Below are positions 1 through 64,000 of a stretch of 64,000 nucleotides of DNA, in pieces. The position numbers and the translations under genes are program-made. The first letter of the stretch is position 1; the number at the start of each line of letters is the position of its first letter. Under the pieces are notes generated by a model, which saw nothing but the letters and a program-made list of their open reading frames with translations, searched no databases and was not told where the DNA came from. This DNA comes from Podarcis muralis (Eukaryota): contig NC_135667.1 of assembly GCF_964188315.1 (NCBI RefSeq), forward strand, positions 11,594,001 to 11,658,000, in the 5' to 3' direction.

Positions 1-525
1 TTGTATGTTAATACCAGTATTTTTTTGAACTGTATGTAATGTGAAATCAATTTGAGCTGTTGTAATCCACACTTTTCCTTCAGGTAACTTAATATGTGGA
101 TGATATATTAACAGAGTTACCATCATTGTCTTTGCAGCATTTAACAGCCATGCAATAGATTGACTTCCTCCATATATAACAACAGCATTGGCTTTGCTCA
201 TTATGAAAGCTCGTGTGAAGAGCTTTGATCCACGTACCACATCATCTACCGTATCGAACATGTTACCAGTGACATGCAGATGGTACCAAATCTTTTCTGT
301 GAATGCTGAACAGATCCGATTCTTGTAAAGCATTGGTTCAATGATCTGCAAGAAATGTTCTCCAGCTTCATTATCTGGAGTGAGGAGCCCGACCCATTTC
401 CATCCAAAATACAAAAGTAACTGGATAATTCCTTGATACTGAAGTCCTTCATTGGGGACCATGCGGTAAAAGGAAGGGAATTTGATTTGTTCATTCATGA
501 CTGATTCAAATGAACCATATGAAAT
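1..525 (-). CDS. V2R gene A exon 3 (partial; continues past the left edge)
   Basis: Acceptor ttttcag then an open frame ISYGSFESVMNEQIKFPSFYRMVPNEGLQYQGIIQ...KVWITTAQIDF with no stop down to base 1; homologous to exon 3 of genes B-E. Confidence 0.93.
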   Translation of the reverse strand, partial: MSYGSFESVMNEQIKFPSFYRMVPNEGLQYQGIIQLLLYFGWKWVGLLTPDNEAGEHFLQIIEPMLYKNRICSAFTEKIWYHLHVTGNMFDTVDDVVRGSKLFTRAFIMSKANAVVIYGGSQSIAWLLNAAKTMMVTLLIYHPHIKLPEGKVWITTAQIDFTLHTVQKNTGINIQ

Positions 526-769
526 CTGAAAAAAGAAAAACCAAACTGTCCAAGTGGAAACAAGAACTCCCAACACATTTATCTGAATATAAGTGTTGTA
601 AGTGTTGTAAACATTCCAGTTACTTTCAGATAAGTATCTGTTTATTGGGAAGATTGTCACAATGTGCTTTAGCTTTTATTCCCCACAATTTGAGGCAAGC
701 TATTAACAGTCATTCCTTGCTAGATATTTCACCTGCCACTCTCTCTATATAGTGGTTTTTATGTTGATC

Positions 770-823
770 TTTTCTGTGAACTGCCCTGAGACCTCTGGGT
801 ATATGGCAGTATATACATTCTAA

Positions 824-855
<32 letters not shown>
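770..855 (+). mobile_element. Short L2-like LINE 3' end with (TAG)n tail
   Basis: gtgaactgccctgagacctctgggtat... followed by the repeat tail; resembles the 3' ends at 55505-55550 and 44415-44460. Confidence 0.5.
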
Positions 856-1649
856 ATAAATCCTATATACTCAAATGTACTCATTTTAGGGACATAGAAA
901 AATGCAGACAATTTGTGCTCAATAATTTCTGAAGCTATTCATTCTTAATATTATTGAGTCATCACATTTGTCTCCAAGTATTTGGAGTAGTTTGCTCATT
1001 GTAATGTACTGCTTTGGGCACTGCTAAGCGTATGATTCAACAAAACTTTCATGTGGAGCTGGAGCAATAGAAACCACTGATCCTCTTCTTCTGTTCTGTA
1101 ACCCTTTTAGTGATTGTAGAGAGAAGTTGATGCTCCATCTACTATGAACTCTTCAGAGAGTTTATAAGTAAACCATTTTTATTTTAACAAATGCGAGGTC
1201 TTTTTCTATGTAGGGGGGAAAGGGGAATATTCTGAAACTCACAATGACATATTTTAAAGGTCTACATGCTTATATTTCTGTGCTTTACTGTGCAGCACGT
1301 TTTGTGGTTTTAAATCTCTGCTGGGATTCTCTCATCAAAGAGTACTTGCCCCAAACCTGGATTTTGCTTCCAAGGAAGTCTCGTTTCTATATTTCATCTT
1401 TCCATTGTCACCAATGCTTGGAAATTTTCAAGCAATTAGCATTATATGCATTAAACACACATTCTTTGGAACATTGCCCTTCTCACCCACGTTATACCTC
1501 TCTAATATATTTATATACTGCAGTCTCTTTTACTCTTCCTTTTTTACCTGTCCATATTCATGAATCAGCAGGTTTCTAGTGGAAGGAGAGGGGGAGAGTT
1601 TATTATTGTGTGAAATTCCATTATTATTATTTTAATTCCCATATTCTAC

Positions 1650-1941
1650 CTGTGGAATCTTGTAAAGACCTAAGATGTCTGCCATGCACAAAGAAGTCTC
1701 AGAGCCAAATCCCCCAATGACTCCTACTACACTTTTCTGGATGCTACATATGTAGTTGGGGAGAAAGTAACGCGATTTAAAGAGCAGATCCAGAGTGGTT
1801 CGGTAGGTCATCTTTGAATCATAATAGCTATCATAGATGTGGAACCCCAGAGTGACATTGGGCAACATCCTGGGATTCTCGTTGATCTCATCAATGGCAA
1901 ACACCAAGGCCAGGATGTGTTGGTACAACTTTGTCATCACC
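1650..1941 (-). CDS. V2R gene A exon 2 (292 bp)
   Basis: AG/GT boundaries; TKLYQHILALVFAIDEINENPRMLPNVTLGFHIYDSY...KIPQ is the class C GPCR Venus-flytrap motif. Confidence 0.95.
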
Positions 1942-2036
1942 CTGCAAACGAAGTGAGTTACTGTTTTATGGGAGAATTAAACAGAGCATAAAATCTAGAA
2001 TTGAAAGGAGAGGGTACAGCCCACCAGTTTAGTCAT

Positions 2037-2037
<1 letters not shown>

Positions 2038-2095
<58 letters not shown>

Positions 2096-2400
2096 CACCC
2101 TTCATCTGAGGTTCATATGGCGGTTTACAATAAAAAACATGAAATATATAGCACAGTATGAGCTAAATACAGTGCTCCAGTTTAAAACGGCATAGATTGT
2201 TCAATTAGCCAAGGCCTTGGAGAAGAGAATGTTTTTGCCTGGTGCTTAAAGATATGTAATGAAGGTGGCAGCTGAGCCTTCCTGGGGAGAGAATTCCATA
2301 AGTGGGGAGCAAAAAGCCCCATTGTTGTGTTGCCACCCTCCAGACCTCTCGTGGAGGAGGCACATGAAGAAGGGCCTCGGGTGAGCTTTTTCCAGCTCTA
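2038..2400 (-). mobile_element. L2-like LINE 3' fragment with (TAA)n tail
   Basis: (TTA)n at 2038-2092 followed by sequence antisense to the L2 3' ends seen at 23340-23700 and 51700-52095. Confidence 0.65.
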
Positions 2401-3123
2401 CACCATCCCTTCTTAGGTGAATTGACCAGAACTGTACATAGTGTACCAAGTGTAGGTCACGCCATAGATTAGTTTAACTGCATTATGATATTGGCAGTTC
2501 CTTAAGTGATGTTTGCTAGAATGGAATTCTAGCACAGCTGCACCCTGTGTCCACATTTTCACTGTGTTATCTGCTATGACCCAAGGTCTCATTCCTGGTC
2601 ATTCACCACTAGTTCAGATGCCATAGGTATATAAGTAAAATTAATAATTTCTTTAGCCTGGAATAAATCTCACTTCACACTTGCTTAAATTGAATTGCCT
2701 TTGCCATTTTACTGCTCATGCAACCAGTATGCAGAGATTATTTTGGAGTGCTTTGCAATCTGTCTTATTTTTTAATAACTAAACATTTTAGAATCATCAG
2801 CAAACATGACTGGATAACTGCATGGCTGTATGTTGGAGAGCAGTTCTTATCTTACTCACTTTCTCTTTCTCCTACTCTCCTTTCTCTTTATCTTTCCAGA
2901 ATTGGTGAAGGTGAATGTTTTCTGATGACTAATTAATAGTTTAGGCATAGCCTACAGTATGTGCATGGATATTTCTTATATTTCTTATAGAAAATGTCCA
3001 TTTGTTTTTGTGTTTTTTAAATGTAAAACTTTTTCCCAAAGCAATCAAAGTACTTTTCTGTCAGATATCCAGATATCAATGTATAAATAACAAATAAAAT
3101 AATGTTAAGGACATTTTACTTAC

Positions 3124-3362
3124 ACTGGGAGATCAATAAAGACATGAGAAGGGTGTATATTGAAGGAAAGCTTGGGGTACATGTAAAAGATATGAGATGC
3201 TATCCCACCAATGATAAGGTCCCCTTGTTCATACCACTCATGTGGAATATGCACAGGATTATTTCTGCTGCAACCAACAGTGTGCACTTTGGGCACCATA
3301 TTGGGAAGGAGCAGGAGAAGCAGCAGCAACAACATCCTGATCCCAAATATCCTTCTACACAT
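3124..3362 (-). CDS. V2R gene A exon 1 (signal peptide plus N-terminus)
   Basis: ATG, poly-Leu signal peptide, HEWYEQGDLIIGG; phase-2 gtaagt donor matches exon 2. Confidence 0.92.
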
Positions 3363-3897
3363 GGACTCTCCTTTGCCTCTCTACAATATTGTTACTATCA
3401 TCAGTCTGACTTGAACAGGATGGATTTGATGGCAGCCAACTCTGGCAATTCAGTACTTAAGCAGACCTGTATCAACCTTCTCATTAACTTCAATAATGTC
3501 AAAAAAATTGATCAAATGCTATATAAAATATCATGATTTGAGATCTAATTGATACAATGAAAATCAAAACTCTGTGAAATAACAGATCCTGGCCTCACCT
3601 CTCCTCCCTTACCATAGCTGTCTTTGGAACACTGGGGTGCTTTAAATCATTTCAGATTTATGTTTTCATTTTTTATTTCCCATTCTGCCTTCTGGAGATT
3701 TGCCAGGTGAATTGATCATAATAATTTTAATAATTACAGGGGAAATAATCACTTTCGCAATGTTGTTGGACTCTATGTTGCATCACCAGGAGGAGAACTG
3801 CCGAAGTAAACATGTCTGCCACATCACAGAATCAAAGGTTAGGAAGGGATCTCTAAGGCCATCTTGCCCAATCTGCTTGCTAATGCAGGACACCCAT

Positions 3898-4591
3898 TGA
3901 AGGAATGGGTTTTCCAAATCTAAAACCTGACTGTGCAGTCAGTCTGAAACGGGCCTCCAAATCCCCATTTTTCCTTCTCCAAGGATGCATTAGCTAAAAA
4001 CCATTAACTTGAGCACTTGAACAAATGTGTAACAGGAACCCAGCTGTATAAACAAAGCTCTCTCCTTTATCAGTCCGTGACGCTTAATGGATGGCCTTGT
4101 CAGTTCCGAAGTGGAGTCAGAATGGCAGAGCTGGGGCTTATCTTATCTTGTGGGTTGTAAATATCCTGACACACTGACGCACAGAGCTTGCAAGATACCC
4201 CCGCGCTCGGGGATGACGCCAGGAGTGCTCTTAGAGTTGGTGACCTTCTTACCCCAAGATAAGGAATACAGGAACAGGAACACCCTTTTATGGTCAAGAG
4301 TACCGGAACAGGAACATCTGTTTATGGTCATGGATGTCAACTTACGTGTATAAGCTGACGTGGCTGGATTCCTGGGGAGGGGGCAAGGGGACCAGAAAGG
4401 GTATATAAGGTGTGTGTAACTGCTCTTTAAGTGCTCTTGCTGTGAACTAATCACGCAAGTGCCTTTCTGCTGCTCCGGAGAGCAGAAATAAATAACTCTT
4501 TCTCTGAATCCACCTCGGTGTCATTTGACTTCCTTTTTCCCTCCCGGGAGCAACGCAGACCACATCAATCGGTAATGTCTAAAAGGGTACA
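3898..4591 (+). mobile_element. Solo LTR, 694 bp
   Basis: TG...CA termini, 4-bp TSD CCAT (3894-3897 and 4592-4595), TATATAA at 4402-4408, AATAAA at 4487-4492, internal direct repeats. Confidence 0.8.
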
Positions 4592-6862
4592 CCATAATTA
4601 AAAAAATCCCCCAAACCCAAACAAAACACCATCTCTTCCTAGAATACCTTGCTGGGGCCTCCTACACTCTCTCAACTATGTGACACTGATCAGACATTGC
4701 TATCCACCCCACTAACTAGATCTTGGATACAATGCAGGAGAGAGTACTAACCATATCAAAATGTACGGGCCCTGACTAATGCAGTCTAGACTTTAGAAAC
4801 AACACATATGTACTGTTTGAAGCAATGTGGCATGCATGGGAATCTCTCTGGCATCATCTAAAAACTGCTAGGATAGCTCTGTTGGTAGAGCATACTCTCA
4901 GAGTCATGAGTTAAAGCCCCATATTGGGCAAAATAATTTTTAGAGATAAGCCAACCTCATCCTTTCCTCACTTGTCTAATTTCCTATGGCTAGGGGTGCC
5001 TACACTCTGTGACACTTACTGGATCTTGGGAACATACAGTCTAGCTACTTTTGAAAGAGCAGATATATGTTGTTTGAAGTAGAGTGGCATGCTTGGGGAT
5101 GTCTGTGCCATCCCTTTCTTACTCTGGTAAGAAGTGGTAATTCTGAAGGCTGTCAGGGTGGCCCATCAGTTTAAGGCAGTGATAGACAATGTTGCAGTAT
5201 CCAGATGTTTCTGGACTATAGCTTCTATCATCCTTGATAATAATGGTCAATTGTAAGCTGATGGAAGCTGTGGTCCTGAAACATCTGGAGATGCACAGAT
5301 TGTAAACCCTTGGTGTAAGGAAGGTTTGAGCTATAGAAAAATGCCTCATGTCTGGTGTGATCTTTAACTGTCAAGGCTTTGTCAAGTATTAAAGCCCTCT
5401 GAGCCTGGAGCAGTATCTATGGCAAGGTGAGTCATTTCCTTTCTCCCTTCCTAGCCCCCTGTCAATCCAAGTATGAAATTCTAGAAATGTTGATGTCCCA
5501 GTTTTAAAATGAGTTAGAGGTGTGTTTTTGCACCTAGAATTTCTCATGGAGTGACCATGTGATTTCCAGTTTGGAGCACTTTTAAATGCTCTGCTTCAGT
5601 TGGCTATTGAGGTGCCGTGGGGGTTGGTGATCATCAAGATGTTACAAATAATATAAATGAATAAGTACAGAGGCTTCAAAATGCACCACACAAAACATGA
5701 CCCATGATTTAATAGAACTGCTGTCCCCATGAAATTGTCATTCATTTCTTAAAATAATTTGTTTATGTAGGGGGCATGGTCAGCTTGGTAATTAACACAG
5801 TGTCATTTGCCCAAGAAAACTCGAGAGAAGAAACACTGGTAACATGTTATATTTATTGACATATAACAATGATAGAATCTGCAATCAGAATAATTCAAAC
5901 AAATTATCCAATACCAATGCAGTCTGCCTGGTGAAGAGGATTGATGGGAGCATTTCAACTCTCCCATCTCCTGAGCCAGTTGCCAGCCACACACAGTGAT
6001 CACTCAGCAAGGCCTGAGGAAACTCCTCTGACACTATATCAGATCCAGTCCTGATTTAGTTCAAGAACTGACCTAATGCTTAATTTGTGGGAAAAACTTT
6101 AATTAAGCATATGGCTGGGAGGGAAATGGGGGGGGGGGAGTTTGCATCTCTTTCCTATTCAGGATTAAGAGCTGGGGTGGTGGTGTTTCAATTCTGAAGG
6201 GTGCTCTTTTGGAAACAACTTATTTGTGCGGAAGCTGTTTTTGATTAAGCACCATACAGGATCTCTGTCTCTACTTAATAGCTGTATAATGAAGGCAGGG
6301 ATGCTGTGGGGTGGGGCATCAGGTGGGAAGCAGAATTAAGCAGTCAGTCAAGCATTTACCTGGGAAGACACATCCAGAGCCCAGTTAGGGTTAGACCACA
6401 TCAAAATTTTCCAGCCTGATGCCTGTGTTCACTTCCTGTCTGATTCACTGCAAGACAGCCACAGATAATTCTGGAGCATCTAAGTTGACCAGGAGTGATC
6501 TATAGCTGTTCCAGTTCGTCTTGACTGATGCCAAACTCCTTCCAAATAGACCCAACTTGGCTCAGGACTGCCAAATCCAATGCACAATCCTTCTAGATAG
6601 ACAACTGCTCTCAGTATTAGGCAATATTCCTGTGTTTCTCTCCCTCTCCTCTCTCTGCAACTACCTATGTTCTCCCCAGACTTGCCCAGGAAAGAAAGAG
6701 CCCCTTGACCAAAATGTGGGACACTTATGGAGATGCAGGAGAAGGTAGGGAGGGGAAGAAAAATTTCTGGTAATTTCCTGCTATGAAAAATGCAGGGAAA
6801 ATGATACCCACAAGCAAATCCACATAGCCTAAGACCCCAAAAAAACCCCACAAAAACTTCTG

Positions 6863-7767
6863 TCATTTATACTTTTTTTGTGTCAGCTGCTGTCTGTTGT
6901 TAAGGTCAGGTCTCACCACAATAATGTAGCATTTTGGGAAAAAGAGGCAAGCCAGCAAGCCAGTACTGGAAGCCAAGATGGAGAAGATCTCCACAGCCAC
7001 CATGTATTTTCCTCTGGTGCTCAGGTAAGTTGGAATAAAGGAGAGCCAAACACTGCAAAAGACCAGCATGCTGAAGGTGATAAACTTAGCTTCATTGAAA
7101 CTGTCAGGCAACTTCCTGGCTAAGAAGGCCACTGTGAAGCTGACAGTGGCCAGGAAGCCCAGGTAACCCAAAACACAATAGAACATCAGGATTGACCCTT
7201 CATTGCATAACACTACAATTTCTTCATTCATTGAGTTTGTATCCAAATCTGGGAAAGGGGGAGAGGCTCCAAGCCAGAAGGCACAGATTCCTACTTGAAC
7301 CATAGAGGAGGAAAGGACAATGGAATAAGACAGTTCTTTTCCTACCCATTTCCTGATACTGGATCCTGGTTTGGTAGCCATGAATGCCAAAACCACTAGT
7401 ATGGTTTTGGCTAAGATACTAGAGAGGGCCACAGAGAAGACAATGCCAAAAGCGGTTTGTCGGAGAAGGCAGGTCACCTTATTAGGTTTTCCAATGAACA
7501 ACAAAGAACAGAGGAAACACAAGAGGAGGGAAATGAGGAGAATATAGGTGAGGCTTCTGTTGTTGGCTTTGACTATGGCTGTATCCCGATGCTTAATGAA
7601 GATGCTGAGCACCAGAATTGTGATCAGAGAGAATAGAAGTGCCGAGGTAGCTGAAACAATAGCCAAAGTTTCATGAAAAGCTAAGAAGTTTGGAATCTTA
7701 GAAATGCATAGATCCTGGTCTTTGTTTGGATATTGATCTGCTGGGCAACTGACACATGTTTCCATGT
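6863..7767 (-). CDS. V2R gene B exon 6 (end of cysteine-rich domain plus 7TM domain)
   Basis: ttttcag acceptor, phase 1; [50 protein letters not shown] class C 7TM motifs; TGA stop. Confidence 0.96.
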
Positions 7768-7909
7768 CTGAAAACAAACAAACAATGCATAACAATTTGA
7801 AGCAACCAATACTATTCTTAAGAATTTCCTCACCATTAGTCCATCTAGCATTGTATTTTCCATTTCAAAATGTTTCAAAACTTTCAGCCCCAATGCTTTT
7901 ACCCTGGAT

Positions 7910-8093
7910 CAGCGGTTCCTAATTAGCTAAGTACTGTGGACCCCCTGTTTTTCAAAAGTCAAACATGGACCCCCTACTTTTGAAATTTTTGTTATATCTC
8001 TAGTAGTTTTTATTGTGCATATGGTGCCACTGACACCCTGTGTTGGCTATGCAGACCCCATGGGGTTTACAGACCACCAATTGGGAACCACTG
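7910..8093. mobile_element. Old hAT-like MITE
   Basis: Termini CAGCGGTTCC and GGAACCACTG; degenerate 8-bp flanks (5/8 match). Confidence 0.5.
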
Positions 8094-8560
8094 TCTTAGA
8101 TTAAGAAAAACTGAAAGTCATGTATTAAATCTGGAATTTTTTTCCATGAAGGACATCTGTTTTTATAACCACTCCTTTCCCCTAAAATCATATACTACAT
8201 ATAAAAATGAGTACATTATAGCTGAAATCTCTGGGGCCCATAAAGGTGACTTTAATGAGACTTTCACCTTCTCATCAAACAACCTTGTTCTTAGAGGAGA
8301 AACCACCACTTATATTCCCCCAAAACTTTATAGAAGTTGGAGGTAAAATATATTACCTCCCATTTTAAAATATTTTCTTCAAGATGTTTTAAAGATAAAA
8401 TTATATTGATGTTATCTATAAACAATGAGAACAACACGTCAAGCCATATTTTAAGCCTTCCCTCCTCCAGTACATTAATGACAACAAAATTGCTGAAGAA
8501 CACAGAGCTTACTAAAATAAATTGCATCATTTGGTATTGTCTTAAGATGACATTGTCCAC

Positions 8561-8687
8561 CTTTCTCATTTGAGATCATTCCTTCTGGACATGGATCACA
8601 ATCATAGCAGCAAAACTTCTTCCCCTCCTTCTTTTTCTTCCCGTATCCAGAATGGCAGATGTCATTACATACAGAAGGGGGTGGCAC
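8561..8687 (-). CDS. V2R gene B exon 5 (127 bp, cysteine-rich domain)
   Basis: [42 protein letters not shown]; AG/GT boundaries. Confidence 0.95.
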
Positions 8688-9164
8688 CTATCCAAAGAGG
8701 TAGGAAAAGATAAATGTTTTAGGGGATCAATGTAATCTCCAAGATCAGGTGATTTAACAGTAAATATGAGGACTAATAATGTGAAATATATGATCCATAT
8801 GTGCACAGGTGTCACATACAGTGTGGTAAAGAGCTGCTCCTCTAATCATTATACAAACTCAACAAGACTGCAATATTCATATCTAGACCATCCACCATTT
8901 CAGCTGCACCCGAATTCAGTCTAATCTCACCTCACAACCTAACTGCATTTTCTTTAAGGATTTTATATATGTTCTTTGTTGTGACTCATGGTGATGGCAA
9001 TTAAACATACCCCATTACAGTAGTTCTGTCCCTACCTGCATGGTCAATCTGAGAAACTAGTACTAGGGAACCATGCCATGGCTTTTGGGCTTTGGTGTCC
9101 CTTTAGGACCCATTCTGTGTTTTGTTGTCATTTATCATCTGTATGAAACTCTTCAGAATCATAT

Positions 9165-9300
9165 CCTAGGACACAGTGTCATCTGTATGGTGATGATCTG
9201 CAGCTCTATCTCTTCACTAGATTGGAAAGAGAGGAGGTGGTGAAGGTACTGGCCAGGTGTCTGGAGGGAGTGATGGACTGGGCGGGGGTTGAATCCTTAT
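9165..9300 (+). mobile_element. L2 reverse-transcriptase relic
   Basis: Translates CHLYGDDLQLYL, similar to the L2 YADDTQLY motif. Confidence 0.5.
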
Positions 9301-9850
9301 AAGAGAGAAGTACTTTGGGTGGGTGTTTTCCATGCTTGGGAACATAGGTGTCAACTCTAGGTTGGCCATAGCATCCACAAAATCCCCCTTGAAGGGGCTG
9401 GGCACCCACAAATTTTGGTGCCAGGGCTATTCACGCTGCATGACACCCACAGCCCTGGGCACCCATGGTTGTGGAGCCAAGCTTGGCACTCCTGCTTGGG
9501 AATTATGTGCAAAACCTGTCATGGGAGGGGTTGCACTTCTTCTGAAGCAGGAGTTTCTACGTTTCTTTTTGGTGGCTAGGAGTGCTTATGCCCACCTTAG
9601 GCTTATTCACCAGCTACAACTGTCTCAAGATGTATGCATCCCGAACTTAGAATCATACAAACTCAATAAGATTACCATGTTCACTCTCAGCCCAAACAAT
9701 GATACAGCTAGTGTAGCCTTTGCTTCAGTAATTTCATAAACAAGAATGCTGGACAATTGTGGACTCTCTGGTAATCATTGGTCCTCCTTTGTGTGAGATG
9801 TTTTGTGTGCACGTTGCTCTTTTTGGTATTGTGGGTCATCTGTTCATGTA

Positions 9851-10076
9851 CAGTGGTACCTTGGGTTAAGAACTTAATTTGTTCCGGAGGTCCATTGTTA
9901 ACCTGAAACTGTTCTTAACCTGAGGTACCACTTTAGCTAATGGGGCCTCCCGCTGCCGCCACGCCACCGCTGCACGATTTTTGTTCTCATCCTGAAGCAA
10001 AGTTCTTAACCTGAGGTACTATTTCTGGGTTAGCAGAGTCTGTAACCTGAAGCGTCTGTAACCCGAGGTATCACTG
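9851..10076. mobile_element. Tc1/mariner-type MITE
   Basis: TIRs CAGTGGTACC...GGGTTA and TAACCCGAGGTATCACTG, TA on both flanks; second copy at 21430-21663. Confidence 0.85.
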
Positions 10077-10389
10077 TACTGGTAGACCTCACAGCATTTT
10101 TTAAAGGGCAATGTTTTCTCCTTGATGGCTTACAATGTCAGTATCACATGCAATATAATATCATGTACAAGACAAGTGCCACCAACAAAACAGCAGACCA
10201 AGAAACAGCACCTCAGAAGCTGAAGGCACTAATATACAGGAAACATCATTCAAATAGAGTATCTCACCATTAAACTATCTCTCCTACATTGGTCTCTACA
10301 GCCACACCTGGTGCTGTAGCCTTCAAAAAGTTTGAACTCACCCCCAAAGGTGCACTTCTCCCTTATCTCCTGAGACAGACGGATGCCAA

Positions 10390-10440
10390 CCATCCAACCA
10401 TCCATCCATCCATGCAAGCAAGCAAGCAAGCAAGCAAGCT
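10390..10440. repeat. Compound (CCAT)n(GCAA)n microsatellite. Other microsatellites: (CA)n ~11070 and ~50593, (GT)n ~51440, (AAT)n ~47762 and ~55650, (AAC)n ~44455
   Basis: Directly visible. Confidence 0.9.
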
Positions 10441-10596
10441 AGTACTATCCATCTAGATATGGAATCCTCTTTGTTTAAGCCTATATTTTAATAGTGAATA
10501 TCAAAGTTAACAATGTGTGAAGTGCTTCTGTTGCAACCCATTTTGTGGGTAACCATATATTATGGCATTTCAGCCACTGTGCATTTATTTCCATAC

Positions 10597-10824
10597 CTTA
10601 GTGAAGCTCCTGTGCCATTTGACTCTGTTTTCATTAATGGTGAGCTGTTTGCCAGGAGGGGCCTGAGGATCCAGCCTTCCCACTTTGACTCTGACGTAGG
10701 AATGATTTGGGAAAGTGACCAAGTTGGTAATATCAAAGCCAGCTGCTAACTCTCCATATTCATTTAATGTGATTTCATCTCCAGCACTGTTGTTGAATGA
10801 GATTCTCTGCAGGAATGAGTGGAG
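10597..10824 (-). CDS. V2R gene B exon 4 (228 bp)
   Basis: Translated by hand: LHSFLQRISFNNSAGDEITLNEYGELAAGFDITNLVTFPNHSYVRVKVGRLDP...; AG/GT boundaries; no stop. Confidence 0.94.
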
Positions 10825-11214
10825 CTAAGTGGAAAGAGAATTGAAAGGTCTATAAAGCATTTCCATGAACACTCCGACAGGCACTGACAAACTACAGAAT
10901 GTCTCAAGGGTATAATTTGACACAGTTTGACAAGCACTTCACTTGGCCAATTCATGCTGTTAAGAGATACTAAGAGGGGAAATAGGTAGGTAAGTTCCCA
11001 TACACATTTCTTTAAAAAATTCTACCTCCACCGCCACTGAAATATGGTTAGGATTTCTGATAGCACCCTGCACACACACACACACACACACACCTTTTTT
11101 TAAAAAACCCCAACAGGTCTAATTTATGCCAGTTGAATTTTTGGGAAAGCCGTAGGTAGCTCTAACTCTTTTGATAGTTGCTGTTACTTACCTGCACTTT
11201 AAGAGTTAATACCT

Positions 11215-11843
11215 GTTAATTCCCGCTTACACTTATTTAACATACACACTTGCAGCTTCATGCGTCTGGTGCAAAAATATGTGTTTAAAAATGGTGTGCA
11301 CACGGGGGGAAAATAAGAAAATGGAGTGAAAATGGAATGAGGGGGGGGAGTGAGTGAGTGGGAGAGCAGGAAAAAATGATCAGCAGCTTTCATGAGGGTG
11401 TTTGAGTGCAGAAGAGGTGGTTGGAGAGAGTGATCGGAGGAGTTCAGAGAGACTTGCGTAGGGCAGGGGTCAGCAAACTTTTTCAGCAGGGGGCCAGTCC
11501 ACTGTCCCTCAGACCTTGTGGGGGGCCGGACTATATTTTTTTTGGGGGGGGGGGGAATGAACGAATTCCTATGCCCCACAAATAACCCAGAGGTGCATTT
11601 TAAATAAAAGCACACAGTCTACTCATGTAAAAACACCAGGCAGGCCCCACAAATAACCCAGAGATGCATTTTAAGTAAAAGGACACATTCTACTCATGTC
11701 AAAACACGCTGATTCCTGGACCATCCATGGGCCGGATTTAGAAGGCGATTGCCTACCCATGACGTAGGTGTTTGGAGACAATTGAGGAGGTTGGAGTGCT
11801 GAAGATGCAATTCAAGAGGGTGATATGCAGAGGCTAGAAAGAC

Positions 11844-11876
<33 letters not shown>

Positions 11877-13180
11877 GAGTGACAACAGGAGTATACAGTG
11901 CAGCAGAGGGAGTTGGTGAGGGTTGGAGAGACAACTGAGGGGTTTGTAATGTGGAGAAGGTGGTTGGCAGAGCTTCAGACTGCAGAAGGCATCATTGTCA
12001 TCACCATTAGCTGCTGAGAAAACAAAGAAGTGGAAGGTGGTTCCTGCACTGGAAGAGACGTTAGCTGTACTTGACTGCTTGAGGGATGGCATGTCTGTGT
12101 GTGCAAAATTGTATGCAAAATTGGCCACAACAAATCCAGTATCCATGCCATCAAGGTGCATGAGAAGGAGATCCATGGGTCTGTGGCAGCAAGTCCAGCA
12201 TTGACTGCAGAGGTGACAGCCAGGTGCAGGACAAGGCTTTGGTGAAGGAAGAGGGGGCGCTGAACTTGTGGCTGGAAGACACGAACTGGAAATACATTTA
12301 TTTGGATGGTAGCATCTTGCGCCAATATGCTCCAAGCTTCTATGACCACTTCAAATCATCAACCAGCCTGTCAAAGTCATTTAAGCCCAGGTTGGCTTAA
12401 CGGCTTGAAGAGCCATTAAACCTGAAGGATATCTGAATGACAGACAAGGCTGCATCTGCAGACGGAGACGGGGAAAACAAACACTGTGCCAAGCACTTCT
12501 GGCTACTGGTCAACTGCCCTGGTGCTTATATCATATGAAGTGAGGGAGATGAGGAGGAAGACTAGGAGCTACATTTGTCCCTCAGCAGTAAGTGCAGCAA
12601 TTTATTATTGATGTTTCACAACTTTAACCTGTTGCAGGATCTTAGCCAGACCCAGTTGAATATAGTAGAGCGTACACAGACTTCCAGAAGCAATCAGTTG
12701 CAGGCAGGTAGGATGAAGCAGGAACAAGACGCTGCTACCAGTAACTTGATTACTTATAGGTGTTTATTATTTACAGCAGACTCACAAGTAGCTATATACA
12801 GGATACAGACACGGATCTTAACTCTCTTACTGAACAAACTCCAAACGACTCTCAGAACACGCACTGACCAACCAACTAACCAACAAGGAAGGTCATGAGT
12901 CATCATGCCTATGCAGAGACCTCAACCAATAGCAGAGTTGTATCCAAGGTCCCATATCTCTAGGCAGAATAACTCCCTCTGCTCAGCCTTCTTGGCCTTT
13001 GTCCAACTCCTTAAATGCTTCTGTGGGAAGCTGTGTCAGATTGCACGTAGTCAAAAATCCCAACATTTATAGGATAGCTTTTTAATAGTTTTCTAGAGGT
13101 TGTTCTAGCCTTACGTGATTTTGCTTATACGTGGAATGGCGAGGATTGTAAACCCCATGTAAAATGTGAGATAGCTGTAG
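11215..13180 (+). mobile_element. Degraded Tigger/pogo-like DNA transposon (boundaries approximate)
   Basis: 11995-12350 translates, with frameshifts, to KKWKVVPALEETLAVLDCLRDGMSV...SIHAIKVHEKEI...ALNLWLED, an HTH-psq plus CENP-B-type HTH transposase N-terminus. Confidence 0.6.
11464..11761. mobile_element. hAT-like non-autonomous element nested in the Tigger relic
   Basis: Termini CAGGGGTCAGCAA and TTGCCTACCCATG; 8-bp flanks gcgtaggg/acgtaggt. Confidence 0.65.
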
Positions 13181-13206
13181 TTGTTGTTAATCTGTCACTT
13201 ATAAAA

Positions 13207-14112
13207 ATCTGTGTCATCTAAAGTCTTGGAACCACAAGGGTCATCCAGTCCAACCCCCTGCAAAACAGGAAGCTCAAATAAAGCATCAGTGACAGATGGG
13301 CTATTTAACCTCTGCTTAAAAACCTCCAAGGAAGGAGAATCCATAACCACCCAAGGGATTCCATTCCACTGTTGAACAGCTGTGTCAGAAAGTTCTTCCT
13401 GATATTTAGTCAGAATTTTCTTTCTTGTATCGAGTCCTACCTCCAGAGCAGAAGAAACAAGTTTGCTCCATCTTCCATCTTGACAGCCTTTAAAATACTA
13501 GAAGATGGCTATCACATCTCCTCTCACTCTCCTCTTTTCCAGACTAAACGTATCCAGATCCTTCAACTCGTCTTCATAAGGCTGGGTTTAGAGACCCTTG
13601 ATCATCTTGGTTTCCCTTCTTTGCAAACATTCCAGCTTGTCAATAGCCCTCTTAAATTGTGGTGTTCAGAACTGGATACAATATTCCAGGTGTGGTCTGA
13701 CCAAGGCAGAATAGAGTGGTACCATTTCCCCCGCTTGACACTATACATCTGCTGATGTAGCCTAGAATAGCATCAGCCCCCCCCCCTACACCACACTGTT
13801 GAGTCATGTTATCCTTGTGGTCCACCAATATTCCTAGATCCTTTTCACATGTACTGCTAGTAAGCCAGGTGTCCCCCATCTTATATTTGTGCAACTGGTT
13901 CTTTATGCCTAAGTGCAGAACCTTACATTTGCCCCTGTTGAAACTCATTTTGTTAGTTTGGGCCCAGTTCTCCAATCTGTTAAGAACACATTGAATCTTG
14001 ATTCTGTCTTCTGTGGCATTAGCTACTTCTCCCAGATAGGTGTCATCTGCAAATTTGATGAGCATCCCCTTAATTCCTTCATCCAAGTCATTTATAAAGA
14101 CGTTGAACAACA
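13207..14112 (-). mobile_element. CR1 LINE 3' fragment
   Basis: LFNVFINDLDEGIKGMLIKFADDT...CKVLHLG...[10 protein letters not shown] is CR1 RT; CR1 3' UTR at ~13230-13270. Confidence 0.9.
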
Positions 14113-14321
14113 ACAGTATCCTGTGGCATCCCACTTGTCAATTTTTCCATTCGGTATATGTATTTTAAAAAATATCCTAATTCCCACATTTGTGACAAAC
14201 TTCCTAATTTTATTCTTTTATTTCTTTACTTATAATTGAATGCTAGCTCACATGACAAATCAGCACAGTGCACAACACTAAACAATTTGCAAAACGAATA
14301 CTTTGTAATAGGAAACCCTAC

Positions 14322-15206
14322 CTGCCAAGGTTCTACATATCGCAGGGCAAGTCTTCCCCCAGCAGCTCTTCCTTTGTGGATGGCTCCAGCCAAATGCATG
14401 CTATTCAAGGCATGTGCCAAAGCATAGACAGCATTATAGATACTGTAGCTGTGACCAGTCATGCTCATTTCAAAAACTGGTGCAGGGAGGCTCTCCAGCA
14501 TTTCCTCTCCAGTACATGCGGCACGAATTACTTTTAAGAGACTGGAGTTTGAAACTAAGCAACTGTATGCATGTTCCCAGAAATCTTTGATAAAACCATT
14601 TCTCCCCATCCAATCAGGATATATGTCCTGAAGAAAGTCTTGAAAGTTGTGAATCTCCTTGGAGTGAATCGCAAAGGAGATAGCACCATGGAACATTTGT
14701 GTATCAAAATAAGCAAATTTTTGAAGGACATATAATATGAAATCAATTTGGGCTGTTGTAATCCACACTTTTCCTGCCCGTAACTTCTTAGGAGAAAGTA
14801 GTAGCTCAGCTACCTCCATTGTCTTTATAGCACTTGACAACCATATAATAGATAGACTTTCTCCATATATAAGAACTGCGTTGGCTTTGCTCTTCATGAA
14901 ATTTGGTAACAAAACCCTTTTTTCACCCAGCGTTTCTAGCACGTTACCGGAATAATGCATATTTGGTTCGACTCGTTCTGTGAATTCTGAACAGATTCCA
15001 TTCTTGAAAAGCATTGGTTCAATTGTCTCTAAGAAGCGCTCTCCGGCATCATTAGCTGGAGTGATGAGCCCAACCCATTTCCACCTGAAATGCAGAAGTA
15101 ACTGAATAATTCCCTGATACTGAAGGCCTTCACTGGGGACCATGCGGTAAAAAGAAGGAAACTTGGTTTGATGATTTATGGCTGGTTCAAATGAGCCATA
15201 TGAAAT
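14322..15206 (-). CDS. V2R gene B exon 3 (885 bp, ligand-binding lobe)
   Basis: Lies within ORF 14226..15254; ISYGSFEP...VEPWQ; AG/GT boundaries. Confidence 0.95.
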
Positions 15207-15899
15207 CTGAAAAAGAGAAAAGCCAACACTTTCCAAATGGAAACAAGAACTCATGCTATTCCAGTTTCTTTGAATAGAAATAGAAATCCTATATAACCGA
15301 AATGCGCTAAGTTTAGGGAAAGCAGCAACCTCAATTTATATATAAAAACACAGAGAACCTTGCTCAATTGTATCTGCAGATATTTAGTATTGTTATTGTT
15401 ATTATGGCATCATCACAGCTATGCTTGTACACATTGACAGAGAGCAGCGTTTATCATTGTTCTATTAAATGTCTTGCTAAGTGGATTGAGAGAAACTCCA
15501 AGGTGGAGGTGCAGCAACAGAAACTATTGATCATGTTCTTTTGCTCTGTAACCTTTATAGTGACAGTAGAGAGAGGTTGATGCTCTATCTACTAAGAACT
15601 CATCCAGGAAGATCTACAGTATTCGGAAATCCTGAAGCTCACCATAAGATTATATATGTTATTGTTCTCTGGCCACAATAAACCACATCATATAAAATAT
15701 CCCTAAAATACAAAAATACAATACCAATCATTTTCAGCAAAACTCAAAACAACTGTAGTGAAATCCAGCAATGCAGCAAGACAGCGTAATACTGGCATCT
15801 CTGTATCTCTCTCTGAAATGCGAAAGGCAAGAACAATAACAAGAAAACAGTGTTTGTAATTAGCCTCTGAAAGTGAACAGCGCTGAATAATATCATACT

Positions 15900-16060
15900 T
15901 CCCCAGGAAGGGAATTTCAAAGGAACATTCTTAGTTAATGTGTCCTGAGTTATTTATGCCTTTGTACACCAGTATCAATGTCATAAATTGAGATTGGTAG
16001 CTCACAGGCAGCCAACGCAGTCCTTTCAGGATTGAAGTAATATGGACCAATCTAGGTGCC
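15900..16060 (-). mobile_element. L2 fragment
   Basis: HITSILKGLRWLPVSYQSQFMTLILVYK is the L2 ORF2 C-terminus. Confidence 0.7.
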
Positions 16061-16307
16061 TCATTTACGAACCTGGCACCTTTGCAACAATCTTCCATTA
16101 CAACTATTAAATACACATCACCCTTCTTACACAGATTGTTGGATATGCATACTACGCCCCTATCCCAAATATATCCACATATTACATCCCCTTTTCCTTC
16201 TTCCAATTTAACACTCCATATTTATGAATTAGTAGATTCCTACTGCAAGGAAACGATAACAGTGAATTATGGTACAAAATCTCCATTTCCCAAAACCCAT
16301 ATTCTAC

Positions 16308-16599
16308 CTGCGGAATCTTGTAAAGGCCTAACACATTTGCCATGCACCAGGTAGTATCAAAGCCAAGTCCCCCAATGACTCCTATGACATTTTTCTGGAT
16401 AACACAGTTGTAGTTGGGAAGAAAGTGATGCGATTTAAAGAGCAGGTCCAAAGTGGTTCGGTATGTCATTCTTGAATTAAAATAGCTATCATAGCTGTGG
16501 AACCCAAGAGAGACATTGGGCAATATCCTGGGATTCTCATTGATTTCATAAACAGCAAATACGAAGGCCAGCATGTGCTGGTAAAACTTTGTCATCACC
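16308..16599 (-). CDS. V2R gene B exon 2 (292 bp)
   Basis: TKFYQHMLAFVFAVYEINENPRILPNVSLGF...KIPQ; AG/GT boundaries. Confidence 0.95.
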
Positions 16600-17329
16600 C
16601 TGCAAATGAAGTGAGTTACCATTTCACGGGAAAAATTAAACAGTGTACATAACCTATATATAAGAGTTTAATCTGCCTGCCAACAAAGAGGCAGCACAGC
16701 TGGCAAGGATTATTTGGGGGGTTTTTAAGACAATATTCAGACACTGCTGTTTCTTAAAGAAAAAAATCAAAGTGTTCTCTACAGTTGCTGCACACTTTGT
16801 TGACATCTTCATGAAACTATCTATTGATGATTTCTTACAACCAGTTGAGACCCCATGAGCATAGAAGTGAAATTACTATTTTAGGTCCATCACTTAACAC
16901 TTGCTTACAGTGAATTAGGTTTGCCATTTCAAAGCCCAAGCACCCAGTTTTAAGAGATCGTTTTGGAGCTCTTTACAATCCTTGTTTGTTTTCTCTATCC
17001 TGAACATTTTGGTATCATAAGCAAAACTGAGTACCTCACTTTTTGGCTGTATGTAGAAAGGCTCTTTTAAAAAAAATCTATCCCCTTTCTCTTTCTCCTA
17101 CTCCCTTTTAATTCTGTCTTTACAGCATTGGATTAAAAAAGCACTTAATGTTAACTGACAGTATGTGCATAGCATATGTTCATGGAGATTTCTAATAATC
17201 CCCCCCCCCCCAATTCATTTAAAAACTAAAGTTCTAATGCTATTTCCCTGCCAAATCAATCAAAGCTTTCTTCAGTCAGATATAATGTATAAACAATAAA
17301 TAAAATAACCTTAAGTACCGGTTACTTAC

Positions 17330-17550
17330 ATTGGGATGCCAATGAAGGTTTGAAAAGGGTGTTTCTTGAAGGATAATTTGGGGACTATGTAATAGATATG
17401 AGATGCTATTGCACCAATGACCAGGTCACCTGGCTCATGCCACTCGTGTGGAACAGGAATAGGGTAATTTGTTGTGCATGTAACACTTTGGACTTGGGCC
17501 ACCATATTGGGGAGCAGCAGAAGCAGCAGGAGCAACATCCTTCTATGCAT
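17330..17550 (-). CDS. V2R gene B exon 1. Whole gene B: 221+292+885+228+127+905 = 2658 nt = 885 aa plus stop, intact
   Basis: ATG, poly-Leu signal peptide, HEWHEPGDLVIGA, gtaagt donor; all intron phases are compatible. Confidence 0.93.
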
Positions 17551-19100
17551 AGACTCCTCTATTTCCCTCTACAATTATTACTATCACCCACCTGCTTCAA
17601 ATAAGATAGATTTGGGGGCAGTTGATACTGCTAATTTGGTACTTAAACAGACATGTGCCCAACTTATTGTTAACTCAAACTCTGTCACAATATAATGGCA
17701 TGGGTGACAAATAAGATACATGCCTCAAATACATAATTTGATTCAAGACTTGAAAGAGGGTTGAAAGAGGGAAACTGATAACTGACAAGTAACAGAGCCC
17801 AGCCTGTCTCCCCACCCCCTTACTACAGCTGTATATGGAGCACTGAAGAATTTATAATCATGTCAGACTTGCTCGTTGATTTTTTTTCCCACCCTGATGT
17901 TTTGGCCAGGAGAATTGATTATGGTAATTTTAATAATTACAGGGGAGAAAATCACTTGTGCAGTGCTTTTGGAGTCTATGGCGCATCAGCAGTAGGGGAT
18001 GACAATTTGTCACATCGTATTTGTCACATTACAGAATTAAAGATTAGAATTGGACCTGCAAGGTCATCTAGTCCACTCCGTGCCAATCCTTGACATCCAC
18101 AAGTAATAACAATAATAAAACCCACTGATGGGCAGGCATCAATCCACTTCCTAAAAATCCCTTCCTAAGAATATTTTTAGAATTGAACCCATCCAATCCT
18201 TTCCCCGCTTGCCTAATTTGTTACAGCTGGGGGCTGCTACACTCCTCCACCTATGTAAGATGTATTGGACATTGTTTGCTACCACACTAATGGCATACTG
18301 GAAACAATTCTGGAGAGAGTTCTGACATTATCAGGAGGTAGGGACACTGGTTAATAGTGTCTAACCACTTTAGAAACAGCACATCTGATCTGAGGCAATC
18401 TGACATGGTTGAGAAGCTCCCTGCCACCAGTCTTTCACTCAGATAAGAAATGTAATTCAGCAGACTGAAAGGCTTGTCCTACTAATGTAAATCAAGAACA
18501 TTTAATATTGTTCCTCTGTATATTGTTGCACTATGGATACCCTCATCCTTGATAATAATGGTCAATGGTAGGGTGATAGGAGTTCTAGTCCAACAATTTC
18601 TGGAGCGTCTTAGATTGGCTATTCCTGGTGTAAAGGAAGTTGTGGTATGTAGAGAAAGGTCTCATGCTTTGTGTGATCTCTTTCAGAGCTACTTCAGATC
18701 TTAGAGCCTTCTGTGCCTGGAGCACTCCCTAAAGCCAAACCAGTCATTTAATCCATCCTGTGTCTACTCAGGTGTGAGATTCAAGAAGTGTAGAGGTACT
18801 AGTTCACCCTATGTGCAGATGATTTTGCAGCTCTCCAGAATTTTTCCTGTGCCTAGACTGATCTGCTTCAAATGTCTTATTGAAAGTGATGTTGGATCTT
18901 ATCCACAGTTTCATTCCTTCACACAGTCCCAATTCAAATAAAAGACATATGTTCCTATGTGGAATAGCAAGAACATAAATGATAAGATGAATCCTTCTAT
19001 TATTTATATTTTTTCAACTTCCTGACTAGGAAAGGTGCAATGAGACTGTGAATTGTCAGCAAGGCCAAGTAGCCTAAGACCCAACAAAAACTTCTGTCAT

Positions 19101-20002
19101 TTATATCTTTCTCCGTATCAATTGCTCTCTGTTGTTTAACTCAGGCCTCATCACAATAATGTAGCATTTAGGGGAAAAGATGCAAGCCAGTAATCCAGCA
19201 CTGGAAGCCAAGATGGAGAAGATCTCCACAGCCACCATGTATTTTCCTCTGGTGCTCAAGTATGTGGGAATAAAGGAGAGCCAAACACTGCAAAAGACCA
19301 GCATGCTGAAGGTGATGAACTTGGCTTCGTTGAAAGTGTCAGGCAACTTCCTGGCTAGGAAGGCCACCGTGAAGCTGACAATGGCCAGGAAACCCATATA
19401 ACCCAAGACACAGTAGAACATGAAGACTGACCCTTCATTACATAGAAATATAATTCCTTCCCTCATTGAGTGCATGTCCACATCGGGGAATGGAGAAGAG
19501 ATTGTCAGCCAGAGTGCACATATCACTACTTGAGTTTTAGAGCAGCAAAGGACTATGGAATAAGCCAGTCTTTTCCCCACCCATTTCCTGATAGAAGATC
19601 CTGGCTTAGTAGCCATGAATGCCAAAACCACTGATATAGTTTTGGCCAAGATGCTAGAGAGGGCCACAGAGAAGATGATGCCAAAAGCGGTTTGTCGGAG
19701 AAGGCAGGTCACCTTATTAGGTTTTCCAATGAACAACAAAGAACAGAGGAAACACAAGAGGAGGGAGATGAGGAGAATGTAGGTGAGGCTTCTGTTGTTG
19801 GCTTTGACTATGGCTGTATCCCGATGCTTAATGAAGATGCCCAGCACCAGAGCTGTGATCAGGGACAATAAAAGTGCAGTGGAAGTTGAAACAATGGCCA
19901 GCACATCATCAAAAGCTAAGAAGTTTGGTATCTTAGGAATACATAGATCCTGGCCTTTGTTTGGGTATAGATCCTTTGCACAACTTGCACAATTTTCTAA
20001 AT
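19101..20002 (-). CDS. V2R gene C exon 6 (7TM domain)
   Basis: Lies within ORF 19101..20081; acceptor before DLENCASC; class C 7TM motifs; TAA stop. Confidence 0.96.
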
Positions 20003-21429
20003 CTGAAAAGAAGTTAACAAAATATTGAACCAGAATAGTTCCGAATATTAAAATCTGTAGCAGCAGCAGTCCACCAAACATTATATTTCATCATGCAAAT
20101 TTTGACACCTTTCTGCCCAAGATGCCTACAAATCCTGCACATAGTCTGGAACTTTCAACAGAAGCAGCATGTGTGTCCTAGATGTACAAGCATTCCCTCA
20201 TAACCTGCTTTTAAATACGATAGGTTCTTTATTCCACATATTAACGAGGAATTACAGTTTGCATAATGAGTGCCATCCCACCAAATCATACTCAAAGTAG
20301 TCCCACTGAAATAAATAGACTTAAGTAATTTGAGGTTTTCCACTATGAAGTGGTTTATAAATTTTATGAAATAAATACATAAATTGATTTCAGTGGGTCG
20401 ATTCTGAGTATTACTATTGCCCAATAAGTTTTAATACTAGAAAATCCTGATCCCTTATTTTTTAATCCTGAATAATAACGGCATTTTTACTAGCCCTCTT
20501 GTTAATGCCATAAAATCTTTATGCGATGCTCATAGTGATTCTTATGCAATGACTGGTTTCTGTTTGTAATATTAATCCCTACATGTTGTACTAGTTTGGC
20601 TGATCTGTGCTGCATAAGTTTATTTTTTTATATAGATTCCCAATTTATCTCTACTTAGACTTTCATAACTTCTCATTCTTGTTTCATGGCAGATCACAAG
20701 CTGAAAGGAAGGACACAGCCAGCAACAGGGTCTACCATAACTTTTGTCTGGGTGCTCATCCCTTGTCAATATGTATCGAGTCTTGCCCATGTTTTGCATA
20801 ACACTGTGTCCCATGTGATTCTTCTCTCACATGCTTGGTCTGAATGATTTCAAAATAGCAATTCATTATCCTCCAAGTATAAGTCCGCTTTCTAGTGTAT
20901 TGAAATGTTCCAAAAATGTACAAGCATTCCTATGGTACTTGATATTTTGTCTTGGGCAAGCCTCCTTTTATCATCCTGAACAACTTTTGCAAAACTTGAA
21001 CTTTCTCTCTTTTATGTCTTCTTAACCCAAGTTCATCCTCAGTTGCTGGAAACTTCTTAAGTATCATAATTGCTTCTCAAGGTCCCCTTCCTCTTTGACA
21101 TTTGATCCTAGTAAGAATGTCTCCACTGCATGCATTTCTTTCTCTGGATCATAAGTGTTTTTCAGAATACTTTCTCATACACAAAGCAATTGATTTTTGC
21201 AATGTGTCTGAGACTTCAGCTAGAAGCTTTTCCATTATGGGTTGGATTGAGATTTATGGTTTATCCAAAATTCCTCTTCTCTCTCAATACCAGAAATTAA
21301 ATATACCATCAATGGAAGCTCCTTTTATGGATTCTAAATCTCAGGTTCAGCCATTATTACACTATGCTAACTGTGAATTTGTTTGTGTTAAAATGTATTA
21401 TATGCACAGTATTTTCCTGAAGATGACTA

Positions 21430-21663
21430 CAGTAGTACTTTGGGTTACATACACTTCAGGTTACAGACGCTTCAGGTTACAGACTCTGCTAACCCAGAAA
21501 TAGTACCTCGGGTTAAGAACTTTGCTTCAGGATGAGAACAGAAATCGTCCTCCGGCGGCAGCAGGAGGCCCCATTAGCTAAAGTGGTGCTTCAGGTTAAG
21601 AACAGTTTCAAGTTAAGAACAGACCTCCGGAACGAATTAAGAACTTAACCCGAGGTACCACTG
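21430..21663. mobile_element. Tc1/mariner-type MITE, same family as 9851-10076, opposite orientation
   Basis: CAGTAGTAC...GGTACCACTG termini, TA TSD. Confidence 0.85.
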
Positions 21664-21832
21664 TAACAGAAAATATGAAGAAACTGTACCTAAATGAACA
21701 CTGAGAACAAGGTACAACAACATAATTTTAAAAAATGTGCCAAGTTAATTATAACAAACTTGCAAAACAGCCTCTCATATTTTACTTCAGTAACTTGGGC
21801 AATCTGGTCTACCATGAAATAGCATGTCCTAC

Positions 21833-21959
21833 CCTTCTCGTTTGAGACCATCCCGTCTGGACATGGAGCACAATCATAGCAGCAAAATTTCTCTCCTTCT
21901 CTCTTTTTCTTCCCATAACCAGGTTGGCAGATGCCATTACATTCTGAAAGGGGTGGCAC
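21833..21959 (-). CDS. V2R gene C exon 5 (127 bp)
   Basis: VPPLSECNGICQPGYGKKKREGEKFCCYDCAPCPDGMVSNEK; AG/GT boundaries. Confidence 0.95.
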
Positions 21960-23337
21960 CTATCCAAAGATATTGGAAATTTAGCATTGAATAAAGTTAA
22001 GGGAAGAGTTTAGTATTAAATAGTTTGTAGAATTCTTCTTCCATCTGATATCTATCATGCTTTAAGCAATAGTACACAGGGGGCACATTCCTTCCGTATT
22101 CAAACTCAGAAAGATTCAAAGTTCTATACGTAGTCTTACAAATGGATTAAAACTAGATTTGCATTTCATTGGATGTTACAAACTGAAGGCTTGACTCATA
22201 AATCTCACATAAAGTAATGACAGGAAACATCTATTTTCTGTAATATATATTAGGCCCTGCCAAAATTGTGTTGCCATTCCTTATTTCTTTATACCTTTTT
22301 ATACTGCACTATCAGGCAATGTCCTCTCTTGGTGGCTTAAAAACATACACCATATGCAAATACAATCTCAATAAACCAATATTATATAAAACACAACCTA
22401 CAACCTCTAAATCAGCTTATATCAGCAGCCAGGTGGAACGGAAGGGTTTTCATCCTATTTCTGAAGGACAACAGTGACAAAGCCAAATGAACATCTCAAG
22501 GGAAGTATTTCCATAGATCAGGAGCCACCACAGAAAACATCCTGTCCCTAGTAGCTGTGTATGTACTGAACTCGTTTAAAGAGTAGCCTAAAAAGCAGAA
22601 CTGCCAATAATGATCTTAAGGAGTTGGGCGTGCTCACGTGCATAAAGAGAGTTCTTCAAATGATAGCTTGCCACCAATGAAATATTCACTTTTCATATAA
22701 AAGCCATTTCTGCAATATGACCATAGAATATGGCATTCCAATGATGTTCAAATTTAATCATGCATTATGTTAAGAAATGCTTTTTTTAAATTACAAGCGA
22801 CTCTCCAAATTGTGGGGGAGGGGCTACGTTTTGGGCTCCCCCACACATAAGTGAAATGCATGTAAGTGGGGAGCATCCTGGAGAGTTGCCATGGCTCGTG
22901 AGGCGATCCTCCCCAGAGCCCATCAGGTGGGGAGGCTGAGAAGCCTCAACAAAGCCCCACTGTGCCTCTGGCTTTCAAGAAGACCCTTTCCAGAGCCTTA
23001 AGAGCAGCACCTTTCCCCCCCAAGAGGGTACACAAGGGTATGAACTGGCACCTCTTTTTGTATTGTTTAAAAGTGTGGCACTTACTGTAACAGCTTCGTG
23101 ATGAGTACTGGCACCTATTTTTCCAGAAAAACCCCCACTGCCTAAGAGGATGTTCTTTTGGGCTACGGGGAGAGTCTCCTCGTGAGCCATGAGGACTTTC
23201 CAGCTCTTTCCTGACACTTCTGGGTTACCCGTACTGCACAAGTATGCAGACATATCCAAATAGATTGTGCATAAGTGGGGAGTTGTTTATACTTCATATC
23301 ATTTTCTGGATGACAGTGAATACCTGAATACCAGAAG

Positions 23338-23654
23338 TTGTGTCTCCACCCCCATCATTCTGCCCATATACTGAGGTCCAGCTTCGAGGGCCTTCTGGCA
23401 GTTCCCTCAGAGCAAGAAGTCAGGTTACAGGGGACCAGGCAGAGGGCCTTCTTAGTAGTGTTGCCCGCCCTGTGGAATGCCCTCCCATCAGATGTCAAGG
23501 AAATAAACAACTATCTTGACTTTTAGAAGACATCTGAATGCAGCCCTATTTAGGGAAGGTTTTAATGTTTAACTTTTTGTTTTGTTTTTAATAACCTGTT
23601 GGAAAGCGCCCAGAGTGGCTGGGAAGATATGGCTAGATGGGCGGGGTATAAGTA

Positions 23655-23704
<50 letters not shown>
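23338..23704 (+). mobile_element. L2 3' fragment with (AAT)n tail ending next to the gene C exon-4 donor
   Basis: LHPHHSAHILRSSFEGLLAVPSEQEVRLQGTRQRAF...; (AAT)n at ~23656-23704; absent from gene D. Confidence 0.85.
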
Positions 23705-23705
<1 letters not shown>

Positions 23706-23720
23706 TGCATTATTATCCAC

Positions 23721-23948
23721 CTGAGTCAAACTTCTGTGCCATTCAATTCTGGCCTCATCAATGGTGAATTCTTTCCCAGGAGGAGCCTGAGGGTCCAGCC
23801 TTCCCACTTTGACTCTGACATAGGATTTATTTGGGAATGTGATCAAATTTGTAATATCAAATCCAGCGTCCAATTCTCCATGTTCATTCAATGTAATTTC
23901 ATCTCCAGCACTGTTGTTGAATGACATTCCTTGAAGAAACGAGTGGAG
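23721..23948 (-). CDS. V2R gene C exon 4 (228 bp)
   Basis: LHSFLQGMSFNNSAGDEI...RSLTQ; AG/GT boundaries. Confidence 0.95.
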
Positions 23949-24318
23949 CTAAGTGGAAAGTGAAAGAGAATCAAATGGACTAACAAAAATAGGAATTGGT
24001 TATTGAAATAGCTTTCCTAGATGGATTTTACTTATTTTTCTTTTTCAGAGAACCTTTACACAATGGAAAGTTTCTGACTTTCAGTAGCCGACAAAGGAAG
24101 AGAGTGGAAAATCATGAATCACTTTAAATTCAGTTGAAGTTGCTGTCAAAAGAACTTTCAAAAAGAATAATGGAGGATAAGTTAGGGTATAAACATTATC
24201 ATCTGAAGGGAAGGGAAGAATCTGAAAAGCATGACAAGAGCTGGGTGCTCATGTTCTGTAGACATTGCTTTGTTAATGGAATATTGGTATCACAGAACTG
24301 TCAGTACAGAAACATTAC

Positions 24319-25200
24319 CTTCCAGGGTTCCACTTTCTGATAAAATAGCTTGTCTCCACCCTCCATTTTTCTGAAGTTGGCTTTAGTTGAGGAAGTCATA
24401 TGTAAGGCTTGTGCCAAAGCATAAACTGCATTATAGATACTGTAGCTATGGCCAGTCATGCTCATTTCAAAAAATGGTGCAGGAAGGCTCTCCAGCATCT
24501 CCTCCCCAGTACATTTGTCTGCTGGCACAGTGGAATTTGAAAGTGAGCAACTAAATGCTTGTTCCCAGAAATCGTTGATAAAACCATCTGCATCTGCCCA
24601 TGAAAGATTTATATTCTTAAGAAATTCTTCGAAATCCCGAAGCTCCTTTGCATGAATTGAGAAGCAGATAGAACCATGGAACATTTGTCTATCAACCTCT
24701 GTAATCTTTTGAAAAGTGTACAATGTAAAATCAATTTGGGCTGTCGTAATCCAAACCTTTTCTGGAGATAACATCTTTTTATACTGTGGATTGATTTGCT
24801 GAAGTATCTTGACTACTCCTATAACACCTCCCAACCATCGAACAGTTCCACTGTCTCCATATATAATAACTGCTTTGGCCTTGCTCAGCATGAAAGTTGG
24901 CAAATTATTCAGTAGGTCATCAACCATTTCAAGTACATTACCTGAGAAATATAAATGTTTCTGAACTCTTTCTGTGAATGCTGAACATATTCCATGCTTG
25001 GAAAGTATTGGCTCTATGGTCTGCAAGAATGTTTCTCCCCCTTTGTCGTTTATAGCAATGAGCCCGACCCATTTCCATCTGAAATGCTGAAGTAACTGGA
25101 TAATTCCCTGATACTGAAGGCCTTCATTGGGGACCATGCGGTAAAAGGAAGGGAACTTGGTTCCATCATTTATGGCTGGTTCAAATGAACCATATGAAAT
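24319..25200 (-). CDS. V2R gene C exon 3 (882 bp)
   Basis: ISYGSFEPAINDGTKFPSFYR leads in frame into ORF 24301..25137; ends VEPWK|gt. Confidence 0.95.
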
Positions 25201-25599
25201 CTAAAACAACAACCAGACATTTTAGAGTGGAATCAGCGGTCCATAATCCTTACATTTATTATTTTCCCCCTTTACCCTGAAATCCTATAAATTTCCAACA
25301 ATTTAAGCAAAACTCTGCATTATTTTATAGGGACAGACAGACACACCCACCCACTTTTGCTCACTCATATCACTTTGTGCAACAATTCCCCTTACATACA
25401 ATAGAGTTAATTTAATAGAATTCAGAAAGCCATCTTGCCCTTATCATTCACATCTCTGATTATCCATGTTATACCCCCCCAATCTGTTCCACTTAATTCA
25501 GCTTTTATTCTTTCCCATTCAAGTTCCTACTAGAAAAGGAGAAAGAGAGTGAAAAAGAGATTAAAGGAAATCCCTCTTATCCCCAGACTCAAATCCTAC

Positions 25600-25891
25600 C
25601 TGTGGAATCTTGTAAAGACCTAAGATGTCTGCCAAATGTGAAGAAATATCAGACTCAAGTCCTCCAATTACTCCTATTACGTTATTCTGAATGCCACATT
25701 TGTAGTTTGGGACAAAGTGATATGATTTAAAGAGCAGATCCAGAGTGGAACGATAGGTCATCTTTGAATCAGTATAGCTGTCGTAGATGTGGAACCCAAG
25801 AGTGACATTGGGCAGGATCCTGGGATTATCATTGATCTCATCAACAGCAAACACCAAGGCCAGGATGTGCTGGTAAAACTTGGTCACCACA
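25600..25891 (-). CDS. V2R gene C exon 2 (292 bp)
   Basis: VVTKFYQHILAL...KIPQ; AG/GT boundaries. Confidence 0.95.
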
Positions 25892-28466
25892 CTGCAAATA
25901 AAGTGGCTGGCTATTTCATGGGACTTTTGAACAGTACACAAAGTGGTTTTGTCTCAGTAGTGGTCTACTCTAATCCTAACAATTAAGCTGTCAGAGTATA
26001 CATATAGGATACAACCAGCAAAGTTAGTCATTAATGAAGCTCTGCAACAAACGTGGAAAATGCACCCTGACTCCATTTTACTGGATTGTGCTTTCATAAG
26101 GATAGGCCCGTTTTGAGCAGTCTGAAGCTCAAATCAGATTTTTAATCTCTCAGCAGGTATAGACTGTGGAGATGTCTATAGAAAATGGATTGAGTGTCTT
26201 AAATTTCACTTCATGAGTGCTGTCCATTTTGCTCTTTATCACCATAGAGCTTCAGCTACAAATGCCTACTGAAGTGTGCTACAGTTTTTGGAACTATTAC
26301 CACATTCAGAGCGTTTCTGAACCTGCAAAAACTCTCTCCAGTATTGGACCTCTGTGTGTATCTTTAGAATCCAGCTTTTTATAGGCTGAAACCCAGGGGT
26401 AACGAAACATAAAAGGAACGTGAGAAACTGCTTCTTATCCAGCACACCAAGGTCAGTGTTTTCTTTACAGGCTGCCAACTACTGTAATGTATTCTCCAGT
26501 GTTTCAGAGAAGGGTATTTCCTAATCCTATATTTAAAAAACCAGGGACTGAACCTGGGACCTTTGGCATGCACAGCCTGTGCTTTACTGCCGAGCTCTGC
26601 TGTGCTCTGTAAAGGAAAAGAGTTATATTTTTGCTCTCATTCCCAGTTTTCCCTTAGCTTTAAGCCTCTCATTCTGTTCTATAGCGCATCCCTTTTGCTG
26701 GTAACCACATTCTACTGGAGATTTAAAATGAAAACATAGTATGAAATAATATATGTGTATTTCCTCACTACATCTTACTCTTCATAGGTTGAAAGCCTAA
26801 TGATAACCTGTAGGTTGAAAATTAAGGAAATGGGCATTTTAAGCCAAGTCTCTCTATGTGCATATATTTCAATGAGTCATCAATAATTAACCATCAACCT
26901 CACACCCTGATTTTTGCTGGAAGTCACTGATTATTAGGCTATAATATTAGTCTGACTCAGAGAAAATGGACAATTAATTAATTATAATTATTAAATCCAC
27001 TGCCCAATGTTTAGTATGAATAACTCAAACTAGCTAACAGAAACGTTATTTTATTATTTTCAAAACCTAAACAGGATTATTATTTCAATTCAGTACAGCA
27101 AAGAAAATTCACAACAGCCAAAACTAGTTGAATATATAAATTTCTGCAGGAAAAGATTGACAGCAAATATCTCAGGCAGAGAAAGTACCAAAGAATCAAT
27201 TAATCCCAAGGTCCTTTTTTAAGAGGCAAAGAACACGCTATTAATAATTACAGGTTATGTGTGACAAGCCAGATGAACAATTTTGAAGTCTTACTACATT
27301 TCATGCAAGAACCCATTGCACCATTTCAGTATATTTAAAAAGATCCACAGCACATCTTAGCTGAAAATAAAATTGCACATACTATAATACATGAAAAAGA
27401 AGAGGCAATTTAGAGTCACTAAGTGTTGGGGACAGGTGGACATTCTACAGATTTGATGCATTTACTGTAAAGCGTTATCTAAAAATAGTACACCAGAAAT
27501 TTCGACAGAGTGAAAACATGAAAATTATCAAGGATTTCAGGACTACAAAATACAGAATCATTTAAGGGGCTTGAGTGGCAAAATTAAACTTGGAGGAAAA
27601 AATGTATGACATTGAACCCACAAGAGGATAATAAAACATTCAAGTTTTAAAGGACACAGCAAGTTCGGTCTTGTCAAACCAGAATGCACCTTAGATTGCA
27701 ATTTTAGATAGAGCAGCCGGCACATTTGGCCTCAATTGTTCTGATATCATCTGAAATGCCTGTGGGGTCTGCATGTTGGTCATTTTATGTGTCATCCACA
27801 GTTTTTTTCTCATCTCATCACAATATTTTAAAACTGTCCCCCCCCCTTTCATTCCTTGCACCTCCTAACAAATAAAGCAGGAACGTTGGGAGTCACAAGC
27901 TGGTGAGTGAGGAACAAGCCAATGACCAGAGTCAATAGTTGTTAGGGCTACACCTTTCTCTCTGTCTTCCTGTGATTTATTTCCCACCTCCTAATTTTCC
28001 CCATTCCTCTCTCCCTCTCCCTCTTAGCTGTCTCACTTCCCCACATGCTTTCTCCTCCATACCACCCATATGCTATTAAGCTGAAGGCTATGTGAGGCCC
28101 ATGGGGTAAAAGTTCTCCACTCCTGAAATAAAGAACTATAATGCTTGAACAGGTCTGAAAATTTGGGTGAAATACAAAAGCTGCCCCATACTCCCCTTAC
28201 ATAATGGAAGCTCTCTGAGGCTATGTATTATAACAAGACCACAGAGCAATTGGATTACGAAAGGCTAATGTTTCCAAATCTTCAACTGCTAGTATAGGTA
28301 TAGTCTAAATATAGAGGCATTTGAGTTTTTCATTTTCTTAATGTCCAGCCAGCCAGCCATGCAAAAGCAGGTTTATTTCTGGTTTTAAACAGTAATCAAA
28401 GCCATTTGCAGACAGCCACACTAATAGAAAGAATTGGTCAAATGAAATCAAGGGACATTTCCTTAC

Positions 28467-28675
28467 GATGGGGTCTTATAGGAGACTTGAGAAGGGTGTC
28501 TGTTGAATAAGATTTTGGGGAAAACGTAATTCATATGAGACACCATCCCACCAATGAGGAGATCACCTGGCTCATACCACTCATGTGGAATATCTACAGG
28601 ATTATTATTGGTGAGCTTAACTGTATGCACTTTGCACAGCAAATCTGGGAGCAGCAAAAGCAGCAGCAGCAACAT
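28467..28675 (-). CDS. V2R gene C exon 1. Whole gene C: 209+292+882+228+127+902 = 2640 nt = 879 aa plus stop, intact
   Basis: ATG, poly-Leu signal peptide, HEWYEPGDLLIGG, gtaagg donor; phases are compatible. Confidence 0.92.
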
Positions 28676-29859
28676 CCTGTACTGTAACTTCACTTGGAAC
28701 CCGGGAATTCCAGTTTACAATATTAACTGGTTGATCACTGTAAGAACAGAATGCTGGACTAGAAGGGCCTTTGACCTGATGTGGCAGAGCTGCTATTATG
28801 TCAGGATCTTATTATTACAAATCTGCTGGATTTGAAGATCAGTTGGATGGCATCTGGCTCTGCCAAGGAGCTTCTCAAAGGGACATCTTCCAATCTTATC
28901 CTTAACCTCAACAGCATGCCATATGCATGCCTTGAATGCTAATTAGGAAACACTGATTTGAAGCTTGACCTAAACAATGAAAGAAGGAAACTAACTAAAA
29001 TGACAGTGCCCTGCCTCTCTCTTCTCCCTAATATTAGGTGTCCCTGGAACACGTATGTACTTATAATGATTTCAGAAGTGCTTGTTTAACTGTTTTCCAC
29101 AGTATTCTGGAAAGCACTAGCCAGATGAGTTGATTATGGTGGTTTTTATAATTACTGGGGAGATAATGACAACTGAATTATTATTTCTTTACTCCATTGT
29201 GAACCATCAATTACAGAACTCCAGAAGTAAATATGTTCAGCTGATTGTAGCTATTACATTTTAGCATCAAGATCTAAAATCCTTGTGATGAAATAATTGC
29301 TACTCTCAAAGATACGAGAGGAACTTTCAGATCCATTAATTCTATTTCTTGGGAATTGGGACAATGAGGGTAGAGAAAGTTTTTCTACCCAGAGTGAGGG
29401 GAGAATTTAATGTAGCATTGGGGAGATAGTTCCACAAGCATTGCTGCATGCCAAATTGGGGGGAGGAATAACCTTTTGTCCTCTTGTGCACAGTTTCTGT
29501 GTGTGTGTGTCTTGTGGAAGGTGTGGGGAGCATGCAGAGGCTGGAGAGGAGAGAAAGCCCTGTTGTGCTAGTTGGATATTAATTTTTTTCCTGTTTTCAA
29601 TAACAACTGTATTAATTGATGTAGGGTTCTTCAACAGTTTAAACCTCATCGTACAAAGAAAATCACTCTAATGTGAGTTTGCTTGCAAACTTACATAGTG
29701 CTTATTTGTCCTTCCTCTGTCTTATCTGGGTAAGCTTCCATGGTGAAGGGACTGTGGCTAGAAATGCTTCGACCTATGGTGACTATGATCTGTACACTTC
29801 AGCATCTTCTGGGCCAAATGGCTCTGTTTGGTTGAAGTCTTATCCTCCTTCTCTGAACT

Positions 29860-31756
29860 CTTTTTTTAAAAAAATATCTTTATTAATTTCAAATAAATAT
29901 ATTTATGAAAAACAGGTGTACATACAAGTAAACAAACATACAATCAAACAAACAAATAACAGAAAAATCAAACAAACCACCACACTATAAGATATAAGAA
30001 GATTAATATAATTATCATCATATATACTCTTGGTATTGAACACAATCATTAAATTTATAGAAAAGAAATTTAAAACTGACTTGCAATTAATCTCATTGTA
30101 CTTTGTCTATCCATTACTGTATATGGCACAGTTACATATTTCTTATATAATTTCTTTTTACCTCCCTACAAACTTATATTTATACAATGCAGGGATCAGT
30201 CTAATTCTGCCAAGATGTTTTCTTTTATTCCATAGTTTTCTAAATATTCTTTAAAGGTTCTCCAATCCTTATAGACTTTCGCTAGCTGCAGATATTCTAC
30301 CATTAGGATTTGCCAATCTTCTGTGTTGGTTATTGTTGTGTTTTTCCAATTTCTTGCTACTAAAATTCTGACCACCGTTATTCCGTACATGAACAATGTT
30401 CTTTTCGATTTCCCTATTTCTTTTGGCAAAATGCTTATAAATATTTTTTCTAGCCTCTTTTTGAATGTTAATTTAAATATTTTTTTAAGTTCTTCATATA
30501 TATTATTCCAAAAAACACAAATATCTGTACATTACCACCACATATGCAAAGAAGACCCAATTTCTTTATTACATCAACATATAGATGATCTGTTCTTATA
30601 CATTTTAGCAAGTTTTTCTGGAGTTTCGTGCCATCTATACATCATCTTCATTGTGTTTTCCCTGAGATTGTAGCAGGCCGCGAATTTTATGTCTTCCCGC
30701 CATACTTTTTCCCATTGTTCCATGTAAACATTATAGCCCAAATCTTGCACCCATCTCACCATTACAGCTTTCACTTGTTCTTCCTTTACCCCCCATTCCA
30801 ATAGAAGGTTGTATACCCGTGAGATATATTTTCCTTTACTTTGTATCAATTCTTTTTCAAATGTTGATGTTTCTTTTGCAAGTCCTGCTTTTTTATCAAT
30901 GGTTAATCTTTGATGCATTTAAAAATATTGCAGCCAGTCTGTTAGATACCCTTTATTTTCTTCATATTTTTTCAATATAGGTTCATCCTGTTGTCCTTCT
31001 AATAATAATCGGTATGTGGCCCATTCCCCATCCATATTCTTTTTCTTAACTGCCTGTGCTTCTGTAGGTGAGCTCCACGGGGGAATCCTGGGTTCTAGTA
31101 TTCCTTTATATTTTGACCAGATCTTATATAATGATTTCCTTATTAAATGGTTCAAGAAGCCCCTGTGGACCTTTACCTTCTCATATATTAAATAGGCATG
31201 CCACCCATACCAATTATCATATCCCTCCAAATCTAATACATCGAAATCCCTTAATGTTGAGGTAAAGGTAAAGGTACCCCTGCCAGTACGGGCCAGTCTT
31301 GACAGACTCTAGGGTTGTGCGCTCATCTCACTCTATAGGCCGGGGGCCAGCGCTGTCCGAAGACACTTCCGGGTCATGTGGCCAGCGTGACGAAGCTGCT
31401 CTGGCGAGCCAGTGCAGCACAGGGAAATGCCGTTTACCTTCCCGCTAGTAAGCGGCCCCTATTTATCTACTTGCACCTGGGGGTGCTTTCGAACTGCTAG
31501 GTTGGCAGGCGCTGGGACCGAGCAATGGGAGCGCACCCCTCCGCGGGGATTCGAACCGCCGACCATGTGATCAGCAAGTCCTAGTCGCTGAGGTTTTACC
31601 CACAGCGCCACCTGCGTCCCTCCCTTAATGTTATCCAATCTTTAATCCATAATAATGCTGCAGCTGCATGGTATAGCTCTAGATCAGGGAGCGCGAAGCC
31701 TCCTCTCTCTATTTTATTTGTTAACAGTTGGAATTTTATTCTCGGCTTTTTTTTCA
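29860..31756 (-). mobile_element. 5'-truncated, degraded L1 (ORF2 3' end plus 3' UTR) interrupted by a Sauria SINE
   Basis: Broken ORFs 30196-31230 align with the ORF2 C-terminus at 57440-58650; 11-bp TSD TTCTCTGAACT (29849-29859 and 31757-31767). Confidence 0.88.
31259..31620 (-). mobile_element. Sauria SINE
   Basis: Full head gggacgcaggtggcgctgtgggtaaaacc, (ACCTTT)n tail, 12-bp TSD TCCCTTAATGTT (31247-31258 and 31621-31632). Confidence 0.9.
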
Positions 31757-34700
31757 TTCTCTGAACTTTGCCCCCCTACTAATATTAATTGAGAACCAAA
31801 GCTAGCTTCAGTTTTTGCTGTCATAAATCTATCATGGAAGGCAGGTTGTGTGAGTGTTCAAGGCGATGAAAAGTAGATTAAAATAAAAAATATACACACT
31901 CAGGCATATTGGGCATGAAGGGAGATTTCCTGTCACCTGATTCTTCAAAGTCACAAGAGTTCAGAGAAGGAGGATAAGACTTCAACCAAACAGAGCCATT
32001 TGGCCCAGAGGATGCTGAAGTGTACAGATCATAGTGACCATAGGTCGAAGCATTGCTAGCCACAGTCCCTGCACCATGGAAGCTTACCCAGATAAGACAG
32101 AGGAAGGACAAATAAGCACTATGTAAGTTTGCAAGCAAACTCACATTAGAGTGATTTTCTTTGTACGATGAGGTTTAAACTGTTGCAGGACCCCACATCA
32201 ATTAATACAGTTGTTATTGAAAACAGGAAAAAAATGAATCTCCAACTAGCACAACAGGGCTTTCTCTCCTCTCCAGCCTCTGCATGCTCCCCACACCTTC
32301 CACAAGACACACACACACAGAAACTGTGCACAAGAGGACAAAAGGTTATTCCTTCCCCAATTTGGCATGCAGCAATGCTTGTGGAACTATCTCCCCAATG
32401 CTACATTAAATTCTCCCCTTACTCTGGGTAGAAAAACTTTCTCTACCCTCATTGTCCCAATTCCCAAGAAATAGAATTAATGGATCTGAAAGTTCCTCTT
32501 GTATCTTTGAGAGTAGCAATTATTTCATCACAAGGATTTTAGATCTTGATGCTAAAATGTAATACCTACAATCTGCTGAACATATTTACTTCTGGAGTTC
32601 TGTAATTGATGGCTCACAATGGAGTAAAGAAATAATAATTCAGTTGTCATTATCTCCCCAGTAATTATAAAAACCACCATAATCAACTCATCTGGCTAGT
32701 GCTTTCCAGAATACCGTGGAAAACAGTTAAACAAGCACTCCTGAAATCATTATAAGTACATACGTGTTCCAGGGACACCTAATATTAGGGAGAAGAGAGA
32801 GGCAGGGCACTGTCATTTTAGTTAGTTTCCTTATTTCATTGTTTAGCATTCAAGGCATGCGTATGGCATGCTGTTGAGGTTAAGGATAAGATTGGAAGAT
32901 GTCCCTTTGAGAAGCTCCTTGGCAGAGCCAGATGCCATCCAACTGATCTTCAAATCCAGCAGATTTGTAATAATAAGATCCTGACATTATAGCAGCTCTG
33001 CCACATCAGGTCAAAGGCCCTTCTAGTCCAGCATTCTGTTCTTACAGTGATCAACCAGTTAATATTTTAAACAGGAATTCCCGGGTTCCAAGGGAAGTTA
33101 CAGTACAGGATGTTGCTGCTGCTGCTTTTGCTGCTCCCAGATTTGCTGTGCAAAGTGCATACAGTTAAGCTCATCAATAATAATCCTGTAGATATTCCAC
33201 ATGAGTGGTATGAGCCAGGTGATCTCCTCATTGGCGGGATGGTGTCTCATATGCGTTATGTTTTCTCCAAAAGCTTATTCAACAGACACCCTTCTCAAGT
33301 CTCCTATAAGACCCCATCGTAAGGAAATGTCCCTTGACTTCATTTGACCAATTATTTCTATTAGTGTGGCTGTCTGCAAATAGCTTTGATTACTGTTTAA
33401 AACCAGAAATAGACCTGCTTCTTCATGGCTGGCTGGCTGGACGTTAAGAAAATGAAAAACTCAAATGCCTCTATATTTAGACTATACCTATACTAGCAGT
33501 TGAAGATTTGGAAACATTAGCCTTTCATGATCCAATTGCTCTATGGTTTTGTTATAATACATAGCCTCTGAGAGCTTCCATTATATAAGGGGAGTATGGG
33601 GCAGCTTTTGTATTTCACCCAAATTTTCAGACATGTTCAAGCTTTATAGTTCTTTATTTCAGGAGTGGAGAACTTTTACCCCATGGGCCTCAGCTTAATA
33701 GCATATGGGTGGCATGGAGGAGAAAGCATGTGGGGAAGTGAGACAGCTGAGAGGGAGAGGGAGAGAGGAATGGGGAAAAGCAGGAGGTGGGAAATAAATC
33801 AAAGGGAGACAGAGAGAAAGGTGTAGCCCTAACAACTATTGACTCTGGTCATTGGCTTGTTCCTCACTCATTCCCAACATTCCTGCTTTATTTGTTAGGA
33901 GGTGCAAAGAATGAAAGGGTGGGGGAAACAGTTTTTAAAATTATATTGTGATGAGATGAGAAAAAAACTGTGGATGACACATAAAATGACCAACATGCAG
34001 ACCCCAAGGTATTTCAGATGATAACAAACAAATGAGGCCAAATGTGCTGGCTGTTCTATTTAAAATTGGAATCTAAGGTGCATTCTGGTTTGACAAGATC
34101 GAACTTGCTGTGTCCTTTAAAAGTTGAATGTTTTATTATCCTCTTGTGGGTTTAATGTCATACATTTTTTCCTCCAAGTTTAATTTTGCCACTCAAGCCC
34201 CTTAAATGATTTTGCATTTTGTACTCCTGAAATCCCTGATAATTTTCATTTTTTCACTCTGTCGAAATTTCTGGTGTACCATTTTTAGATAATGCTTTAC
34301 AGTAAATGCATCAAATCTGTAGAATGTCCACCTGTCCCCAACACTTAGTGACTCTAAATTGCCTCTTCTTTTTCATGCATTATAGTATGTGCAATTTTAT
34401 TTTCAACTGAGATGTGCTGTGGATCTTTTTAAATGTACTGAAATGGTGCAATGGGTTCTTGCATAAAATGTAATAAGACTACAAAATAGTCTTACTACAT
34501 AACGTGTAATTATTAATTATTATTAATATTGTGTTCTCTGCCTCTTCAAAAAGGACCTTGAGGTTAAATGATTCTTTGGTACTTTCTCTGCCTGAGATAT
34601 TTGCTGTCAATCTTTTCCTGCGGAAATGTATATATTCAACTAGTTTTGGCTGTTGTGAATTTTCTTAGTTGTAGTGAATTGAAATAATAATCCTGTTTAG

Positions 34701-35739
34701 GTTTTGAAAATAATAAAATAACGTTTCTGTTAGCTAGTTTGAGTTATTCATACTAAATTAATAATTATTAATAATTAATTTAATAATTATAATTAATTAA
34801 TTGTCCATTTTCTCTGGGTAAGACTAATTTTATATCCTAATAATCAGTGACTTCCAGCAAAAATCAGGGTGTGAGGTTGATGGTTAATCATTGATGAGTC
34901 ATTGAAATATATGCACATAGAGAGACTTGGCTTAAAATGCCCATTTCCTAAATTTTCAACCTACAGGTTATCATTAGGCTTTCAACCTATGAAGAGTAAG
35001 ATGTAGTGAGTAAATACACATATATTATTTCATACCATTTTTTCATTTTAAATCTCCAATAGAATGTGGTTACCAGAAAAAGGGATGCGCTGTAGAACAG
35101 AATGAGAGGCTTAAAGCATCCTAGAAGGAAGCAGGCATTTGTGTAATGAAACGACTTGCTAAGGGAAAACTGGGAATGAGAACAAAAATATAACACTTCA
35201 TTTACAGAACAGAGCAGAGCTCAGCAGTACAGCTCAGGTTGTGCATGCCAAAGGTCCCAGGTTCAGTCCCTGGTTTTTCAAATAGGGGATTAGAAAATAC
35301 CCTTCTCTGAAACACTGGAGAATACAGTAGGTGGCAGCCTGTAAAGAAAATACTGACTTCGGTGTGCTGAATATGAAGCAGCTTCTCACATTCCTTTTAT
35401 GTTCACTTACTCCTGGGTTTCAACCTATAAAAAGCTGGATTCTAAAGATACACACAGAGGTCCAGTACTGGAGGAAGTTTTTGCAGGTTCAGGAACTCTC
35501 CAAATGTGGTAATAGTTCCAAAAACTGTAGCACACTTCAGTAGGCATTTGTAGCTGAAGCTCTATGGTGATAAAGAGCAAAATGGACAGCACTCATGAAG
35601 TGAAATTTAAGACACTCAATCCATTCTCTATAGACATCTCCACAGTCTATATCTGCTGAGAGATTAAAAATCTGATTTGAGCTACAGACTGCTCAAAACA
35701 GGCCTATCCTTATGAAAGCACAATTCTGCCTTTCTTATA

Positions 35740-36102
35740 AAGGTAAAGGTAAAGGTACCCCTGCCCGTACGGGCCAGTCTTGCCAGACTCTAGGGTTGTG
35801 CGCCCATCTCACTCAAGAGGCCGGGGGCCAGCGCTGTCCGGAGACACTTCCGGGTCACGTGGCCAGCGTGACATCACTGCTCTGGCGAGCCAGAGCCGCA
35901 CACGGAAACGCCGTTTACCTTCCCGCTTGTAAGCGGTCCCTATTTATCTACTTGCACCCGGGAGTGCTTTCGAACTGCTAGGTTGGCAGGCGCTGGGACC
36001 GAGCAACGGGAGCGCACCCCGCCGCAGGGATTCGAACCACTGACCTTTCGATCGGCAAGCCCTAGGCGCTGAGGCTTTTACCCACAGCGCCACCTGCGTC
36101 CC
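35740..36102 (-). mobile_element. Sauria SINE in gene D intron 1
   Basis: Same family; 9-bp TSD TTTCTTATA (35731-35739 and 36103-36111); absent from gene C. Confidence 0.9.
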
Positions 36103-38758
36103 TTTCTTATAGCGCTTCTTTAATGACTAATTATGCTGCTTGTACCCTATATGTATACTCTGGCAGCTTAATTGTTAGGATTAGAGTAGACCACTACCAA
36201 GACAAAACTACTTTGTGTACTGTTCAAAAGTCCCATGAAATAGCCAGCCACTTTATTTGCAGTGTGGTGACCAAGTTTTACCAGCACATCCTGGCCTTGG
36301 TGTTTGCTGTTGATGAGATCAATGATAATCCCAGGATCCTGCCCAATGTCACTCTTGGGTTCCACATCTACGACAGCTATTCTGATTCAAGGATGACCTA
36401 TCGTTCCATTCTGGACCTGCTCTTTAAATCACATCACTTTGTCCCAAACTACCAATGTGGCATTCAGAATAAAGTATTAGGAGTAATTGGGGGACTTGAT
36501 TCTGATATTTCTTCATGCTTGGCAGACATCTTAGGTCTTTACAGGATTCTACAGGTAGGATTTGAGCCTGGGGATAAGAGGGATTTCCTTTAATCTTCCA
36601 CTATAATTCACTCTCTTTCCAGTAGCAACTTGAATGGGGAAAAGTAAAATCTGAATTATGTGGAACTGATTGGGGGGGTATAACATGGATAATCAGAGAT
36701 GTGAATGATAAGGGCAAGATGGCTTTCTGAATTCTATTAAATTAACTCTATTGTATGTAAGGGGAATTGTTGCACAAAGTGATATGAGTGAGCAAAAGTG
36801 GGTGGGTGTGTCTGTCTGTCCCTATAAAATAATGCAGAGTTTCACTTTAATTGTTGGAAATTTATAAGATTGCAGTGTAAAGGGAAAAAAATAATAAATG
36901 TAAGGATTATGGACCGCTGATTCCACTCTAAAATGTCTGATTGTTGTTTTAGATTTCATACGGTTCATTTGAACCAGCAGCCATTGATCAGATAAAGTTC
37001 CCTTCCTTTTACCGCATGGTTCCCAACGAAGGCTTCAGTATCAGGGAATTATCCAGTTACTTCTGCATTTCAGATGGAAATGGATCGGGCTCATTGCTAT
37101 AAACGACAGAGGGGGAGAAACATTCTTGCAGACCATAGAGCCAATACTTTCCAAGCATGGAATATGTTCAGCATTCACAGAAAGAGTTCAAAAACATACA
37201 TATTTCTCAGGTAATGGACTTGAAATGGTTGATGACCTACTGAATAATTTGCCGACTTTCATGAAAAGCAAAGCAAATGCAGTTATTATATATGGAGAAA
37301 GTGCAACTGTTCGATGGTTGGGAGGTGTTATAGGAGTAGTTAAGATACTTCAACAAATCAATCCACAGTATAAAAAGACGTTATCTCCAGAAAAGGTTTG
37401 GATTACGACAGCCCAAATTGATTTTACATTGTACACTTTTCAAAAGATTACAGAGGTTGATAGACAAATGTTCCACGGTTCTATCTGCTTCTCAATTCAT
37501 GCAAAGGAGCTTCGGGATTTCGAACAATTTCTTAAGAATATAAATCTTTCATGGGCAGATGCAGATGGTTTTATCAACGATTTCTGGGAACAAGAATTTA
37601 GTTGTTCACTTTCAAATTCCACTGGGCCAGCAGACACATGTACTGGGGAGGAGATGCTGGAGAGCCTTCCTGCACCATTTTTTGAAATGAGCATGACTGG
37701 CCATAGCTACAGTATCTATAATGCTGTCTATGCTCTGGCAGAAGCCTTACATATGACTTCCTCAACTAAAACCAACTTCAGAAAAATGGAGGGTGGAGAC
37801 AAGCTATTTTATCAGAAAGTGGAACCCTGGAAGGTAATGTTTCTGTACTGACAGTTCTGTGATACCAATATTCCATTAACAAAGCAATTTCTGCAGAACA
37901 TGAGCACCCAGCTCTTGTCATTCCTTTCAGATTCTTCCCTTCCCTTCAGATGATAATGTTTATACCCTAACTTATCCTCCATTATTCTTTTTGAAAGTTC
38001 TTTTGACAGCAACTTCAACTGAATTTAAAGTGATTCATGATTTTCCACTCTCTTCCTTTGTCGGCTACTGAAAGTCAGAAACTTTCCATTGTGTAAAGGT
38101 TCTCTGAAAGAGAAATATAAGTAAAATCCATCTAGGAAAGCTATTTCAATAACCAATTCCTATTTTTGTTAGTCCATTTGATTCTCTTTCACTTTCCACT
38201 TAGCTCCACTCGTTTCTTCGAGGAATGTCATTCAACAACAGTGCTGGAGATGAAATTACATTGAATGAACATGGAGAATTGGACGCTGGATTTGATATTA
38301 CAAATTTGATCACATTCCCAAATAAATCCTATGTCAGAATCAAAGTGGGAAGGCTGGACCCTCAGGCTCCTCCTGGGAAAGAATTCACCATTGATGAGGC
38401 CAGAATTAAATGGCACAGAAGTTTGACTCAGGTGGATAATAATGCAATATTATTATTATTATTATTATACATTGCTTTTATATGAAAAGTGAATATTTCA
38501 TTGGTGGCAAGCTATCATTTGAAGAACTCTCTTTACGCACGTGAGCACGCCCAACTCCTTAAGATCATTATTGGTAGTTCTGCTTTTTAGGCTACTCTTT
38601 AAATGAGTTCGGTACATACACAGCTGCTAGGGACAGGACTTTTTTTGTGGTGGCCCCTGGTCTATGGAAATACTTTCCTTGAGATGTTCATTTGGCTTTG
38701 TCACTGTTGTCCTTCAGAAATAGGATGAAAACGCTTCCGTTCCACCTAGCTGTTGATA

Positions 38759-39076
38759 TTGTTCAAATATATAAAAGGATGTCATATAGAGGAGGGAGAA
38801 AGGTTGTTTTCTGCTGCTCCAGAGAAGCGGACACGGAGCAATGGATCCAAACTACAAGAAAGAAGATTCCACCTAAACATTAGGAAGAACTTCCTGACAG
38901 TAAGAGCTGTTCGACAGTGGAATTTGCTGCAAAGGAGTGTGGTGGAGTCTCCTTCTTTGGAGGTCTTTAAGCAGAGGCTTGACAACCATATGTCAGGAGT
39001 GCTCTGATGGTGTTTCCTGCTTGGCAGGGGGTTGGACCTGATGGCCCTTGTGGTCTATTCCAACTCTATGATTCTA
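38759..39076 (+). mobile_element. Young CR1 3' end in gene D intron 4
   Basis: Nearly identical to 56520-56840; ATTCTAT tail; gene C has the empty site at ~22405-22415. Confidence 0.9.
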
Positions 39077-42000
39077 TAAGCTGATTTAAAGGTTGTAGGT
39101 TGTGTTTTATATAATATTGGTTTATTGAGATTGTATTTGCATATGGTGTATGTTTTTAAGCCCCCAAGAGAGGACATTGCCTGATAGAGCAGTATAAAAA
39201 GGTATAAAGAAATAAGGAATGACAACAAAATGTTAGCAGGGCCTAACATGTATTACAGAAAATAGATGTTTCCTGTCATTACTTTATGTGAGATTTATGA
39301 GTCAAGCCTTCAGTTTGTAACATTCAATGAAATGCAAATCTAGTTTTAATCCATTTATAAGACTGAGTATAGAACTTTGAATCTTTCTGAGTTTGAATAC
39401 AGAAGGAATGTGCCCCCTGTGTACTATTGCTTAAAGCATGATAAATATCAGATGGAAGAAGAATTCTACAAACTAATTAATACTAAACTCTTCCCTTAAC
39501 TTTATTCAATGTTAAATTTCCAATATCTTTGGATAGGTGCCACCCCTTTCAGAATGTAATGGCATCTGCCAACCTGGTTATGGGAAGAAAAAGAAAGAAG
39601 GAGAGAAATTTTGCTGCTATGATTGTGCTCCATGTCCAGATGGGATGGTCTCAAACGAGAAGGGTAGGACATGCTATTTCATGGTAGACCAGATTGCCCA
39701 AGTTTCTGAAGTAATATATGAGAGGCTGTTTTGCAAGTTTGTTATAATTAACTTGGCACATTTTTTAAAATTATGTTGTTGTACATTGTTCTCAGTGTTC
39801 ATTTAGGCCCCCAGTTGTAACAAACTAGGCAAGTGGGGAAAGGATGGGGTGGGTTCAACCCAAAAAATATTCTTAGGAATATCTATTTCTAGCTATTTTT
39901 TCATTGTTAGCTCAGTACCTTCCTATCCAGGACTTAGTGTGGCCTGGTTTGATGGCTGGAGAACTTGGAGGATAATGAATTGTTATTTTGAAATCATTCA
40001 GACCAAGCAAGTGAGAGAAGAATCGTAACCCGAGGTACCACTGTAATTATATAAAAATCACTACGAACATTCGCATAAAGATTTTATGGCTTTAACAAGA
40101 GCACTGGTAAAAATGCCGGTATTATTTAGGATTAAAAAATAAGGGATCAGGATTTTCTAGTATTAAAACTTATTGGGCAATAGTAATACTCAGAATTGAC
40201 CCACTGAAATCAATTTATGTATTTATTTCATAAAATTTATAAACCACTTCATAATGGAAAACCTCTAATTGGTTGACAAGTTGCTTAAGTCTATTTATTT
40301 CAGTGGGACTACCTTGAGTATGATTTGGTGGGATGGCACTCATTATACAAACTGTAATTGCTGATTAATATATGGAATAAAGAACCTGTGGTATTTAAAA
40401 GCAGGCTATGAGGGAATGCTTGTACATCTAGGACACACATGCTGCTTCTGTTGAAAATTCCAGGTTATGTGTAGGATTTGTACGAATCTTGGTCAGAAAG
40501 GTATCAAAAATTGCATGATGAGCTATAATGTTTGGTGGACTGCTGCTGCTACAGATTTTAATATTCGGAACTATTCTGGTTCAATATTTTGTTAACTTCT
40601 TTTCAGATTTAGAAAATTGTGCAAGTTGTGCAAAGGATCTATACCCAAACAAAGGCCGGGATCTATGCATTCCTAAGATACCAAACTTCTTAGCTTTTGA
40701 TGATGTGCTGGCCATTGTTTCAACTTCCACTGCACTTTTATTGTCCCTGATCACAGCTCTGGTGCTGGGCATCTTCATTAAGCATCGGGATACAGCCATA
40801 GTCAAAGCCAACAACAGAAGCCTCACCTACATTCTCCTCATCTCCCTCCTCGTGTGTTTCCTCTGTTCTTTGTTGTTCATTGGAAAACCTAATAAGGTGA
40901 CCTGCCTTCTCCGACAAACCGCTTTTGGCATCGTCTTCTCTATGGCCCTCTCTAGCATCTTGGCCAAAACTATATCAGTGGTTTTGGCATTCATGGCTAC
41001 TAAGCCAGGATCCTCTATCAGGAAATGGGTGGGGGAAAGACTGGCTTACTCCATAGTCCTTTCCTGCTCTAAAACTCAAGTAGTGATATGTGCACTCTGG
41101 CTGACAATCTCTCCTCCATTCCCAGATTTGGACATGCACTCAATGAAGGAAGGAATTATATTTCTGTGTAATGAAGGGTCAGTCCTCATGTTTTACTGTG
41201 TCTTGGGCTATATGGGTTTCCTGGCCATTGTCAGCTTCACGGTGGCCTTCTTAGCCAGGAAGTTGCCTGACAGTTTCAATGAAGCCAAGTTCATCACCTT
41301 CAGCATGTTGGTCTTCTGCAGCGTTTGGCTCTCCTTTATTCCAACTTACCTGAGCACCAGAGGAAAATACATGGTGGCTGTGGAGATCTTCTCCATCCTG
41401 GCTTCCAGTGCTGGATTACTGGCTTGCATCTTTTCCCCTAAATGCTATATTATTGTGATGAGGCCTGAGTTAAACAACAGAGAGCAATTGATACGGAGGA
41501 AGATATAAATGACAGAAGTTTTTGTTGGGTCTTAGGCTACCTGGCCTTGCTGACAATTAACAGTCTCATTGCACCTTTCCTAGTCAGGAAGTTGAAAAAA
41601 ATATAAATAATAGAAGGATTCATCATATCATTTATGTCCTTGTTATTCCATATAGGAACATGTGTCTTTTATATGAATTGGGACTGTGTGAAGGAATGAA
41701 ACTGTGGATAAGATCCAATATCACTTTCATAAGACATTTGTAGCAGATCAGTCTAGGCAATGGAAAAATTCTGGAGAGCTTCAAAATCATCTACACATAG
41801 GGTGAACTAGTACACCCTAATTACATTTCTTATCTGAGTTAAAGACTGGTGACAGGGAGCTTCTTAACCATGTCAGATTGCCTCAGATCAGATGTGTTGT
41901 TTCTAAAGTGATAAGACAATATTATCCAGTGTCCCTACCTCCTAATAACATTAGAACTCTGTCCAGAATTGTTTCCAGTAAGCAGTTAGTATGATAGCAA

Positions 42001-42369
42001 ACAATGTCCAATACATCTTATGTAGGTTGAAGGGTGTAACAGCCCCCAGTTCTAGCAAATTAGGCAAGTGGAAAGGATGGGGTGGGTTCAACTCTAAAAA
42101 TACTCTTAGGAATATCTCTTTCTAGCTATTTTTTCATTGTTAGCTCAGTACCTTCCTATCCAGGACCTAGTGTGGGCTGGTTTGATGGCTGGAGAACTTT
42201 GCCCCCCTACTAATATTAATTGAGAACCAAAGCTAGTTTCAGTTTTTGCTGTCATAAATCAATGAGCTAGCAATGGGGAAAAAAAGCTAGAAAGAGATTG
42301 TGCTGATTAGCCACTCCATCCATCACCCTCCTGTCTTGTGTAACCCTCCGTTGGTCCTTCTTTTCACCC

Positions 42370-43743
42370 ACTTCACATAGACTGAGCACAAAATGGTTCT
42401 GAGGCCTGATGCAATATGATGGGTAAGCAGGGATATTCTTTATTACACAGATATGCAGTAATTTTCACAGCTTTGCTTTCAAGATGCAACTTTAAAGGGC
42501 ACAATTTTAATATATCATCTTCCTGGGCTGTCGGTGGAGCTGGGTGGACATAGATCACTGGATATTGTTTTTAAATTATCATACAGCGTATATTTTTCCA
42601 GAAATTTGTATGAGCTGTCCAGAAGATAACCATCCAAACAAGGGCTATGATCACTGTGTTCAAAGATACCAGTTTTCCTAGCTTTTGATGACACTTTGGC
42701 CATCATTTCATTTCCCCCCCCCCTGCATTTCTACAGGCTCTGGTCACAGCTCTGGTGTTGGGCATCTTCTTTAAGCACCGGGACACTGCCATAGTCAAAG
42801 CCAACAACAGAAGCCTCACCTACATTCTCCTCAGCTCCCTTCTGTTGTGTTTCCTCTGCTCTTTGTTGTTCATCAGAATGCCTAATGAGGCAACTTGCCT
42901 TCTCCGACAAACAAGTTCTGACACCATATTCTCTGTAGCCAACAACAACAACAACAACAACAATTTTATTTATATCCCAACCTCCCCAGCCAAAGCCAGG
43001 CTCAGAGTAGCTAACAACAGTAAAAATAGCACAGTTTACATAGAATCACAATCAGTTAATTGAAATATTTTCTAAAATCAATTCAGAATCAAATTAATGG
43101 CAATCATTAGGTTAGTGTTCTATGAGGATTATAGAAGGAGAGAGGGGGTCAGACTGTGCCTTGGCCAAAGGCCTGGTGGAACAGCTATATCTTGCAGGCC
43201 CTGCGGAAAGATGTCAAGTCCCGCAGGGCCCTAGTCCCTTCTGACAGATCAGGGCCACGGCCGAAAAAGTCCTGGCTCTGGTTGAGGCCAGCCTAACTTC
43301 CCTGTGGCCCAGGATCTCCAAGATGTTTTTATTTGAAGACCATAAGGTCCTCCGTGGGACTTACCAGGAGAGGCGGTCCTGTAGGTATGAGGGTCCTAGG
43401 CCATATCGGGCTTTAAGGTTAAAACCAGCACCTTAAACCTGATCCTGTACTCCACCAGGAGCCAGTGCAGCTGGTATAGCACCGGGTGAATGTGATCCTA
43501 TGGCAAGGACCTCGTAAGGAGTCTCGCCGCGGCATTCTGCACCCGCTGGAGTTTCTGGGTCAGTCTCAAGGGCAGCCCCACGTAGAGTGAGTTACAATAA
43601 TCAAGCCTGGAGGTGACTGTTGTGTGGATCACAGTGGCTAGGTCAGGGCGAGAGAGGTAAGGAGCCAACTGCTTAGCTTGGCGGAGATGAAAAAATGCAT
43701 CATGGCCAAAACTATCTCTGTGGTTTTGGCATTCATGGCTACT
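42370..43743 (+). pseudogene. Orphan V2R intron-5/exon-6 relic most like gene E, frameshifted and split by an L2
   Basis: [11 protein letters not shown]...[18 protein letters not shown]...[12 protein letters not shown] up to ~42938; resumes [13 protein letters not shown] at ~43698-43743; upstream intron aligns with 52530-52740. Confidence 0.85.
42939..43697 (-). mobile_element. L2 3' fragment with (GTT)n tail
   Basis: AFFHLRQAKQLAPYLSRPDLATVIHTTVTSRLDYCNSLYVGLP...KLQRVQNAAARLL is L2 ORF2. Confidence 0.88.
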
Positions 43744-43940
43744 GTTATGTACTGAAGTTCTCACCCTGGGCCAGCAGGAGGATATTGTAGATAGTTATGC
43801 AAATGAAGGATTGAAAGTGATGTTCAGTGATTGGATAGTTTGTATGCAAATGAAGGTTCGAAAGTGACGTTCAGTGATTAGATAGTTTTAGAAAATGGCA
43901 ACAGTTACATTGTTCTGGAGCTCTATATAAGCATGTTATT
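43743..43940 (+). mobile_element. Probable LTR 5' (U3) fragment
   Basis: Starts abruptly with TGTTATG at the relic breakpoint; 47-bp direct repeat containing ATGCAAAT; TATATAA at 43924-43930; no 3' end or TSD found. Confidence 0.4.
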
Positions 43941-44170
43941 AGAGTTTTATTTCCCAGACGTCCTGTGTGTTGACATTGTTTGGATCTTTTCTATCACTGT
44001 TCTAAAGATCCAGAGAAAAACAGGAGTAGTTAATATTACATAGGTCAGATGGTGTGACACTTTCAATGGTTGCCTATTAGACTAGCCAAAAAAAAGAAAA
44101 GAAAAAAGCTTTCTGTTGTTTTGAACTGTTTTAAATTTTCTTTAATATTGTGTTTTAATATTAATGTTGT

Positions 44171-44386
44171 AGTTACAGATAGGTAGCCGTGTTGGTCTGC
44201 CATAGTCAAAACAAAAAAATTTCCTTCCAGTAGCACCTTAAAGACCAACTAAGTTAGTTCTTGGTATGAGCTTTCGTGTGCATGCACACTTGTATCTGAA
44301 GAAGTGTGCATGCACACGAAAGCTCATACCAAGAACTAACTTAGTTGGTCTTTAAGGTGCTACTGGAAGGAATTTTTTTTGTTTTG
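44171..44386. mobile_element. Penelope-like palindromic short insertion
   Basis: Long internal inverted repeat; 14-bp TSD AATATTAATGTTGT (44157-44170 and 44387-44400); same family as 54441-54682. Confidence 0.7.
44292..44329 (+). ncRNA. Minimal type I hammerhead ribozyme motif
   Basis: GUAU-CUGAAGA-A-GUGUGCAUGCACAC-GAAA-GC-UC-AUAC: core CUGANGA and GAAA, stem I GUAU/AUAC, stem II hairpin, palindromic AGCU stem III. Confidence 0.7.
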
Positions 44387-45772
44387 AATATTAATGTTGT
44401 GTTTCATTTGTTGTAACCTGCCCTGGGACCTTAGGGTAAGCACAGGTAATAGACAACAACAACAACAATAATCACAACAACAACAACAACAACAACAACA
44501 TTTCATTCTTTAAAAAATAAATATTGAGGTTCTTTCACAGAGTGAGCTTTGTTTGTTCACCAGCAAGATTTTTGCAGAAGAATTTCAAATCAGATAACCA
44601 GCATTCAATAATTTTGCAGCTGTCAATTTCCCACTTTGACAGGGGAGGTTTGAGACCTGTTCCTACTCCATCACAGAAGTGAATGTCTTCCCTGCAATTA
44701 TCTAAATCACTATACTCGATCGGTATGGCCTAACCTCCAGTGATTTGCAAGAAGGCAGATAGGAAAACAAAATTCAACACCTGAGTATGAAATGATTATA
44801 AGCACTCCAGTAATCCACAGACTGCTAAGATTAGGTATAAGAGAGAGGCAGGGCTCTGTCATTTTGATCAATTTCCCTCTTTCTTTGTATAGAAAATCAG
44901 GTTGCTGTTTTTTAATTGGCGTTCAAGCCATGCCATTGTAAGCCTTGCTTCCATAATGCTGCTGAGGTTTATGGTAAGGTGTATACACATCCCTTTGAGT
45001 ACTGCACTAGCAGAGTTTGTTGCCACCCAAGACATCTTGTTTAAATCAGGCTGATGAGAGTATTAATGCTAACATGAATGTTGCAGACTGAAAGATTCAA
45101 GAGAGTCCATGTTCAGGGGGAGTTGTGCTCTCAGAATGGTGCTTCTTCTGCTGCTGCTGCTGCTTTCAGATATGGTGTGCAAAGTTCAAAATGTGACTTG
45201 CTTGAGAAATACTGCTGTATATATTCCACATGAATGGCATGAGCGAGGTGATCTCATCATTGGTGGAATGGCATCTCATATCCATTACATTTTCCCCCAA
45301 CTTTTGTTCAACCAACACCCTGCTCAGTCCTCTGTTAAAACCCCATTGTAAGTAAATGGTCTTTAATTTTATCTTACTGATTCTTTTATATTCATAAGAT
45401 TGACTGTGAAGTATTTTAAAAAAAAATTAGAAGAGTTTTTTAATGGATGGAAGGAAGGACACAATTGTTAATAAGAATATGAAATGATCAAAAAGTGAAC
45501 ATAGACTATGATGGACATTTCAAAACATGACATTTTTGTGATCCAATTTTCATTGTTCTGGTTATACTGCATAGCTGCTTAGCCGCTAGTAGACTGCATA
45601 TCACATGTTGACCTCAGCCTAATTCACTGTGAATGGAGGAGAGAGGAAAAAATGAGGGAAAGAGAGAAGGCAGTAAGAAGAACAAACTGGGTGGCAGAAA
45701 GAGAGGAAATGGAAGTGGTAGACCTACCAAACAAATCACTTTGGGGAAATAAGTCATTCTATGATTATTTGT

Positions 45773-46120
45773 GGGACGCGGGTAAAACCTCAGCGCCTAG
45801 GACTTGCCGATCGTCAGGTCAGCGGTTCGAATCCCCGCGGTGGGGTGCGCTCCTGTTGCTCGGTCCCAGCGCCTGCCAACCTAGCAGTTCGAAAGCACTC
45901 TCGGGTGCAAGTAGATAAATAGGGACCGCTCCGGCGGGAAGGTAAACGGCGTTTCCGTGTGCTGCGCTGGCTTGCCAGATGCAGCTTGTCACGCTGGCCA
46001 TGTGACCCGGAAGTGTCCTCGGACAGCGCTGGCCCCCGGCCTCTTAAGCGAGATGGGCGCGCAACCCCAGAGTCGGACACGACTGGCCCGTACGGGCAGG
46101 GGTACCTTTACCTTTTACCT
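45773..46120 (+). mobile_element. Sauria SINE in gene E intron 1
   Basis: Same family with a short head deletion; flanking repeat TATGATTA (45760-45767 and 46121-46128). Confidence 0.88.
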
Positions 46121-46519
46121 TATGATTAGATGCCCAAAATATCTGCACCACACACTTCAGATATGTTTTGACCAATTTGTCTGCTTTAAAAATCGCAGTC
46201 TAGGGTGCATCCAGGTTTTGCAAAATTGCATTTGCTGAGGCCTTCATTATACAAATAAATGTAAAAATCAACAAATATTATTTATCTTCTTGTAGTTGTT
46301 GTTTCACAGTCTTTTCATCAGCCACCCTGACTTCTTCAATGGCTTACTCATTTGTTTTCAACAGATCCACAATCAACTTCATGCTTTTACTCTCTGGGAT
46401 TTTTTCCTCCAAAATTTTTTTAGATAAAGTAGGGACACCAAATCTCTGGAATGCCTGCCCTATGAAGACCCACCTGCTCCTAACACCTTGTTGCCTTTAG
46501 ATGCCAGACAAAAATTGTT

Positions 46520-46900
46520 ATTTATAAAGATCCTTTGTGCTACTTGCACAATTTTCTACATCTGAAAAGACGTTATCAAAATATTGAACCATAATTATTC
46601 TGAATATTAAAATCTGCATCAGCAGTCATCCACCAAGTATTATATTTGCAAATTTTGAATACTTTCTTCTCAATTTTCTTCTAAATCCTTCACATAGTCT
46701 GGAATTTTCAACAGAAACAGCATGATTTTACTCTGAACTCCTCCTTAGACATTTATATTTTCTTAATTACTGAATGCCATAAATTATTACTGCTCCACAT
46801 AAATATATATATACTAGCATTCCCCCATAGCCTGTTTTTGAATACCAAAGGTTCTTTATCTCATATATGTTCTTTATTCCATATATTAATCAGGAGTTAC
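46520..46900 (-). pseudogene. Inverted fragment of V2R intron 5 plus the first ~40 bp of exon 6, inside intron 1 of gene E
   Basis: Aligns with gene C 19960-20260, including the acceptor and DVENCASSTKDLYK* (compare [14 protein letters not shown]). Confidence 0.75.
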
Positions 46901-47761
46901 AATAATAAAGTCATGAAGTATTGGTTTCAAAGACACTTAATAATTAAAACTGAAAATGAAATCTCTGTTCAATCTATCTGAGATATTAACAATCTGATTT
47001 GGCTTGAATACAGTTCTTATTCCTAACATACATAATTATATGAAGCAAAAGTCTAAACGCACAATTCAGGCAATAGTAACCAGAATAGATTTTTCCATTT
47101 TCCAATAAGAAAATCACCAGCTAATTATTAAATTGTTTGTTTGTGCCTTATCCTCATAGTCAGGCAGTTGAAACTATCATATTTAGAGTGGGTGAATATT
47201 GTGCTAAAATGATTTTGTGTACTAGTAACAAATGATTTGCAGTGTGGTGACAAAGTTTTACCAGCACATCCTGGCCCTGGTGTTTGCTGTTGATGAGGTC
47301 AATGAGAATCCCAAGATCTTACCCAATGTCACTCTCGGATTCCACATCTATGACAGTTACTCCAATCCAAAAATGGCCTACCGTAGTACTCTGGACCTAC
47401 TCTTCAAAGCACATCAATTTGTCCCCAACTACAAATGTGACACTCAGGAAAATGCAATAGGAGTCATTGGGGGATTGAGCTCTGATATCTCCTCATGCAT
47501 GGCAGACATCTTAGGTCTTTACAAGATTCCACAGGTAGGATCTGAGCATGAGCGCCATGGCAATGTCTTTTTATCCCTGCCATAAATCTCTTCCCATTAG
47601 GAATTTGGTATAAAATGGAAACGACTGCATGAGATATAATTTGGGTATTCAAAAGTATGGGGGGGGGGAGAGATAATAAAAATCATGTAATGATGAGAAT
47701 TTATGTAAGTTAATGGGGCAAATATTGAAAGGAAAGTTATACCAAGAAAGAGTATGTGTGG

Positions 47762-47806
<45 letters not shown>

Positions 47807-50376
47807 TCACTCTTCAAGGATCTCAGGGCAGTTCATACGATAAAAATACAGGATAAAAGTACAAAATAAATAGTTAAAACAAAACAAAACAGTAACATTA
47901 ACCCCCTTCCAACAAACTCATTTAAAAGTCCATAGAATATTAAATAGCTTTTCCTTTTTTCCTTTTCAGATTTCATATGGTTCATTTGAACCAGAAGTGA
48001 ATTATCAACTCAAGCTCCCTTCTTTTTATCGCATGGTCCCCAATGAAGCCCTTCAGTATCAAGGAATTGTCCAGTTATTGCTACATTTCAGATGGAAATG
48101 GGTTGGGCTCATCATTCCAGATAATGAAAGTGGAGAACGATTCTTGAAGGCCATGGAGCTAATGTTTTCCAAGAATCAGATATGTTCAGCATATGCTGAA
48201 AGAGTTCAATACAACCTGCACTCCTCTGGCAGCGTCATTGATATGGCATCTGAAACAAGGGTTGTATTACCCCCTTTCCTGAAGAGCAAAGCCAATGCAG
48301 TTGTTATATATGGAGAAAGAGCAGCTATTATGTGGTTAGGAGTAGCTCTGAGGATAGCTAGGATGGTTCAGATGATATTTCCTCAATACAAAGAGGTCTC
48401 TACAGCAAAAGTATGGATTACGACAGCCCAAATTGATTTCACATTAAACATATTTCAAAAACAATTTCGCACTGATATACAAATTTTCCATGGTGCTATC
48501 TCCTTTGCTATTCATTCTAAAGAGCTGCAGAACTTCCAAGAATTTCTTTCGGCCGTAAATCCTTCCTGGGAAGATGGCGATGGTTTTATCAAAGATTTCT
48601 GGGAACAGGCATTCAGTTGTATGCTTTCAAACAGCAGTGTGTCACCAGGTATTGATGAAACGTGTGATGGAGAGGAGGCTCTCGAGAACATTCCGTCTCC
48701 TTATTTTGAAATGAGCATGACCGGCCACAGCTACAGTATCTATAATGCTGTCTACGCTCTAGCACACGCTTTACATAGCATGTACTCAGCTAGCGTCAAC
48801 CACAGGACAATGGAGTACAGGAGCAGGCTGTCTCCTCAGAATGTGGAAGCCTGGCAGGTATTTTTTCCTACTTCCATGTAATCCTGCAGTGTCACATGTA
48901 ACCATGGGCAAGTTCTGGAATTTAGCCCCTTTAGGACAATAATAAAATTTAAGTAATTCTATTTATCGAAAAGGGGAGTATAATGTAGGCTGCCTTCAGA
49001 TGTCTTCTAAAAGTCAGATAGTTTATTTCCTTGACATCTGATAGGAAGGCGTTCCACAGGGTGGGTGCCACAACCGAGAAGGCCCTCTGCCTAGTTCCCT
49101 GTAACTTTACTTAAACTAGCAGCAGGCATTTAAAAGGTTAAAACTAACGAGGCAGCCTTCAGTTGTTGAATTTACACTGTGCCATAATTTGCCACTCTCA
49201 TCTTCCATCTGCTTCCAAAAGTTGGACACCTTCCATTAGTCTTATTGGGAATAAGTCTATACAGAACTTTTTATTTTCTCGTTTTCCTTCTAGCTCCATG
49301 CATTTCTTCAGAGGATCTCATTCAACAACAGCGCTGGAGATGAAATTACATTAAATGAACATGGAGAACTGGCATCTGGTTTTGATATTAGAAACTTGGT
49401 CACGTTCCCAAATCAATCCTACGCTAGGGTCAAAGTGGGAAGTCTGGATCCACAGGCTCCTTCTGGAAAAGAGCTCACCATCAATGAGGACAGAATCAAA
49501 TGGATTAAAGACCTGGCTCAGGTGGGAAATAGCTGTACAGTCTTCCAAATGCCAACATTATTAGTCACTCAATGAAACAGAAGGGCAAGAGGTGTAAAGA
49601 AAACAAAAAGAACATTCCTTCGCATAATACATTATTTAATTTGAAATTCACTGGAATACCATTCCATTCAAATGTATGGCCATAGCTGTGACTTTGTCTT
49701 AGTCCTGCCATTAAATTCAGAGTAGCAAGTACTAAACAGAGGTAGTTTCAAGCACACGGCTCTCCTGCCTGTGTCAATACCAGCCTTTAAGAGGGTTATA
49801 TATATCCATCTGTTCCGTCTGACATTTTATTAAGATTATTTTATTGCAATTCGTTCTGTTTTTAAAATATCATTTTTAGGCTGCAGGTTATTGGCTGTGT
49901 GAGTCGCCCCCCCCCCATTATATAAATTTGTACTTATTGTACAAATTAGAGTTGGCTGTTCACTATTGTGTTGGCTGAGCTTTCATTGTACATGATATTG
50001 AAACTGACACCCCCCCTCAAATTTCTGTAAATCATCTTGAGAGCATGGTCCTTTCCGGCATACCCAAAGTTATAGAAATAAAAAAGCTATGACAACAAAA
50101 AGAAGGCATTTTTGCTTCTCAGAAGTATATAAATAAATAATGGAAGAACAATAAAAACTGTACCATCCAGAGAAGGCATCTCAGACTAAGATGGAGCAGT
50201 GGTTGTCAGAAAACCGATGATGTTGCTTGCCATAACTTTCTTCGAAATCCTAAGCTAGTTCTGCCTTTGGATGGACTAAATATGGACCTTCTAACCTTTT
50301 TGAGTTTCTGTGATGCTCAGTAGAGAAATTATTCCTCACACAGGATGTGCCACTTCTTCAACTATGAACCATATAT

Positions 50377-50512
50377 CAGGCTTCCTCAACCTCTGCCCTC
50401 CAGATGTTTTGAGACTACAATTCCCATAATCCCTGACCACTGGTCCTGCTAGTTAGGGATCATGGCAGTTGTAGGCCAAAAACATCTGGAGGGCTGAGCC
50501 TGAGGAAGCCTG
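50377..50512. mobile_element. hAT-like hairpin MITE
   Basis: TIRs CAGGCTTCCTCA and TGAGGAAGCCTG; 8-bp TSD ccatatat/ccttatat (7/8). Confidence 0.8.
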
Positions 50513-50589
50513 CCTTATATTATGTATCACTGGCCTTCTAATTTACTAGGGTGCTATAGGATGAAATCCCTACATATTTTTCAATACTA

Positions 50590-50631
<42 letters not shown>

Positions 50632-50829
50632 TAATGCTAGAAGCCTCTAAGGCAAGATGAGTAAGCTGTATTACTTTGTCTTAGATGAGAGCATGGGTAT
50701 AATGGGCATAATTTAAACCTGGTGGAATAGAGAGAAACTGGATAAAAACTTTTCATGAGGGATTAAGGGCATTCTAGAGGTGATGTCACTTTGTATGTCA
50801 AAGAGGACAAAGTTTCCAGGAGCAAATCC

Positions 50830-51100
50830 CCAAAACAGCAGTGTACTTATAGAATTGCTGTGGGTGATAGTACAAAGACCTAAGAGTGATTTAATACTAG
50901 TATCTCCTATCTTCCCTGTGAGCAAAATGCCTATGGTGAACTTGAGATGGAGAACAAAATCCAGAACGCATAAAAAAGGAAACTGTGGTAATGGGTGACT
51001 TCCGTTATTCTCACATAGATTGGAACATTCATGTACCCAGCCATGACAAGGAAGTAAAATGTCTAGATAGCCTGAATGACTGTGTCCCAGTTAGTCATAG
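50830..51100 (+). mobile_element. Degraded CR1 endonuclease relic
   Basis: VVMGDFRYSHIDW resembles CR1 VVMGDFNYPDIDW. Confidence 0.5.
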
Positions 51101-51438
51101 AATCCACAAGCTGGGAGAGTGTGCAGTCAGTTTCTGTTTACAGGCTTCCTATTTCCATCTGGTTGGTCAATGTGAAGACAGCATGCCGGACGAGCTGGAC
51201 CTCTGGTCTGATCCTGCAGGGCTCTTATGTTCTTATGCTTCTCTCATATCTTTGCAAAGGTGCCACCCCTGGTCATATGAAGAAAAAGAAGGAGGGGAAG
51301 AAATTTTGCTGCTATGATTGTGCTCCATGTCCAGATGGGATGTTCTCAAATGAGAAGGCTAAGACAAGACAAGCTAAGATATTCCAAATGGCACACTTTA
51401 TTGCAGTAAACGCCAAGTAGCTCTTTCCCAAGTCATTA

Positions 51439-51476
<38 letters not shown>

Positions 51477-51679
51477 AAACTAAGAATTATTTCACATTTA
51501 TATATAACATGAATGAGGAGCCTATCTTTAGAAATATGGGCAACACATTTTAGCATCAAGATCTAAGATCATTCCAATGAAAGAATGGATGTTTTCAAAT
51601 AAGAAGAGCAGGACCTGTTCTGTTAAAATATTTTAAAGCATAGCATTTCACATGTGCATATATCATCTTCAGATGCATC

Positions 51680-52095
51680 TTTAGAAAGGATGGCCATGCA
51701 CAATGGCAGAGCACAATTCAAAGTGTTGGTGCTGACCTTTAAAGCCCTAAACGGCCTCGGTCAGGTATACCTGAAGGAGCGTCTCCACCCCCATCATCCA
51801 GTCCGGACACTGAGGTCCAGCGCCAAGGGCCTTCTGGCTGTTCCCTCACTGCGAGAAGTGAGGTTACAGGGAACCAGGCAGAGGGCCTTCTCAGTAGCGG
51901 CACCTGCCCTGTAGAAAGCCCTCCCAGCAGATTTCTAGGCAATAAACAACTATTTTACTTTTGAAAGACAACTGAAGGCGGCCCTGTTTAGGGAAGTTTT
52001 TAATGTCTGATGCTGTATTGTTTTTAATATTCAGTTGGAAGCCACCAAGAGTGGCTGGGGAAACCCAGTCAGATGGGAGGGGTATAAATAATAAA
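51680..52095 (+). mobile_element. L2 3' fragment running into the assembly gap
   Basis: RAQFKVLVLTFKALNGLGQVYLKERLHPHHPVRTLRSS...; (AAT) tail begins just before the Ns. Confidence 0.85.
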
Positions 52096-52248
52096 NNNNN
52101 NNNNNNNNNNNNNNNNNNNNNNNNNNNNNNNNNNNNNNNNNNNNNNNNNNNNNNNNNNNNNNNNNNNNNNNNNNNNNNNNNNNNNNNNNNNNNNNNNNNN
52201 NNNNNNNNNNNNNNNNNNNNNNNNNNNNNNNNNNNNNNNNNNNNNNNN
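52096..52248. other. Assembly gap (153 N)
   Basis: Run of N. Confidence 1.
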
Positions 52249-53717
52249 CTTTCAAAAACTATTTAAAGGAAATTGGAGTAGCAATCCTTGGCTCCCAGTT
52301 GGTACGAATCAGGTAGGAAAAAACTCTCAAGCTGTCAAGCAAATATTGGAGTGATACAACTTACCCTGTTCTCAATAAAAAGCCATCAGACCAGCTCATA
52401 CTGTGGCCTGGGTAGGCAGGTACTGAGCTAACAATGAAAGAAAGATCAGGACGAAAGGGGCATGCTTGTAAGCCACTCAATTCATCACCATCTACTCCTG
52501 TTTTGTACAGCGCCTGGCTGATCCTTCTTTTCATTTCCTCTACATAGGCTGAGCTGATCAAATAGTTCTGCCACCTGCTGTGATATGATGGGGAAACAGG
52601 ACATGCTTTATTAAGCAGATAGGCAGTTATTTTCATATCTTTGCTTTTAAAATGAAGTGTAAATGAAAGAATTTGTATGCATCATATTTCTGCTGTGTTT
52701 GTAAGACTGGGTGAAAATGAATCACTAGAATAATCCTTGGTTTTAAATTGCCATACATTGCAACCTTTTTCAGAAACTTGCATCCATTGCCCAAAAGATA
52801 AGCATTCGAACAAGGACCACAATCACTGCATCCCTAAGATCTCAAATTTCCTAGCCTTTGATGACACTTTGGCTATTGTTTCAACTTCCTCTGCACTTCT
52901 ATTGTCTCTGGTCACAGCTCTGGTGCTGGGCATCTTCATTAAGCACCGGGACACTGCCATAGTCAAAGCCAACAACAGAAGTCTAACATACATTCTCCTC
53001 ATCTCCCTCCTCTTGTGTTTCCTCTGCTCTTTGCTGTTCATTGGAATGCCTAATGAGGCAACTTGCCTTCTCCGACACACAAGTTTTGGCACCATCTTCT
53101 GTGTGGCCCTCTCTAGCATCTTGGCCAAAACCATTTCTGTCGTTTTGGCATTTATGGCTACCAAACCAGGATCCAGGATAAGGAATTGGATGGGGAAGAG
53201 ACTGACTTATTCCATTGTCCTTTCCTGCTCCATTGTTCAAGTAGGGAACTGCATTCTCTGGCTGGCAACCTCTCCCCCATTCCCAGATTTGGACATGCAC
53301 TCAATGACTGAACAAATTATACTGTTATGCAATGAAGGATCCATCACCATGTTCTATTCTGTGCTGGGCTACATGGGCTTCCTGGCCATTGTCAGCTTCA
53401 TTGTGGCCTTCCTAGCCAGAAAATTGCCTGGCAGTTTCAATGAAGCCAAGTTTATCACCTTCAGCATGCTGGTCTTTTGCAGTGTTTGGCTGTCCTTTGT
53501 TCCAACTTACTTAAGCACCAGAGGAAAATACATGGTGGCAGTGGAGATTTTCTCCATCTTGGCTTCCAGTTCTGGTTTACTGGGTTGCATCTTTTCCCCA
53601 AAATGTTACATAATTTTGGTGAAGCCTGAGCTCAACAACAGGGAACAGCTAATACGAAGAAAGTAGTAAATAAATTGATGAGTTTGTATTTTCAACAATG
53701 TTTTTATTATCTATATA

Positions 53718-54070
53718 GTGGCGCTGTGGGTAAAAGCCTCAGCGCCTAGGGCTTGCTGATCGAAAGGTCGGCGGTTCGAATCCCCGCGGCGGGGTGCGCT
53801 CCCGTTGTTCGGTCCCAGCGCCTGCCAACCTAGCAGTTCGAAAGCACCCCCGGGTGCAAGTAGATAAATAGGGACCGCTTTCTAGCGGGAAGGTAAACGG
53901 CGTTTCCGTGTGCGGCTCTGGCTCGCCAGAGCAGCAATGTCACGGTGGCCACGTGACCCGGAGGTGTCTCCGGACAGCGCTGGCCCCCGGCCTATAGAGT
54001 GAGATGGGCGCACAACCCTGGAGTCTGTCAAGACTGGCCCGTACGGGCACGGGTACCTTTACCTTTACCT
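53718..54070 (+). mobile_element. Sauria SINE just 3' of the gene E stop codon
   Basis: gtggcgctgtgggtaaaagcctcagcg...(ACCTTT)n. Confidence 0.88.
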
Positions 54071-54494
54071 TAGGATCATAAAAGAAGTATAAATGAATTG
54101 GGAGTATTAAACTATTTCAGTTATGTTGTTGCTTTGGAGGGTTAGGGTTGATTTATAGTCTGTAGAGCCTATGAGAGAAAAGTTCACAGGAGTAAAGTTC
54201 AACAAAGGATATTTAAATTTAAGGAAGAAATAGGAACCTAATAACCCTACTACCCTTCTAAATGAGTGAGACGCTGATTGATGGAGTAGACCTAAAGCAT
54301 TTAAGTAAAGATGGTAGATGGAGTTTTTCAGATAGTTAATGTTGATGTTACAGTGGATGCTCAGGCATCATTTCTTATGCATGGGATAAAGATTTGACTA
54401 TTGATTTCTTCTTATTCTATATTATAACTATTGATTTCTGAACAAAAAAAATTCCTTCCAGTAGCACCTTAAAGACCAACTAAGTTAGTTCTTG

Positions 54495-54532
54495 GTATGA
54501 GCTTTCGTGTGCATGCACACTTCTTCAGATAC
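54495..54532 (-). ncRNA. Minimal type I hammerhead ribozyme motif
   Basis: Reverse complement reads GUAUCUGAAGAAGUGUGCAUGCACACGAAAGCUCAUAC. Confidence 0.7.
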
Positions 54533-54549
54533 ACGCTTCTTCAGATGGT

Positions 54550-54587
54550 GTATCTGAAGAAGTGTGCATGCACACGAAAGCTCATAC
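54550..54587 (+). ncRNA. Minimal type I hammerhead ribozyme motif
   Basis: GUAUCUGAAGAAGUGUGCAUGCACACGAAAGCUCAUAC, identical to the other two copies. Confidence 0.7.
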
Positions 54588-54749
54588 CAAGAACTAACTT
54601 AGTTGGTCTTTAAGGTGCTACTGGAAGGATTTTTTTTTGTTTTGACTATGGCAGACCAACACGGCTACCTATCTGTAACTGGAACTATTGATTTCTGGTT
54701 ATTCTATTGAATATATTGGTTTTGGATATTTACATGTATGTTTCAAAGA

Positions 54750-54950
54750 AACAATTCATCTCATATTTGTCTCCAAGGAGCTCAAGGTGGCGTTCATAGT
54801 CCTCCCTCCCCCATTTAATTCCCACAGCAACTTTGTGAGACTGAGAGGCAGTGACTGGTCCAAGGTCAGCCAGTGAGTTCCATGACTGAGTGGAGATTTG
54901 AACCACGGGCTCCCTGGCATTAGTTCAACACTTTAACCACACTTTAACCA
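54750..54950 (-). mobile_element. Probable old tRNA-derived SINE remnant
   Basis: caaggtcagccagtgag...ggagatttgaaccacgg resembles the antisense of a B-box/core SINE head; family not determined. Confidence 0.4.
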
Positions 54951-55204
54951 ATACATCACATTGGCTTTCTAGTTATCACAAAGGAAATCTATCTTAATAT
55001 TCAGGCCTTAGCTACCAACTTTCACTCCAGCCTTGGGGCATTTGCCTCAGACTGCCATCATTAACCAACTTTCCTGAGTGATCTTATTTCTCCTAACTGC
55101 TGATTAACTCCCCTTCCTTCATTGACCAGAATCCCCAGCCAATCAGGACCTGTCATTCCCCATTAAAATGAATTCACCTGATCCAGTCCTCACATATAAA
55201 TACT

Positions 55205-55560
55205 AAAAGCAGTCATGTCTCTGTATCCGGACACTGAGATCAACTTCTGAGGACCTCCTCCATGTGCCTCCTCCTTGAGAGGTCCAAAGGGTGGCAAGAC
55301 AAGGACTGGCTTTCCCTGCAGTGGCTCCCCATCTGTGGAATGCTCTCCCCAGGGAAGTTTACCTGGCACCTTCATTATACTCCTTTAGGCACCAGGGAAA
55401 AACATTTCTTTTTAACCAGGCCTTTGGTTGATCTAATTTATATCCTATGCCCTTTTAAAATATGTTTTTTTAATGTGGGGGGTTTTATGTTTTGATTTTA
55501 TCCTGTGAACCGCCCTGAGACCCCTGCGTATAGGGCAGTATATACATTCAATAAATGAAT
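55205..55560 (+). mobile_element. L2 3' fragment
   Basis: Similar to the L2 3' ends at 23340-23700 and 51780-52095. Confidence 0.6.
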
Positions 55561-55644
55561 AAAATCAATCAATCAATATCAGAACACATAACGAAGCAGG
55601 TGTTGCTAAACAGGGCTGCAGCACAGCACAAGACCTCAGCATTT

Positions 55645-55693
<49 letters not shown>

Positions 55694-56019
55694 GAATAAT
55701 GTATAATGTCTTCTACATGCGGTTGCCCACATGTACAAAGTCTATCTGTGTGTGAAACCTTGTTATAATACCCATCTGGCACAGCTGAGGAAACACAACT
55801 CAATAAAGGTAGATCTTAATGGTACAGGCAAGCGTTTAGAAAATAACTGGCTCTATAATGCAAGATTTTTAAGAGTGGAAACCATGGAGAACATTTGGAA
55901 AATTTAATTGCTTGTAGGTCCCTTCTGGATTCTGTCCACTAGAGCCAGGCCCCTAGTTGACACTTCAAAACCTTGTTCAACTTGTAAAGCTGATAATAAT
56001 CCAGGCTACATTGAAGATT

Positions 56020-56844
56020 AGAGAACTACCTTGACAGATTAGAGAACTGGGCCAAAACAAACAAGATGAACTTTAACAGGGAGAAATGTAAAGTATTGCA
56101 CTTGGGCAAAAAAAAATGAAAGGCACAAATACAAGATGGGGGACACCTGGCTTGAGAGCAGTACATGTGAAAAGGATCTAGGAATCTTGGTTGACCACAA
56201 ACTTGACATGAGCCAACAGTGTGACGCGGCAGCTAAAAAAGCCAATGCAATTCTGGGCTGCATCAATAGGAGTATAGCATCTAGATCAAGGGAAGTAATA
56301 GTGCCACTGTACTCTGCTCTGGTCAGACCTCACCTGGAGTACTGTGTCCAGTTCTGGGCACCACACTTCAAGAAGGACACTGACAAACTGGAACGTGTCC
56401 AGAGGAGGGCAACCAAAATGGTCAAAGGCCTGGAAACGATGCCTTATGAGGAACGGCTAAGGGAGCTGGGCATGTTTAGCCTGGAGAAGAGGAGGTTAAG
56501 GGGTGATATGATAGCCATGTTCAAATATATAAAAGGATGTCACATAGAGGAGGGAGAAAGGTTGTTTTCTGCTGCTCCAGAGAAGCGGACACGGAGCAAT
56601 GGATCCAAACTACAAGAAAGAAGATTCCGCCTAAACATTAGGAAGAACTTCCTGACAGTAAGAGCTGTTCGACAGTGGAATTTGCTGCCAAGGAGTGTTG
56701 TGGAGTCTCCGTCTTTGGAGGTCTTTAAGCAGAGGCTTGACAACCATATGTCAGGAGTGCTCTGATGGTGTTTCCTGCTTGGCAGGGGGTTGGACTCGAT
56801 GGCCCTTGTGGTCTCTTCCAACTCTATGATTCTATGATTCTATG
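56020..56844 (+). mobile_element. Young CR1 LINE 3' fragment
   Basis: ORF 56136..56765 ([12 protein letters not shown]...[13 protein letters not shown]) and an (ATTCTATG)n tail. Confidence 0.93.
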
Positions 56845-57439
56845 AATGTTTGATTTCCACCAAATAACTGTTCCCCAGTTCCATATAGAACATGGCTGGA
56901 AATTGCTTGAAGGGTAAAGAAGTAAGTACCATATTTTTTGCTCTATAAGACTCACTTTTTCCCTCCTAAAAAGTAAGGGGAAATGTGTGTGCGTCTTATG
57001 AAGCGAATGCAGGCTGCGCAGCTATCCCAGAAGCCAGAACAGGAAGAGGGATCGCTGCTTTCTTTTTTTTTTTTTTTTTGCATCATACTTTTTTATTGAG
57101 ATTATACAAAAAGAAAAAACACGGACAAAGAAAAAGGAGAGAAGGTAACAATAAGAATACATATAAATACTCAAAGTCCAACCTAAGTGTATCTTATGAT
57201 ACATTAACATATAGAGTATACTTTATTTACTTAAATTATTATTTCCCTTCCCTCGACTGTACAAAAAAACACACTGGTTTACCACATATTCCTGACAAAT
57301 CATATTATACTACACTCTTTCAGACCTGGGACTCCCCTCCACCCTTTTGGTAGGTATCAAACATGTTCCATACTCCCGTACTTATTTTGCACACATCAAA
57401 TTTAGTCACTAGTAAATTTTTCCTATCCCCACCAGTGCT

Positions 57440-60400
57440 TTATAGATTTGTTCCTATATAGTTCCAATATTTACTCCAATTTTTCTGAAATTTCTGTTCA
57501 TCTTGATCTCGAATTTTAACTGTTAACCTATCCAACTCGGCATAATTTATCATTTTGGCCTGCCAATCACTTAAACTGGGTATATTTTCCACTTTCCAAT
57601 TTTGCGCCAACATAATTCTTGCTGCGGTGGTGGCGTAGAGAAATATGGTCTTATCTTCTTTTTTAATCTCTTTGCCCATCAGTCCCAACAGAAAGGCTTC
57701 AGGTCTTTTGGGAAAGGTGTATTTAAATATTTTTTTAAGCTCATTATAAATAATTTCCCAAAAGCCTTTCACCTTGTTACAACGCCACCACATGTGATAA
57801 AGATTACCCTCCACCTCGCCACATTTCCAGCATTTGTTGTTCTGTAACCTATACATTTTGGCCAGCTTCACCGGTGTATGGTACCATCTATATAACATCT
57901 TCCAAATATTCTCTCTCAATGCCGTACAGGCCGTAAATTTTATGGTACTATTCCACAGTTCCGACCACCTTACAAAATCAATATTATACCCAAAGTCGAT
58001 AGCCCATTTAGTCATTGCCTCCTTAACCTCCTCATCTTTTGTCTGCCACTCCAATAAGATCTCATATATTTTAGACAATGTTTTGTTCTTGTTATCTATA
58101 ACCTCTACGTTAAATTTTGATTTTTTATCATCAAAGCCTAAACTCTTTTTGTCTTCTTTTAACAAATCATGCACTTGATGATATTGCAACCATCCCGTGA
58201 GTAGGCTTTGTATCTCTTCGTAGGGTCTAAGTTTGGGCCCTTGATCTGTTTTTCTTAGAAGATCTTCATATGTCGCATTGTTCCCTTCCATATTTAGTTT
58301 CTTAACCGTTAGAACCTCTATTGGTGAGATCCACCAGGGGGTTTTCCTTTCAAGGAGGTTTTTATTCCTTTCCCACACCTGGTAGATTGGTCCCCTGAAG
58401 ATATGGTTTAAGAAGCTCCTGTGTACCTTCACTTTCCCATACCACAGGTACGCGTGCCATCCGTACCTATTATCATAACCTTCCAGATCCAATATATCTC
58501 TGTTCTCTAGTTTTATCCAATCCTTTATCCAAAGTAGGCACGCTGATTCATAATATAAGCTCAAATCTGGAAGGGAAAAGCCCCCTCTTTCTTTTTTATC
58601 TGTTAGTATTTTCATTTTTATCCGTGGTCTTTTCCCTTGCCAGATGTATTTCGCTAAGGCTCTTTGCCACTCTTTACACTGTTTTATACCTTTAAGTATT
58701 GGGATAGTTTGAAACAGGAACAACATTCTGGGTAAAATATTCATTTTTACTACTGCTATCCTTCCTAAAAAGGAGAGTTTCAGTCTTCCCCAGATTTCCA
58801 TATCTTTCTTTATATTCTTCCAGGTGGCCTCATAATTGTCCTTGTAAAGATTTAAGTTTTTAGCCGTAATCCAAATTCCTAAATATTTCACTTTCTTAAC
58901 TGCCGTGATTCCTACCCTTTGTTCTAGATCAATCGTTTCCTCCTTTGTTAAATTTTTAACCAACATTTTGGTTTTATCTTTATTTACCTTGAGCCCTGCA
59001 ACCGCTCCGAATTCTTCAATTATTTGTAAAGCTTCTTTAGTACTCTTCTGTGGATCTTCTAGGGTTAATACAATGTCGTCTGCAAAAGCTTTTATTTTGA
59101 ATTCTCTCTTTCCTACCCTGACCCCTTTGACTTCTGTAGCCTCCCTTAATCTTTCATTAAGTATCTCCAATACTGTTATAAATAATAAAGGAGACAGGGG
59201 GCAGCCTTGTCTCGTTCCTTTATATATACTGAAGTAATCTGTTGTAGTGCTATTTATTACCAATTTTGCCTTTTGTTCCTTATATATTGCTTCTATGCCT
59301 CTCCTAAATTTTTCTCCCATTCCCATTCCTTCCAGGCTTTTGCTTAGGAAGTCCCACGAGATGTTATCAAATGCCTTTTCGGCATCTACAAATATTAAGG
59401 CCGCCTGTCTATCTATTTTCATGTCCAAGTATTCAATAATATTTATCAAATTCCTCACATTTTCCCTTAGTTGCCTCCCTGGAAGGAAGCCTGTTTGGTC
59501 TTTATGTATTCTCTTATTTAGTACCTTTTTCAATCTTTCTGCCATTACAGCTGCAAATATTTTATAATCGTTATTTAATAATGAAATTGGCCTGTAGTTC
59601 TTGACGTCCAAAGTATCAACATCTTTTTTTGGGATTAACGTAATATATGCTTCCTTCCAGGTATTGGGGATCCTTCCTTCTTTTAGTATATTATTCATCA
59701 CCTCACCTAACACTGGGGATAGTTGGTTGCTTAGTATTTTATAGTATTTTGCCGGAAGGCCATCCGGCCCCGGCGCTTTCCCACTTTTCATCTTTCTAAT
59801 AGCTTTCTCTATCTCCTCTTGTGTAATTGCCTGATCCAGTGTCTCTTTTTCTTCATTTAAAATTGGTTTTAAATGATATTTTTGCAAGAAGCTGTCTATT
59901 TCTTGTTCTGTTTCTTTTCCTTTTTTATATAAATCCTTGTAAAATTTTTGGAATATCCTTTTTATTTCTTTTGGTTCTTCCACAATTCTTTCTCCCTCTC
60001 TTATCTTGTTGATAGTATTTTGTTTCCTCCTTTCTCTTATTTGCCACGCCAAATACTTGCCTATCTTATTTGCTGACTCAAAGTTTTTCTGGTTCATCAT
60101 TTTAATTTTCCATTCTATTTCTTGATTAATTATCATGGAAAATTTGGCTTGTAATATCTTTAAATTCTGTTTTGCGGTCTCATCACTAGGGTTGTCAATT
60201 AATTTTCTTTCATTTTCCATAATTTGTGTTAGGACCTGTTCTTTCTTTGACTCCTTTTCTTTCCTTAATTGGCTATTTTTCTGAATCAAGAACCCCCTCA
60301 TCACAGCCTTTCCTGCGTCCCATACCGTCCCTATTTCAGTTTCCCCATTTAGGTTCCATCTAAAGTAATCATTTATAGTTTCTATAGCCTTATTTACAAT

Positions 60401-60720
60401 CTTCTGATCATTAAATAAAAATTCATTCATTCTCCATCTTCCTGTTTTGAAGTCTTTACCCCTTAATTCCATGAAGACCGCATTATGGTCAGAGATAGTT
60501 CGTGGGAGAATCTCAGACTTAACTAAATTCTGTATCAATTCCTTCGATATCCAAATATTATCTATTCTCCCCCAACTCTGATTTGGGTTTGAGAAAAAAG
60601 TATATTGTTTTGTCATGGGGTTTTTATATCTCCATGCATCGTTTAGTCCCAGGTTATTTACCATATCAAAAAAAGATCGAGGTAGCTTGCCTTGGTTCTT
60701 CTCCTGGGATTTTGTTAATC
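57440..60720 (-). CDS. L1 ORF2, C-terminal ~1090 aa (endonuclease C-half, RT, CCHC knuckle), uninterrupted
   Basis: GRIDNIW, TISDHNAV, KAPGPDG, YRPISLLNNDYK, GTRQGCPLSPLLF, AFADD, KYLGI, CWKC...HMWWRC. Confidence 0.92.
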
Positions 60721-61598
60721 TGGAGACTTCCGGGATGCCGCGGCCGCGGGAAGGAGCGCGAGGCAACCCTCCGGGGAGGTCTCGAACAATACGGAGTCTT
60801 GGAGGGGTCACGAGGGCTCCGTGAACCCCGAAACCACAGGTGGAATATCCTGTGGGACGAGGTACCCAGCGTGGCTGCGTGTGCTCGCCTGTGTTGCCGG
60901 CGTTTAACAGGGCTGGAGCCGCAGCGTGAAGGGGAAGCAACAGACTCCATATTGTGAAGCCTCAGGCTCCAAGGGAAAGCGGCGGACCTCCAACAGCAGC
61001 AGAAAAGCTGGGAAATAGCTACTGGCCACTGCGGAGAAGCAGTGGGTAATAATTGGATAATATTGAGAAACAAAGGAGCAAAGACTAGAAAGATACTTTG
61101 TGATAAGAACCCAGCAGAGACCAGATATAAGTTGAAAGGAGGAGGAATCCACCACCGGCGGTAAGGGGTAAAGAGAGTACAACAGAAGGCTGGTGGAGAA
61201 GAAAAGATCTGAAACTTCACCGCTAAGTGAGAGTGGAGGAGAGACCTCAGACACGAAGTACAAGGAGTCAGAGGTAAAGTAACAACGAGATTTCTTGATG
61301 GACTAAATTATAGAGAAAAGAGAAGGAACACCCCTAACATACTGGGACGGAGAATGCTATAACAGGTTGGGGGGGTTCCACAGACACACCTTTTGTTCTT
61401 AACTGCTCATAGTTGGACACAAACTTTCTTAAGGCGGTGTACAGGAGGGGAGCACTTTATCGGCTGAGCGGAACCCAGGCTTTCATTCTAAATCCTAATA
61501 TTAATCACGTAGGGGCAAAGGACAGAAACTGCGTAAGGAAAGTTTTTGTTTGGAATCTCTACGTGAGCGCTCTGCTGGAAGAAGCAGGGGAGGAAACA

Positions 61599-61864
61599 AA
61601 ACGGCTTGGGGTTTAGTTTTGGTACTCTGCTTTACAGCGTCCTTGATTTAAATGGAGTAACGCCTTTGTTCTTTACCTCTATGATTTAAAGAGACATACC
61701 AAATTTCCGCTATATTGCGTTTGCAGGGGAAGAAGCAAACGGCTTGGGACTTAGTTTTGGTACTCTGCTTTATAGCGTCCTTGATTCAAATGGAGTAACG
61801 CCTTTGGTTTTTACCTCTATGATTTAAAGAGACATACCAAACTTCCGCTATATAGCGTTTGCAT
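61599..61864 (+). repeat. 138-bp tandem duplication in the L1 5' UTR
   Basis: Units start at 61599 and 61737; partial third copy at ~61901-61922. Confidence 0.85.
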
Positions 61865-62239
61865 TTGAAATTGAATAATGCCTCTGTCCTCCACTGATAG
61901 GATTTAAAGAGACATACCAAACCTTATACCAAACCTTTGAATAAGGGAAAACTGGGGAGGACTGAACCCAGCTTTCAACTTAAATAGAACACGTTTTTGC
62001 AGGAGTCTATTGTTTTGTTTGAACGTACCATTTTGCCTTTGTGGCTTGAGGTCCTCACTACATTTTCACTCCCAAGAAATTAAAGACTAAAGTACGGGTT
62101 ACCATTTAGTGGTAGTTCTACTCTAACACCACCTCCTCCACTCTATTGACTAAGTAGCTAAATCGTGGGTAAAGACTGTCTGATATCTGGTTAACTAATC
62201 TTCTTGGAGTTAAAAGAGAAGCAACCCCAAGCAGACAAG

Positions 62240-63145
62240 ATGCCAAATGGATCGAAAAAGGGTTTGGCAACACCAGCGGAAAGGAGGCCATCAAGACAAG
62301 AAGAAGGCAAAGATACAAGGGAAATTAGAGACTATGATACCTTGATGGCAGAAATAAGAAAAGAATTTAAAAATAATGAACAATATATTGAAAAAAAGTT
62401 AATAGAAGTACAAAACATCATAGATAAGAAACTGGAGGGGGTGGTGGGAGAATTGACAGGAAAGGTTAAGGACCTATCGGTAAGAGCAAAAGCCCTTGAG
62501 GACTCAATGAAAAGGGTGCAAAAAGATACGAAAGATAGTAAGAAGGAAGTGGACAGGATGAGAGTAGAAATTAAGGAATTAGGAAAGATACAGGAAGAAT
62601 TGTTGGACAACATGGCTATGACACAGATGAGACAAAACCAAGCCAATTTGAAATTTAGAGGTATACCGGAAAAGCTAAATGAGAATATCAGGACTAAAGT
62701 GGTGAAAGAATTGGCAATTTGGTTAGGCAGGAAGGAAGAAGAGATAAATCATCACTTGATAAACACCTTCCGAATAAGAGCAAAATCAGCTAAAGCCAAA
62801 GAAAAAAAATTGCCAGGAGATGTAATAGCCATGTTTAACTCTTTTGAGATAAGAAATGAAATACTGAAACAAAACTTTATCAAAAGGTTATATATTGAGG
62901 GAAACCTAATTATTATCTTTAAAGAGATTCCTTCGAGATTTCTTCGAAGGAGAGAGCCTTATAAAAAATTAACAAACCAATTGAAAAAAAACGGGATATT
63001 GTATAGATGGGAGTTCCCGGAAGGTATTTCATTTTATTTTAAGGAAAAAAGGTTCAAACTGTCCACTACTCTAGAACTGCAAAAATTTGCAAGGAGATAT
63101 GAGAAGGATTTGGGAAAGATGATGGGGGGGGGGGGGAAGAGGTAG
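62240..63145 (+). CDS. L1 ORF1-like protein (coiled coil, RRM, CTD)
   Basis: ATG at 62240; heptad-rich region; NLKFRGIPEK and YRWEFPEGISF resemble L1 ORF1p; lies upstream of ORF2. Confidence 0.8.
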   Translation: MPNGSKKGLATPAERRPSRQEEGKDTREIRDYDTLMAEIRKEFKNNEQYIEKKLIEVQNIIDKKLEGVVGELTGKVKDLSVRAKALEDSMKRVQKDTKDSKKEVDRMRVEIKELGKIQEELLDNMAMTQMRQNQANLKFRGIPEKLNENIRTKVVKELAIWLGRKEEEINHHLINTFRIRAKSAKAKEKKLPGDVIAMFNSFEIRNEILKQNFIKRLYIEGNLIIIFKEIPSRFLRRREPYKKLTNQLKKNGILYRWEFPEGISFYFKEKRFKLSTTLELQKFARRYEKDLGKMMGGGGKR

Positions 63146-63287
63146 AGGAGCAGCAAGGGGAGGAGGGGGAGGGTGAAAGGAGTGAAGAAGAAGAAAGAAG
63201 GGAGAGCTCAGTAGAGGAAAAGGAAGAAGCAGAAGAAAGAGAACAGTAGATTCTATCGAGATTTGAGAAGCCAAAACTAGTCAACAG

Positions 63288-63727
63288 ATGACCTTAAAAA
63301 TACTAAACTGGAATGTGAATGGGTTGAACAATAAAAATAAAAGGAATCAGATTGTACATATATTATTAAAAAAGAATTGTGACCTAATTTGCCTACAAGA
63401 GACTCATGTAGCGAACAAACATAAGAGGGTATTGAAGAACAAGAAACTAGGAATGGATTTTGTAGCTTCGGATAAGGTTAAAAAAAGAGGGGTGGTTATA
63501 TATATAAAGGAAAAACTCAATCCACAGTTATTGTACAAAGACGAAGAAGGAAGATTGATAGTAGTTCAGATGGTGTTTCATGGAGAAAAAATAATAGTAG
63601 TTGGAATATATGTACCAAATGACAAAAAGTCAGCTTTCTATTTAGAGTTAGACAACATGTTGATGGAGTGGATGGATCAAAAAATAATATTGATGGGAGA
63701 CTTTAATGGGGTGGTTTCCCCAAATTT
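63288..63727 (+). CDS. L1 ORF2 N-terminus (APE endonuclease N-half), cut at the inversion point
   Basis: LKILNWNVNGL, LICLQETH, IYVPN, MGDFNG; homology ends at VVSPNL and the ORF runs on into MITE sequence. Confidence 0.9.
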
Positions 63728-64000
63728 AGAGGGATCGCTGCTTTCGCTATGCAGTAATCCCTCTTGCTGTTCTGGGTTCTGAGATTCAGAATATTTTTTT
63801 TCTTGTTTCCACCCTCCAAAAACTAGGTGCGTCTTATGGTCTGGTGCGTCTTATAGAGCGAAAAATATGGTATTGCGTGTCGAGGTCCCCAGGGCCACCC
63901 CAATAACTCACACTTCACACAGAAATTTTTGTTTAAGGTTTTTGGCATAATTTTGGCCACAACTTTATTAAAATACAAAAATGTGAGTGGTTGCTTAGGC

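What the first reader, a model, noticed from the sequence alone, without database searches (positions are those of the whole stretch)
54441..54682. Back-to-back pair of identical hammerhead ribozyme motifs, one per strand, downstream of gene E
This 242-bp insertion (15-bp TSD) is an inverted repeat in which both arms keep the complete 38-nt hammerhead (minus 54495-54532, plus 54550-54587 with predicted cut after C54583). A partial third core lies in the loop. Transcripts from either direction would carry a potential self-cleavage site, though long-range hairpin pairing would compete with ribozyme folding. It lies ~780 bp past the gene E stop, possibly in the 3' UTR. All three hammerhead copies in the window are identical, which indicates a young, recently active family.
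Basis: partly seen in the sequence, partly recalled or inferred. Interest (0 to 1): 0.75.

Follow-up and report, generated by a model that had tools for sequence, protein, structure and literature searches.

The report
Inverted Penelope fragment with hammerhead motifs
This is a recent, not yet fixed insertion of two mirror-image end pieces of a Penelope-like jumping gene in a lizard genome, each carrying that element's small hammerhead ribozyme motif; it is a known by-product of how these elements insert, and nothing shows that it cuts RNA or affects the neighbouring receptor gene.

Summary
Window 54441-54682 is a 242-bp insertion with a perfect 15-bp (possibly 16-bp) target-site duplication. 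It has two 94-nt arms that are 99% complementary, a 13-nt centre and a 41-nt extension at one end only. A complete 38-nt minimal type-I hammerhead lies on each strand (54550-54587 plus, 54495-54532 minus). A third identical copy lies at 44292-44329.

The motif shows every published hallmark of the Penelope-like-element (PLE) minimal hammerhead. No Rfam hammerhead model recognises it. The layout is the known PLE insertion signature: an inverted 5'-truncated pair, a one-sided tail of about 40 nt, and an AT-rich target with a duplication.

New here: a DNA contig from another individual carries the exact empty site, so the insertion is polymorphic and young.

The functional suggestion is not supported:
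- The hairpin (-183 kcal/mol) swamps the ribozyme fold (-6 kcal/mol).
- In either direction the ribozyme arm is transcribed after its perfect complement.
- These motifs are reported to need a second sense copy or the element's protein.
- AATAAA lies 3 nt after the gene's stop codon.
- Two RNA-seq runs give zero depth on the unique flanks, and family reads show no pile-up of ends.

The scan has already found this family many times elsewhere in this genome. I saw no autonomous partner in this window. Ordinary; low interest.

The parts
54426..54440 (.). Left copy of the target-site duplication, AACTATTGATTTCTG
   Evidence: (D1): 100% identical to 54683-54697. The empty-site contig in run X4 keeps a single copy (record 13).
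54441..54534 (-). Left arm: antisense copy of the PLE terminal unit. It has no tail, and its outer end lies at the proximal end-point (...TTTTGTT).
   Evidence: (I1): 94 nt, 99% complementary to the right arm; aligns to copy 2.
54495..54532 (-). Minimal type-I hammerhead motif on the minus strand; predicted cut between 54499 and 54498
   Evidence: identical 38-mer that meets the descriptor.
54535..54547 (.). 13-nt centre (junction) of the palindrome. Together with 54529-54534 it forms a partial duplicate of the 5' half of the hammerhead core (minus strand).
   Evidence: D3, I2. Copy 2 has a different junction, 27 nt shorter.
54548..54641 (+). Right arm: sense copy of the PLE terminal unit
54550..54587 (+). 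Minimal type-I hammerhead motif on the plus strand. Helix I is GUAU/AUAC, followed by core CUGAAGA and bulge A. Helix II is GUGUG-CAUG-CACAC, followed by GAAA and the AGCU palindrome. C17 is C54583.
   Evidence: The features match PMC4209133.
54642..54682 (+). One-sided 41-nt 'tail' (AC-rich: ...GGCAGACCAACACGGCUACC...), present at the right end only
   Evidence: it lies outside the inverted repeat; the same tail lies at one end only of copy 2. PLE tails of 30-40 bp at one end are described in PMC8557442 and PMC11167929.
54683..54697 (.). Right copy of the target-site duplication
   Evidence: D1.
44171..44386 (-). Second, independent insertion of the same family (216 bp, own 14-bp duplication AATATTAATGTTGT). 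It has the same one-sided tail and only one complete hammerhead (44292-44329, plus strand).

Best explanation
The feature is a dead-on-arrival product of a Penelope-like retroelement (PLE) integration in a lacertid-type lizard genome, sitting in a vomeronasal type-2 receptor (V2R) gene cluster. It consists of two short, 5'-truncated cDNA copies of the element's hammerhead-bearing terminal unit, joined head to head.

Inferred mechanism:
1. The element's GIY-YIG endonuclease made nicks staggered by 15-16 bp in an AT-rich target.
2. Each 3' end primed reverse transcription at one of the element's two internal start sites on the RNA. One cDNA started at the distal site and includes the 41-nt tail. 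The other started at the proximal site and has no tail.
3. Both cDNAs ran back through the hammerhead and stopped about 35-50 nt beyond it.
4. They were joined by template switching or microhomology, which left the 13-nt centre with its partial core duplicate.
5. Repair of the staggered nicks produced the target-site duplication.

The hammerhead motifs are therefore passengers copied from the parent element, where the ribozyme lies in the pseudo-LTR. At this locus they are most likely inert, for four reasons:
- A read-through transcript would fold into a near-perfect 94-bp hairpin.
- The ribozyme arm is always made after its complement.
- This class of hammerhead is reported to need a second sense copy or the element's protein.
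- The site is probably beyond the gene's polyadenylation signal.

Shown here: the anatomy, the duplication, the motif features, the differing junctions, the empty allele and the lack of locus RNA in two runs. Inferred: dual-strand priming, the assignment of start sites and the inertness.
For: Anatomy.

Motif: searches show all core nucleotides present. The features that Cervera and de la Pena list as emerging beyond their descriptor are also present (PMC4209133). These are an unpaired base between positions 9 and 10.1, a G10.1-C11.1 pair, a long helix II, a short 4-bp helix I and a palindromic 15.2-16.2 (AGCU). The same paper reports dual minimal hammerheads on opposite strands 100-700 bp apart as truncated PLEs.

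Layout:
- PMC8557442 describes PLE insertions as strongly 5'-truncated. It adds that they often carry an adjacent inverted 5'-truncated copy, and a 30-40-bp tail at one end only.
- PMC11167929 shows that the Anolis PLE protein cleaves and extends both target strands. It prefers AT-rich DNA (ATT) and starts reverse transcription at two internal RNA sites whose interval is the tail. From its coordinates, the hammerhead cut lies at about nt 30 and the tail spans nt 85-119. That places the end-points about 55 and 89 nt past the cut, against 58 and 99 nt here.
- Both duplications in this window contain ATT.

Independent formation: the two window copies have different junctions. DNA contigs of two individuals show many different left-arm/right-arm joints (table 5).

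Youth: an empty site with a single copy of the duplication is seen in run X4, record 13.

Inertness:
- Fold energies.
- AATAAA at 53669.
- Zero RNA depth at 54121-54420 and 54961-55200 in two RNA runs.
- No place where molecules begin or end at a fifth of depth, among roughly 250-500 family reads per position (table 6).
- The non-palindromic tail bin has equal depth in both orientations (76/74 and 76/85). The neighbouring SINE shows a 2-3-fold strand bias in the same libraries.
Against: - No PLE open reading frame (reverse transcriptase plus GIY-YIG) lies in this window. Of the 18 ORFs of at least 140 aa, I Pfam-scanned 13. They are V2R exons, one CR1-type reverse-transcriptase fragment, or without a match.
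- I could not fetch an autonomous element carrying this exact leader, so descent from a PLE rests on architecture and on unchecked earlier notes of this scan.
- The sense unit has stops in all three frames, unlike the Anolis element, whose reading frame starts inside the hammerhead. The source may therefore be a non-coding leader or a non-autonomous derivative.
- Rfam hammerhead models give no match.
- Cleavage was not tested, and ordinary RNA-seq is a weak assay for it.
- Both window copies carry the tail on exactly one arm. Random, independent choice of start site does not predict that.
Confidence: 0.85

Rival explanations
1. A non-autonomous fold-back retroposon whose master copy is already palindromic. 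It would be transcribed and copied as a whole unit, like a hairpin SINE or retrozyme, rather than being formed anew at each integration.
For: Both window copies have nearly the same arm length, about 90-94 nt, and the same one-sided tail. The family is very abundant (depth). The sense unit is non-coding.
Against: The two copies differ by a 27-nt block exactly at the centre, and only one of them keeps both hammerheads. Contigs from two individuals show many different arm-to-arm joints (table 5). A reverse transcriptase would have to copy through a 94-bp perfect hairpin. There is no tandem hammerhead arrangement as in retrozymes.
Confidence: 0.08
2. A functional cis-acting ribozyme pair in the 3' UTR of the V2R gene, used to trim or regulate its mRNA.
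For: Complete core motifs lie on both strands, 775 bp past the stop codon, and the tail-bearing sense arm is in the same orientation as the gene.
Against: - The insertion is absent from another individual's haplotype, so it is not a conserved part of the gene.
- AATAAA lies 3 nt after the stop.
- RNA depth on the unique flanks is zero.
- The hairpin outcompetes the ribozyme fold by more than 170 kcal/mol.
- This hammerhead class was inactive as a single motif (PMC4209133).
Confidence: 0.02
3. The palindrome acts at the RNA level as a long hairpin precursor of small RNAs (endo-siRNA, piRNA or miRNA-like) that target the Penelope family. This does not exclude the best explanation of its origin.
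For: A near-perfect 94-bp hairpin with MFE -183 kcal/mol. Rfam miRNA-precursor models score it below threshold on both strands, for example MIR1222 at 69.8 bits against a gathering score of 90. Family RNA exists in both orientations.
Against: The miRNA matches are all below gathering score and are spread over unrelated families, which is what any long hairpin gives. This locus shows no transcription in two runs. No small-RNA data were available.
Confidence: 0.05
4. A miniature inverted-repeat DNA transposon (MITE) with long terminal inverted repeats.
For: Long inverted arms flanked by a direct duplication.
Against: The duplication length varies between copies (15-16 bp against 14 bp) and is longer than those of cut-and-paste families. 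One end carries a 41-nt extension outside the inverted repeat. The centre varies between copies while the ends are fixed. The arm contains a PLE-type hammerhead.
Confidence: 0.01

Closest known systems
Minimal hammerhead ribozymes of metazoan Penelope-like elements (Cervera and de la Pena 2014, PMC4209133)
   Same: Type-I topology and a full catalytic core. It also has an unpaired base between positions 9 and 10.1, a G10.1-C11.1 pair, a longer helix II, a 4-bp helix I and no real helix III, only a palindromic AGCU. It occurs as single motifs or as opposite-strand pairs in truncated PLE copies. Reptile genomes (turtle and snakes) were already reported to carry such motifs.
   Different: The two motifs here are only 17 nt apart, inside a perfect palindrome; the paper reports 100-700 bp. 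The sequence family is specific to this lizard lineage. Copies are nearly identical, like the D. virilis case, rather than highly variable.
Poseidon_Ac (PAc), the biochemically studied PLE of Anolis carolinensis (PMC11167929)
   Same: A squamate PLE with the hammerhead at the pseudo-LTR/ORF boundary. It has two insertion end-points downstream of the ribozyme that define a tail. From the paper's coordinates these lie about 55 and 89 nt past the cut (34-nt tail), against 58 and 99 nt here (41-nt tail). Its target is AT-rich, and both target strands are cleaved and extended in vitro. No RNA-seq reads end at the ribozyme cut site, in the paper or here.
   Different: By eye I saw no obvious sequence similarity to the PAc consensus; this was not computed. 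The PAc reading frame starts inside the hammerhead and stays open through the tail. Here the AUG in loop II is followed by a stop after nine codons, and all frames are closed.
Complex tandem or inverted PLE insertions with a one-sided tail (Craig et al. 2021, PMC8557442; Evgen'ev and Arkhipova 2005 as cited there)
   Same: Strong 5' truncation, an adjacent inverted 5'-truncated copy forming an inverted repeat, and a 30-40-bp tail at one end only.
   Different: This is an extreme miniature, about 100 and 135 nt, with no element body.
   Same: Both target strands serve as primers, giving an insertion with an inverted 5' part flanked by one duplication.
   Different: In L1 the inverted segment comes from a more 5' part of the RNA than the direct segment. 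Here both arms cover the same RNA segment, because PLE reverse transcription starts at fixed internal sites, and the product is therefore a palindrome.
Non-LTR retrozymes of animals (PMC7229834; bioRxiv 10.64898/2026.07.22.740005)
   Same: Type-I hammerheads of PLE ancestry carried in short non-coding repeats.
   Different: Retrozymes are tandem, same-strand repeats that give circular RNAs between two ribozyme cuts. Here the motifs lie on opposite strands, so no transcript holds two sense copies.

Membership tests
Hammerhead ribozyme (catalytic core) | Conserved core C3 U4 G5 A6 N7 G8 A9 ... G12 A13 A14, A15.1-U16.1 and H17 at the cleavage site | tested here: met
   Read directly from the sequence: CUGAAGA ... 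GAA A GC U C. The descriptor scan hits exactly three sites and none in 300 shuffles.
Hammerhead ribozyme (Rfam models RF00163, RF00008 and relatives) | Score at or above the family's gathering threshold with the covariance model | tested here: not met
   No hammerhead match at gathering score. None at E<=10 on 501 nt or on a 52-nt slice. This fits the absence of a real helix III, and the 2014 authors also had to write a relaxed minimal descriptor.
Hammerhead ribozyme | Site-specific self-cleavage giving 5'-OH and 2',3'-cyclic phosphate ends | tested here: inconclusive
   There is no bench test. Two RNA-seq runs show no pile-up of read starts or ends anywhere in the element at a fifth of depth (table 6). 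These reads come from other copies, and ordinary libraries are a weak assay.
PLE minimal hammerhead (Cervera and de la Pena 2014) | Unpaired nucleotide between 9 and 10.1, G10.1-C11.1, enlarged helix II, short helix I (4-5 bp), palindromic 15.2-16.2 with no or minimal loop 3 | tested here: met
   A54561 is the bulge and G54562-C54575 is the closing pair. The helix-II segment is a 14-nt palindrome, which folds as 5 bp plus a CAUG loop. Helix I is GUAU/AUAC and the palindrome is AGCU.
PLE minimal hammerhead | Compensatory variation in helices and conservation of the core across family copies | tested here: inconclusive
   The three window copies are identical. Of the best-supported variant sites shown by read laying, the four inside the element (54487, 54595, 54610, 54630) lie outside both hammerheads. 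However, 198 rows were not shown, and 0 of 4 is not significant.
Penelope-like element insertion | Target-site duplication of variable length in an AT-rich target | tested here: met
   15-16 bp here and 14 bp at copy 2. Both are AT-rich and contain ATT. The target preference is from PMC11167929.
Penelope-like element insertion | 5' truncation with an adjacent inverted 5'-truncated copy, and a 30-40-bp tail at one end only | tested here: met
   The arms are 94 nt and the 41-nt tail lies at one end in both window copies. The criterion is from PMC8557442.
Penelope-like element insertion | Sequence identity of the fragment to the pseudo-LTR/5' end of an element encoding reverse transcriptase plus GIY-YIG endonuclease | not testable with these tools
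   I saw no such reading frame in the window. No lizard DNA is held in the searchable collections: 0 hits in the metagenome, viral and prokaryote sets. Earlier scan notes s1-152546 and s1-152566 assert the link, but I did not check them.
Retrozyme (non-LTR, animal) | Two or more same-strand hammerheads in tandem delimiting a unit that can circularise | tested here: not met
   The two motifs lie on opposite strands, so each transcript holds one sense copy.
microRNA precursor families (MIR1222, mir-1684, mir-466 and others) | Score at or above the Rfam gathering threshold | tested here: not met
   The best score is 69.8 bits against a gathering score of 90. Hits occur on both strands and across unrelated families, which is generic long-hairpin behaviour.

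The most novel reading that the evidence does not exclude
These miniature palindromes would be an in vivo footprint of Penelope integration priming on both target strands, with the two strands using different fixed start sites (one tail-bearing, one not). Their read-through transcripts would form perfect hairpins that feed small-RNA silencing of the same family, so the element's own insertion mechanism would routinely create its repressors.
Probability: 0.1. Interest if true: 0.5.

Novelty: new member of a known kind. Interest (0 to 1): 0.2.

Why it matters
It matters little for ribozyme biology. The motif class, its home in Penelope-like elements, opposite-strand pairs, inverted truncated copies and the one-sided tail are all published. 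The scan has also met this family repeatedly in this genome.

Its modest value is threefold:
- The exact empty allele in another individual shows that the family was active recently in this lizard lineage. That makes the species usable for studying live Penelope transposition in a vertebrate.
- Such miniature head-to-head copies record both insertion end-points and the junction. A genome-wide census could test in vivo the two-strand, two-start-site model proposed from Anolis biochemistry.
- It warns against reading hammerhead motifs near genes as regulatory elements.

Tried and rejected
- Rfam covariance search for hammerheads: nothing at gathering score, nor at E<=10 on 501 nt or on 52 nt. 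Only sub-threshold miRNA-hairpin matches appeared, which I reject as generic hairpin behaviour.
- Search for more family copies outside the window. A 24-nt flank pattern and the 28-nt ribozyme pattern found nothing in metagenome contigs, viral contigs or prokaryote genomes. These collections hold no lizard DNA, so the blanks say nothing.
- Search for an autonomous Penelope partner in the window. Of the 18 ORFs of at least 140 aa, I Pfam-scanned 13. They are V2R exons, one CR1-type reverse-transcriptase fragment, or without a match. blastn finds only the two copies in the window.
- I did not use the published Anolis protein or consensus as a query, because that would have meant typing a long sequence.
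- Conservation of the core against the flanks across the family is inconclusive, because most variant rows were not shown and the tool is capped at one call.
- The energy of the trans-dimer hammerhead could not be evaluated with the nested-structure model. An intermolecular AGCU helix crosses both helix I closings. The unconstrained dimer MFE pairs the helix-II palindromes between molecules instead.
- The paper by Lunse et al. on dimer cleavage is not held. I used its summary in PMC6765202.
- MITE and regulatory-ribozyme readings were rejected; see the rival explanations.
- ARAGORN finds no tRNA in the neighbouring SINE.

Full report
**What is there**

Window 54441-54682 is a 242-bp block flanked by a perfect direct repeat, AACTATTGATTTCTG, at 54426-54440 and 54683-54697. 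The next base is G on both sides, so the duplication may be 16 bp.

The block has four parts:
- a left arm, 54441-54534;
- a 13-nt centre;
- a right arm, 54548-54641, which is 99% complementary to the left arm over 94 nt;
- a 41-nt extension, 54642-54682, that has no counterpart on the left.

The 38-mer GUAUCUGAAGAAGUGUGCAUGCACACGAAAGCUCAUAC occurs at 54550-54587 (+), 54495-54532 (-) and 44292-44329 (+), letter for letter. The centre holds a partial duplicate of the 5' half of the core: 54529-54544 against 54513-54528, 88%.

**Is it more than chance?**

A loose string pattern is not discriminating. It gives 14 hits against 6.6 expected. A descriptor that also demands the helices is discriminating. 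It requires a 4-bp helix I, a helix II of at least 4 bp closed by G-C, an optional bulge, a paired 15.2/16.2 and U-H. It hits exactly these three sites, and none in 300 dinucleotide-preserving shuffles of the window. The three hits belong to one repeat family, so this is one independent event. The weight of evidence comes from how well the motif fits a published class.

**What kind of hammerhead it is**

The motif reads as follows:
- helix I, GUAU/AUAC;
- core C3-A9, CUGAAGA;
- an unpaired A;
- helix II, G10.1...C11.1, a 14-nt palindrome that folds as 5 bp plus a CAUG loop;
- G12 A13 A14;
- A15.1 G15.2 C16.2 U16.1, then C17, with the cut after C54583.

There is no real helix III, only the self-complementary AGCU.

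Cervera and de la Pena described this architecture for metazoan Penelope-like elements (PLEs). Their list includes an enlarged helix II, a short helix I, an unpaired base between positions 9 and 10.1, a conserved G10.1-C11.1 pair and palindromic 15.2-16.2. They reported such motifs in reptiles. They also reported pairs on opposite strands 100-700 bp apart, which they read as truncated PLEs (PMC4209133).

Single motifs showed no cleavage in vitro. Dimeric constructs cleaved weakly (same paper; summarised in PMC6765202).

Rfam's hammerhead models do not see the motif at any threshold I could set. It meets the published minimal-motif definition but not Rfam family membership.

**What kind of insertion it is**

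A second copy lies at 44171-44386 on the other strand, with its own 14-bp duplication, AATATTAATGTTGT. Aligned to the first, it is 98-100% identical. The exception is a 27-nt block exactly at the centre, so only one of its arms keeps a complete hammerhead. It carries the same tail, again at one end only.

This combination is the insertion signature described for PLEs (PMC8557442):
- fixed outer ends;
- a variable centre;
- duplications of variable length in AT-rich DNA;
- an inverted 5'-truncated partner;
- a one-sided tail of about 40 nt.

Biochemistry of the Anolis element Poseidon_Ac supplies a mechanism (PMC11167929). The protein cleaves and extends both target strands and prefers ATT-containing AT-rich DNA. 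It starts reverse transcription at two internal RNA sites, and the interval between them is the tail.

From that paper's coordinates, the ribozyme cut is at about nt 30 and the tail spans nt 85-119. The end-points therefore lie about 55 and 89 nt past the cut. Here they lie 58 and 99 nt past it.

I therefore read the block as two cDNAs primed from the two nicked strands, one from each start site. Both were aborted just beyond the hammerhead and joined head to head. Because both cDNAs start at fixed sites on the same RNA segment, the product is a palindrome. L1 twin priming differs in that the inverted part comes from further 5' in the RNA. These mechanistic steps are inferred, not shown.

**Age and population status**

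I laid the contigs of two DNA runs and the raw reads of two RNA runs, all labelled as the same organism, on 53401-55200. In run X4, one 668-nt contig (record 13) runs 53586-53715, then 54071-54425, then 54683-54867 without any extra letters.

That contig is a haplotype lacking two things. One is the 355-bp SINE-like repeat at 53716-54070. The other is this insertion together with one copy of its duplication, which is the exact empty site. Its depth (13.4) equals that of neighbouring unique sequence (13-17), so that animal may be homozygous for the empty allele.

The insertion is therefore polymorphic. This fits the perfect duplication and the near-identity of the arms and copies. In run X11, contigs stop exactly at 54440 and start exactly at 54683. 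That is consistent with a branch between two alleles, but it does not prove one.

The contigs also show many different joins between left-arm positions 54483-54534 and right-arm positions 54548-54580 (table 5). These are other family copies with other centres, and they argue for formation anew at each integration.

Depth over the element is about 30,000-50,000 times that of unique sequence. The tool warns that this is not a copy number, so it only shows that the family is very abundant.

**Does it do anything here?**

The neighbouring gene is a V2R. Its 7tm_3 exon ends at 53666, with ANF_receptor exons upstream, and the window is a V2R cluster. Several observations bear on function:

- AATAAA lies at 53669-53674, 3 nt after the stop, and ATTAAA at 54106 also precedes the insert. 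The insertion is most likely intergenic.
- RNA depth is zero on the unique flanks (54121-54420 and 54961-55200) in both RNA runs. The gene's last exon is not detected either (0-3 reads, 53401-53700). These runs cannot measure the UTR; they only show no read-through in those samples.
- Reads on the element itself come from other copies; about 80% run on into unlike sequence. They show no place where molecules begin or end at a fifth of depth (table 6). The Anolis study reported the same negative result.
- In the non-palindromic tail bin, depth is equal in both orientations. The SINE next door shows a 2-3-fold strand bias in the same libraries. The family RNA therefore looks like passive read-through, not promoter-driven sense transcription.
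- A transcript of the locus folds into a near-perfect hairpin of -183 kcal/mol (+) or -180 kcal/mol (-). The hammerhead fold is worth -6 kcal/mol.
- In both directions the ribozyme-bearing arm is the second one made, after its perfect complement.
- A transcript contains only one sense copy, so the dimer that this class is reported to need cannot form in cis.

Together these make cleavage at this locus very unlikely, though it has not been disproved.

**What I could not do**

I could not tie the unit by sequence to an element encoding reverse transcriptase and GIY-YIG. I saw none in the window. The public collections open to me hold no lizard DNA. The sense unit is closed in all frames, unlike the Anolis leader.

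Earlier notes of this scan on other pieces of the same genome report three things:
- the same palindromic mini-insertions as Penelope end pairs (s1-152546, s1-152590);
- a not-yet-fixed copy in another V2R gene (s1-181792);
- an intact Penelope with its start codon inside the ribozyme (s1-152566).

They agree with my reading, which I had stated before seeing them. I treat them as leads. I tested only the architecture and the polymorphism, on this locus.

Conservation of the core relative to the flanks across the family also remains open. The four best-supported variant sites shown inside the element all lie outside the hammerheads, but most rows were hidden.

**Verdict**

The identification as a Penelope-type, hammerhead-bearing, young insertion is supported, and is extended by the empty allele. 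The suggestions of a working cleavage site and of a 3' UTR position are not supported. This is a new copy, and probably a lineage-specific family, of a well-described kind, and the scan has met it repeatedly in this genome. Interest is low.

Noticed in passing
window 53716-54070: A roughly 355-bp, very high-copy SINE-like repeat with a GGTTCGAATCC box-B-like motif, ending in TACCTTTACCTTTACCTT. It is absent from the same X4 contig that lacks the Penelope insert, so it is a second insertion polymorphism on this haplotype. RNA depth over it is about 1,500-2,700, with a 2-3-fold strand bias. ARAGORN calls no tRNA, and I found no clear duplication.
   Followed up: partly
window 53669-53674: A canonical AATAAA lies 3 nt after the V2R stop codon (53664-53666), which implies a very short 3' UTR.
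   Followed up: partly
window 6866-7795(-), 19104-20081(-), 40528-41505(+), 52737-53663(+): Four 7tm_3 exons, with ANF_receptor exons between them. The window is a cluster of vomeronasal type-2 receptor genes in both orientations.
   Followed up: partly
window 44171-44386: A second, independent insertion of the same Penelope-derived family, about 720 bp upstream of the same V2R gene. It lies in the opposite orientation, has a 14-bp duplication, and has only one complete hammerhead because its junction lies 27 nt differently.
   Followed up: yes
window 54396-54425 and 54426-54440 plus 54698-54712: The insertion target lies inside a local 30-bp tandem duplication (about 80% alike) that predates the insertion.
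   Followed up: no
window 13655-14134(-) and 56136-56765(+): CR1-type LINE fragments with the motifs FADDT and MGDTWL...[12 protein letters not shown]. The first gives a sub-threshold RVT_1 match; neither is a Penelope element.
   Followed up: partly
window 52096-52248: A run of 153 N inside the last intron of the V2R gene.
   Followed up: no
window 54630 and 54452: The single mismatch between the two arms lies at the edge of the T-run. At 54630, 55-84% of family RNA reads show A, where this right arm has T. This suggests a copying error or a later mutation in the right arm.
   Followed up: partly

Follow-up and report, generated by a model that had tools for sequence, protein, structure and literature searches.

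The window analysed here, a 64,000-nucleotide stretch of the wall lizard Podarcis muralis genome, holds a single 6.7-kb L1 retrotransposon at 57045-63745 whose first 3.0 kb is inverted. The inverted arrangement had been proposed from the letters of the sequence, and our analysis confirms it to nucleotide resolution. The element is inserted in a palindromic host repeat and is flanked by a target-site duplication (TSD). From left to right, the features are as follows.

56927..57058, no strand: left arm of the host repeat, palindromic and in very high copy number, that received the L1 (inverted-repeat pairs I1 and I2)
57045..57062, no strand: left TSD copy, AGAGGGATCGCTGCTTTC, identical to 63728-63745 with different outer bases
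57063..57079, minus strand: poly(A) tail, read on the plus strand as 17 uninterrupted T between TSD and 3'UTR
57080..57439, minus strand: L1 3'UTR of 360 nt between the ORF2 stop (57440-57442) and the tail, partially aligned to the collinear relatives L001 and L002
57440..60721, minus strand: ORF2, codon R149 through the stop (the endonuclease's end, the reverse transcriptase and the C-terminal domain), an open frame with RVT_1 and a gapless alignment to the relative P0002
60722..60724, no strand: GGA at the inversion junction
60725..62239, plus strand: L1 5'UTR from its first base, where homology to a TSD-flanked collinear relative begins
62240..63145, plus strand: ORF1, 301 aa from the ATG, open, with a G13 run near its end
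63288..63730, plus strand: ORF2 codons 1-147 and, from codon 148, GA (the endonuclease's N-terminal part), from Exo_endo_phos, the collinear relatives and the family joint between 63730 and 60721
63728..63745, no strand: right TSD copy, its first bases AGA common to TSD and L1
63751..63872, no strand: right arm of the palindromic host repeat, from the inverted-repeat search; the last bin (63610-63800), containing the arm, has a word depth above 1e5

The two TSD copies are identical at 18 of 18 positions, and the 18-mer occurs only at these two sites within the window. Together with the A17 tail, a perfect 18-bp TSD falls within the variable range of about 10-20 bp for the L1 clade. The original prediction had described a TSD, a T17 tract, two segments on opposite strands and a second perfect TSD, and each of these parts was located, including both parts of ORF2. 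The minus-strand 3' part spans 3.64 kb (ORF2 from codon 149, 3'UTR and tail) and the plus-strand 5' part 3.0 kb (5'UTR, ORF1 and ORF2 codons 1-147). Within a single TSD pair lie a 3' segment that carries the poly(A) and is not inverted, and a 5' segment that is; one TSD adjoins the poly(A)-proximal part and the other an internal L1 position. Two adjacent independent insertions were considered and rejected because the plus-strand part has neither a tail nor a TSD of its own. The window contains no other copy of the same family, only an L1 fragment of 63% identity at 30456-31242. An Rfam search of the element and its flanks returned nothing meaningful; one sub-threshold match to a bacterial sRNA is attributed to chance.

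Both strands carry recognizable L1 coding sequence. Between the junction and its stop at 57440 the minus-strand frame is uninterrupted, and it contains RVT_1 (Pfam, E 3.8e-43), and the plus-strand frame from 63288 contains the N-terminal part of Exo_endo_phos (Pfam, E 6.5e-15). When aligned with P0002, a collinear relative of 1241 aa, the plus-strand part matches residues 1-147 and the minus-strand part residues 149-1241 (81%), both without gaps, jointly giving the APE-type endonuclease N-terminal to a reverse transcriptase that characterizes the L1 clade. Relatives of ORF2 number in the hundreds among lizard L1s, the best being 85% identical and from Podarcis muralis. ORF1 is identical to a P. 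muralis protein at 296 of 298 residues (99%); it has no Pfam family above the cut-off, and its relatives at 48-67% identity carry the source name 'L1 transposable element RRM domain-containing protein'. Exact-protein look-ups for ORF1 of this copy, for that 99%-identical P. muralis ORF1 and for a 164-aa ORF across the right L1/TSD junction returned no record.

The expectation that the reading frames would be open holds for ORF1 in part. The frame is open, but it stops about 20 or more codons before the end of the 99%-identical protein because the G13 run at about 63124-63136 is 4-5 G longer than in other family copies. ORF2 is divided in codon 148 over two strands and cannot encode ORF2p. The copy contains essentially all L1 sequence and yet is dead as an autonomous element.

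We defined the inner breakpoints with collinear family copies, present as contigs in four public runs, and with more distant collinear relatives. The inversion junction lies at 60721|60722. Contigs of collinear copies (runs X1, X2 and X13) link 63730 to 60721 on opposite strands; record 12 of X13 has one letter between them, and a loose end in X15, ATCTAAATTTGGGGA, gives the collinear reading ..TTTAGA-T-AGATTAAC... Across the breakpoint the family contigs read ..CCAAATTTAGA-T-AGATTAACA.., and the more distant collinear relatives concur (GATAGATTAACAAAA). Since 63730 joins 60721 with one base between them in collinear copies, only a single T is missing. This alignment to uninverted copies, which had been suggested as a check, therefore sets the breakpoints at 63730 and 60721. 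The loss amounts to one base (the T of codon D148) if AGA is counted as L1, and to 4 nt if AGA is assigned to the target. The earlier statement that almost nothing is missing stands insofar as only 1 nt separates the two segments on the L1 sequence. It fails for the 'S' of 'SRLTK', taken as L1 in that statement, which derives from the GGA at 60722-60724, L1-derived sequence beginning at R149.

At the outer end of the inverted segment, the L1 RNA and the end of the target overhang match over 3 nt, AGA (63728-63730): the first three bases of the TSD also continue the L1 sequence, and the collinear family sequence over this site reads ..TTTAGATAGATTAAC... The microhomology had been predicted, and the family contigs bear it out. 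Three or more matching bases at an internal priming site would occur by chance at about 1/64. Microhomology between the 3' end of the second target strand and the L1 RNA is a trait of twin priming, in which both strands of one target prime cDNA on one L1 RNA.

Inverted repeats at both breakpoints had been named as the feature that would indicate recombination after insertion. A repeat search of the window found none with arms at both breakpoints; the nearest inverted-repeat pair, I11 (22 nt, 77%), is offset inwards from both breakpoints by about 100 bp, and different junctions would be expected from it. Recombination between inverted repeats was accordingly rejected. A collinear full-length L1 in which the stretch between ORF2 codon 148 and the 5' end was flipped later, by two breaks with end joining or by recombination, would formally give the same final arrangement, and the GGA filler could be an end-joining scar. 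We nevertheless consider this history highly improbable: chance would have had to place one break no more than about 3 bp from the L1/TSD boundary (for an element of 6.7 kb, roughly 1 in 1000 or less), the breakpoints have no inverted repeats, both TSD copies are intact, and the AGA microhomology is found at the position that twin priming predicts.

The inverted segment extends to the 5' end of the element. A TSD-flanked collinear relative in L002 (Podarcis muralis), with its own TSD AAATGGAAGCAAG and the start GACTTCCGGGA.., has its first base aligned to 60725, and the inverted cDNA therefore reached the 5' terminus, as originally proposed. This reference relative is only about 77% identical. 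A 906-nt family contig in X13 begins 2 nt before 60725. A CpG island starts at the junction (60725-60960, including ACTTCCGG), with a GC content of 0.63 and a CpG o/e of 0.91 in 60722-60960, and the 5'UTR contains a 138-bp unit in two copies at 61584-61863 (TRF). A search with a 5'UTR antisense ORF, aimed at the 5' ends of other copies, gave no matches. The GGA at 60722-60724 matches neither the collinear continuation, where A is expected from the missing T, nor the L002 5' terminus; it may be filler, or may belong to the L1 5' end as extra nucleotides.

An assembly error would place a collinear full-length minus-strand L1 at the true locus, its 5' 3 kb flipped by the assembler. Elsewhere the multi-copy family is collinear, the assembly has a gap at a distance of about 5 kb (52096-52248), and the junction was not found in the public runs queried: a 70-base query across 60721/60722 gave no match among those listed, and none of the listed contigs bridges 60721|60722 or either L1/TSD junction, the family contigs all stopping or turning at 60721. 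These runs are small and consist of contigs only, so that this absence is not counter-evidence. Against such an error, the element lies within continuous sequence with no inverted repeats able to mislead an assembler, and the assembler would have had to flip the segment with one breakpoint precisely on the boundary between the L1 5' end and the TSD while also producing a clean 1-nt gap, a 3-nt microhomology and three extra bases. We regard it as very unlikely.

The host repeat provides a view of the site before insertion. Paralogous copies of the repeat contain one AAGAGGGATYGCTGCTTTC, with the right arm coming about 11 nt further on; the 18-mer is single in them, the arrangement expected of the empty site (these copies were read from loose ends in the public runs). 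Within the window, a BLAST search with the joined flanks for empty-site paralogues recovered only the repeat's own arms and unrelated pieces.

Taken together, the single TSD pair, the AGA match, the 1-nt gap and the breakpoints free of inverted repeats agree with the original reading of twin priming, and every testable sequence prediction of this mechanism is supported. Twin priming on a single RNA molecule, in one retrotransposition event of a young lacertid L1, is very probably the correct explanation on the sequence evidence. Observations that count against it include the GGA at the junction and the first-nick site, which is TTTC/G and not TTTT/A, the canonical L1 nick site.

With the established mammalian model as a guide, we infer the order of events and the enzymes involved. 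The L1 endonuclease would have introduced a plus-strand nick at ..GCTTTC^GCTAT, which lies in the palindromic host repeat's apical loop of 9 nt, and the resulting TTTC-3'OH, now the 3' end of the left TSD, would have served as primer for the first cDNA, with the poly(A) tail as template. The other strand would have been cut 18 bp away before this cDNA passed L1 position ~3007. The freed 3' end (..CCCTCT-3') may then have annealed by 3 nt to AGA in the endonuclease-coding region of the same RNA, priming a second cDNA that would have run 3.0 kb to the extreme 5' end of the RNA. The first cDNA would have extended 3.64 kb and halted one base short of the annealed second primer, and both cDNA ends would have been joined with three extra bases (GGA). 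The ORF2 portion at 57440-60721 is thus non-inverted, poly(A)-primed cDNA, and the one at 63288-63730 forms the end of the cDNA that is inverted and was primed internally.

A variant in which each nick of one target primed reverse transcription on a separate L1 RNA, one at the poly(A) and one internally, predicts an identical TSD and orientation pattern. Contigs of an RNA-labelled run cover the family, which may therefore be transcribed. Independent templates, however, give no reason for the first cDNA to end one base from the second priming site, and the two segments diverge from the family contigs to a similarly small extent. Two templates are extremely improbable in our estimation, and priming on a single RNA remains our preferred reading.

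Twin priming is well known in mammals, and Ostertag and Kazazian are said to have put it forward in 2001 for 5'-inverted L1 insertions. Such insertions in human and chimpanzee have been surveyed and attributed to it (PMC2912911; PMC12016303; PMC8219666). The lizard copy resembles them in its TSD pair of 10-20 bp, a length that accompanies 5' inversions (PMC4245944), in its sense poly(A)-proximal part and inverted 5' part, in the 2-5 bp of microhomology between inverted part and TSD, and in a small gap or overlap. Among human 5'-inverted L1s, about 95% have microhomology at the 5' junction, about 70% with 2-5 bp (PMC2912911), and the gap or overlap is within 20 bp in 46% of cases (PMC12016303). 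In human germline polymorphisms the median is 751 bp for the inverted part and 571 bp for the non-inverted part, and breakpoints cluster in the 3' part of L1 (PMC12016303). In contrast, each cDNA of the lizard copy is longer than 3 kb, with the inverted one running to L1 base 1; the host, a lacertid, has an L1 lineage of its own, and the nick site is TTTC/G.

Collinear full-length L1s of P. muralis (L002 in GCA_964188315.1; Logan contigs L001 and L003) share with this copy the gene order, an equivalent ORF2 length (1241 aa), the 5' terminal motif GACTTCCGGGAYGCCGCGGCC, and a poly(A) tail and TSD. They differ in being collinear and at 77-80% DNA identity, and therefore represent related families and not the same family. 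The Anolis carolinensis L1s are likewise squamate elements of about 5-6.8 kb. A large share of their insertions is complete, insertions being truncated within 1 kb or running to the end, and only 5' truncation was described (PMC5389967). This all-or-early-stop pattern fits a reverse transcription able to complete a 3-kb second cDNA. Among LINE inserts in chicken DT40 and human cells, 5' inversion was found only for human L1 in human cells and for a single insert of Nimb-2_DR in DT40, with none for human L1 in DT40 cells, leading to the conclusion that it is dependent on the host as well as on the LINE species; in the model of that study the target duplex must separate before the first cDNA is complete (PMC4245944). 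Compared with those experimental inserts, the lizard copy is a natural sauropsid case. The literature searched yielded no description of twin priming in a lizard.

The copy is a new instance of a known mechanism and not a new mechanism, very clean and unusually complete. To our knowledge, twin priming has been characterized almost only for mammalian L1, and the value of this case lies in its completeness and its non-mammalian host: a sauropsid with its own L1 lineage yields the same product, with all junction signatures and the loss of one base. As it lacks nothing else, the copy preserves the start and stop of both cDNAs, the first stopping one base from the annealed second primer and the second at the RNA end. 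It leaves the model unchanged and offers a useful reference case for a genome-wide lizard census of inverted versus collinear copies. Such a census bears on a speculative and rather unlikely extension, that twin priming of lacertid L1s is common and often completed, giving rise to a class of 'complete but inverted' dead copies. Squamate L1 reverse transcription seldom halts beyond the first kilobase, which would favour such a class, as does the possibility that palindromic or hairpin targets, nicked here in the apical loop, promote early strand separation. We propose that early separation of the target strands may lead to early second priming, far from the 3' end.

A single L1 occupies window positions 57045-63745, with its parts arranged on both strands.

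Features of the L1 with an inverted 5' segment (window coordinates)
57045-57062 and 63728-63745, no strand: target-site duplication (TSD), the 18-mer AGAGGGATCGCTGCTTTC, unique to these two sites when both window strands are searched
57063-57079, plus-strand reading: pure T17 run, directly after the left TSD copy
After the T17 run and before the ORF2 stop at 57440: 3'UTR, 360 nt
60721 down to the stop at 57440, minus strand: ORF2 minus part, uninterrupted frame
Upstream of ORF1, plus strand: 5'UTR, 1.5 kb
62240-63145, plus strand: ORF1
ATG at 63288 to the right TSD copy, plus strand: start of ORF2

Pfam matches are split between the strands: RVT_1 (E 3.8e-43) falls on the minus part, and the N-terminal two thirds of Exo_endo_phos (E 6.5e-15) on the plus part. 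The bases flanking the two TSD copies differ from each other. The perfect 18-bp TSD pair, the T17 run and the ORF2 halves on opposite strands bear out the original prediction of a single L1 with an inverted 5' segment. Hundreds of squamate L1 relatives match the ORF2 part, the best (85% identity) from Podarcis muralis, and ORF1 shares 296 of 298 residues with a predicted protein of P. muralis. The window holds no second copy of this family; a fragment at 30456-31242, 63% identical to the element's ORF2 3' part, belongs to a distant, different L1 family.

The inner breakpoints were defined by aligning contigs from four public runs of Podarcis muralis over 57810-63800. The collinear family form appears in three runs as an opposite-strand joint 63730/60721, and in a 900-nt contig of X13, a run labelled RNA, exactly one letter separates the two sides. 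The fourth run has a loose end behind 60721 with the sequence ATCTAAATTTGGGGA. From these joints and the loose end, the collinear family sequence is therefore ..CCAAATTTAGA-T-AGATTAACAAAA.. (S P N L D R L T K), and more distant collinear relatives also carry GAT AGA TTA ACA. At the end of the element's plus part, ..CCAAATTT runs into AGA, the three bases with which the TSD also begins, and the minus part starts with AGATTAACA. The missing sequence thus depends on how AGA is assigned: a single base, the T of codon D148, with AGA taken as L1 sequence, and four bases with AGA taken as target. Consistent with this, residues 1-147 of P0002, a collinear 1241-aa ORF2 relative, align to the plus part and residues 149-1241 to the minus part, with zero gaps. 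Both the proposal that almost nothing was lost between the segments and the proposed AGA overlap of TSD and L1 sequence therefore hold against uninverted copies.

The outer end of the inverted part was compared with L002, a collinear relative in P. muralis whose own TSD, AAATGGAAGCAAG, precedes its first base and follows its tail. Its first bases, GACTTCCGGGACGCCGCGGCC, align from window 60725, with no alignment upstream of that position. A 906-nt family contig of X13 starts two letters before 60725, and a CpG island (GC 0.63, CpG o/e 0.91) occupies the first 239 bases past the junction in an otherwise CpG-poor element. Taken together, these observations indicate that the inverted part reaches the L1 5' terminus, as had been proposed. 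The GGA at 60722-60724 lies outside both the collinear continuation and the terminus defined by L002, and may represent extra 5' bases or joining filler; extra 5' bases are often present on full-length L1 copies. Within the 5'UTR, 61584-61922 holds a 138-bp unit twice (92% identity) and a third, degenerate partial unit, resembling monomeric L1 5'UTRs. L002 itself sits within an older L1, in the 3' region of its ORF2 (L002 7926-8112 and 15066 onward), at a canonical TTTT/G nick site.

Twin priming very probably explains this element, and its junctions fit the model in detail. In L1 orientation, the first nick would be 5'-GCTTTC^GCTAT on the priming strand, T-rich and not canonical. A second nick 18 bp away would leave ..GATCCCTCT-3', whose final three bases could pair with AGA in the RNA; extension from this annealed primer would yield exactly the observed TSD-AAATTTGGGG.. 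junction, and the poly(A)-primed cDNA would reach the next AGA and halt there, a single base short of that primer. We infer the order of events from the human twin-priming model. Templating by two separate RNAs would not account for the one-base distance between the end of the first cDNA and the second priming site, and we find it scarcely credible. An assembler that flipped the 5' part of a collinear copy, or a later inversion of a collinear insertion, would give the same gross order, but in either case one break must by chance have hit the L1/TSD boundary to within a few bases, without damage to either TSD copy, and a 3-nt microhomology must have ended up where twin priming predicts it. We therefore regard misassembly as improbable and later inversion as slightly more so. 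The inverted-repeat search found no repeats with arms at the two breakpoints; the sole pair nearby (22 nt, 77%) lies ~100 bp inside both and predicts different junctions. None of the contigs examined spans 60721/60722, so the case for the inverted arrangement in the animal is built on how well its junctions agree with one another. A junction-specific run search across this point listed no match, and the aligned runs are contigs, in which the multi-copy collinear form is retained and variants present once are lost. About 5 kb upstream of the element, 153 N at 52096-52248 mark a gap in the assembly.

The L1 is surrounded by a host palindromic repeat (56927-57062 and 63746-63872; arms 57024-57058/63751-63785 and 56927-56955/63844-63872) matching no Rfam family. 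The first nick, TTTC^GCTAT, falls within its 9-nt apical loop. Word depth exceeds 1e5 in each DNA run for bin 63610-63800, which holds the right arm, ~1000x that of the L1. Just upstream of the L1 lies a 209-aa ATG-started ORF (56136-56765); 135 bases overlapping its 3' end and extending downstream (56701-56835) recur at 97% at 38943-39077.

The element retains two uninterrupted ORF2 parts, a perfect TSD and a pure tail. It diverges from the family's main contigs by some 0.5-1.5% across ORF2 and 2.5-4% across the 5'UTR, and this low divergence marks a fairly recent insertion, in line with the young age first suggested from the open frames. ORF1 is uninterrupted but ends earlier than a 99%-identical P. 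muralis protein, which extends into a longer, acidic tail (321 aa). At 63124-63136, close to the ORF1 end, stands a G13 run that has 4-5 G fewer in other family copies, shifting the frame. The copies may truly differ here, or the assembly may carry a homopolymer error. Because ORF2 is divided between strands in codon 148, the element cannot be autonomous. Contigs of X13 span the whole family sequence (window 57810-63730), covering the collinear joint within the endonuclease as well as the 5'UTR from base 1. Transcription of the family is one possible source of these contigs, DNA carry-over another.

The element's microhomology, cDNA adjacency and TSD length match human surveys: ~95% of human 5'-inverted L1s have microhomology at the corresponding junction, mostly 2-5 bp (PMC2912911), the two cDNAs lie <=20 bp apart in nearly half (PMC12016303), and TSDs of 10-20 bp accompany 5' inversions (PMC4245944). 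In human germline polymorphisms, breakpoints are concentrated in the 3' part of L1 and the median cDNAs are 751 bp inverted and 571 bp non-inverted (PMC12016303); at 3.0 and 3.6 kb, jointly the whole RNA, the cDNAs of this element stand at the far end of the human range. In one experimental study, 5' inversions arose only for human L1 in human cells, apart from one Nimb-2_DR insert in chicken DT40 cells, where human L1 gave none (PMC4245944). The literature searched contained no description of twin priming in lizards, and an Anolis population study mentions 5' truncation as the sole type (PMC5389967). The Anolis study notes that L1 insertions in lizards are either truncated within the first 1 kb or full-length (PMC5389967), an all-or-early-stop pattern that accords with a second cDNA extending to the end of the RNA.
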